This document shows, in pieces, positions 1 through 64,000 of a DNA stretch of 64,000 nt. The stretch covers positions 702,608 to 766,607 of the forward strand of contig NMRA01000053.1 of assembly GCA_002633005.1 (NCBI GenBank), read 5' to 3'. The position numbers and the translations under genes were made by a program. How positions within the stretch are numbered: the stretch's first letter is position 1; every line of letters begins with the position of its first letter. The DNA comes from Phoronis australis (lineage: Eukaryota; Animalia; Phoronida). The notes under the pieces were generated by a model. The model was not told the origin of the DNA, made no database searches, and saw only the letters and a program-made list of their open reading frames with translations.

Positions 1-320
1 ATGAATGTCATGATTTTTTAAGAAAAAAGTCATAAGTCGCGTCAAACAAAAATTTTAAAGAAATTATAATCCAAAAAATGTAACAGCGTTTTGAGATTTC
101 ATGTTGCACATTTATATCAAACAAAATTTGGTCATGTTATTGACACCGTTATTTTGCTTTACTAAAAAGACATGGTCACGTGACCCAGCTAATAACAGAT
201 TGGTGCAGTCAATAATTATATTCTACAGGCTTTCTAATTTCAGAAAATATGTACTTTTGCCAAGTTGAAATCTTTAGTTTTGTAGATATTTGACTAAATA
301 CAACGACCAATCAATAAGGT
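1..320. repeat. Interspersed repeat fragment, second copy at about 40520-40810
   Basis: atttggtcatgttattgacaccgttattttgcttt...aaagacatggtcacgtgacc (126-185) aligns by eye to atttgatcatgttattgataccgttgttttgcttt...aaagacatagtcaagtaaacc (40611-40683), with further similarity downstream. Confidence 0.65.
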
Positions 321-444
321 CCTGCATAACCATAAAGTCACGGCAGCGTGTTTTCAAAGTACGTTGCATAAATAAGAGCTTTTTGTACAACGTATTATCC
401 TGTGTTCAAAGCAACGGTGCGCTATACGAAATCCAACAAATTAC

Positions 445-3400
445 CTTCACCTTGTTCTCTGTCATGTCCACATCCTTGTTTCCTCAAGCCAAGAAAGAAT
501 TCATCACCTGTGTCTTTGCCCTGTCGAGAATCATTACTCAGCAAATGAGACCGTCAAAATGGTAACGGCGCTGTTTGTCACATTCACTTGTAATCAAATT
601 CCAGTCCCATGAAATCAAACAGCAGGACACTGAATTTTCCCGCGTTTTACACTTGTTCCGATCAGTAACTGGTCGGATGTCTGTGACGTTTTCTTCGTGA
701 TCACCCTTTATGGGTCATCCCTGGAGATGTCTCATGAGAGACGAAGTTCCGGATAATTGTATTGTATATATTTTTGTTATGTGATTTGAATATGAAGCCG
801 GTAATATTGACTTTTTGTGCTATCCTCACTGTCATGAGCATGGGTCATCTTTTACAACAATTGAGGCCTGACCTGATATCAGCCTGCCGTAAAATTAGAG
901 ATTTTATCTATTAAGGCCATTAAATACAAATGGAATATAGTGTTCAACAAAACTTGTTTTAAGGAACATTTGCTGATACTCTGTCATCATCTGTATTACA
1001 ACTACCTGACGGGATGACAATGTCGTTGAATAACGTTTTAACGTTATCCGTTTAGCCCTTCCTAACTCCAAAGAAATGAATGAAATACCTGGTTTTCAAC
1101 TTCTTTGACCATTTCTATTCCGTCAGCTGGTTGCCTTGAATGACCTGGCGGCAATAAAAAGTGCAATTTTTGTTGAACATAAGCTGTTTAATAAATGAGT
1201 TATCAATTGAACTTAAAGTGACTCAACTCCAAAATGAGCCTCAGTATAATATGCTAGCTAACGTCTAACGTGATGACGAAAACTTGAAATTTGAGAAAAA
1301 ACCAACAGAATGCAAAGATACATCATTTCAAACTCCATAATCGAGTGAACATTGGCTCATGATACAAATGAAACAAGTCACTGTCTTAACTGAAGACTTT
1401 GCCCACATAAAAATGCATTGTCAGCATCTGGAGAACTTCCTTTGCAACGTTTTTTAGTCCTGTGGATATTTAGTCAGCAAAAGGTCCATATCAACAGAAA
1501 TTCGAGCAACCCCCCATATTGAAGGCTGGGTACGTGCATGTATTGTGCTATACGCGCCTTGAAACGGCGTTAAATGTAAGACTAGCGGAAAGCACGAGTT
1601 CCATTCTCCTTACGCACTTGTGCAATGTGCAAAACAATGTAGAAGCTCAAAGTTATCCAACAGAAAGTCGCATCATTAAATGCTTTAATTTGAATCTGCT
1701 AATACAAAGCCCTCAACGTATTTTCACCTTTTGTTCTATTTTGCTTGTCGGCACCTTGGTTTTGGTATTCCGGTCTTTTCCATTTGTGTGCTTCGGGCGA
1801 TAATTTAAGCTCAGAATTGGCTTTCAATCTTGGTGTTTCTTCGCCAATTGGTACCAGCCTACTTGAACTGTTGCGTCTGTCAACCGTTTCCCGGTCGTCG
1901 ACATCTGTCGTTCCGTCGAGCTCGAAGATGTTCCCCATTCCTTGCCTTTTCACCAAATTTGACGTTTCACTTTCTACCTCCGCCTCTCTAGCTTCTGGTA
2001 GGATGTCGAGCATCCGCTGCCCTCCCTCAGTTTCCTGTGCAAGGAAAAGTTGATCTTACAAATCTTCGAATGAAACAAAAACATTTTCGAACAACATGAA
2101 TACACAGCATGCCTATTTTGAACAAAGAGTGATAGAAAGAATGGGGGCAATATGCTAGCGTTACAGTTATTTGCGAACGAATTCAAATTATTTAACTAAA
2201 CCAGAGTACACTCAAGTCACAACTGTATAAGATATTCCGGAAGTGTCCACGAAGTAATACACATACCAGAAATAGATTTAGTAGAGACTAATGGCGTTGT
2301 CTTATTCCAAGGAGACCAAAACGATAACGAATGTACTTCCACAAACGCCGCATCGGTCCCTTGTGCAATTACATGATTTACACAGTGGGCACTTTTGCTC
2401 TGGCTACGTCCGTTGCTCAAATTGCACGCACTTCTGTTTTGTTAATTGTTCTTCAAATTGGCGCATCAGCTGTGTCAAAAATCATCCTATACTACACATA
2501 TAAAGCTGAATGAATTTGATGCCTAATCACAAATATGTTATGTTGAGACACCTGTGATATTTTTCCTAACTTGAAATTAGGACTTGCCAATAAAATGTTA
2601 TGATTCGTGGAATGAGAATAACATAAGTTTCATCTTTTGATACTCATATTATAGAGTATGTATACATTGTAATTGGAAAACCTGAATTGTATACATGTGT
2701 ATCATTATACTTCACAATGAACTGACCTGAAAACACCCAACATTTATACAATATTATTTCTTTTAGCTTCTGTACATGGGAACAATCACATTTTTGGTAA
2801 CACACTATACATTTGCACTTTGATGCATGAAAAAGATGTTGGGTGGACTAACAACAGTTTGGCAATAGAAGCCATCGTGTAAAATCAGTAAACTGAAACT
2901 AAAATGGTCCATTTGCAGTTTTGTTAGTCACGCAATGAGCTTGCTTGTACTTGGATTTGTAAGTGTAGCCACTCTCACGGTATAGTCCCCTGATACGCTG
3001 TAGAATGCAACAATTACGTTGCTAGGGCTCTTCTAAAATGTAACAAGTTGATACATTTTTTGTAATTGTTACAATTCACGTTGAATGCGCGTGCAAGAAA
3101 TGTAGCATTAATACATTTTACGAAAGCCACGTCATATTTCATGAGTTTGCATAGTGTTTGTAACAGTTGCTACATTTTACGAAATTGTTTCATTTTACGG
3201 CGTATCAGTTGCCTGCGGTGCTGATTGCATATCGTAGAACAACGTTATTTATGCTTATTACTTCTGCATTTGCTTAACACTCTCTCGACAGTGGGTCAGA
3301 AGACAGGTTTGAGGTTTTAAATATAAGTAGTACAGTTTCAAATGTTTAAGCATTTTCTTGAGGTTGAACATCAGCAGATACGCACTTGCAAATTGTGTGA

Positions 3401-5478
3401 CCCCTGTGTGTGCGGCCGTGTTGGTTTGATCTCCTCTTCCATCCCATCTGGTGACGTTCTTCGGTGACCTGTAAAGTTTAAAATGTTTAATGTTCCATAA
3501 TGATAATTTGACCAAGTCCACTATTGTTGTTCAGTGCTTTGCGAGGGTGCTAAGACCGAAAATTATTTACCACTTTAGGAAATTTCATAAAGTATATTTC
3601 CCATTGACGTTTCAACGAATAAACCAAAACGTTGAATTCCAGACCGGAATTAATATACGAGCAAGAATGACTTCGTCCGCCATTACTTTGTAGTAACCCA
3701 GCGTCATTAAATTAGAAACTGAACTTCATTGATGCACACATTTATCGAGCCACGCTTAAGCTGTTGTAAACACGCCAACAAATATCCTTCTATTTAGACT
3801 ATTTACTGTCATAAAATTGGCATCAACTTTTTCCTACTCTGGCGATGTTCATAAGGTGGAAAAAATGTTCTTTATTGCCGAATACCAGACTCAATCACGG
3901 GGTGATTTTGTGCACGGTAATGATCATACGTAAGCAGAACTGTTATTTCTTTCCAAGATCACACACCACTTCTCTCCTGATTACGAAACAACCAGTTTGT
4001 TGAGCTTGGTCAAGCAATAACAAAGTGGTAGTTCTCAAGAAAAGAAACCATGCATGTCTGGCTTGACCTACGGTAAAATACAAGATGAGATCAACTTTAC
4101 AGTGATAGTTGAAAGCAATACAGTTTAACATCAGCTTTGTCTGAACGAAGCCATGACCAATGCAATATGGTCACCAAAAATCGAAAATTTCGCAATCTCG
4201 TCAGGAATATACTCCTTTCTTTGACGTTCATTTGACACGTGTGATCGAGCTTCAGATTAACGAAAATATGGATCTCAGAACTGACTGTAGAAATGACATA
4301 AAATGTAACCAACCACGTATTGCGAAAATCGAACGCTTACTCGAGGGTTCCCACGCAATTGGTCAATTATCTGTTACAGTTTCCAGTGAAGTCGAGCGTT
4401 GCTGACATGCATAAAACACGAACATACCTCCAACGTTTCCATTTTGGTCTTCAACCTTAGAACCCATTGCACGTTGTGTAGGGATTGTCAAGAAGACGGC
4501 TTTAGGATCAGCCACCTTAGATGAACTCTGTTCTTCTTGAATTGTCTCCCGATCACAAGCACTTGGATCGTCTTCCAGGTATCTGGCAACATCTGGGAGG
4601 TCACGTTGATTTTTATCCTTCTCATCTGGTATGGTATACGACACATTCTCCTGGACAATGTCTGGTAACAGGTCATGCATTCCCGTGTCATCTGGTATGG
4701 TATACGACACATTCTCCTGGACAATGTCTGGTAACAGGTCATGCATTCCCGTGTCATCTGGACATCTCTTTTCTGCTTCCACCTCTGCATCGTCGGACAG
4801 GACTTGTGCCATTCCCTGTTTTCTCAACGGTTTATCCCCATGAATTCCATCCTGTTGAATTAAAGGATTTCTTATTAAGTTACGATTTGAAAACATACTT
4901 TTTGTTTGAGAATAAAGTGTAGCACTTCCATGACCACGTACTTTACATATTATTATATTAACTCACAAAGTAAGATGCTGTGTTTTGATACTGAAATTAC
5001 ACAGCTAAATATTAGGAACGTTGTTATCACCTCATGTATGCCGTCGACGAAACAACATTTTTTTGGTTTACATCATTTGCAGCAGGAGTAAATTTGTTCC
5101 TTATAATAACAATGGTTTAACGGCATGTGAATAACTGACAGTCCGTTAAACTGACCGTAACAAACCAATTTTTCACCTTGGTTCTGAGTTGTAATGAATT
5201 CGCAATTTCCCCCAATCTCATAAATCTTTTCTGACATGAGTAAAGGAGAAGTGGAGTTCAGCTATTGCCTCTATAAGCCTTGCGCTTTTGTTTTCATCTT
5301 ATACTTATACCTTTCTCTCGCCAGTATCCTTTTCAGAACACTTAATGAATTGTTGCAAGTGGCTTATGTCCTGTTCCAACTTTTCTAACTTCATGAAGTT
5401 TTGCTCCAATTTTTCAAGTATTGTCGCGAAGCCGCTTTCGCTGTTACAATAATGCTCGTTTCTTAGGTAACTCCCAAC
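445..5478 (-). CDS. Uncharacterised multi-exon protein-coding gene, partial. Acidic, low-complexity product; continues off the left edge and the 5' end is not defined
   Basis: Six AG/GT-bounded exons with compatible phases and no stops: 5478-5311 (VGSYLRNEHY...LEKLEQNFMKLEKLEQDISHLQQFIK, coiled-coil-like), 4851-4428, 3468-3386, 2034-1728, 1144-1089, 520-445. These explain track ORFs 4363..4896 and 1699..2013. No family recognised. Confidence 0.6.
4622..4761. repeat. Perfect 66-bp tandem duplication inside a coding exon (22-aa repeat PDDTGMHDLLPDIVQENVSYTI)
   Basis: Identical units start at 4622 and 4688; frame is preserved in ORF 4363..4896. Confidence 0.9.
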
Positions 5479-6879
5479 CTGGAAATATTGAAAACGTTTT
5501 TAGATCTCATGCTCCGATATTTGCTGTGTGTGGCGTCGTTCAAGCGTTAATATCCGGATTTTGTTGTTTATCGCTTGATCTTTGCTGAATTAATCATTAT
5601 GCATCGCCATACTCGTAAATTTGCAGTTCACTTATTACTGAGAATTTTCTCATCAGTGTCCCAGTTAATAAAGATAATACTATTAAAGGTTAAGAACCTT
5701 TGCAGAACATTAAGTATTAGAACTGCATTGGTCAGGCCTTTCAAATACTAGCTGACTTCGAGACGTTTAGATACATTGCTTTTATAAGTAATCTGTGGAT
5801 AACTCCTGAGCGCCGCAAATTCCATGCTCGTATTAACAATACGCTTATAATCTTGATAATGTTGGCCATTAGCAGTTTCCTGGAAGCCAAATTCATCAGC
5901 AAGTAATTACATGTAAAGACAATGGCGTTAACCTGAAACATTCTATTGCCAGCAATACGATAACCTGAAGAATTTTGTTGCCAGCAATGAAATTCAAACC
6001 TTTGGACAACAACGCCTAACATATATGTATGTAGTTTAAAGCCATTCGAAACACCTCGGGTATCGTCTTAGCCTCAAATTTTACCGAAGTAAGTGAACGT
6101 CATCTACACTTGTGCGAACGTCTGTCATACATCCAGTCAGTCTCCTATGACTGAAGACTTCACATGCACAGAAAATGTTCACCGGCTAGGAGAAATTTGA
6201 AGCTAGATGTACCAGATGGATCACACCATAACAACAAACGAATAGCTAACTCCAATTATGTCGGCTTTCAAAAAGTAGATATAGAACAGACCATGAACAA
6301 ACTCACGGAAATGTTTACCTTGGAATATAGGCTGGACGTGAAATTTCCCATTTTTCTGACTTCAGCAATTTATTCTTACTGAAAGTAGACATTAAGTTCT
6401 GAATAAAAATATGTTACAGGAAGTCTCTAGTAGAGAAATGCTAATTTGTTCGCGACCGGAAGGACTTCCAATGAATCCCAACCTCACTTTTCAATGAACA
6501 GGGGAGCCAAACGTAAAGTTGAGATGAGTTTCAACCGGAGGAAGGATTTTTTACAATTAACAATACACCCGTGGTTACGGTAGTCAGTACTGGTAGTCTT
6601 TTGTTCCTAAAATTAAAAAGGCCAACGAAGAGGTTGCCACCAACACAAATGATGTACTTAACTCCAATTTAAACAAAACCGTTGCAAAACTGATGCAGTA
6701 AGCTTGAGGAGTGTGACCCGGATGTCATCAATTCTCATAAGCGCGAGATTGTTGCTAAATTTGTTCCCACATTTAACGAGTATTACGTCGACGGGTTGTT
6801 TAGGCCTATTTTGATAGTCGACGCTTGGCTTTCGGCAACTTTTTTGGCAAGCCTTTTGCCAAAATTCTCTCTCAGAGGC

Positions 6880-7250
6880 ATGTCTAACTTTCTCAACGAG
6901 CTGTAGAATAATCTTTGTGACGTGCAGTTTTGAATTATTTGGGCCAGAACTTCCTTATCAATGTCCGCTAACAGTACACTGACAAATTTGTTGAGAGCCT
7001 GCTGTCCAAGTTTTCAATTTTTTTGTTTACATACCCGAACCTAATTTATAAGAAAAATGTGGCAATAAAAGCGCGTTTTCCCTAATTCGATCACAGGAGA
7101 AGTGATATTGATCTTGCAAACTAGCAGTTCGTCATTTCTCGAGACCATGTTCCGTGACAAGCCAACTTGTACAGCCAACCAAAGATACTGTATACCTAAT
7201 ATTTTGAGCCAACGTCAACGAATTATGGGATGTCAGTAAATTCGTTTCCT
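6880..7250 (-). pseudogene. Possible frameshifted death-fold (DEATH/CARD-like) coding remnant
   Basis: Fragments in different minus-strand frames: ...LTLAQNI..., ...WLAVQVGLSRNMVSR..., KLGQQALNKFVSVLLADIDKEVLAQIIQ. They resemble death-fold helix patterns. Recognised by eye only. Confidence 0.25.
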
Positions 7251-8582
7251 GAGCCCGAAGTCACACTAAACAAAATTTGACTACAGAACAATTTGAAACC
7301 ATATCGGTTAGAGGGCTAAAAATGTGTCAGTCGTTTTAAATCTATCAAGTATCACTAATCAATTTCACTACAGACGACTTTAGGGGGCTCACAGAGCTCT
7401 TCCAAGAAACGACCAAACCAACGCCACTGACATGCTGTATTCAGCTGCTACGTAAACAGAGAGTCTTTCGAGGGGCCACTTTACGACACCTTATATCCGG
7501 TGGTACTAGGAAGGAGATAGTTCAGCAACTTTTCAGTCACAGTCACTACGTCGATCGACACATATTTAAAAGAACAGTGTCTTAGACCTAGTCAACAAAC
7601 TGATGCGAATCTCGGAAACTCCGGGTAACTTACTCATATTTTCGTGGATAAATGTACTTGAAAATCTGTTTCATTCATACTCGATTCGCTCTAAGCAAAG
7701 GTTTATGTTTTTATAGACTTTTCATGTCCTTCAGTGACCAACCGTGAACCAGATCCCAGATTTGTTCACTTGAATTTAATGCTAATAGAGTCCACTGAAT
7801 GTAAGATGAGCAAGTAATGTAAAAATTGTTTTCTCTCCACTTGTGTCACTTTGAATTCTCGGCCATACCGAGTCGCATAACCGTTTGATCGAGCGATTTT
7901 TCTCGCATTTGATACCAGCTCTACCCACAGGGTGGACAGGTTATACCGGCAGGTACTTATAATCCACAGAATTGCACCTCAAATTGCAACTCAGGTCCCA
8001 AACATAGTCCATGTACGGTTGCCAAAATCCAGTCCCGGGGACCAGTGCAGTCAAGCTGTCTGAGCGCCACAGCCCGTATCAGCTAGTTCTACGGGATGCA
8101 GTTCTACAGAGATACCCCGGAGGGCGAAAGGCACTGGACCATCTCGGCTTAGCCGTTAGGTTGGCTGTGACATACACAACCGATTTCCAATATTCTCTGT
8201 GTACGTTCAGAGCTTTTGTTTGTTCATTTTGGTGACCGTTTGTAGAACTGATAATATTCCCCCCTACTCGAGTCATGGATTAGAAGCGACCTAGGTCAGG
8301 GTAGACCATGTTGAATATATTCTGGGGAGAATGCCGAACAAACTTTGACTAAACCATCAAAGTCATGTAGCATACGCACCCTTTGAGTATAGGAGGCAAT
8401 TTGGTGTATTTAATTCTTTCTAACTCGACTGATAAACTCACTCCCGAAATTCTTTCCGAATAGTCCTTCGTTCAGTTACCGAAATCGGAAACTAAGCTAC
8501 TTCTGTTCTGACTGCATCATAGCTTTTGCATGTAGCCGAAATTTTAAATCACATCGAGGTTGACCTCCATGCCCTCGGGAGT

Positions 8583-9833
8583 ACCAAGACCCTTTTGTCC
8601 ACCTGACGTCACATGCACGCTGGCGCCCCTAGTGGAGGTCAACGAACAGAGTTCATGGACCAGTTAGTTGAAACAGAGTGTACGAAGAATTGTACAACAC
8701 TCCTTTGTAGACTAGTGGCAATGGAGTATGACAGACGAATCGATTTGTATTGTAGGAGGTTGAGTCATTGTTTTTTGTTTTTTTTTTGTAGAAACATAAT
8801 ATCCGAAAAATGAGTGATATATAATATTGACTTCATGTAGATAATTGTAAATGTCATAAGTGGTTATGAGTCAGGCGTTGTAAAACGTTGCCGGCTATAG
8901 CGCGTGGGGCCGGTGTTTTTTAACATGAAACACTACGGAAAGTTTTCGAGCAACTTTTGTCTATATTTCTGGCTATGCCAGTGAAACACATAATACTATT
9001 TACCATATTAAGTGCTGAACTTGTTCACACAAATTAATTAAAACAGTTTTGTCAAATAAGAAAATCAGGCAAGAATAAGCTGGCTAAAAATTGGTGTAGC
9101 CAAGATTTGGGAAATATTAACATGTGGGGATCCATAATTCATTTAAAACTTTCTATGAAAATATTCAGACTGGTGCTGAACTTCTGTATTGAAATTGATA
9201 ATAATCGGCAGAATATTGCAGGCTCTACAAGGGTAGGTTAGGATACCCTGAGTGCCCAATTTGTTTTGTTTGTGCTTTGGTAACTCAGGGCGATGACACC
9301 ATTTGTGTGCCAGGCCTCAGAGAGTTCTGTTCTTCAGTGGAACTATTTACGGACGATGTAGGCTAGTCTTTGGCAAATGCGAGCCGATTTTGAACAAAAA
9401 CATACCGTTTTGGTTGACACAGCTTTCAAAATTTTAAAGAAAATGAAATAAGCGTATGCTCGTCCACAGATCCACTCACAGACAGCAGACGTCTTATCAC
9501 TGCCGTAAATTAAATGAGCTGAAACGTAAACACAACCTTTGCATACTTGTAACGTAGCCATTCGCCGCTACAGCGGACTCGGGACATCAGACACTCAACC
9601 GAGAAAAATTATTTATCATGCCGCAACCTCAGAAGTCACTATGTAACATATCACAAATGCATTTTTAAATTTCAAATTTCGAGGATTGACGAAAGCCACT
9701 ATACAGAGAGTTATTTGTTACAAATCTATCTCGTCTGATGCTACTTGGTCCTTCTCCCTAGGCTAAATTCTCATGGCCTCCACTGGGGGCGCCAGTGACG
9801 CGTGTGACGTCAGACGGACAAAAGGGTTTTGGT
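8583..9833. mobile_element. Non-autonomous TIR DNA transposon of about 1.25 kb, possibly PIF/Harbinger-ISL2EU-like
   Basis: About 55-bp imperfect inverted repeats: accaagacccttttgtccacctgacgtcacatgcacgctggcgcccctagtggagg (8583-8638) and cctccactgggggcgccagtgacgcgtgtgacgtcagacggacaaaagggttttggt (9777-9833). No intact transposase. Confidence 0.75.
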
Positions 9834-12482
9834 CAAGATGTTGACTTCATTAATTGCTGATACTGATACGCCATAGTTCGCTTGTGCTTGAAACTTAGCT
9901 ACCAGGGTTGCACCTCTCGTACCTGGACAAAATGACATCGTTGGAGAAAAAAACGTATATCATTGAAAGGAAATTTTAATTGCCGGAGTATTTGTTCGAG
10001 ATGGAAGGAATCAAAGAGATGAACTGTCTCTAAAGGGTTCCTATATGCTAAAGGGTTCCTATATGCTCAAAAGGATCTTCAAGAATAGTACAGCAACGAG
10101 GCTAGACGGTTTTGTCACTGTGAGGCATAATTTGCCGAAAACCATTAGTTATCAATCCTGCCGACAGGTGTTGCACTTTTAAAAATGGCTGCCTCACTAA
10201 ATCCGCGTTGCAAATGAACGCTTTGGAAAAACTTGAAAATTGTTTATGATAATTATCCAATCAGTACAGGTAATACATTTTTGGATCACCATGACTAGAG
10301 GATTCAGAAAATAGTAGTATCAAGTATGTACCTTAACGGAGTCGGATTGTAAACAACAACAACGTAATGGGAGATTTTCCATGACCACGACGTATACCCA
10401 GTATTTACCTTACAGACATCGCTCAACGCTTTAACGCTGCCATCACACGCGGTTGGAATGAGGACTTACCGGTTCTCTAAGTGTTCCCATCAATGTTTTG
10501 TTGGCGCAGACGTGGTCGACTGACATTCGACAGCAACTTACTATGGCGCACAAAAATATGTTTTTCATAAACAAACAGTTGTTAATCCATAACAGGGAAT
10601 AAATCTGCAGGATTATTTTTAGATTCGGGAATTTTCTCACACGTGACTGAAGCTCTTCGACAGTAGCGACAATACTTGCAGTGTGACAAATTGAAACTAA
10701 TTCTGTTAACGATGTGGCAATATGCTCTCTGAGAGGGGTTAAAAAATAGTGTAACATTGTTTCTTATTAACAAAGCGGAGTAACAATTTGGATATTCTGA
10801 ATGTAAGCAAATGACGTTAAATTGTTCCGTTCCACACAAATTCCTGTTTCGTGACACAATCATGATAGCACTGATGTCAACTTGAATAAAACAAAACAAT
10901 GCAATATATTTGCCTGGCTTATTGCGAATCATTTGTTGTTGGCCAAGCGGGTGAACGTTACACGCATGTAAATTTCGTGAAAACACTTGAAAGTTCGAAA
11001 AGCTTGATGTTGATAAATGCTGGAATTCAGCTCTAGGCCTATATTAGAAAAAACATTGCTTTGTGTTCTCTTGTCGACTACATATTTTATGAGGTCTGGG
11101 CGTGTTGGAGGGAGGGGGGGAGTGACCCACTTGAAGTGATGCTGAACATTATGTAGTTGGCTTCAACTGGTTGATCTAGATCAACGCTGGGATTTGGGCG
11201 TTTCTTACGGGATAAACCAAACACAGAATTTGTCTGGCAGTGTTCTTTTATGGTTCACGAGATGATGTTGAATTTTTTGCAACATACTTTATGCGGTTAC
11301 ATCGTGGATTGATCTACCTCAGCTTTTTTTTTAACTTCCCCACAACTGAAGTCTGGCAGTGAATAATTTTGATACAGTGAATTAACGGTAGTAGGTGTCG
11401 CGGGTAATTTTAAGTGGTTACCACTAAGTTGATCAAGCTCAGTTTTTGACTGCCATTCTCATGCCCCCCCCCCCTGACCACACCCACCAGAGCGAACCTG
11501 CCAGGGGCCGGTCTCTAATCTTTGAACTCCAAATGAACTTGAAATTATTTTTGGCAATTTCTCTGATCCGTTTGTGCTAACACAAGATCAGTGGTTATCA
11601 AACTGTGCTCGAATACATTATAGTTTATGCATATGAGTTCCTAGTCCAAGTTTGCACTTGAAGACACTGATATTCGTGCTAAAAACTAGAGTAAAAAGTC
11701 GAAATTTCGAGTTCAAACTAGAACTAATAAATTATCCACCTCAGGCATTATGTACTCGATCGCAGAATAACAGACACTTATCTTGACTACGCACAAAAGT
11801 AATAAAAAATGCCAAACAAATTTCGAGTTCCACTTCAATAAAGAGATTACAGAGAGACCGGGCCCAGATGCCATCTCCTGACATTGGGATACCTATGGAT
11901 CCGTACTGTGATATCACAGAAAATCGGTTACGGTTCATCCTCAAAAAACCTCTGGGGTCCCGCTGTATACCTAGAGTACTTGAGCTAGCCCAGTTTCATG
12001 TTCAGGTAAGGAAAAGCCAAATTCGTCATCATTACCCAGTGCTAATGTTCACAGCACTGGGAAAGAGTGTAGACAGGACATAGCCTAGGTGCGACCAGCT
12101 GGCGTGAAAATTGCGGTGACGGAAGAATCAAAGTTATTTTCAGCAGCCCTAATACAAGCTTCACTTTTGTTCTCGTAATATTCCATAAATTCTTTTGTGG
12201 CAGTAGTGTATAACCAATAGCGAAAGATGCCAGTTTAGGCCCTTAACTCATTGAGAGGTGTTGAAATAGTTAGTAGTTGAAAAATCTACCGTGAGGCTCT
12301 TCACAATTGAAACAAAATCGAAAGAAAAACAAAAGCCTTTCTATCATTTTCAAAATTTATTTTTGTCAACAACTGTCATAACCGATGCCTTTGAGTATGA
12401 TAACAAAGTACAAAATAAGAATGAACACTTTCGCCAAATTTTGAGGGAACGGGTCAAGCAAAGAAGGAATGGTTTAAACTGC

Positions 12483-17362
<4,880 letters not shown>

Positions 17363-17502
17363 TCAAGCCTTCTCAGTTCGCACGGCAGCTCAGACAGGAG
17401 TGACAATACAATATCGATACAAGAGTTTAGATATCATACAATTGGTCGACAGTGACCTTTGCAAAGTTGACCTCCTCTTCTCGGAAAAATATCAATGCAT
17501 AA

Positions 17503-17534
17503 CCATATATAGAGTGACATGTTGCCGTATAAGG
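17503..17534 (-). promoter_or_regulatory. Paired near-consensus CArG (SRF) boxes upstream of actin 1
   Basis: CCATATATAG (17503-17512) and CCGTATAAGG (17525-17534), each one mismatch from CC(A/T)6GG, about 190-220 bp upstream of the ATG. Same spacing as the pair at actin 3. Confidence 0.55.
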
Positions 17535-18739
17535 CAGCGTGCCCTTATTTGTTCAGACCTTGTTTGTGTCGTCTGCATTTAGTGTTTAGATACAGGTTGA
17601 AATCCTTTAATGATGGTCATTGTTTCAGTAACAATCGCGGCAACAGAGAACTCTGCCAGCTGGAATGCCCCTGTGGCAAATAACACAGCGCGACAAAGGC
17701 AAGCCACAAACGCGTCATGACGAACATTTATGCGCTATCATGGATTGCGCAGTTTACCGTCGGGAGGATGTAACGATAGCACTGTGTCTTTAGTAGGATT
17801 GTGCGCACGTCATTCTAATGATAAACCATAACCATTTCAGTCCAAGTATGAAAAAATCCAAAAAATAGCATTTCCCGGCCATTGACCCTCTGTATCGCGT
17901 ATGTCATTTCGTGCACCTTAATGTACGAAGCGTTTCGCTGTTTTACCAGGTGAGAACTTGTGGGGTTTGTTTTCATTTAAGTGATATAGGCGTAATCGGC
18001 GACAATGAAGCCTACGCAATGTGTAACCTAATTTCTCGAATTTACCTCAGATTATCGCATGCGTGTATTTATAATAGGCTTGCCTGCGGTATGCCAACAA
18101 TAGTCAATAGAACGCAAAATTTTAGATACGTGTGCCTTTCAAACTGAAAATGCTCAGCAAAGAAATTACCTGGATCACATATGCACGAGGAAATGAGAGT
18201 TCAGGGTCCCGTAATAAGAAAGCCGTCTTAGATAAGACAAACCTTAAATTTCAGTTAAATTAAAATAAAACTCAGAATTTGTCTTGCTGAAGTTCGTTTC
18301 AAGAAAGAGATCTTGAGTTTGACTTTAGTTTTTGGCTTAAATTTTGTCCAAATTTTGACTAACTTGTCGGATGTGGGAGTTTCAAAGTTTGGATGTTGAG
18401 ACAAATCTTAGCGTTTATAGGCAGATTTTTGCACGTGTTGAAAGTTAATAACTTCCTGAATTTTTGTTATGGCTAAAACAGCGTTAAGGGTTTTTTGGCT
18501 AAAACTCGGATCACAGGCCTTTAGGTCAAAAATGAACTTAGGTCAGTTTCTTGGAACAGGTCGAGTGATAGTACTTGTCTTTTTGCTCTACGCATCAGAA
18601 GAAAATCGAGTTGCCTGATCGATGAGTAAACTTGTGCGGGTTTTGTCAGCTAAGAGATTTATGGCAGAGTCCAGGGCAGGAAACTTCGCTTAGTATGCAA
18701 AAAAATCAAAAACGAGTTTAACTTAGAGCGGCCTTTAAC

Positions 18740-18772
18740 TCAAGGTCGTGGGTTCGAGTCCCACTAAGGCAC
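18740..18772 (+). repeat. tRNA-derived fragment (T-arm/B-box), probably a SINE or pseudo-tRNA remnant
   Basis: GTGGG-TTCGAGT-CCCAC stem-loop at 18748-18764 containing B-box GGTTCGAGTCC. No D-arm or acceptor stem could be built. Confidence 0.5.
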
Positions 18773-21700
18773 ACTGTTCAACCCTCGCGTCAGGTCTCTT
18801 GCTCTTCAGCTCGCGTTTAAGTATTATTAATAAAACATAAAATGATTCCAGTGATCAGTGTAATGGGCCCAGATGAGATACCCGCATACCTCTGGCACAA
18901 TGTGTACCACGGCAGACCTCCTGCAATTTCAAGGCTCGTATCAGATAGGGGTCGAATTTTATCGCAGTTTAGGAATATAACGAGGCTGATTTTCTTGAGA
19001 AAAAGGCCTAATTTGGTTCTCGTTTTAAGCTCAACAGGGCAGAAATGCAGCGTAAATTGATTGAAAATTTAAAAAAATAAACCGATCTTCAAATAATTTA
19101 GGTTTAGACTTAAATTCAATCATAAGTTGGCATGAATGTCAGTCAATTTCTCAGTGGAAAACGGAAGAGGAATACAAACCCACAATTCTAGACAGATTAC
19201 TCCTCCACTGTTCTTCTGTTCTTCGTCTCTTTTCTCGCACACACTCAGGAGAGAGGTTAGCTGTTGTTTTTTTTTCACTCCGGCTTTGATTGACTTCCCT
19301 ACGGAGTCCCGCACGGGCGTTAGCGTATCACTCAATTCTCTCTGCTATTTTTTTCTCATAAACCGCAACCGAACTGGTAGATATGACGGTAAAGATTTAA
19401 TACGTATCCGAATATTTTGCATTTGATGTCCGATGGGGGCATTTTAAGTGGGTTGAATCTTCTCTGAACTTGTTCTGTCTGTGAAAACACACACAGAATC
19501 GCTATTCTAATCGGTGTCCAGAAAAGTATTTTGACTTCCTTTGCTTGAAAGTATTATTTGGGAAACAAATCTTAGTGGCCCATAAGCCGATTTTTTAAAC
19601 TTTAAAGAGTAGTCAAACATGCTCTTTAACGCAGCTTCAATCAATTTGCTTTATACAATAAAATTTAAAAAGTGATTATCTTTGAATTTGTTAAAAGGTT
19701 TTGATATTCAGGCTTTAAGGCCTGTGTGCAAATGAAACGTTTATAACGAATTATTGTCTAAAGCCTAAAGTTCAATAAAAAAACGACAGAGGACGCTCTA
19801 CAACAACACACATGCAGCGTCGACGGAAAAGTTAACTCGACTGACAAAGAGTCGAGAAGTAGGGTCTACCCGTAAGTCACTGGGTTCGTTCTCGCGAATA
19901 TTTCTGAACGGTAGCGGATTCAAATGGGTTTCACTTAGGTTTACAACTCGGTATGATAGCCTTAATTCAACCGGGGAGAGGAATAGTCCTATTCGCTTGA
20001 GTCTGTCATCATGATCAGGTGTGTATGCAAGTTAATGACCGACCTTTTCTTTTCGCAAATTAGAATTGAACGATTTACGAATATTCCTGCTGCGGATAGA
20101 GTTTGACTGTGTTAGCGCTTTGAAGTTTGATGTAAAATACACTTCAAACTTTTTCGTTCATGGAATTGCCGCCTGTCTGAATTTATTTTGTTAACATAAA
20201 GTAGAATACGGTATGAATAAATACACGGGATCTAAAAGAAAACGTGCAAGAAATCGAGAATAGCGGAGATGGCAACAAAAACTTTTGATGAAAAGGATGC
20301 CACGTTAAAATTCGAAAACTCATCTCCGCTGTCTACGTCAATGCTCCTCTTGATTGGTGCGAAACACTTGATACGTCCTTTGATAGGTGCAGGTTGTAAA
20401 AGACGCTTTTCAAAGAGGAATGTTATACAGCGTGAAAACAAGGGCACCCAGTTGCGAAGAATAAAAGTAAACCAAAGGGCTGGGAACTTTTGTTTACTCA
20501 AAATGGTTTACATGAATTGTGCTTTATTATACATTTCTGTTGTAGTGGTGTCTTTCTCTGCCGCTAAACGAAAATTGGTGAAGTATGACAGGCAACCCAA
20601 CCGTAGCGCTGCAACCATGTTACAAGTCATGTTCATGTTTTGTGAGAATGACGAAAATGCTTAAAGCGGCAAACCCCGCGTTTCGCCAAAAAACAACTTT
20701 CGGTTTAGACCATTTATCGTTACGAAATTGGTGTCAAAGAAATTTCCGTAGTCAACTTAGAGATCATTTTTGACTTGGAAAGAAGTGACAGTTCGTTATT
20801 GGTTGAGACTAGCCTCCCGTTCAGTAACGCTAGGACCTAGCTAAAAAGAAAGACTTCACGAGATTACGTGACACGTGCTGTCTATTTTAAATGAGAACAT
20901 GTGACTTTGGCTAGATAATAGCTAGGTCCTACCGTAGGTCCTGGCACTGCTGAAAACACGTCAGGCCACATATACGCTGCAGCCTTCAGTCAACAAACCA
21001 TCAGTGTAAACAGTAATCTACAGAACGTTTTTGATTAATTAAATACTAATAAATATCACTCATCACAAACAAAAACAAAAAAACAGGCATGCTCGGGAAA
21101 TTTTTAATACAACTGCTAAATTTCTTGGCATTCTTTCCATATTGAAATACTAATTTTCCTAACCATACACTCATGGTGATCTGCGTATATGCTGTTATTC
21201 TACCACATCGAAATTTTGGTTTAACACTGAGGAGGTTTAATAATTGTGGAAGAGTAAAGGTTTTATAGAAACATTAACAAGTCGTCGTTTTTGTTGAAAC
21301 AGAAACAATTTGCAGGGTAAACAAACCTGTTCTTCTTAATAAAAATTTTAAAAAGCGTTTAAAATAAAGTTGTAAATTCAACTTCAATCATAACCAGCTA
21401 CCTTTTAATGTTTACGATAATTTTCAGTCACAAATAGATCGTTCAACAATATACAGTCAACAACGGTTGTAAAAATATTGACTTACATACAAAATCGTGT
21501 TTAAATTCAACAATTTCTAAAGCTGCGTCCTCTTTGGATGGCTAGAACACGGCTAAATAACAAAGTTTTAGCTTTATACTCTCATAAAATCATTCTAATT
21601 AGAGGCCTTACCATCATTGCAATCTATTTCCGTTACCATCTAGAACGTTTAAACCATCAACAGACTCGAGAAATCAGTTGAGTGTGTTGGGACTAGCCAA

Positions 21701-22506
21701 CCCGAAAATTCTTGAGGGTACACTCACAGAGAGGCCCCAATGATGGAATTAATTTGCCTCCCTTTCCATTTTATAATGATCTAGCCTTTCAAATTGCAGT
21801 ATTTGGTCAGTATGCCTTTCTTATTCAGGGACCCTCTGATGCGAAGTTCTTTTTTTTGGAGGTACGGCCGGCGCATTTGCACCTTTGCCCTGTATAAATC
21901 CGAGTGGGAATAGAAATTTTTTGACTAATTTGGCACAAAACATGCTCATGTGAAGCCCAACGACGTCTAGTCAGATATGCCGCCAAGCAAACAAAAATGG
22001 GAATGTATAAATGTAATATTAAAATGGCATTGGCCGTAACTGAAAGAGCGAGATGGCTGATAGTCGATAATTCTGAATTTTACGAAGGTACTATTCTCGA
22101 TGGTATTGTTACAATAAAAACATCGGCACTTTTCAAATGAACATAAAAATGTTATTTCTTTGCAGGTCGTTCGAAGGCATTGTAGATGAAAGGATTTGCT
22201 CGTACGAAACTCGCTTTGTCTGTTACATTGTCAATCAATAGCATGATTTTGATATGGCCTTGCACAGTTAACATTTCTCACAGTGCAGTGAACTAGGATT
22301 TATGAGGATATTTTAGTACAAATTTCACTCATGAACCGAGTAAGCCAGAATTCACATTAACTAGAATAAGTTATGGAAATTTCTTGGGAGGCGGCTCCCA
22401 AACCCCTGTCAACTAAACTTGTCTACACGAATCCTTCCGAGAAAGTTACCCAAAAATTCCATGCTGTGAATTTGAAAAAGTCTTGCAATTTATGTAATTT
22501 ATAACC

Positions 22507-22653
22507 ATTGGCGGATTTACGGGGGGCTAGGTCCCCCTAAAATTCTCCGATTCGATGTGGCAGTTCGGGGATGTGAATGTCTGACGAGCAAAATACTAGC
22601 TAATACTCTGCCCTGCCCCCCAAGCCCCAACTCAAAATCTTGGATCCGCCCTG
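22507..22653. mobile_element. Short degenerate MITE with GGCGGAT...ATCCGCC inverted ends
   Basis: cattggcggatttac gggggg ... cccc ... ttggatccgccctg. TSD not evident. Confidence 0.5.
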
Positions 22654-23865
22654 ATTGATACTATGGGCAAGAATGTGTGCCCCATAGCAAATTCTAGTCA
22701 GGAACCTCCGGGTTCGCTGTTAAGCGCTCTGCTAAATCGCACTCGATAGATGGTGAATTTTTCTCCGTACTTCAAGGGCATGATAAGTACATGTAATAAA
22801 TACAGGAAACAACATCAGTGCGAGATCACACACGCAAATGCAGTCGAATGTTCTGCTGCTGTGCTTACTCCCACACGTACGTAATCAAATACTTTTTATG
22901 CGTATATATGCGATAGGCACCCCGATTTTAGCGATTGTCCGGGAGATCGCGGCAAAAGGCGGCGATTTGTATAAAATCACAAAAAACGCAACCGATTTTG
23001 TTGTAGGTTTATACAGTCTAATCCAAAATGAGTTTTTTGACCGTAAAACGATGTCCTTCTAACCGATGAACTCAACTTTGAAATCAGCGAGTGTTTGGCA
23101 GGCATAGGTGGGAACAGACAATTGCTCATAAAATCAAAAAACAAGGACTGATATGGTGTAATAGCTGATAAAGGTCACTTCCAGAAGCCAATCCCAAAAA
23201 TGAGCAGAAGAAGCAATATCTGCCATTTAACCCAAAAACATACATACCGAAGAAATGCAGTTTTTTAACGACTGCATGCGTGTTAAGTCACTTTCTTGAA
23301 GTCTTTCCACTTGTTATCAATCCCACTTAAACTCCTGCGTAAAACTATCCGCTCTTTTCGATTGCGTAACGTGGAGCTTTTCTACCGTTTTAGGTATTCG
23401 CAAGACACTCTTGCACACGTCGCGTAAAATTCAGCTGGTTATAAGCAAACGTTGCAAACGACAGCAGGCCGTTTCTAATTTTTTTAAGTGCATTTCATGA
23501 AGCTCTTTTTGAGTAAAAATATATCTGATATTTTGGCAGAAACTGTTCCCAGATGCGCAAAATTAAACACCACAAGTCCTCATACAAAATGTATTATATA
23601 CAAATAATAAATATATATAAACAAGCAACTCTAAACCCCACAAAGGGATTTACTCAGCAAAACCGCACAGTTGTCAATAGAATTTTAACCAATGGGTATT
23701 AAAAGTGGCTAAACTACGTTCCATGAGTCACACTATCTACACGACTTTTAACAGGTCATTAGTGAAAATTCTACTAAAACCATCTCAACTGAAAGAATTT
23801 GGTTATCAGGAAAAGATCGATTGTTAACAAGGGATTGATGATGAAAGACCTTTGGTTGTCATTGC

Positions 23866-25138
<1,273 letters not shown>

Positions 25139-25186
25139 CTAGAAAAAGCATCAACGTTACACGTTATTTCGTAGAGCTAAAACGTG

Positions 25187-25806
25187 NNNNNNNNNNNNNN
25201 NNNNNNNNNNNNNNNNNNNNNNNNNNNNNNNNNNNNNNNNNNNNNNNNNNNNNNNNNNNNNNNNNNNNNNNNNNNNNNNNNNNNNNNNNNNNNNNNNNNN
25301 NNNNNNNNNNNNNNNNNNNNNNNNNNNNNNNNNNNNNNNNNNNNNNNNNNNNNNNNNNNNNNNNNNNNNNNNNNNNNNNNNNNNNNNNNNNNNNNNNNNN
25401 NNNNNNNNNNNNNNNNNNNNNNNNNNNNNNNNNNNNNNNNNNNNNNNNNNNNNNNNNNNNNNNNNNNNNNNNNNNNNNNNNNNNNNNNNNNNNNNNNNNN
25501 NNNNNNNNNNNNNNNNNNNNNNNNNNNNNNNNNNNNNNNNNNNNNNNNNNNNNNNNNNNNNNNNNNNNNNNNNNNNNNNNNNNNNNNNNNNNNNNNNNNN
25601 NNNNNNNNNNNNNNNNNNNNNNNNNNNNNNNNNNNNNNNNNNNNNNNNNNNNNNNNNNNNNNNNNNNNNNNNNNNNNNNNNNNNNNNNNNNNNNNNNNNN
25701 NNNNNNNNNNNNNNNNNNNNNNNNNNNNNNNNNNNNNNNNNNNNNNNNNNNNNNNNNNNNNNNNNNNNNNNNNNNNNNNNNNNNNNNNNNNNNNNNNNNN
25801 NNNNNN
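25187..25806. other. Assembly gap (N run)
   Basis: 620 N characters. Confidence 1.
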
Positions 25807-28800
25807 TGGTGTTATGATTAGGGCATCCGAAATCGTTATCGAGTTATGTTTGCTATTTCAGAATTCCACAGTTAATCCGCCCAGCACGCCCGGATGCGTG
25901 TCAGTTTATCTACGATAAACAGTGTCAAGACAGATTATTCATGACGGAGAAAAATTGTTACATAGTGGCCGACGAGATGAGCAACCTAAACAAAGAAGGG
26001 AGGGGGGTCGTTCGGATGACCCTGAGATTACATACCCTTGTGAAATTCATTTTGTTTAGAATTCATTGACATGTGGGAACCGAACCAATGCGACCTGTAG
26101 CGATCATTTTGCATCATTCATTTATCCCGTGAGTCAAAATTGAACGTCTTACCCATTGTTGAGGAACAAACAACAGATTCTGAGGCAAAAGCAAATTGAA
26201 ATGCCTTCATATAAGACGAGTACCGCGTCACGAATAACAGTCAGTTAAGCATTATGTTCGTTTTGTCCACTGGTACACCAGTGACAGTATCGTCTAAATG
26301 CATTCATTTATGCCGCATTAGTTCCAGACTGTGGGTAAAAGCAAGTTGTATAGTTTTACTTGAATTAATAATACCACAGTTGCCAATTGTGACTCATATC
26401 CAGGCTTGTCGGTCATATTTTTGCAGTAGAGATGATGATGAGCGACACAAGAGATAAGCCAGATAATTCCATGCCGATTTTAGCATTCTTGACAACAGCG
26501 CTAGTTATTAACATCATTGTAGTGGATTTGTCATGTAGACCTCGACACAGTTGAGTCATGTTGTATTAGTTTCGATGGTATGACTAACGTCTCAAGAAGA
26601 ATCGATCCATGCCAGTCATGGAATGGGTCTCATATGAAAGTCTCTCTCAGCAACGTTAATTACTCTATCATTTAATTATAGGAATGAATATGATTACGTC
26701 ATCCTCTATGGAACCCGTCGGCAGAATACGAACACCCAAGACTTCGATCCGCCTTCAAAACAAGCCCTGTGCCGGGTGCTGACTGATTGTCGCCAAGAGC
26801 GAGCTGCAGGAATTTGAGAACAAACTATCTCTCGCTTTTAAGGAGACTGACCCTTTCTCGAAATTCGTGATTAATTCATTATATGCATACATACATGTGT
26901 CATGTTTGTATTAATGTAATATTTATGTCCATTTTGGGCGTCAGCGTGTGTGTGCACGGACTATATTGTATGCACATATGGATTCGGTTTCAAGGAAAAC
27001 TAAATTTAAGAAATCATTTGGTTTTTTATTTTTTTATTGTACGCCGGAAGTTTCTGACCCCGACTCTTATCTTCCAGTAGTTCACAAAATACGACCCTGT
27101 GCGTTTTGCCTGAAAACTAGTCACTTTTATTCTGCTATTATTACCGGATTTTTTATTTTATCTTAAGAAATTATTCAAGAAGTGATGCAATTACTGCCCG
27201 GAAAAATCGAAACATGTTATTATTAATTACTACTACAGCCAATCTCGTCCGTCGACGCCCTAATTTGCATGACGTAGAGCAAACAACGCTGGCGTGTACT
27301 ATCTTACTGATACGTGGAATGAGTTATCTCCACAGCGTTGCCACATGCCGGTATTTTGATACGAAAAAGCGTGACCTTATCATGTAATATAGCTCATAAA
27401 AACAATGACCAGTGATAACTTAGAATTTCGATAACTGCGCTGCATTTCTGCCGTTTCTCTTTCTCGTAGTTTTAACCGATATTCACCGACATATCCCAGG
27501 ACTTTCCTGGGCCTGGGTTTCCAAGGCAACGGTCGCAGTGATTCACTCGGCTTTCGAAACCTGACTTTAGGGAGAGCGCATGTAATATAAAATTCAAAAT
27601 TTAGAAAGATACAGTACCTCTGAAAAATTATTTTGAGTAAGAATGTCGATTTGTTATCAGGATTCACTCCCCACACTAGTTTGAGTGATAATTCTGTATA
27701 ACACTGAATTACCACTTGATTCTCCACGCGCACGTAGTAAATTATTATGTTGCGCGTTGCATCCACCTAATTAAGTGACATTTTCCCCACACCGGCTCAT
27801 TCATTACCTAAAATTTCAAATCTCGAATTAAAACCCGTTCTTTACTGAATACGAGTTTTGACTCACAAAATGTTGCCGCTGCTAGATTTCAACGGCTTCT
27901 CATTGTTTGATAGTACTTGGTGAGACGACTCGCGGATGTCATGAAATACATGATTTATTTTTACTAACGAGCAGGTCTCGACACCCGGTTCAGCAAGCAT
28001 CTGTCGCATCTCCGGTCCTCTGAGCCTAGAATCGGTGATTGCCAAAGATGCAACAATTATAGGTCATATGGTGTCTTTTACGTTGTTCCCGGATACTAAT
28101 GCTGTCGACAAATTAATACAAAATAAATAATTTCCGTTCCCAATATATGACAATCACTGTTCATTACAATTACAACTATAGCTTATCGGTTTATCGAAGT
28201 TCAGAGCAAAAACATCATTCGTTTTAGCCACTGATATTGTAGTTGTCTTAAAATCTTACAACTACAATATTTTTTAACTCTTTGCGTTGCAACAACTATG
28301 TAACTGCGCACGTATAAATAATTCATTTCATACTGTTTTGCATTGATTTCACTTGAAGTGCATCTGTTGCCGAGATGTAATATTAATTCGCCGAGTGCTG
28401 GACGTTAATATTTCTGTCGCTTCAAACGTTCAATTCCTTTCTCTGACACTTCTAGCGGCAACTACAGATATAACTACATGACACTGCATCACACAACCCA
28501 CTTTGAAGACGAAAATTGTTAAACTAATAAGTTTCGAGTCCTTCGATATTTAGAATCGGGGTCGTGTAACTTTTAGAAAAATAGGAAGCAATCATGAGAC
28601 TGCATCTCCAATTAAACTCACAGGATGAGCGAGCTTTCAGTTACTGGGCCATCTCTTCTCACAGGTATACTAATAAAATTGCCCGTAATTAACGAGGTCT
28701 ATTTTACCAGGTTGGGCGTTACGCGCTAAGGTTTTTGAGTCCAGGGGCAAAAATCTCCTAAATAAATGACTGTACCCCGAACCTTATGAGCAAGTCTGCG

Positions 28801-31683
28801 GGATATTTTTGTGCTTCACTGTTTTCACCAGCCGGCTGTGCTGTGTGCAGCAAAAAAATTAAAATACACATCCTTTTAGAATGTGAACACAAAAAACCTA
28901 TCAGTTGGTATCTTCAAACAAAAGATGAGCCACCTTTTCTTTTATTTAGCGCCCCTGTTTGTTTCTATAACACCCAAAAGTGACCCTACTGTGGGAAATT
29001 GAAATATGGGTGTGAAAAACTAAGCTAATCTGAGTCGAGGATTGTACGCACCTAGTGTTGGAACAACCCTGATCTGTTATGACTGCAACAAACTTGAGCT
29101 TTAAAATACGACATCGACATCTTGTGAGACTAAAAATATCATACCTAACAGTCAGTTATTACTTGTCTTATCGTGGTTAACAGTTGAGTACATGTCCTTT
29201 GTTCCCTAATTTCGCATCACAATAGGCAGTTTCAATGATGCGCACATGCGTGGTGGGCGAACATTATTAAATTCCGAATCGTTTTCTTGAGGCTGATTTC
29301 GATGTTCTTGGAGGTAACGGAGATAGAATACCACGATGGTAAAAGACTGACTATGTGAGAGTAAAAGGCCAAATTCGATTTTGTGGTGAAAATCTTCGCT
29401 TATAGAAAGAAAAACGTGAATTCTGTCCCATAATTCGCAAGAAACCTGGTCCCCGGAAAGCTACCTAATATTGCTTCTTGATGATGACTTCCAACTTCCA
29501 GATCAATCAAAATTGCATGATGACAGTAGATTAATAAATATAAAAAAAGTTATTGGAGTTAAGTACTTCACTTGTAAACAGACGCCGTCGCAAGTTACTG
29601 GTACGAAATGCATCGGTATGCATTTGTCATGAGTAGGCCTCATGGATTAAATTCAAGCACTTCATCATTAATGATGACCAACAGTCAGCGCTGTCCTCAG
29701 TGGAAAAATGATGGTACGGCGGTGAACATAAAGCAAAAACAAAGACGTAAACAATATTGTGACTACGTGCCGTTACAAGGTACGTTATTTTTCCAGAAAT
29801 AGATAATTGCGAGATATTTACTTAAGTTTAGACAATATTGCGAAAATTGAAATTTTCTGAGAGGCGCCAGGCTGGAAAAAGACGACCCGAGACCACGTCA
29901 ACCGGCCGCATTTCTCTGGACGGCACATCGCCTGTCAGTGAAATGACCACTGAGTGACGATAACATCGCGACAATACATGGCAGGCATTCTGTTGCACCA
30001 AAGGTCATCACTTAACTCGCCTGTAAACAATGAAGTCGGTACGGTGACTGTACTGATGACACACTCGGCCAACTGGCTCACCCAGCTCGCGATTCAAACT
30101 GTAACAGGCAGAATTGAAGAGCGCGTCCCGCATCATTTGTGCAAAAATCACTGCTGGCATAGACGCACTTTTTAGTCCTCTGATAGCATATACCGGCCCC
30201 CGCAACTTTCCGCCTGTGCTGCATATACAGTCGCGCTTTCCCCAATTCCCCGAGGCAACATGTAGACCTCGTAATTTATTGCTGTTTGTTGTGTTTGAAT
30301 ACAGTCAACGGGTACATATTAAAATATTATTAAATAACGAATTATTGTGTAGGGTTTAACAACCTGCAAAATAATTGTTCTATGGGAAATGTTTACTCTT
30401 TCGCATTAATCTAAAACGGTAGAGATTCCTGTTGACAGATCTACAAATTCTAACTACACTCAGTTAACGTTGTTGACATGCTTAAAGATGAGTGGGTAGG
30501 AGCGAAGCCCCCGGACACTGAAATCGGACGATCTCGCCTTCTGCCAACATACCAACCAAGCTTGGGGTAAACTTCAGTAGACGCACTCCACTGAACACTC
30601 CTTGCTAAGTTGTTTGCCGTGTGACCGACTAATGTTTGCGAGTTGTTTTCTCATTGCCAACTATTTTGTGAGAACTGTTTTTTTCATGATTGTCTTCGTT
30701 GATAGTCATGTATTGAATTTCATAACCACTCACTTCCGTTTTTCTTGAGAATTGTACACGACGTGTTTTCTCATGACCAGGAAACGAACGCGGAAGAATT
30801 ATTTCCTTGTCTAACTTGAAACTCGTGACAGGGAAAATCTCCGTTTTTCGCCGGTGTCATTTCAAGTTGCATTTCATTCCGATCCCATTTTCCAATATTG
30901 AAACAATTAAGATAATCAACGATATTAATCTGGATTCAACATTTTCCTCACCATTGTAGTAATTGATTTCAGGGATTGAAAGTGCCGATTAATTAACTGA
31001 AGCCGCCCTCGTTCAAACGGGATAGCTTACCCTTTCAATTTATAATCGTCTTTACTTGAAGCCTTGGCCGGCGAATCGTTGGGGGACACTCGTCTCAATA
31101 TTGATTGTATATGTCAGTATGGCATATTGAGTATGGCGATGTGACACAGTTGGTAATTCACATTCTTGTAATAACTACACTACAGGAATGTTGACGAGAC
31201 GAGGACTGTGAGCGCTTAGCTAAATGCACCGGCCGTAAGCTGGTCTGTTTTCTGTCTGCATAGTGCCATGCAGGTGGTTATAGTACAGACCTTATACACT
31301 GACTGCTCACGATAATTATCCACCAAGTGTCGGGTGAAATCGTTTACCTTTAGAACGGAATTATATTTTCTGAAGAAAGATTTTTCGTAGATGTTAACAT
31401 GTTAACTCCGATTGTGCTACCCAAAATTTACCACCTAAACAAACCCCCGTTGTTTGATTGACCTCGACGATTCGACAAGTGTCCGCTTATCGAAGCTCAG
31501 GTGGATTCACGAAAAGCAAATCACCATCATATACGCAGCGGGTCCGACACCTTTCGGAATGTATTGCGATACGTCGAGTATACCTTCATTGTTCGACGAA
31601 AATACGTATGAGCCAGGATCTTTAAAAACACGATGAGTAACACCATTCAGCCGCTGATAAAGCCAGAAGCAGTCGTCACATTA

Positions 31684-31716
31684 CCATAAAAGGAGCGGTG
31701 ACATAACCATATATGG
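31684..31716 (+). promoter_or_regulatory. Two perfect CArG boxes in the actin 3 promoter
   Basis: CCATAAAAGG (31684-31693) and CCATATATGG (31707-31716), about 170-200 bp upstream of the ATG. TATA-like TATAGAA near 31779. SRF sites are canonical for actin promoters. Confidence 0.8.
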
Positions 31717-31882
31717 ATATCACGTGACCAAGAATTCCGAGAACTGGGGTTATCACTATTGATTGTTTGCGCAGCGGATATAGAAGAACACGTGTTTTGT
31801 CAGGCGCGCCTCACTTCGACTCTCGGAGCTCTACTGTTTGGGTGTTTTCGATTCTGTGTGCATATATCTTCAGAAAACAAAA

Positions 31883-33710
<1,828 letters not shown>

Positions 33711-36253
33711 ACTTTCCTATACATCAGTCTCCTGATTTCTTAAGTTGCAATCCAATATTGATACAGCACACACGTTGCCTTTGTTGTCATTGTTATTTGC
33801 TGAAATTGTTAAAGGTAAATATTTTATAGTTTTGCTAACTTGTTATTGTATATGCACCTGAATCGAAACAATAAAACCAAAGACAAATTGCGTTGTTTTA
33901 TTGCCTTTCCCTGGAGTTGCGAATGTCTGGTAATAAAGAAATATTTGCAAGCCACTCCGCTACAACTGTGTGGGTTATTAAATATGGGAAGACAGATGTC
34001 CTGGCTTGTCAACTAGGCAAACTTGTGAAATAGTTGCTACACTCTCGTTGCGATTAAACATAACCTTTGATTTCGGCCTTTTGTTATAAAATTGGTGTTT
34101 GCCTGTTGCGGTTTTTGGTAGGCGGGGATTATTGGACTAGGAAAGAACAGGCTGTCTATTATTTCATAGCCTTAAGTTATATGGAGGCTCGTAAGTGGTT
34201 GCTCTAGAACACCGTGTGTACAAAACAATAATTGAAAATTCGATGTTTGTAATTCCGTGCCTAACTTAGATGGAAGACGCGATTTAAGTTCAATCTGACT
34301 AAATGGGCTGTGCGTGCAGATTTGACCGCCCCCTATTGCCTATGGAACGAAGTGCTCAGCGATCGTCAGGTTATTGATATCTCGTGACCATGAAAAACTT
34401 CCTGGTCCACCGTATCTGTTTCAAGAGTGACATAATCAATCTTTGTCGAATGTCGTCAAATTAAGCTCCTCCATAGTCGATCGTTTTTGTTTTAATCCTA
34501 TGATTTATTCAAATAAACGTATCTCTCTACAGTTGCTTACTTGAATTACCTTCATTCCGTGCAAAAGATAACTGTGCCCACGTCCCCATGGCTCGGATAC
34601 GCCACAGGGTGTCGTCTCACTCAGATTGGATTCGTCATTTGATTTTTACTCAAACGCAAACCTGCCAGTTGGCGTACGCAGTCGCCTTTGACGGCTCATC
34701 TCAAAAAGGTGTGTCCGCTGGACGCAGGCGATCCAAATCCGACCGCGTCCGAGTGCCGCGATCCTTTCATCAAGCGAAGGAGGAATATATTTGTTTTCTC
34801 CTGATTACTGAGATACATCCGTTTTTCAATGAATTTTACCATCACATCCTATCTTTGTAGATTACACCGTTCTGTTAGTCTGTTCTAAGTAATTTTTTTC
34901 CGGTGCTCGAATTTCAGTTGCGTCGAAATAGGCCTACTATTAACAAATGGAAGGCCATTCGTTGTTCGATTGAGTGGGACCAGCCGATTCACTTTATCAT
35001 GCTTCAACGAGTTATCTTCTATCACAACAGAGTATTGTTTCACGTGCTGAATAATCGCTGAAAAGCGATAACAAAGTAGGATTGAAACGCGGAATTTGAA
35101 CCAAGATTTCTAATACTAGACGCGGCCGGCGGGGATTTCCCATGATATATTTGTTACTCGATGCCATGATAGAGTTGGTTTTGTGCAGCGTTAGTTTTCT
35201 GACAGCTTTCACTTCCTGATTTGTGAACTTGCCGAAATGACTGACGTATTATACTGCTATCTTTCACGTTTGAAAAGGACTAATTGTTATTTTGTTACTT
35301 AATTTTGTACCAAATCAACTAATTGAAGTCCGACAACTTCTTAAAAATAGCTGAAATAACGTAACTGTTTCACTTAAAACTGCACAACTTTTTGTTTTGA
35401 AATCCGATGTCATTTGCAATGTGTCTTTTAATTCATACAGAAAAATAATGTCATGATTACTCAGTGACAGTTGTGACTCGATTTTGGGAGGTCTTTGTTA
35501 TAAAAATGACGAAGGAAAAACTCTATTAACTTGTGAGCATGAGACTATGAGGGAATCCTATAGTACTTCATAAGACAATGAACCCGTCTTCTGTCGAAAA
35601 GTACTTTTGGTTCAGATCACTCACCGTAACAAAAAGGCAGTACACTAGGTCACTTGTCGCTGAGTTCACTGACATACAACGGAAAACCTAGGACCAATAT
35701 CAATGTATATTACTCCCAGAGAAAACTGAGTTAAAATAGAACGGAAAACGTTAATAATATTTTCTAATTCGATTTCCAGTAAAAAGATAAATTCCGACCT
35801 CAGGCATAGCTCGTGTACGACATGTTAGACATCGACGTATTTTCTATTCTTTCAGTTCATCAATTATTTGATAGGTAGCTCATAAAGACTAGACGAAAAA
35901 CACAACAATTGCCGAACATGAAATATGTTAACGTCGACACTGACAAAATTTATTATGTAAATAGGTGCTTTTTTGAAAACTCTTTCGCGGGAACACAAAG
36001 ATACCCACTTACGGTATTGCGCGGGTAGATAACCAGCCAGTCGGTAAAAGTTTCTTACTAACAGGCGCCGTCTCTCCTCAGATCACGTGAGCACAGTTTG
36101 CTTTTGTTCGATATTAACAATTCCGTGCATAATAGCTTCAACTTAGCCGAGGTTATCGATCTACTACACCTCGTTTACCGGTAGGCCCTTCAGTAAATAT
36201 ACTGCAAGAAATGTATGTAGGAGAGATGCAGTCCAGTGACAGTGAACTTAGGG

Positions 36254-36260
36254 TATAAAA
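36254..36260 (+). promoter_or_regulatory. TATA box upstream of the divergent actin
   Basis: TATAAAA about 150 bp upstream of the ATG at 36404. Confidence 0.5.
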
Positions 36261-36403
36261 CCAAGAAGTGTACGGGAACTAGGATTCGAGATCGATACCT
36301 GTCTACGTCATTCAGACAGACCTGTGTGTGTGTATAGATAACAATCCACGAACTTCACTTTTGAGCAGTGAGCGCTTGGTTAGTGTCGGGACACCTTGAC
36401 AAC

Positions 36404-39400
36404 ATGGACGGCGATGGCGTAGCAGCTGTGGTAATCGACAATGGTTCCAGCATGTGCAGAGCTGGTTTTGCAGGCGACTCGGCTCCCAGGGCCGTTTTCC
36501 CGCCCATCGTTGGCCGTCGTAAACATCAGGTAAGACACGCCAAACTAAACATAAACGGGCTTAGCCCATTAGATCTCCCATTGATAGACTACACTGGGAT
36601 AGTCTATCGTTGAGGCCAGCCCGCAAAAACACTTGTATTTCCTCGGCAGTGAACTGAATCTTATTAAGTGCCATATTTTCTCTCCTTATTGCGTTCAACT
36701 AGACTGCGACTACGACTATCATTTACGTGTGATCCATAAAAAGATGTTCCCTTGAGAACTCTGGTTCTGGCTGTCTAACGTGGTACAGGGACCTACAATT
36801 ACGTATACTAGCTGAGATACACTTTCGTCATAAGCCTACTGTGGACATAATGCGATTGACACTTTGGGATGCACACTCTCCAGCCGTCGGGTCTCATTCA
36901 TATTGTGGTACGTAAATGCAAATTTCCTCTTCAACGTCCCCTACTGAGTTGGTTGACTCATTTTTTATCTTTCTGACCTAAAATAAATCTGTATGTCTGG
37001 ACTTTGCTGCGAGGCGGGGAGTGACATAGATATGCCCAAATATGGCAATTATAATTTACTTGAGGAAAACATAGTTTTTGAAGATGTTTTAGCAAATATG
37101 ATGATTATTGTGATGCAATAAGACTAGAATGAAAGCAAACACCATTCAAATGAATAACATTTTTTTTTTCAAATCCCTTTGTAAGCATAGAATACAATAC
37201 AATATCAATCTTGAGGAAATGTCACTTGTATTTACGTGGATGTTTTTGCAATTACGATAACACTACTTAAATTCACTGAGACTCTACCAGGCCTGAGGCT
37301 AGTATGAAAGCAACCTCCTGGATTCAATTGAATAACATTTTTTTCAGAAGGTTTTGTAAGTATAGCAACAAAATCAAATAAATATAAAAGCAATTTATAA
37401 AACATATAACTATAATATCTTTGCTGGTGAATCCCCGAGCTAAACACCGACCGCATCAATTTCCAGAGTGCCATGGTAGGCATGGATCAGACGGACACAT
37501 ACGTCGGTGACGAGGCTTACGTCAAGAGGGGAATTCTTGTCCTAAAACACCCCGTAGAGCAAGGTATTGTCACCAACTGGGATGACATGGAAAAGATCTG
37601 GCACCACACCTTTTACAACGAGCTCCGTGTCGCCCCCGAGAAGCGCCCTGTTCTGTTGACTGAGGCCCCGCTCAACTCCAAAGCCAACAGAGAGAAGATG
37701 ACACAAATTATGTTCGAAACCTTCAATTCCCCCGCTGTGTACGTGGCTATGGATGCTGTTCTTTCAATATACGCCTCCGGAAGGACAACAGGTATTTGAA
37801 ATAGTGTATGACTGGTAATCTTGATTTCGCACACTGGACACTTCGGCATCAACGAGGGCTATTTTGGGAGAGATAACTATATTCTCATAAGTAACAGAAA
37901 TTAATGAGCTTTGAGCACAAGCCATGCAAAAGTTTCCTCAAAAAGAGCAAAATATTAACTTTATATCAGCCTGTTTATCGAGCTCACAGCTTCGTGAAAA
38001 ACTGACTACAGAAAATATTTTAAAAATGCCAATGCCTACTGAGTCAGATGTTGTTGATGCGAAATGGTCGCTCTGTTCAAACTGACATCTAAAGTGATTG
38101 TCCGTTCTGCCCACACAGACCACATTTTAAAAGTGGTTACATAACAGAAATCGCAAACGCATTTCCCTTGCTAAAGAGGCAGTGTTGGTGGATATACACC
38201 TGTTATCCATTTTCTGAAACACCCAAAAACCGGCGCAACGTAAATTTCGCATACCAATTGACTATGACAAAGTTTTTTTTCTTAAACATACGCAGCCCAA
38301 AACTGCCTTTTTGTCCGAACCCTTGAGCATAACAAGTACACATAACCTAAAAAACGAAAAGGACGAGTAGTCACAAACTGGCATTGGGGGGCGTGTTAAA
38401 ACTGCTACAGCCCGACTTTAATCAGTAAAAATAACTGTTGAGTTAGACCATTTAGCGCGTCAGTAAAACTGGTTGTATCCTTTCTCTGATTAGAAGTGAA
38501 TTACACCAGTTTTTGGCCATAATAGAATCAAAAAAACGGACAATCGCCGCATATCGACACTTGATGTCTGATTGCTTGCATCCTGATGATGCGCGACGAT
38601 TGTCCGTTTTTTGATTAGAAGTGATATCTTAGGTCGGGAAGAGCTTTCAGTTCATAACGAGCCCTAGCAAGTCGGTTTCATTGCAACTGCAAACTGTCGG
38701 TTCTTTGGAAGTTCCGAAAGCGGTTCTGATTTTTGAAAATGGATTTATAATGATAAGTGCTCTAATCTGTTTGTCACCTCTGAAAATCGGCGAGTGGCAA
38801 CTTAACGAGAATCGGAGATCCTCTTAATTTTCGTGCGCGCACCCAGCCTAAAATATAGGGGCGCTCGAATTTCTCGATATGGGGATCTTTTACTGAACAA
38901 AATCAACTAGGGCTAAAAAACAAAACGGGGCCATGAATTGTGCATCTGCGCTTGTGTCCTTTGTGCACTTTTGTGTCGTTTACTCGGACTTTTTCTTCTC
39001 TGAGACGGTCCTTTTTGCCCAATTCGCCAGANNNNNNNNNNNNNNNNCCCCCCCCCCCCCACCCCAGGGTGTGCCCATGATTTTTTTCAAATCGGATATT
39101 GAATCACTGGAGACCATGATGAGTGCAGCTAAATTTATCAAAATTGTGTTTTCAATTAGAGACGCCCACTCTTCTTCCAAATTTTAGCCGATTTTTCAAC
39201 AAAGAACTAGATTTCATCGTCATCATGAGCAGTTCAGGCAATGAGTACGGACCGGCATTAGTCCACGCCAATGGCAATTGTTTTGTTTTCATAAAAACTA
39301 AAGCGTCGCGGTTTAGTTGCGAACTTGTAGTACGACTGATAGTAGATTACAAGCTTTTTAAAAACAGAATCAGAGTTGCTTCGTAACAGAGCTGCACGTT

Positions 39401-41346
39401 TGTCTTGTAGGTATTGCTGTTGATTCTGGTAACGGTGTCTCTCGTACTGTGCCCGTCTATGAAGGTTATGCCTTGCCCCACGCCATTCTCCGTCTGGACT
39501 TGGCCGGTCAAGCCCTCACGGACTACCTCATGAAGATCCTTATAGAGCGTGGGTACAGCTTCACCACCACGGCCGAGAAGGAAACTGTTCGTGATATCAA
39601 GGAGAAGCTGTGCTACGTCGCCCTTGACTTTGAGCAGGATATGCAAACTGCAGCCTCGTCCTCGTCCTTAGAAAAGAGCTACGAACTTCCTGATGGAAAG
39701 GTAGTAATTATTGTTACATCGAAAAATGTCGATGTTCGTGACTGAGGTCAGAAATTAATCTTTGAATCATTTGCCAGCAAATACAAAAATGGGAGCATTT
39801 TAACATACAAAAACTTCTCTTCTCGACGTTTTCATACTCTGGTTACAAAAGAATGTCAAAATTCTCTTCTAAAAAGATCCTGTCATATCAAAACCAAGTT
39901 TGAAAGCGACAGTCTCCGGCGTCATATTGTACAGTCGGTGTAGAGCCATCTGTGGGCGATACCCTTTGTTTATGTATTCTTAACAGCCACTAGGAGTTGT
40001 TAGTTTTGTACGCGTGAGAAAAAATAAGGATATTATTGAAAAACCATGTACCAAATGGAGTTCATTGATTAGGCTTCAATGGGAAATAATTAAGATTTTC
40101 TGCAGCTAAACTGACTTAAGTCAGATTGAAGCAATCTCCCAAGTTTCTTCTCCTCTCACCGGTTACGAATTTCCCGGCGGTATCAGTTTCCTTCCGTCAG
40201 TTGCCCACGAACTGACACGGGGTGATGAATGGATACGGTGACGCGGACGGTCACGGAGCTATATGAATTGATATACGCTAAATGGTGCGCTTCACACAGT
40301 ACGTAATACAAGTGTGAGTTTTGGCGTGTCCGCTGTTCAAGGAACTTAGAGAAATGTCAAATTTTGGCTAACTTCAGATCATGATATCTCAAAAATGGCC
40401 TGTGATCGGATTCGTATGAAACTTTCAGAGGCTACGCATGAACTAAGTATTGTGGTAGGAGTTACTTTTAAAATGTTCCAACTTTTGCACGAGGTACTAT
40501 TAAAAATGACGTTTATGGTGTCCATGAAAAACAATTAAAAAAGAAGTGATATTTCAGAAAACTGAAATAGCGTCTTTGAGATCTCACCTTGAACATTGAC
40601 ACCAAATGAAATTTGATCATGTTATTGATACCGTTGTTTTGCTTTCAGTGTACATTTTCTTGAAAGACATAGTCAAGTAAACCAATTACCGACAGCCTTT
40701 TGATAAAAGATCAAAAATCAAAATTCTTCAGACTTTATATTGTCAGAAACTACTTAGTTAAAATCAACAGTTTTATAGATATTTGATTAAATATGCACCC
40801 TTATCAATGAAGTGATACATTACATTAATTGACTTGTGCCGTTATTTTCCTTTTGTCAGAGCTCCTGGCATAACAAACGTCGTAATTGATTTAGTACCCT
40901 ACTTTGACACTTGTATTTCAAACTTGTCAATCATTTTCTAGGTCGTCACTATAGGTAACGAGCGTTTCCGTTGCACGGAGGCCATGTTCCAACCTACTTT
41001 ACTGAATATGGAAGGTGTAGGCCTACACGAAATGGTGAACAGGTCTATCTTGAAGTGTGACACCGATATCCGCACTAAGGTTTTGTACAACAACACAGTC
41101 TTGTGCGGCGGTAACACCATGTTTCCCGGAATAACTGAGCGTATACAAAAGGAACTTTCTGCCCTGGCACCAACAAACACGCAGGTCAAGGTTATCGCTA
41201 CACCCGAGCGTAAATATTCCGCATGGATTGGCGGTTCCATTTTCGCCTCCTTGCCCAGCTTCCAAGAGTTGTGGATCAGCAAACAGGAATACGAAGAGTC
41301 TGGTCCAAGTATTGTTCACCAAAAGTGCCCTGGTACTACGGTGTGA
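36404..41346 (+). CDS. Actin 4, divergent actin-like protein, 381 aa, intact reading frame
   Basis: Exons 36404-36529, 37467-37791, 39411-39700, 40942-41346 = 1146 nt. Intron positions match actins 1-3, all GT-AG, no internal stop. [29 protein letters not shown]...[11 protein letters not shown]. Confidence 0.93.
37036..37045 (+). promoter_or_regulatory. Perfect CArG box in intron 1 of the divergent actin
   Basis: CCAAATATGG. First-intron CArG enhancers are known in actin genes, but a single site could be chance. Confidence 0.4.
38526..38616. repeat. About 90-bp hairpin or miniature inverted-repeat element
   Basis: aatcaaaaaaacggacaatcg ... cgattgtccgttttttgatt, with arms of about 20 bp. Confidence 0.7.
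38832..39079. mobile_element. MITE with C(A/G)TG termini and 5-bp TSD (ATTTT); same family as 44132-44383
   Basis: atttt|cgtgcgcgcacccag...gggtgtgcccatg|atttt. The internal segment ctcggacttt...tctctgag...cctttttgccc is shared with the 44.2-kb copy. Confidence 0.75.
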
Positions 41347-42569
41347 TTTCATGCAGTTATCAGATGTCTCAAATCCTCCAGGCTACTCACGTGCAGTGAC
41401 TATCATCAATTTTCCTCTCTATGACACCACGAATCCTTGCATTTTACTCTTGTGGTGGAACTGCATTCAGGGTTCAATAGAACTTCACTTTATGGAAATG
41501 TTCTATAGGATCCCATGGTAATTTGGATTTCCTGTAAGAATCTGTATGGTAGACTTTTGTATAGGAAGTCTTGCAAAAAAGAATCAAATAGAATTTCTCA
41601 ATTCAAATTGTTTATTGGTAGCTGGACGATTTTAGTGTAATTTCAAGTCTTAAGGTTTTATGAGATGTAACCATGACAATTAAAAATAAATAAGCCTGCT
41701 GTTCAGTTAAACCACACTCATGGAATAACTCGATTTGGTCACGGGTAAATATGACCACTGTGTCAACAGTGCGAACTGAAGCCCTCATCACCCAGCCAAT
41801 GTTCTCACATTCTCCAATTGCTACAAGAAATCCCTTTTAAGGAATTTCACCTATACGAAACTATCAGAAAATTTATATACCGAAATAGGTCTGCGCAACT
41901 AATGTTCTCAACTTTTTCCTCACTTCCGATCGGACGTTAGGCACATCATCGAATGAATTTGTAAACGTTGTCTCATTTTTAGAGATTTAGAGTTGCCGTT
42001 AAAATGTTTTAAACATATCCAAGGTTGCGATGATGCGGTCAGTAACATGAGGTTATTGTAGAATATGCAGTAAATGTCAAAAGCATGTTACTTTTCGATA
42101 TTGGCCTTGTTAAAACATTGATAGCTACGGTATGAGAACTTGTAAAAAAGTCTATGCAAGAAAGTCTCATTTGATAATTATTTATTGAAGCAATGTCATA
42201 GAAGCTTCTTGAGTATAATCATTGTTGATTGTAAAAGTATTCCTATTTTGTATTTTATATATGTTGAATAAAAAATCATAGCTTTTGTGTATTAGTCATC
42301 ACTCCGAGAAAAACTCGCGCATAACGAAATTCAGTCAGCACAGGGACATTCAGCGGGCACGTCGACATTCAATCGGCACGCCGTCATTCCGTCGGCACTG
42401 ACGACTTTCGATCGGCCGAACGCAGACGAGGTGATCAGCTCAGTGCTATCATGCCCTTAAACTTGCAACCAAATAAATTCCTGTATCACAAACTATATAT
42501 TAAAATCACATCTCAAGATTTCAAGGCCACGTACAGCGACAATGACGTCCAAGTCGCCCAATTTCACCG

Positions 42570-43704
42570 CACCATAGTGTCTCGGTAGGTCGATTGAGAG
42601 GCGAGGATTCTGGAAAAGCTAGACATCGCCTTCAGTTGTACAAAATATTAGGAAGGCCACAAAAAATCCGTGCCGCTGCATCCTTTGAGACACATCAGTA
42701 CGGCCATTTTATTTAAGTCGATCCTACGACATTATTCAATTCAAAGCGACAAACGCTTAAAGATCACTATCGTACGCCATAATGTGTGCACACCGATGAC
42801 GTTTGGTAGTTATAACTAAAGTTAATTTCAATTTTGATTTTTTTGTTATTTGCCTTTAGTTGTAACTAAAATCGAAATCCCTCGCCACATGTTTATTATT
42901 CATGGTTAGATCATCGATATCCGCCAATGTATTCAATTCAAGATCAAGCAAAGTATGCCGTCTTGGAAGTCGTAACCTTGCGCACGTCCACCTGCACATT
43001 TGTTGAAAGACAAGCGACAGTTTGCTGCTAAATATGTCACATTCCTGACGTTGACACCTTGTCATTCCCATTACACAAACAATGCACAACAGCATCCCTG
43101 TAATTAGCAGTAATTACAAACACAATACTTGATTAANCACCATAGTGTCTCGGTAGGTCGATTGAGAGGCGAGGATTCTGGAAAAGCTAGACATCGCCTT
43201 CAGTTGTACAAAATATTAGGAAGGCCACAAAAAATCCGTGCCGCTGCATCCTTTGAGACACATCAGTACGGCCATTTTATTTAAGTCGATCCTACGACAT
43301 TATTCAATTCAAAGCGACAAACGCTTAAAGATCACTATCGTACGCCATAATGTGTGCACACCGATGACGTTTGGTAGTTATAACTAAAGTTAATTTCAAT
43401 TTTGATTTTTTTGTTATTTGCCTTTAGTTGTAACTAAAATCGAAATCCCTCGCCACATGTTTATTATTTATGGTTAGATCTTCGGTATCCGCCAATGTAT
43501 TCTATTCAAGATCAAGCAAAGTATGCCGTCTTGGAAGTCGTAACCTTGCGCACGTCCACCTGCACATTTGTTGAAAGACAAGCGACAGTTTGCTGCTAAA
43601 TATGTCACATTCCTGACGTTGACACCTTGTCATTCCCATTACACAAACAATGCACAACAGCATCCCTGTAATTAGCAGTAATTACAAACACAATACTTGA
43701 TTAA
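42570..43704. repeat. About 567-bp tandem duplicate joined by a single N at 43137; probably uncollapsed haplotypes
   Basis: 42570-43136 vs 43138-43704 differ by only a few substitutions. Confidence 0.9.
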
Positions 43705-43871
43705 CTTAAAATTTATTCAATATTTAACAAACAATTATTGTATAAAGCTGCAGATATTTCATGGCACATTAGCACATCATGGATAACAGTTGGAGCCCCC
43801 TTAAGCCCAAGTCCATACAACGAAGTCCTCATTTCCGACAGTCCCCTAATATTTGGAACACTAAAATACAA

Positions 43872-44131
43872 ATTGAAGTTGATTTCTTTATTCTGAAGAC
43901 TGGAACATGGTCAATTTTGGTGTTCCACTATATTTCTCAAATATCAGACAGTGTTTTGCATCAGTTGCAAATATGACATGCCAGTTCATAATACTGTAGA
44001 AAATGAAATTTGATTTCTTTATTCTGAAGACTGGAACATGGGCAATTTTAGTGTTCCACTATTTTTCTCAAATATCAGATATTGTATTTTCTATCATCTG
44101 GAAGCAGACTTGACAGTTCATAATGCTGTAG
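43872..44131. repeat. Two-copy tandem duplication, period about 131 bp
   Basis: ttgatttctttattctgaagactggaacatgg...gtgttccactat...tttctcaaatatcaga occurs at 43879 and 44010. Confidence 0.85.
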
Positions 44132-44383
44132 CATGCGAGCACCCAGCCCTTAATATGGGGGGGGGCTTGAATTTCTGACGAAGAGGGCCTTTTGCTAACA
44201 AACAAGCGGGAGGACTAAAAAAACGGTTCAGAACTGTGAACTGTTGGTCTGCGCCTTTTTAGTGGACTCTTGTCTTGTTTTCTCGGACTTTCTGTTTCTC
44301 TGAGGTGGACCTTTTTGCCCACTTTGCCAAATGGGAGGGCTCAATCCAGCCCCAACCCCCGAGCCCTCATGGGTGAGCGCATG
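44132..44383. mobile_element. MITE with CATG termini and 5-bp TSD (TGTAG)
   Basis: tgtag|catgcgagcacccag...gggtgagcgcatg|tgtag. The empty site (ctgtagaaaatg) is preserved in the adjacent tandem copy near 43993. Confidence 0.8.
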
Positions 44384-44984
44384 TGTAGAAAATGGCTACA
44401 TCCAACACGTTTTCATGCATCCTGACATTGTGATGAGTGATCATTGATTGTAATTCTTGAATTTGGATAGCCGACATTGTTTATCTCAAAATTTGGTACA
44501 AGCTCCGACTTTGACCGGAATAATAATTTTTTCACGGTCACACACTGCGGAATTTCAACCACAGTAATTATCTGGTCACATGATGTAACCAGTGTGGCTC
44601 TAATGAGTTCTAATTTATGCACATATAATTAACAGAGTCCGCATTCCTTGTACCTAAACTATTTAAGGATCAAGAATTATCAAAAATACAGCAATATTAC
44701 CTCATACATACATGTACATGGGCAGAAAAATATGAACAAAGACCATCGTAGCATCCTCCTTAGTTTACACACTGCTGAGCCTCTCCCCGGACATCACACT
44801 GGCACATGGGTGAGGGGATGTATCACATCTCTTATAATAGATTCGAAATTTCAAATCTCAATATTGCGACCAAATAATACACATTACAACGAATGGACAA
44901 TTGAAACTGCTTTTTCGTTCTAATGTCAGGTGATAACGCCTATTCTGCCAGAAAGACACTTCAACTTAGATAATGCATTCTCTG

Positions 44985-45051
44985 TCTTTATAAATCATAT
45001 TTCTTTATAAATCATATTTCTTTATAAATCATATTTCTTTATAAATCATAT
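44985..45051. repeat. 17-bp minisatellite, about 4 copies
   Basis: (TCTTTATAAATCATATT)n. Confidence 0.9.
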
Positions 45052-46963
45052 CCCACAAGTCACGGTGTGAGGAGTAACCTCCCATCAAACACAAGTCTGC
45101 GCATACACAAGACGGAAATCCCATTTTTACGATTGGTTTGCCAATTGGAGGCGACTGCAAAGTGTTTTTGAGACAACTACCCTGGAACTTATAGCAGCTT
45201 GCATAATTTGTTCCATGGCACAACTAGAGTGAAAAAGTCACTCTTGAACACGTTTTCATTGCATGTAGTAACTTCAAGTTGACATACACAAACAAATGAC
45301 AAACAAGTCGAGCTACTGTACAAGACAAAAGTAATGGGACAAAATAACGTTTTGCCATCATGTCGGATAACTCTGTTAGCAGCAAAACTAACTGGTAATG
45401 ACTATTAGGGCAGTAAAATTTTAATTACAAATGCCTTAGCACTTTACTATATTTCCTGTTGATTCACCTTTATTCTCCGTTATTAGAGTAGACTATTCTG
45501 AACATTAATTTGGCTTCTGCCCAGTCATCATGACAGTTAATTCTGTGTCATTTTGTCTGAATACTTTTGGCTTGTACTGTATAAAACCCAATACAGAAGT
45601 TCTATAATATAATAATGCATTACTTAAAAAAAATTTTTGATAACCTCTTGCTCACTAAATTAAAAACGAATGATCAAATATTCAAACAAAAACATCTCCA
45701 AAACAACAACAAAAACAAAAAAGTCTTGTGTGCAATTATCCAAAGGATTTCACAACAGTTGTTATTAAAATGGGTCAAAATATGACATCATATGCACAAG
45801 GTGATGAGTAATGCTAGTAAAAATCTTATACTTGAGACAATCAAAATAACTATTCACTAACCAACAGTACATTTCCAAACTGTGAAAAAGCCCTTTCACA
45901 CTAATGTTGAAGCGTCAATGTTTTGGGGAGTAGTGGTCCGCATGAACGATTAGCTGGATCAAAGTTAACAGTGCCAGTTAACAAATGGATTTAACAGCGG
46001 AGTGTCGATTGCTTATATTTTGCTCGAATAATCACCAATCGAATTAAAAATAAGTTTTATGTAAATCAGCTCACGTACATGTTCTCAAATTGTCACGTTA
46101 AAAATATGTTAGTGTGCACGAGGTACGTCACCTACTGTTTACTTCGATGCGGTTAGCTACAGAAGTTGGCAAGAACAATTCAATTGACTTCGCAGTTTAC
46201 TTCGATGCATTGCTCATACTAGAGTTAGTTAGTATGAAAGGGAGTAAAAGGATATCAGATTTCTATTCTGACATAGCCATAGAATGCTGGGCCCCAATAT
46301 CTTCCCTAAGTAATCATATGGTTGAAAGGTGCAAGCATCAATTATTCAAAAACAAAAGTTGAGTTAGAAACTTTGACATCAGTATTTGACAAGAGTCTTC
46401 TAATACGATCTTCAATGTTGTTCACACAGATATTTCTGTTTAAACCACAGAATGTAAAATTATTTCCACCTTCATCACGAGAATCTGAAATTTCATTTCT
46501 TACTAATGCAGCAAATTTTTAATCAGCATTGCCTCTGGAGGCAGGAGTTTCAAATTCTAACAAAACAAACCCACACTCTCCGCATTCCAGGATAAACTAT
46601 TGGTTTGACATAATACTGGGAAAACAGCCTACACCCTTAAAGCACCATTTAATACTTTTTAAAAACCATTGTCATTTGATTCATGTTTTTAGGAGAACCC
46701 TTTGCTTTGGTTCTTGAACACAGCAAGCTAGAGCTTTTAATTACATACAACTCCATGGACTGAATGGAGCTCACTGATTGGTTCAATGGAACCATTCACT
46801 GAATGGAACTCACTCATTGGCTCAATGGAACCATTCATCCTTCAAAGTTGATTTACACTGATTTGAAGTTTGTGATTTTGGCTTTACATGTACCTAATTA
46901 GTGCTGCCTGAGATTTAAAATCTTAATAAAATATCTCACAACTGAACGTAGAAACAACCTGAG

Positions 46964-49900
46964 TTACAAGTATGACGCGTAGAATTCTTCCAGCTCTTTG
47001 ACTAGTTCTTCCTTCTCACCAGGTGGCAGAAATGTGCTTCGAGCAGCATTCAATGTCTAGAATGTCAAATTATGACAAGAACTAGAAACAAGTGTATACA
47101 ATGTGCATGCAAAAAAAAACAACAAACAATGCCTTATTTTGAAACTCTTATGAAATCCACCATCCACCACTATGCAACAAGAGTTAAATTACGCAATAAA
47201 TTTTTTTCCTCCCAACACACATTTAAGAAGGTGTGAAGATGACTTATTATTTCAGTAAACTTATCTATGAAGAGTTGATGAAGCAATCCTTGAAGTAATC
47301 TTTGCCTACACACGTGAAGTCGTAATTTACACGTTGATGTTTAGCTGACTATAGTCTATGCAACTGCGCTGTCTAAAGTGTTATTGACGTAGTGAATATT
47401 GACACGACATGTGCCATGTGGACATGTTAAGTACATGCCAAACTTATTCTCAGCCAAAATGACCAAGAATTCCCCTATGGGCAGAAGTGAAATTCATCAT
47501 TAGAGTGGCTTTCCCTCGTGACCGAGAAAGAAGGACAATTAACAGGTAAGTTGGTAAGGTGGTTGAACCATTCTGTAATTAGAATTTTGTTGCCCTAATT
47601 ATAACCAGCCATTTTTACTGTTATCAGAACTGGCGGTGATGAGGGAAGAACTCTGTTTTGTCCGATTACTTTTGTCATGTGAAGCTGCAATAAACGTGTC
47701 ACAAACCGACTTTTGAATCCAGCAACTCACTTTAATAAAATTATTCTCATCTTGTTGTTAAGACCAAAAATTATTTCTAGGATACAGAAGAAGTTATAGG
47801 CTGTCGATGCTTTAAGCAGGTCAGGCCCATTAAATTGTCTGTCACAGCAGAGTAGTTTCAGATGCTAATGCAGTGCGGGCATCAGAGAGCCTTTGGGACT
47901 TATTGTAACCGATTGTCTTCAAACAAAGAAAAAGAATGAGTTGTTTGCTTTGGAACAGCAAATACGCCTGTGAAGAAAGTTGCTAACAGCTTGCACATCA
48001 TTTCTAAATGTTAAATCCTTGCCATTGATTCCATACCGAAACACAAGATAGCGCTACCAGTAGGTGTTTAGTGGCTTTAGGATGATGAATGCTGTAGTAG
48101 TTTCTTACCCAAATTCTATCTTTTCATTGTTAAGAAAACTTAATGACTTAGACCACTCGTTACTATGAAATAAGTCTCATCTTGTTCTGTGCTCAGATGA
48201 GAAGTGATTTCGAAATCCTCTACAATTTGACAGTAAGGAACAACTTGAGACCAATTTAATGACAGCAAATGGTCTAAATCATAAGGTGGTTTTTGTAAAG
48301 GAAGGTGGCTGAACAGCCATATTGAAAAATCTCGCTAAACAGTTGGAAACAAGAAACTTGAATGCATCAAAAAAATAACTAACTGCCTCAACTAGCTGTT
48401 GTTCCGTTAGTTTGATTTCCGTCCTACAGATGGCAAACTCATCGTCCAGAGTAGATTTGGTCAAGACTGGGTCATCCGTGTTGATCGAGAAATTAGCACC
48501 TTCATCAGCCATCCTACAACAGTAGCAAGCCTGAATATAAATAAGCTCTCCACAGATAGTACATCTTCTACAGGATATTTCACAAAAGATTGTGACAGAA
48601 AAATGGAACATGGCACGTTGTTGAAGATTTGTAGGCTAACAACTCTCTAGTCTAAGCTGGATGGACATTTGTTTTGTTCAAGCCGATACTGCTACTACTA
48701 CAGATCTAATGATTTCTCAAACTGATGTTCATTTTGTCATTAATTAGAAAATTATAGCGTTGCAGGATTGGAGTTGAGACTCTCAAGAGCAGCTCAAGCT
48801 TAAACCCTGCTTTGGTTGGCAGACAGTGAGCAGTTTATTACAAAAAGAAATAATTATCAAGTCATTTAAACGATGCAGACAGCTAGTATGGATACTGCAA
48901 TATCAATATAGTTCTCAGCACGACCTCAAAAATAGGAATAAAAAAAGTCAGAGTAAGAGATCCACACAGGGTTCATAAGCACAGATGGGCTTGGACATTC
49001 TGAGAAATAGATTGGAGTGAGGAGAGCCTCTTAAGACAATAATAATCAAGTCACCTTTTCACTGGGTGTCTTGCCCAATCCTTTGGCACTGAACCCGTAC
49101 AGAAGCTGGAATGTGGGCATGTCTCAAAGTGAATGTTAAGCTGCTTCAGATTAGTGAATAGCTGTTCATCATCCATCACATGGTAGCCGTGTCCAATGCG
49201 CTCGGCAAAGAATTCATAGACTGCCTGAAAACAACATTACGATGCAATTATCATTATCAGAGTCTGTGTGACCCAATTGTGCTGATGGATTGCTATATTT
49301 GGTGGGGCGACAGTGGGCACAAGGTCCAAGTTGTCTGGGCAATAAAGGTCAAATGAACGAAATAAAGTCCATTCATTTACCAAGCCACAAAGTCCAAATA
49401 TCCCAATACACTACTGTACTCTATCATTATTTAATACTTTTGACCAAAAATTCCTCCTTCACTATCAGTTGTCAACAATAAAATAGTGACTTCACTTGCT
49501 TGTAGTCTTAATTATTGAGTAGAGCAAATATTTGTAATTCATTAAGTAATTAACATTTGTGGTGGCAAGATTTACCTCAGCATGACTGGACAGCATGTGC
49601 CTTGAGAATCATTCATACCAAAAAAGTTTGCAAGAAAAATTCAATGTATTCTGAAGCTCATCTTCGATCTTTCGTTTTCCTTCATTTGTTATAGTTGCAC
49701 TCATACTAAAACCAAAGTTGCAATGGGCCCGTGCTTTCAATTCTGGTGAGCTCCCGTGACAAGTGTTGTTTTCTTACGTTATTCACGTCACATCGAGCTA
49801 TGTATGAAGTCAATGGATATTTTGGAGCCAACAACGGTCCAAGATTTGCGCAGACAAAATCCCGATCACTGTCCACTTACCTCGCGTACATTCTCTGCTG

Positions 49901-52900
49901 TGCCGTTCTCCCCAGCATGCACTGTGCGGTGAATGTTCAATTCCTTCGCTTTGATGAACATATTGCGGTGATTCTCATGAACTGCCTCAGTCTCCGTCAT
50001 ATTCTCGTCACCAGCCATGTCAATACCCACTACGCCAGCATCTTTATACTTAACAGCCAAATCCAAAATGGTATCAGACCAGTCTGAAAAATAATGTGAA
50101 ATTTACATAGCTCAACATGGATTCAGGATTAGGATCAGAGGGAGGATTTTTCAATCTTGTAGGAAAGGACAAGACGACTGGTGCAACCTTTCTGGGCCCC
50201 CTTTAAATCACTGCAGGGTTTGACGTTAACTTTTTTAGTTACTAGTCCCATGAGTTACAATGTCTCTCAGAAAAGTGACATGATAGAACTTGTTGGAATG
50301 AGGTGCAGACTCCAATGATCCTGTTTCCTTCCATCTTGGAACACAAAAATCAACCAAACTGATCACTACCTCAATGCGGTCAAGCACAAAGTCGCCTTAA
50401 TTGAGTTCGACTGCTAAATTAGCATTTTTCTATTTATTTGAAAACTAACAACATTAACTGCAAATAGTATAAAATTCTACCACTCGATGTTGTTTGGTAA
50501 CAGTTGTAGTGTAGTGCATGCTAAAAGAAAAGTAAAATTTCATGAACAGCTGATTTTTGTTGTAAAATCAAACTGATCGCTATTGCCACATTACAAATAT
50601 CCCCTAAACTTTCAACTCCAAACAATCTAGCCCATTGTGAAGCCCTCTTGCGATCTTTTGTAAAACGCTAACAAATAATACGCCAATTATGTACCCCAAT
50701 TACATTCCTTGGTCAACAAAACTGACACAATGCCATAATTTTTAGATAAATATTTATGGCATATTTCTTTAGGAAAAAACATACGGGGAATTCAACCTCA
50801 AAAATTAAACAGATCGAAAAATCAAAAATCCCACTGAGGCAAAAAAGCTGCCAATATAAATGTTGACGCATATCTTTCTGTCATTCAACAGCTCAAGCCA
50901 CACCCATCCACTCACCTGGCCTATGTCTCATCGTGCACAGAATAGTACGCACTTTGATCCCAAAGTCCCTCTGACCATCATGCAATGCCCTGTTCACAAC
51001 CTGAACCACATGTTCCGGCGTCAGGTGACCTGGCTCTCCCTCGTGGTCAAGATTGTCATAACAGTTGGCAAGGATGTACGGGCTGTAGCGCACTTCTGTG
51101 TAGTAAGCGTTCTGACGAGCACAGTCTTCACAGAACTCGTAGGCAATTCTGTATATGGCATCATCATCACCCCTAAATTAATGCAAGTTCAAGAATAGAA
51201 AATCAGGTAAATTAATAATGCAATAAACCCACACTTTCCATCAAAAAACAAGTCATTATGCCATAAGTGGAATGGAAGTGGTTTAGGTGAAGATGACAGT
51301 TGACAACAGGGGGAAGGGGATCTGCCTTCTAGTGGCGTCACCATGTGATACATTAAAGGAAACGGAGAACAACTCCCTCACAGTACACTGTCAGGAAACT
51401 AAGAGCAACTGCCTCAAAGTACACTGTCAGGAAACTAAGAACAACTCCCTCAAAGTACACTGTCAGGAAACTAAGTACAACTCCCTTACAGTACACTGTC
51501 AGGAAACTAAGTACAACTCCCTCAAAGTACACTGTCACAAAACAATGTTACCCTCTTAGTGGGACTTACTTCAATCCTAAACTGGGTATGCCAATTTCAT
51601 GCTTGCCACATTTCATTCTTTTACAAGGCATTAGTATGCAAAATTTGATGCGAGCAATGCAACAAAATGGCACTCCCGCATCACTGCCTAACCAATCACT
51701 GACATCCACATGGCTACGTGACATCATTGGGTTTCAAAACGTACATGATGGGATGCGCCATTGTGCCTGAGGTCACCCCGGGATGTTCACGACGATGTAA
51801 TTAGGGGCTCATGACAATGGCAGAAAGGGGTAAAAAGAGACAAAGTTTGGATTCTTAACGTAATAATGAACTGCAGGGATCGACGCTATTAAAATCGCCA
51901 GGTCGCATTTTGCGACCTAGCCAAAATCCCAGGTCGCATTTTCAAAATCCAGCTCGCATTCGTAAATGCCAGGTCGCAAAATTTTCGCGCCATTTTTACG
52001 CGCCAAAATAGATTGTTTAGATCATCGAGAAAATGTTTAGATTATGCTCTTACCTGCAGCGTTAAATACAAGTTTCGGATCTCAAAATTGACTTCATTCA
52101 TGCAGGTACGGCCTTACTGTTCTTCACGACCGCCATTGAAAGACTCTAGAGAGCAAGGCAAGTTGCCGACGTGAAAGTTGAAACAGTGCTCTGTAACTGA
52201 CTTGTGCATTCGAGTAGCTAAATTTGCGATGTGAAAAGGGAGAAAATGTCCGTTGAAAAAGTATCCGGGATTTGTTAGATCTGGCCTGCTACTGCCTGTC
52301 ATCAAAGTCGTTAACAATTCAAACTAACTCGGGTAATGGCGAGTTTGCTCCTCAATACATTCCAAGTACGGGAAAAATAGGTCAGTCACAAAACGACACG
52401 CATGTCACTAGTGTTAACTTTCTTTCCGAGGTATAAAACAAAGCCGGGATTTGGTTTTTACATATTGTGAAAAGACGTTTTTGAAAACTGAAGTTGTGTA
52501 AAATGAAAGTGACACACCATATAAGCTGCGTGTCAATTTCAAACCACACGCGGTCGTTTGTAGTGCGCTATGATGTGCGTTAGCTTGAACTGTGGGCGCT
52601 TAATTGGAAATTCTCAAAATTTAAGGGGGGACTTTTAATAGATCAGTGAGCGCTTATTATGAAACATTTTAAAGGTAGAGAGTAGNAGTACACTGTCAGG
52701 AAACTAAGTACAACTCCCTCACAGTACAGTGTCACAAAACTATGTTCCCCTCTTAGTTGGACTTACTTCAATCCTAAACTGGGTCTGCCAATTTCATGCT
52801 TGCCACATTTCATTCTTTTACAAGGCGTATAGTATGCAAAATTTGATGCGAGCAATGCAACAAAATGGCACTCCCCCATCACTGCCTAACCAATCACTGA

Positions 52901-55900
52901 CATCCACATGGCTACGTGATATCATTGGGTTTCAAAACGTACATGATGGGATGCGCCATTGTGCCTGAGGTCACCTGAGGATGTTCATGACGATGTAATT
53001 AGGGGCTCGACAGGAAGGGGGTGAAGAAAAGAGATGATGATAATGGCAGAAAGGAGTAAAAAGTGACAAAGTTTGGGTTAACGTGATAATGAACTGTCCC
53101 TTACGGTCATAAAACTGGTCAATATTGTTCTAGAGACCCTGGTTTCATTAGGCGCAACATTATATTTCCCAGCAAAACTCAGTATAGTTAAGTAGCCGCC
53201 CTTCGTTAACAGAAACTTGTTTAAAGACACAACTGCATTTTCTGTTGGATAGCTTCACAATAAATACACTTGGTCATATTCTCTGTACAGTTTTCAATCA
53301 TCAGGTATACAGTTAAGAAGTAAATTGCCAGTAGACATAGTGCGTATATATTGAAGCAGAGAGGAAAATGCGAAAAATAGTTTCATTAGGATTCCGGTTC
53401 AGAGATTAAACCCCCATGCCTGGATTTATTATAAGATTTAAAAGAAAGAGAAAAATAAAACAGCAACTCACACAATCGGTGGCACAATAACAGTAAATGC
53501 ATGTAGAAACTTGGTCAGGCATTGTGCGTGTGATATGGAATCAAAATAATCCTTCAGCTTTGACAGAGTATCCAGCTCTTTGGGTAGAGTGATCCCTCGC
53601 TTTCTGTTGAAAGAAAAATACAGTTGAAATGTTACTGCAATGTAATAGGGGGTGTAATGCAACCTTACCACAAGTCCTGAAAACTCTTACCACGTGCAAA
53701 CTATGCTTATCAAGGAACCTGTGCCCGGTTGCATGAAACAGTCCCAAATAGGGACTCACCTAAGTTCCCTGAATTTACTGCTTATTTGTGGACTTGTGAA
53801 AATGCCGATTGATCTTTCTTCTACTATTTTAGATTCATTACGTAGTCAACTTTTGACTTCGATAAAAAATCGAGAGTGAACTCAAATTGGCAATATTATT
53901 GAAACTATTTAGGGATCTTTTCATGCAACACTCCTAACTTAAGGACTAAGTCCCTATTTGTTTTCATTGAATTCAGGGCTCAATTTTTAGTTATTTTATC
54001 AGAAATTCTAACTTGATAAGGAGGTCATAATAAAGATGAAATGATAGACAAAGATTCTATCTGAGAGTAAACAAAGACAAACATAGGCAAAAGATTTAGG
54101 GATCTTAGTAGATTCCCTATTTGGGACTGTTTCATGCAACCGGCCACTAAATTCCACCCACCTTCTAGCACTCTTGCCATGTTCAAACAGTGACTGGCAA
54201 CGCACAACTTAGAAATTGTGTTGAAAGTGCCCGTGTGTGGCAAGAGTTGTTATGCATGGTAAGAGTGTTTGTGGTGCATGGCAAGGGTGCACACCCGCGG
54301 CAAGAGCTGGTTTACACACTCTGGGTAACAACTTATGAGCAATTACAGAGATAATTTGACTGTAAAAGTGCCAAAATCAACCTACCCACTCCCAGGAGCA
54401 ATCGTTGAATTCAAGTTGGTTCAAACTGCAACTACGAAATGAATGTAAACATGGTATACTGAAGAAAGCTAGTTTGCATTTCAGACAACGACGCAGTTTT
54501 CTTAAGATGGCGCCATGCTTGGATCCTTTAAATGCAGACTATACTTACTGAGAAAGTTCAAAGATAGTCTCAGGTCTCACTGCTCCATCTAGATGTACAT
54601 GCAGATGTACCTGAAATAGAATACGACAAACAAAACTGATGTCTACGTTTCATACAAAAGACACCACACTGACTTAAATTCCTTCATATCCAACACATCT
54701 CACCACAAGGAAACTGCAATATGGCAAAACAGATTGTCATGAGTACCATACTTCAATAACAATGATCAGCTCAAGATAGCACATCATATCTGTGTCATGG
54801 CATAAGCTGAAAAAGGTCTTTAAAAACCACAACTGCACCAACCATGCTACTTCATTTTTATTGGATGTACAGTAATGAGCAACAAATTAGATTTGAGCCA
54901 ACAGCATTGAATACCAAGAAATGTCTAAAACAGCTCTTTGATGAGTCAGAAAAATGTTGATTTCCCCTAAAGTCAACAGTATGCTTACTTTCTTCATTAG
55001 GTGAGAGTCTTGTGGAGAGAACGGAGAGCTTTCATCACGGCCCTCCTCACTCATGTCAGCGTGCATGGTGGCCACTACGAATCAACCACACAAAAGATGC
55101 CAACCTATAACTAGAACAAGTACTTTCATATGTTACACGTACTCAGCAGTGATGCTTTTATGTTCTTTCGAATCTCCATTACAGTATGCATTAAATGTAT
55201 TTGAAATTTCAACTTCTCTAACCAGCCAGCTTCTGTGCCCGCTAATAGGCAGGATAGACACTCTGTACTCCCTAATATTACCATCCTCTAAGCCAGGTGA
55301 GTAGAGACACTCTGTATTCCCTAATATTACCAACCTCAAAGCCAGGTGAGTAGAGACACTCTGTACTCCCTAATACTACCATCCTCAAAGCAAGGAGAGT
55401 AGAAACACTCTGTAATCCCTAATATTACCAACCTCAAAGCCAGGTTAGTAGAGACCTTCTGTAAACCCTAATATTATCAACCTCGAAGCCAGGTGAATAG
55501 AGACACTCTGTACTCCCTAATATTACCAACCTCAAAGCCAGGTGAGTAGAGACACTCTGTATTCCCTAATATTACCAACCTCAAAGCCAGGTGAGTAGAG
55601 ATCACGACACTCTGCTCATGATAAATTCACCCTTTCCTCACTCATCACCACACTGTTCTCACTTACTGTTCCTGGCTCAGTATTTGTTACTTTTTGTTTC
55701 TGTACAACATTTGCAGAGTCAAATCACATCCTCAACAGGGAACCAAAATCTGGACCAGTCAGATTTTTGCACAAAGTGACTGAGTGACTTACTTATAGGA
55801 ATTCTCAACTATTATTCTATCACTCCCCTAAATGCTTGAGCATTAATACCAGACCATGTTTATGTACAGTCATCAGTCATCACGAACACGAAGTAACTCA

Positions 55901-56540
55901 GTTCAACCCAAAACACCTAACTTTTTGTAACTGTTCACAACCATTTTAAGTTAAGGCACTGATTCAGGTAAAGGCTAAGTACAGGGTCTGAGCTCAACTA
56001 TATTTACCTGTTTCGTGTATAGCTCAGTTTTACTGATTTCTTATTAAATTAACCTTGAAGGGAATTCCGAAGTTAACCTTTCCCTGTATCCAAACATCTG
56101 TTGGTACATAATAGCTGATAGTTAATAAAAATTTGTAAGATTAAAACAGCCCATAAAGATAAAAATTATAACATAATTATTTAATAACTGCACACATTTC
56201 ATTTCAATATTAATATATATCTGATATTAATGTGTGAATTATAATAAAAGACTTAAAAATATATTTTTTTTAAACAAAAGTAATAAACGACTAAGACCTG
56301 GTTTCTCTGACATCACTTCCTGCAATGGATGCCAAGAGATCCGCTGTAAACACGAAGTGAAGTTTTGCGTTGAACGATGCTTGTTAGATTTATGTTCACG
56401 ACTGTTCACAATGGGCTTACTTTGCGTTAGTTGGATAAAGATCACCTTAGAGTTCCTCTGTGTTGAAATATGGTAAGTATGTATTCTTTCAGTATAGTCC
56501 GATTACCTCTCGTCGTCAGTCTCCAAAGGTCGTCCGCCAT
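46964..56540 (-). CDS. ADA: Adenosine deaminase (ADA1-type), about 388 aa, 9 coding exons
   Basis: Exons 56540-56507, 55074-54989, 54610-54549, 53603-53472, 51172-50916, 50083-49881, 49224-49055, 48513-48384, 47056-46964 = 1167 nt, phases compatible. Motifs LHVHLDGA, EVRYSP, VVGIDMAGDE, HRTVHAGE, ERIGHG, HFETCP, SINTDDP and NAARSTFL are present. The first two exons are supported only by splice signals and frame. Confidence 0.93.
51357..51536. repeat. 36-bp minisatellite, 5 copies, in an ADA intron
   Basis: Unit AGGAAACTAAGTACAACTCCCTCAAAGTACACTGTC at 51357, 51393, 51429, 51465, 51501. Confidence 0.92.
51874..52685. mobile_element. Left part of a probable DNA transposon insertion (CAGGG terminus, subterminal ccaggtcgcattt repeats), truncated by a contig join
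   Basis: Starts right after ataatgaactg. The second copy of this flank (about 53085-53100) continues ataatgaactg-tccc without the insert. Confidence 0.6.
52687..53096. repeat. Second, allele-like copy of about 51490-51873, following a single N at 52686
   Basis: Near-identical sequence; gives the twin spurious ORFs 51588..51770 and 52729..52968. Confidence 0.85.
53721..54147. mobile_element. About 430-bp MITE (PIF/Harbinger-like ends) in an ADA intron
   Basis: About 50-bp inverted repeats gtgcccggttgcatgaaacagtcccaaataggga... and ...tccctatttgggactgtttcatgcaaccggccac. Confidence 0.8.
55248..55601. repeat. 49-bp minisatellite, about 7 copies, in ADA intron 1
   Basis: Unit GCCAGGTGAGTAGAGACACTCTGTATTCCCTAATATTACCAACCTCAAA at 55292, 55341, 55390, 55439, 55488, 55537, 55586 (partial). 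Confidence 0.92.
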
Positions 56541-56740
56541 CTTGTTTCGCGTGCAGCGCTGCCACGCGGGACTTAGCGTTCCAATTTGGAACGCTCGTCT
56601 GCACGTTAGGTACTAACCTCTCGGGAGAAACACGCGTGGAAGAACTGAGACTAAAATTAATGCATTTACCGACTGTTTTTTTGAGACCACTTAAAAACTT
56701 GTTGATTTTACTAATGCACTTTTTTGTTCATTTTCAGAAG
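56541..56740. promoter_or_regulatory. Candidate bidirectional promoter region between ADA and NPHP3
   Basis: CpG-richer patch directly upstream of the ADA ATG (context AAGATGGCGG), containing the perfect palindrome AGCGTTCCAA-T-TTGGAACGCT (56575-56595). Confidence 0.5.
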
Positions 56741-57723
56741 ATATTTTCNNNNNNNNNNNNNNNNNNNNNNNNNNNNNNNNNNNNNNNNNNNNNNNNNNNN
56801 NNNNNNNNNNNNNNNNNNNNNNNNNNNNNNNNNNNNNNNNNNNNNNNNNNNNNNNNNNNNNNNNNNNNNNNNGTTACAGTTGAAATATAAAATTATTAAT
56901 GGATAGAAGGCAGGTTCATAGTACCTTTGAATAATCTTTTATTGTAAAATGGAGTACCATTTCATGATTTTGTTTTCGATTACTGCAATGGACTTATTGT
57001 CTTTGTGATTCATGTGGATGTTTTATGTCATTCGATGAAGGAACTACATGATTGTGTACTTGTTTCAATAGAATGCTTAGCTTACTACTTTAACCCAAAT
57101 AAGAAACCATCATTTGTTCTTGTTGTAAGAATAGCGCTATACTGGAATTCATAGTTTATTTAATCAAGGTGTGGAACACTGTGTTACTTTGCCTGTCATG
57201 TACAGTTACTTTTATGACCCGTTTACTGTCATTGACTTGTTACCTATCAGAGCAAACTTCTGACTAAAGTAACATCTACAAGTTTACTCACAACAACTTG
57301 CCTTAAAATCAATTTGCCCCTATTCAGCTGAGCGTCTATGCTACTCACCGTACGCCAAGGGAAAAATGTGGCACAAAAAGAGTTAGGCACCCCCAAGTTT
57401 GCAGCTGATAATTACTTCTGCCTAGTCTGCAGGTTTGTGTCCACATTATGACTTGCATTGGGGAAAGTTGTCCAAGAACAAGTTACCCTATCTTGGTAAG
57501 GTAGGGTAAGTTATTGCACTTGCGTCAAGTTACCCTAGTGCAAAACAGCATTCGTACACTACTAAACCTAGTGACAGTAAATTGATTCAGTCCAGAATAT
57601 TGTGGACTTAAAATCTTGTAGGAGTTACCAATTTCATTAATTTGCATTTAGTCATCTGACTAGAAATAGCAATTGCACAATGTTGGTGACTGGCTAATCT
57701 TTCACTGGCGTTATGAATCTCAG

Positions 57724-60700
57724 GTCCGTTGGTTCAGGACTGGGATGGAAGCCCAAAGGTGGCAGCCTGCGTTCGGCTCTCTCTGTCGACCTAGAGAGCC
57801 CAGAGGTGGAGCGTATTCGGAAGGACTTTGAGATGTACCGGCTGCAGAAGGAGAATGAGATGGCAAACATACAGAAGAAGGAACAGAAGCTGGAGATGGA
57901 GAACAAGAGACTGAGGGCGGAGCTTCAGGCTCTGCAGGTGAGTCAGTCAAGAGACTGTGGGCGGAGCTTCAGGCTCTGCAGGTTAGTCAGTCAAGAGACT
58001 GTGGGCAGAGCTTCAGGCTCTGCATGTGAGTCAGTCAAGAGACTGTGGGCAGAGCTTCAGGCTCTGCATGTGAGTCAGTCAAGAGGCTGAGGGCAGAGCA
58101 TCATTCGCTGTAGGTTCGTCAATCAATTAGTTGAGGGTGGTACTTCAGGCTCTGTGGCTGAGGCAATCAATAAACTGAGGGCAGAGCATCAGGCTTCATT
58201 TAGTGAGTCAACGAAAGAGCTGAGGGCAGAAGTTCAGTCTCTGTGGGTGAGTCAATCAAAAGGCTGTAGGCAGAGCTTCAGTCTTTCTGGGTGAGTCAAT
58301 CAAGAGGCTGAGGGTGGAGCTAGAGACTCAGTTGGTACGTCAATCTAGAAAAGAAATGTGCCCGACTTGAGATTAAATGTCTTCTTACTTTCAGTTGTGC
58401 TAAAATGAGCAGAACTGTTATGTACATAACATCGCATGTTTCCAGAAAACAAACAGCAGCCTGAGAACTCAGAGGGATAATGCTCATGAGGCTGAACGCC
58501 AGGCCCTAACCAGAGCAGCAGCCTTTGAAAGCGACAGGGATAAAGTGCAACGTCAGTTCAAGGTGGGTTGCTACACTGAGAACACAAACTCTTACAACAA
58601 TAGGGAAATGCTGTCCACACTTATGGTAGTTTTCAAAAAATGTAATACATATTTATCATGATTTTCACAGCTTCATCGAAGATTGGACAAAAAACAGTAA
58701 AAAAGCTCTTACTGTATTCGCCCTAATAAACGCGCAGAGCGCTTAGAAAAATTTGCTTCTGGGAGGGGGGTGCTTATTATAGCCCAAAGTGGTTCAAACC
58801 GGGTCTCCGAAACAGGTGAAATCGTAAGCTAGGATTCATCAAATTAACGTTCTGTGATGCATCTGTAACCTATAACAGACTTTCTATAAGTTTGCGGTGC
58901 ATTGCTATCAAACTTCATTGTTAAATTAAGATCATTTTTCAGAAAATCCTGCTGAAATTCCAGGGCGAAAACTCACCGACTGATGTATCGCTGCCTCGCG
59001 ATTGCCGATAGGTCAATTTGAATAGTTTCGACTCAACAAACAGCACTCATAAGATTTTTAAGTTCCTGTGGAGTTGGGATTAACTGCACATTAAGTCCAA
59101 ATCTGCATTAGATCGTACTCCGCAACACAAGAAAAATCTCTGGATGAACACACATGTTGTTGTCACGTGATGTTTGTTTCAAAGCTGGTCTGCATCTGTG
59201 AGTGAGCGCATGCGTTTCATTAGAGTTCATTTGCCAGAGTAAAAATGCAATGTAACGATCTAGGTGTGCATTATAACTAAAGAAAGTAACACAAGCAGAA
59301 CATGCTTTATTTAGTAGTTGTTGATCTCGTCTGCCAAAAAATGTTTGTCTCAGTAAGGCCAATATTAAATGTCATGAGTCGACAGGTGACTGCATGTGTG
59401 ACAGACTAACAGTCATTTTCCGGGAGATTCGGGGGGGGGGTGTAAGGGTGCGGAAATGTTCACCATCAGTGGGTCATTTTGACTTTTAAAACACCAATTA
59501 CGACTAATTTAATAATTCCTCCTAAAAATAGCGCAAAACGTTTTTTACGGTGTTAGAAACTTTTGGAAATAAGTGCCAATGTTTATTTCTTGCTGATGCT
59601 ATGCTACCCATTTCATGAATAAATAGTTCCAGAAGACTAAAGTCTTCGATGACAGGTACATGTATGTAGCACGTGCTTCCTGGCTACGTGCTTTTAACAC
59701 CAGCCAAGTTTTTATTAATCTTCAATTCGCGGTTTTCACGTGTTCAAAGTAATTTGGATTCCTGTCGAGGAGAAGATCTGTATGGGAAAGATACAACACA
59801 ATCCCTTTGACAAGTAAGCTGTGTCTGTTCTGAAAGGCTAGACCACAATAGGACACATTCCTCGCAAGATCAGCAAAACTTTTGCGTTCTTTTTTTAAGC
59901 ACGGCGGAAGTTTGAGGTGTATAGTCACGGCTTAATACTGACATAGCGACAAATTCCATGCACAATGATTTTGCCGGGACTGTCGGATTTTATTGATAAA
60001 TTGAAGAGGTTATTGTAGAATTTTAGAACTGTAGTTAAGGCATTTTTTGCATGTACACGTTTGTGGACTGGGCTTATTTTAGCAAAGTCTGAAAACTCGT
60101 GGGGGGTGCTTATAGGGGCATGGGCGCTTATTAGGGCGAATACGGTAATTGTTTAATAATGTACCGTTCTATAAGTAAACACAGTTTGCCAACTCACAAA
60201 CACAGTGCAGGACTCATAAAGCATGGCTTACACACCCACAAATGGTTCTCTTGACTCACCAACACAACTCGCTGGCTACCAAACACGGTAGGTAGACATA
60301 AAGTTCTAGCACCATGTTTTGCTATTGGTGGCTATGATTTTAAATTGGTGAACTGTAGTTTTGGATGCATGTGTTTTTTGGTATGTGAACTGTCTTTTGT
60401 GAGTCCATGTGCCGTGTTTGGCAATGCAATCTCCTGTGTTTTTTGGTCCAGTCACGAGTCGTCAGTTGGTGAGCTGAGTTTACAAGGCGTATGAGTCGCG
60501 TTCACAAATGAAAAACGGCAGCTATGCTGCTGGTTCTGCCTTGATAATGAAATTTCTAGCATATAACAATACATTGTTGTTACGACACGGATTCAAGTGT
60601 AAACTGTCCTCAAACCAAATTCCTGTTGCAGTTATTCCGAGAAACTAAAGAAAAGGAGATCCAATCGTTATTAAAAACCAAACGTCAGGTGGAGAATCGG

Positions 60701-63387
60701 CTAGCTCAGGTAGCACCTCACATGATCCAAGACGATATGGATAACGTTTCTCGAGAGTCGGACAGCGAACGTGCTGTGTCTTATGTCAACGGCAACCCAG
60801 GCGACTGGTGGACGGCCCTGGAAAGTGAGCCCTCTCTTGACAGCAGCATGCAACTACACCAACCTATGTTTAAGGGGCCGGAGTTTGCTCACACTATGTT
60901 ACAGCTGGACGATGGACCGTTCACCAATGTCAACAAAGGTGTGTAGTCTAAAACTAATCTTTTGATTATGCTGGAGATGCAGGATTATCTGAGATGTTCA
61001 AGGGGAATTCTTTCTCTGTTCGAAGTACACGCACACAAACAACTACCCCTCATGTTAGATTCTCACACAATTGTAAAGTATCGTGCCCATGACTGGGTAA
61101 CTTAAAATACTTTTTCTACATAAAAATGATGTCAAATGTTATATAGTTTGGTTTGAAAAATGGGAAAAACCCTGAAGGAAGGAAAAAAAGTCTAACACCA
61201 TGAAGCTAATTGATTTAAAATTCTTCGTCATAATGACTGAGCTCAAGTGGAATTTCCTGTCATGACGGCTGAGTGCAAAAGAAAATTCATCATCAGAGTT
61301 GCTGGAATGACGAGTCATCGTTGGTCGTTATTTGTCATGATGGAAAAACTGAACTTTAGTTTTGGCATTCACTATAGCAGGGAATCAGTGAACAATTAAC
61401 CTTTAATGTTTTACTCTGAAATTTTGCCAATTTTTCTTGAAGGGAACTTTTTTAAAAATTGTGCTTAAAACTAACAGTAGGTGGCATGAATTTTGCTCAA
61501 AGTTGAGTTCTTCTAAATCTTTATCAGCTTGTATTTCATTTCCTCTTATGCACCATCATTTCCAGATGACTGGACTGTAATAGCACACAGTCTCACTCAA
61601 GGTCTACAGAGTAGTACCGAAGAGTTGGGAGGCAGCGTTGTGAAACTGTATATATCACAGTCCAGGGACATGCAGGCAGAATATGACTGCTTTGTCAAGG
61701 TAAAATGTAGTTCAAGACTGATATTATTATGTGCCCAAATCTATCATCTCTGTTTGTGCGTCTGGTGGTCAATCTCCTAAACCCCATTGTAGGATCTTAA
61801 TGAGATTCAGTAGATGTGGTGCTATGAAGCTGATGGCAGACGACGATGAGTTTTGGACTGATCTGACCACCACTTTGTTCCCTAGTGGCTATTTTAATTT
61901 TATGTTTGCCTCTGTATCTTTAGAATTAGACAATGGATTTTCATGAAATTTGGTAAATAAGTGTTTTTTAAGAGATGATGGTGCCTTCCTGTTTTCGGAT
62001 GAGTCTGACTTTTTTGCACCTCCTAGTGTCCATTTTTATTATTTTTGAGTTTTTGGCATTCGTGTTTTTGTCAGCCAGGCTGCTCAAAAGATCATGAAAA
62101 TTGGCAGATGTGTTCTTTCCGAGAAGACTACAACTTACCGTGATTTTCACAGAAGCCCAACTACTGTGCCACCCCTAGTGGCAATTTCATTTTTTGCGTC
62201 TGTGGCTGTATCTTCTTAACATCTTGCAAGATCTTTGGGAAATTTGACTAGTGAATTTCTATGAAAGGTGCAACAGATGACAACCTTTTCAGCCAAATAT
62301 AACTACCACTGTGCCCCCTAGTGGCCATTCGGAATTTACCTTTGCCTCTTTGGAGTTTCTGTATTTTTATACGCACACATGTTAATTATGTGGATGCATA
62401 TTGCCGTCATCTCTGTTTATGCATCTGGCATCCGTGGCTGTAATGAGATTTGACAGATGTGTTTGTATGAAACTGAGGACAAACGACCACAAATTTTGGA
62501 TCAGTTTGGCTACTGCTCTGCTCCTCAGTCGAATTGAATCTGTCATATGATGTTTTGCGCTACTGTAAGTTCCTTTTTTCATGCCAAACCAAAATTGAAT
62601 CGCAGAAAAATATCTCATAACAGTATAAAAAATGTCCATTAAGTGATTGAAATAATTTTTAGGTTCAGTGGTATGTGCCGAATTGAACATTTATTTTGTT
62701 AGTTTGACGGAAAACTTTTTAAAACAAAAGCCAACATCTGTAGGAAGCAACACCCTAATACTGCCAGCAAGATAATCAAGGAAATTGTTTCGTAATGCAG
62801 GATTACTTACCTTTAATAAAGAAAATGGTGGAACATGAAGGTCGCTACCTGGTCACGGTGCTGTTTGATAATGATCAAGAGTTGTCAGAAAAGGTATGTC
62901 ATCATTTTATTTTAAGTATGCGTACTGGAATAGAAACCTGTTTGTTATGGTTATGTGGCCAGGCTGAAAATGAGTTCGAGTGTAAAAATTATAAAATTTG
63001 TGATCAAAATGACATTAGTAAAATTTCAGTTTATTAAAACTTTACTATGTGGCTAAAAATCTTTAATGAACACTTTCAGTACTGAGCAAGACTTCATCAA
63101 TTCGAAACAAAAAATTCTGTGTTATTTTTTAACCTGCTCAATTGTCCTTCATTTTGTTTATCATTCAGTGGTTCAAAAGCCGTGAATGCAAAGTAATTTT
63201 TTCAAACATCTTCAAAGCATGTTACTTTACACTGTGATGTCGTTGATACAAATTATTTGAGTAATGTCAAACTTAATGTTAATTGATTTGTATTTCTTCA
63301 GGAGGTTGCCCGGCAACTTAAGTGCCGCTGTAAGCAAATAGAATCCTGCACTCTATTGGTCGGTCTTCTTGGAGAACAACTCAGCAG
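57724..63387 (+). CDS. NPHP3: Nephrocystin-3, 5' portion. First coding exon not resolved (probably at gap 56749-56872); gene continues past the window
   Basis: Exons 57724-57937, 58446-58562, 60632-60938, 61566-61699, 62801-62893, 63302-63387. Motifs [85 protein letters not shown] match the NPHP3 N-terminal coiled-coil region as recalled from vertebrate NPHP3. Confidence 0.92.
57905..58345 (+). repeat. 44-bp tandem repeat (about 10 copies, decaying 3') spanning an NPHP3 exon/intron junction
   Basis: Unit AAGAGACTGAGGGCGGAGCTTCAGGCTCTGCAG|GTGAGTCAGTC equals the last 33 nt of the exon plus 11 nt of intron. Confidence 0.92.
58712..60145. mobile_element. Non-autonomous Tc1/mariner-pogo-type element (about 1.43 kb) with TA TSD in an NPHP3 intron
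   Basis: ta|CTGTATTCGCCCTAATAAACGC ... GCGCTTATTAGGGCGAATACGG|ta, with ggggggtgctta subterminal motifs at both ends. Confidence 0.85.
61790..62540. repeat. Degenerate tandem array, period about 145 bp, with recurring gaaatttg and ccctagtgg motifs
   Basis: cctagtg motif near 61881, 62021, 62174 and 62317, each preceded by ga(a/g)attt(g/c)-like blocks. Confidence 0.55.
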
Positions 63388-64000
63388 GTAAGAGGACGTA
63401 AACATCAATCTCTCCAACAGATTGCTACTTTTACCAAAGTGAGGTGTTCGTTAACTCATCAAGCTAGAGATTATTTCTCTCTTTTCTGAGCTAACTGTCA
63501 CTGTCAGTAGGGGACCACTAGTTTGTTTGTGATAGAGGTTGTGTGATAATTAGAGTATTGTCTTGGTTTTGACCGTTTTTCACTTCTACGAATCGATTGC
63601 CACTATCAGCCAATAGTTGACAGAACTGTACTAAATCTAGTGCTTATTACGTAATCAACCTTTTCTTGCGCATGTTTCTCTATTTGTCACATCTCTGAAC
63701 TATTGACAACTGTTCTAGATAACCTTTCTTTACAAGAATTATCATTCTTATGGATTTAAATATTCATTTAAATTCAAAGAACTTGTTATATTATCGTAAT
63801 GATACTAGACAATTGAGCTGCCTTTTCACGTATCATTTCTGAATTATTCTTGTTTTTCATCAAAAATTACAATTGTTATTCTTAGACATAAAGCACCACA
63901 GAACTAAGATGGCCAAATTTCGTGCTAAGCAAGATCAATGGCACTATATTGAAATTCACTATGATCCTGCCAGATAGTGATGAGATCTTTTGGTAGACAG

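What the first reader, a model, noticed from the sequence alone, without database searches (positions are those of the whole stretch)
36404..41346. Intact divergent actin with its ATP-hydrolysis and phosphate-release residues replaced
Seen (conventional actin numbering): G15S and K18R in the phosphate loop, H73Q (CAA 37560-37562), Q137D (GAT 37752-37754), D157N (AAC 39431-39433), H161R (CGT 39443-39445). The D-loop is also remodelled ([15 protein letters not shown] vs [15 protein letters not shown]). Established: Q137 and H161 position the lytic water, methyl-H73 (the SETD3 target) gates Pi release, and these residues are near-invariant in conventional actins. The frame, splice sites, a TATA box and an intronic CArG box are all intact. 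Inference: an expressed, lineage-specific actin that left the conventional ATPase cycle (slow-hydrolysing, non-treadmilling or structural), born by tandem duplication.
Basis: partly seen in the sequence, partly recalled or inferred. Interest (0 to 1): 0.8.

Follow-up and report, generated by a model that had tools for sequence, protein, structure and literature searches.

The report
Expressed actin copy, remodelled ATP site
A mollusc- or worm-type animal carries, beside three ordinary actin genes, an intact and transcribed extra copy whose ATP-splitting residues are replaced while its charged filament contacts are kept, so it likely builds or joins slow-turnover actin filaments; divergent actin copies are known in other animals, but we found no relative with this residue set.

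Summary
A four-exon, 381-codon actin gene (36404-41346, +) is intact and 79% identical to its conventional neighbour. It carries all six listed changes, plus R183Q, D184A, P112S, S303N and a replaced C-terminus. It is transcribed and spliced: 41, 25 and 20 sense reads cross intron 1 in three RNA runs of one study, at about 1-5% of the neighbour's depth. dN/dS against the neighbour is 0.21 and the introns no longer align, so it is not a young pseudogene. Conserved actin sites are spared overall, but catalytic-side pocket residues changed at a roughly unconstrained rate (8 of 19; P 0.001-0.1 by residue set). The adenine side, D11/S14/D154, the N111-R177 phosphate gate and 14 of 15 polar filament contacts are kept. 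G15S is a published filament-stabilising mutation. Best reading (0.5): an ATP-binding, slowly hydrolysing actin that co-polymerises into stable filaments. The kinetics are untested. The TATA and CArG boxes are at chance level. No orthologue was found. It is a new variant of a known kind: lineage-specific divergent actins.

The parts
36404..36529 (+). Exon 1 coding part (M1 to Q41); G15S at 36449-51, K18R at 36458-60, D25S, P38R, R39K
   Evidence: covered by sense RNA reads with no listed difference
36162..36403 (+). Transcribed 5' leader (start not fixed); contains TATAAAA at 36254-36260, which reads of run X4 run through
   Evidence: depth and variant tables
36530..37466 (+). Intron 1 (937 nt, GT..AG, codon 41/42); CArG-like 10-mer at 37036-37045 is at chance level
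   Evidence: spliced out in 41, 25 and 20 reads
37467..37791 (+). Exon 2; D-loop changes, H73Q (37560-62), P112S (37677-79), Q137D (37752-54)
   Evidence: first ~107 nt covered by RNA reads
37792..39410 (+). Intron 2 (1619 nt, GT..AG, codon 150), with a 16-N gap at 39032-39047
   Evidence: splicing inferred from paralogue structure, not tested in RNA
39411..39700 (+). Exon 3; D157N (39431-33), H161R (39443-45), R183Q (39509-11), D184A (39512-14)
   Evidence: not tested in RNA
39701..40941 (+). Intron 3 (1241 nt, GT..AG, codon 246/247)
   Evidence: splicing inferred, not tested in RNA
40942..41346 (+). Exon 4 to stop; Thr insertion after R290 (41074-76), S303N (41113-15), K326Q, F375 replaced by a five-residue tail (41329-41343), stop TGA 41344-46
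   Evidence: not tested in RNA
31883..33710 (+). Conventional actin B, head-to-tail upstream neighbour and likely parent; same three intron positions
   Evidence: 3' UTR deeply covered by RNA
23866..25138 (-). Conventional actin C, exons 2-4 (exon 1 not found; probably in or beyond the N gap 25187-25806)
12483..17314 (-). Conventional actin A (exon 2 present twice, 15780-15456 and 14760-14436)

Best explanation
This is an intact, transcribed and spliced duplicate of the neighbouring actin gene whose catalytic-side residues are replaced, and its protein likely still binds Mg-ATP and polymerises or co-polymerises with ordinary actin but is predicted to split ATP slowly, giving filaments that would age and turn over slowly. 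Shown: gene structure, transcription and splicing of intron 1, purifying selection on the fold, release of constraint on the gamma-phosphate side of the pocket, retention of the adenine side and of the charged subunit contacts. Inferred from published mutants of ordinary actin: ATP binding is kept (D11, G13, S14, D154, G156, G158, K213, E214, G301, G302, K336 intact); water positioning and activation are impaired (Q137D, H161R, two of the three residues whose triple alanine mutant is ATPase-dead yet polymerises); nucleotide-state sensing is blunted (H73Q, which cannot be methylated, and loss of both partners of the D157-R183 contact); cofilin severing is reduced (G15S). Its role as a minor, cell-type-specific stabilising subunit is inferred from its low expression; the tissue is unknown.
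For: Expression: intron 1 is skipped by 41, 25 and 20 sense-strand reads in runs X2, X3 and X4, with intron depth at most about 1. Exon-1 bin depth is 46, 27 and 23 against 1020, 892 and 2421 for the neighbour's first 3' UTR bin (ratios 4.5, 3.0 and 0.9%). Selection: against B, dS 0.60, dN 0.125, ratio 0.21. Neutral simulation at 0.3 changes per site keeps an open frame in 2 of 2000 runs and leaves 53% amino-acid identity against the observed 79%. Introns, upstream and 3' regions of B and D give no blastn match, so the copy is old. In the 234 coding bases laid, the reads differ from the window at 3 synonymous and 0 non-synonymous sites (Fisher P 0.014). Pattern: only 22 of 76 substitutions fall on the 183 most conserved sites (37.6 expected, P 4e-5), yet 8 of 19 pocket residues named in the papers read are changed (2.3 expected from a fit to the rest of the protein). 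Of the recalled adenine-side list 9 of 10 are kept. 14 of 15 polar inter-subunit contacts named by Chou and Pollard are identical and the fifteenth is R39K. M44, Y143, Y169 and all 10 hydrophobic myosin/ABP-patch residues named in PMC8698748 are kept. Literature passages: Q137A/D154A/H161A actin binds nucleotide and polymerises but does not hydrolyse (PMC6867828); G15S stabilises F-actin and resists cofilin (PMC6168249); R183 contacts D157 (PMC10643162).
Against: No kinetics or structure were obtained. Pocket enrichment depends on the residue set. The 19-residue set came from passages I searched partly with the altered residues. Sets less exposed to that bias give P 0.013 (3 of 5), 0.056 (3 of 8), 0.034 (4 of 11) and 0.11 (6 of 24, recalled) against a conservation-aware null, and none of these four is significant against a uniform null. 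Retention of filament contacts is not significant by itself (P 0.15). 4 of 9 D-loop/W-loop/M44-pocket positions are changed (P38R, L142I, I165V, G268N) and F375, buried in filaments, is gone. D154 is kept, Q137A alone only slows hydrolysis, and relatives such as MreB and Hsc70 use an acidic residue at this position. R183G and R183W speed phosphate release 1.8- and 2.9-fold. G15S was characterised in otherwise normal actin. A loose-end consensus of 6 reads in run X3 suggests a W86C allele (P becomes 0.045 if it is counted). RNA evidence covers only the 5' 234 coding bases, comes from one study and is of unknown tissue.
Confidence: 0.5

Rival explanations
1. A functional but non-filament actin: a monomeric or complex-bound subunit (nuclear, capping or partner-sequestering) that holds nucleotide as a structural cofactor, as Arp4 does.
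For: F375 is lost, with V43A and I136M in its pocket; P38R and a remodelled D-loop; H-plug changes. The acidic N-terminal/D25 patch is reduced and K326Q is present. Arp4 keeps ATP without hydrolysing it (PMC3510490). The divergent sponge actin HdA6 was detected only in nuclei (PMC12146513).
Against: 14 of 15 polar filament contacts are identical, fewer changes than 17 of 20 comparator actins of 72-83% identity. There are no large insertions of the kind that block polymerisation in Arp8.
Confidence: 0.2
2. A rewired but active ATPase: Asp137 acts as a carboxylate base and Arg161 stabilises the leaving phosphate, so the protein cycles normally or faster.
For: The changes come in charge-balancing pairs (Q137D with H161R; D157N with R183Q, a published contact; H73Q with D184A, contact recalled and not found in the passages read). 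MreB and Hsc70 have acidic residues at 137. Arp8 with E266 and K288 keeps a low ATPase. Q137D and R183Q each need two base changes.
Against: Asp is shorter than the Gln/Glu used elsewhere (own knowledge). Asp at 137 occurs in 0 of 455 aligned rows. The rate of change in the pocket (42%) is close to the 47% expected with no constraint at 0.3 changes per site, so loss of function explains it without rewiring.
Confidence: 0.15
3. A transcribed copy that was constrained for a long time but is now redundant and decaying; the pocket changes are early damage.
For: Expression is low. There is a possible W86C allele. No orthologue was found. If half the synonymous change is on its own branch, branch dN/dS is about 0.4. 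About 100 random missense-class changes avoid a stop with P 0.015, which is not vanishing.
Against: The frame is open with a single in-frame insertion although its introns no longer align with the neighbour's. Substitutions avoid conserved sites (P 4e-5; Spearman 0.28 outside the pocket). Read-versus-window differences in the laid coding part are 3 synonymous and 0 non-synonymous, against 7 substitutions and 3 indels in the 5' leader.
Confidence: 0.12

Closest known systems
Conventional cytoplasmic-type actin (neighbours A, B, C; PDB actins)
   Same: Actin fold (Pfam PF00022 on all four exons), no large insertions, identical intron positions, 296 of 376 residues identical to B, adenine pocket and polar filament contacts kept.
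   Different: Q137, H161, H73, G15, K18, D157, R183 and D184 are replaced; F375 is replaced by a five-residue tail; the N-terminal acidic patch is reduced; expression is about 1-5% of B.
Sponge divergent actin HdA6 (Halisarca dujardini; PMC12146513, passages read)
   Same: Intron-containing lineage-specific paralogue, about 74% identical to human actin, about ten-fold lower mRNA than the main actins, substitutions in functional regions.
   Different: Independent origin. The paper's main text has no mention of Q137, and I did not see its alignment figure or supplements, so the pocket state of HdA6 is unknown to me. HdA6 has protein evidence and nuclear location; this gene has none yet.
Drosophila Arp53D and other non-canonical Arps (PMC8291977, search abstract and one passage)
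   Same: Rapidly evolving, lineage-restricted member of the actin family kept beside conventional actin.
   Different: Arp53D has a 40-residue N-terminal extension and testis-biased expression. This gene has no N-terminal extension, and its tissue is unknown.
Engineered actins: ATPase-deficient Q137A/D154A/H161A (PMC6867828) and filament-stabilising G15S (PMC6168249)
   Same: Two of the three catalytic positions are replaced, and the same G15S change is present.
   Different: D154 is kept; the replacements are Asp and Arg, not Ala; about 75 further changes surround them.
Arp8 / Arp4 (PMC3510490, passages)
   Same: Arp8 also differs at G15, H73, Q137 (acidic) and H161; Arp4 holds ATP structurally.
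   Different: These are ancient nuclear subunits with large insertions and no filaments. This gene is a 79%-identical duplicate of actin.

Membership tests
Conventional actin | Actin domain over the whole length, no large insertions | tested here: met
   Pfam Actin on 4 of 4 exons; one 1-residue insertion and a 4-residue longer tail
Conventional actin | Very high identity to other actins (about 90% or more; threshold recalled) | tested here: not met
   78.7% to B; branch 0.37 against median 0.0075
Conventional actin | Catalytic set Q137, D154, H161 | tested here: not met
   Only D154 kept
Conventional actin | Methylatable H73 | tested here: not met
   Gln; SETD3 target per PMC10072879
Conventional actin | R177-N111 phosphate backdoor and S14-G74 bond | tested here: met
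   All four residues kept (roles)
Conventional actin | Polar inter-subunit contacts of F-actin | tested here: met
   14 of 15 identical, R39K
Conventional actin | C-terminal C374-F375 | tested here: not met
   C374 kept, F375 replaced by five residues
Conventional actin | Polymerisation-coupled ATP hydrolysis and treadmilling | not testable with these tools
   Needs recombinant protein
Canonical Arps (Arp1-Arp10, ArpT) | Ancient orthologous lineage, distant from actin | tested here: not met
   Same 3 introns as the neighbours, unsaturated dS 0.60, exact shared runs of 25-41 nt; the best 60 PDB matches shown are actins. No Arp1 or ArpT sequence was in my tree, so tree placement against them was not tested
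Non-canonical lineage-specific actin paralogues (Arp53D / HdA6 type) | Derived from conventional actin, with accelerated protein evolution under constraint | tested here: met
Non-canonical lineage-specific actin paralogues (Arp53D / HdA6 type) | Kept across related species | tested here: inconclusive
   No hit closer than ordinary actins (at most 71% for exon 4, 85% for exon 2); sister species may be absent from the databases
Non-canonical lineage-specific actin paralogues (Arp53D / HdA6 type) | Tissue- or germline-restricted expression | not testable with these tools
   Three runs of one study, tissue not given
Pseudogene | Disabling lesion in the frame or splice sites | tested here: not met
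Pseudogene | No spliced transcript | tested here: not met
   (intron 1 only)
Pseudogene | Neutral evolution | tested here: not met

The most novel reading that the evidence does not exclude
A natural non-ageing actin. Selection kept the filament lattice but removed the ATP timer, and arrived at the laboratory stabilising mutation G15S together with charge-paired changes (Q137D/H161R, D157N/R183Q). A minor isoform would then dope ordinary filaments with permanently ATP-like, cofilin-resistant subunits and set filament lifetime by composition instead of by hydrolysis.
Probability: 0.25. Interest if true: 0.75.

Novelty: new variant of a known kind. Interest (0 to 1): 0.5.

Why it matters
What ATP hydrolysis buys an actin filament, and how the nucleotide state is passed to cofilin and other regulators, has been studied mostly with engineered mutants. 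A natural, expressed actin 79% identical to its parent, with the catalytic side replaced and the filament contacts kept, is a ready test object. It can be expressed beside its 376-residue neighbour and the residues swapped one by one. If it is merely another divergent tissue-specific actin, it adds one more case to a recurring class.

Tried and rejected
No whole genome is held, so other copies of this gene elsewhere in the assembly could not be sought; the RNA reads could come from a near-identical copy. Orthologue searches found nothing closer than ordinary actins: exon 4 against longer proteins (5949 hits, best 120 seen, highest identity 71%), exon 2 against similar-length proteins (3175 hits, best 120 seen, highest 85%) and exon 2 against 50% cluster representatives (best 150 seen, highest 84%). 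The protein tree (113 rows, quick method; only stretches of at least 340 residues and 70% identity) left the gene as an unresolved long branch among animal actins. It neither shows nor rejects sisterhood with A and B, and the gene does not join the other divergent mollusc/bryozoan group. No RNA holder was listed by the index. Run X1 (share 0.16) had no contig on the 5' part of this gene, which says nothing on expression. The TATA and CArG boxes were rejected as evidence. No promoter homology was found between B and D. The D-versus-A figures from exon 3 onward are invalid (exon 3 of A was off by one base; corrected) and were not used. A myosin-contact term search in PMC10072879 found nothing. 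The H73-D184 contact was not found in the passages read. A paper search for Q137E returned 0. No structure was predicted, because the spliced protein is not available as a single reference, so active-site geometry remains open. Not in print as far as searched: searches listed no title describing this gene; the species is not identified, so an annotation in a genome paper or its supplements cannot be excluded. No supplements were read.
Full report
Setting. The window holds four actin genes. A (17314-12483, minus), C (25138-23866, minus, exon 1 not found) and B (31883-33710, plus) encode conventional actins differing by a few residues. The gene in question, D, lies head-to-tail behind B. A nephrocystin-3 gene further on has its best matches in snails, Lingula and annelids (86-77% identity among the top rows), so the host is a lophotrochozoan animal; I did not identify the species. 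Tandem actin clusters are described in the snail Biomphalaria (PMC5440852, passages).

Observation. D has exons 36404-36529, 37467-37791, 39411-39700 and 40942-41346, three GT..AG introns at the same codons as its neighbours, and an open frame of 381 codons. It is identical to B at 296 of 376 residues. Further changes are I71V, P112S, R183Q, D184A, S303N, D25S, E100K, K326Q, a Thr after R290 and a five-residue tail in place of F375. Among 484 aligned stretches of 371 fetched actin-like proteins, Asp137 occurs in 0 of 455 rows and Ala184 in 0 of 275, and no row carries more than 2 of the 8 states tested. That set is biased to close actins, so it does not cover Arps. The TATA and CArG motifs are as frequent as in shuffled sequence.

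Expression. Three RNA-seq runs with the same species label, from one study, were laid on 33711-37575 (about 18-19% of each run read). Intron 1 is skipped in 41, 25 and 20 reads from 24, 19 and 16 start places, on the sense strand, and intron depth is about 1 or less. Depth over exon 1 is 46, 27 and 23, against 1020, 892 and 2421 at the start of B's 3' UTR. That is roughly 1-5%, with the caveat that a 5' part is compared with a 3' part. A fourth run, kept as contigs, had no piece on this part of D. The reads differ from the window in the 5' leader by 7 substitutions and 3 indels. In the 234 coding bases laid they differ at three synonymous sites (two in the variant table, one from loose ends) and no non-synonymous site (P 0.014). 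Against this, the loose-end consensus of 6 reads in run X3 reads TGC for TGG at codon 86, just beyond the laid stretch; if real it is a W86C allele. Introns 2 and 3 and exons 3-4 were not examined in RNA.

Origin and selection. D shares intron positions with A, B and C, has dS 0.60 and dN 0.125 to B (ratio 0.21; about 0.4 at most if the synonymous change is split evenly), and shares exact runs of 25-41 bases with them. At synonymous sites where A and B differ it sides with B 25 times and with A 12 times (P 0.047), which fits a tandem copy of B. Its introns and flanks no longer align with B's, whereas B and C still align at 89% across introns, so D has been separate for long. A neutral copy at 0.3 changes per site would keep its frame in 2 of 2000 simulations, and at 0.125 in 47 of 2000. 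Its substitutions avoid conserved sites: 22 of 76 on the 183 most conserved positions, 37.6 expected (P 4e-5). The protein tree places it as a long unresolved branch among animal actins.

Where the changes fall. Of 19 pocket residues named in the passages I read, 8 are changed: P 0.024 against a uniform spread, and 0.0007 against a fit to the rest of the protein. I searched those papers partly with the altered residues, so the set is not blind. Less exposed sets give 3 of 5 (P 0.013), 3 of 8 (0.056), 4 of 11 (0.034) and 6 of 24 (0.11, recalled list) against the fitted null, and none is significant against the uniform null. Among 20 comparator actins of 72-83% identity, none has more than 1 of those 5 changed, but one has 3 of the 8 and one has 6 of the 24. 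The fair reading is that the gamma-phosphate side is free of the constraint that holds the rest; positive selection is not shown. The adenine side keeps 9 of 10 recalled residues, and D11, S14, G74, N111, D154 and R177 are intact. Of 15 polar subunit contacts named in bioRxiv 10.1101/309534, 14 are identical and one is R39K (P 0.15 by itself). Hydrophobic contacts are more altered: P38R, L142I, I165V, G268N, and F375 lost along with V43A and I136M in its pocket. The ten hydrophobic myosin/ABP-patch residues named in PMC8698748 are all kept, while the acidic patch (N-terminus, D25) and K326 are weakened.

Mechanism. Published passages: Q137 holds the attacking water and D154 and H161 activate it; Q137A is slow but not dead, and the triple mutant is dead (bioRxiv 10.1101/2022.03.29.486216). 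The triple mutant still binds nucleotide and elongates filaments at nearly normal rates (PMC6867828). The main phosphate exit is the R177-N111 gate opened by an H161 rotamer; R183 contacts D157, and R183 mutants release phosphate 1.8- to 2.9-fold faster (PMC10643162). G15S actin forms more stable filaments that cofilin does not bind (PMC6168249 citing Posern 2004). H73Q in Plasmodium actin II impairs oocyst development (PMC10019781). From these I infer an ATP-binding, slowly hydrolysing subunit that can still enter filaments and slows their turnover (0.5). A non-filament structural role (0.2), a rewired active site using Asp137 as MreB and Hsc70 use an acidic residue (PMC3137890; 0.15) and recent decay (0.12) remain open. 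None of these steps was tested biochemically or structurally.

Comparison and novelty. Lineage-specific divergent actins are a known kind: Drosophila Arp53D (PMC8291977) and sponge HdA6 at about 74% identity (PMC12146513). The mollusc, bryozoan and fungal divergent actins fetched mostly keep the pocket. Earlier unchecked notes of this scan describe a shark paralogue and Asgard paralogues without the hydrolysis residues, so loss of these residues recurs; the shark gene is reported to have lost filament contacts, which this one keeps. D fails membership of conventional actin on catalytic residues, H73 and the C-terminus, and it is not a canonical Arp. All papers were seen as search listings and keyword passages only (for PMC13156746, and PMC10072879, likewise); no whole text or supplement was read. 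Paper searches listed no title describing this gene.

Verdict. Real, expressed and constrained; a new variant of a known kind. Interest 0.5: the residue combination makes a clean natural test of what the ATP timer does, but there is no orthologue, tissue or biochemical evidence yet.

Noticed in passing
window 13882-14912 and 14914-15931: A 1-kb block with exon 2 of actin A is present twice (94.8% identical) on either side of a single N; probably two haplotypes joined by the assembler, possibly a real exon duplication.
   Followed up: partly
window 42570-43136 / 43138-43704 and 51490-51873 / 52687-53096: Further near-identical repeats next to single Ns (99.3% and 87.9%), the same assembly signature.
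   Followed up: no
window 23866-24692 and 32863-33710: Actins C and B, in opposite orientation, align at 88.9% across exons 3-4 and the intron between them; exon 2 is 96-98.5% identical among A, B and C, which suggests gene conversion from which D has largely escaped.
   Followed up: partly
window 31684-31716 and 33711-34520: Actin B has two CArG boxes about 170-200 bases upstream of its start codon; its RNA ends mainly near 33869 and 33882, with a minor longer 3' UTR to about 34500.
   Followed up: partly
protein P0050 (fungus Flagelloscypha, tandem actin-actin model), first domain: Shares H73Q, P112S, H161R and S303N with this gene, among 12 shared substitutions; each of the four is a single-base change from the codon in B, so convergence under relaxed constraint is plausible.
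   Followed up: partly
proteins of about 535 residues among P0066-P0095: Many bivalve, gastropod and chiton actin models of about 535 residues appear to repeat part of the actin domain; some carry H73N with D184H.
   Followed up: no
window about 49866-51177 (minus) and 57713 to beyond 62000 (plus): Exons of an adenosine deaminase family gene and of nephrocystin-3 flank the actin cluster.
   Followed up: partly
window 35687-35719: A 33-base piece attracts RNA reads with foreign ends on both sides; probably a fragment of a repeat transcribed elsewhere.
   Followed up: no
window 41679-41690: ATTAAA and AATAAA about 335 bases after the stop of D are candidate polyadenylation signals; not tested in RNA.
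   Followed up: no
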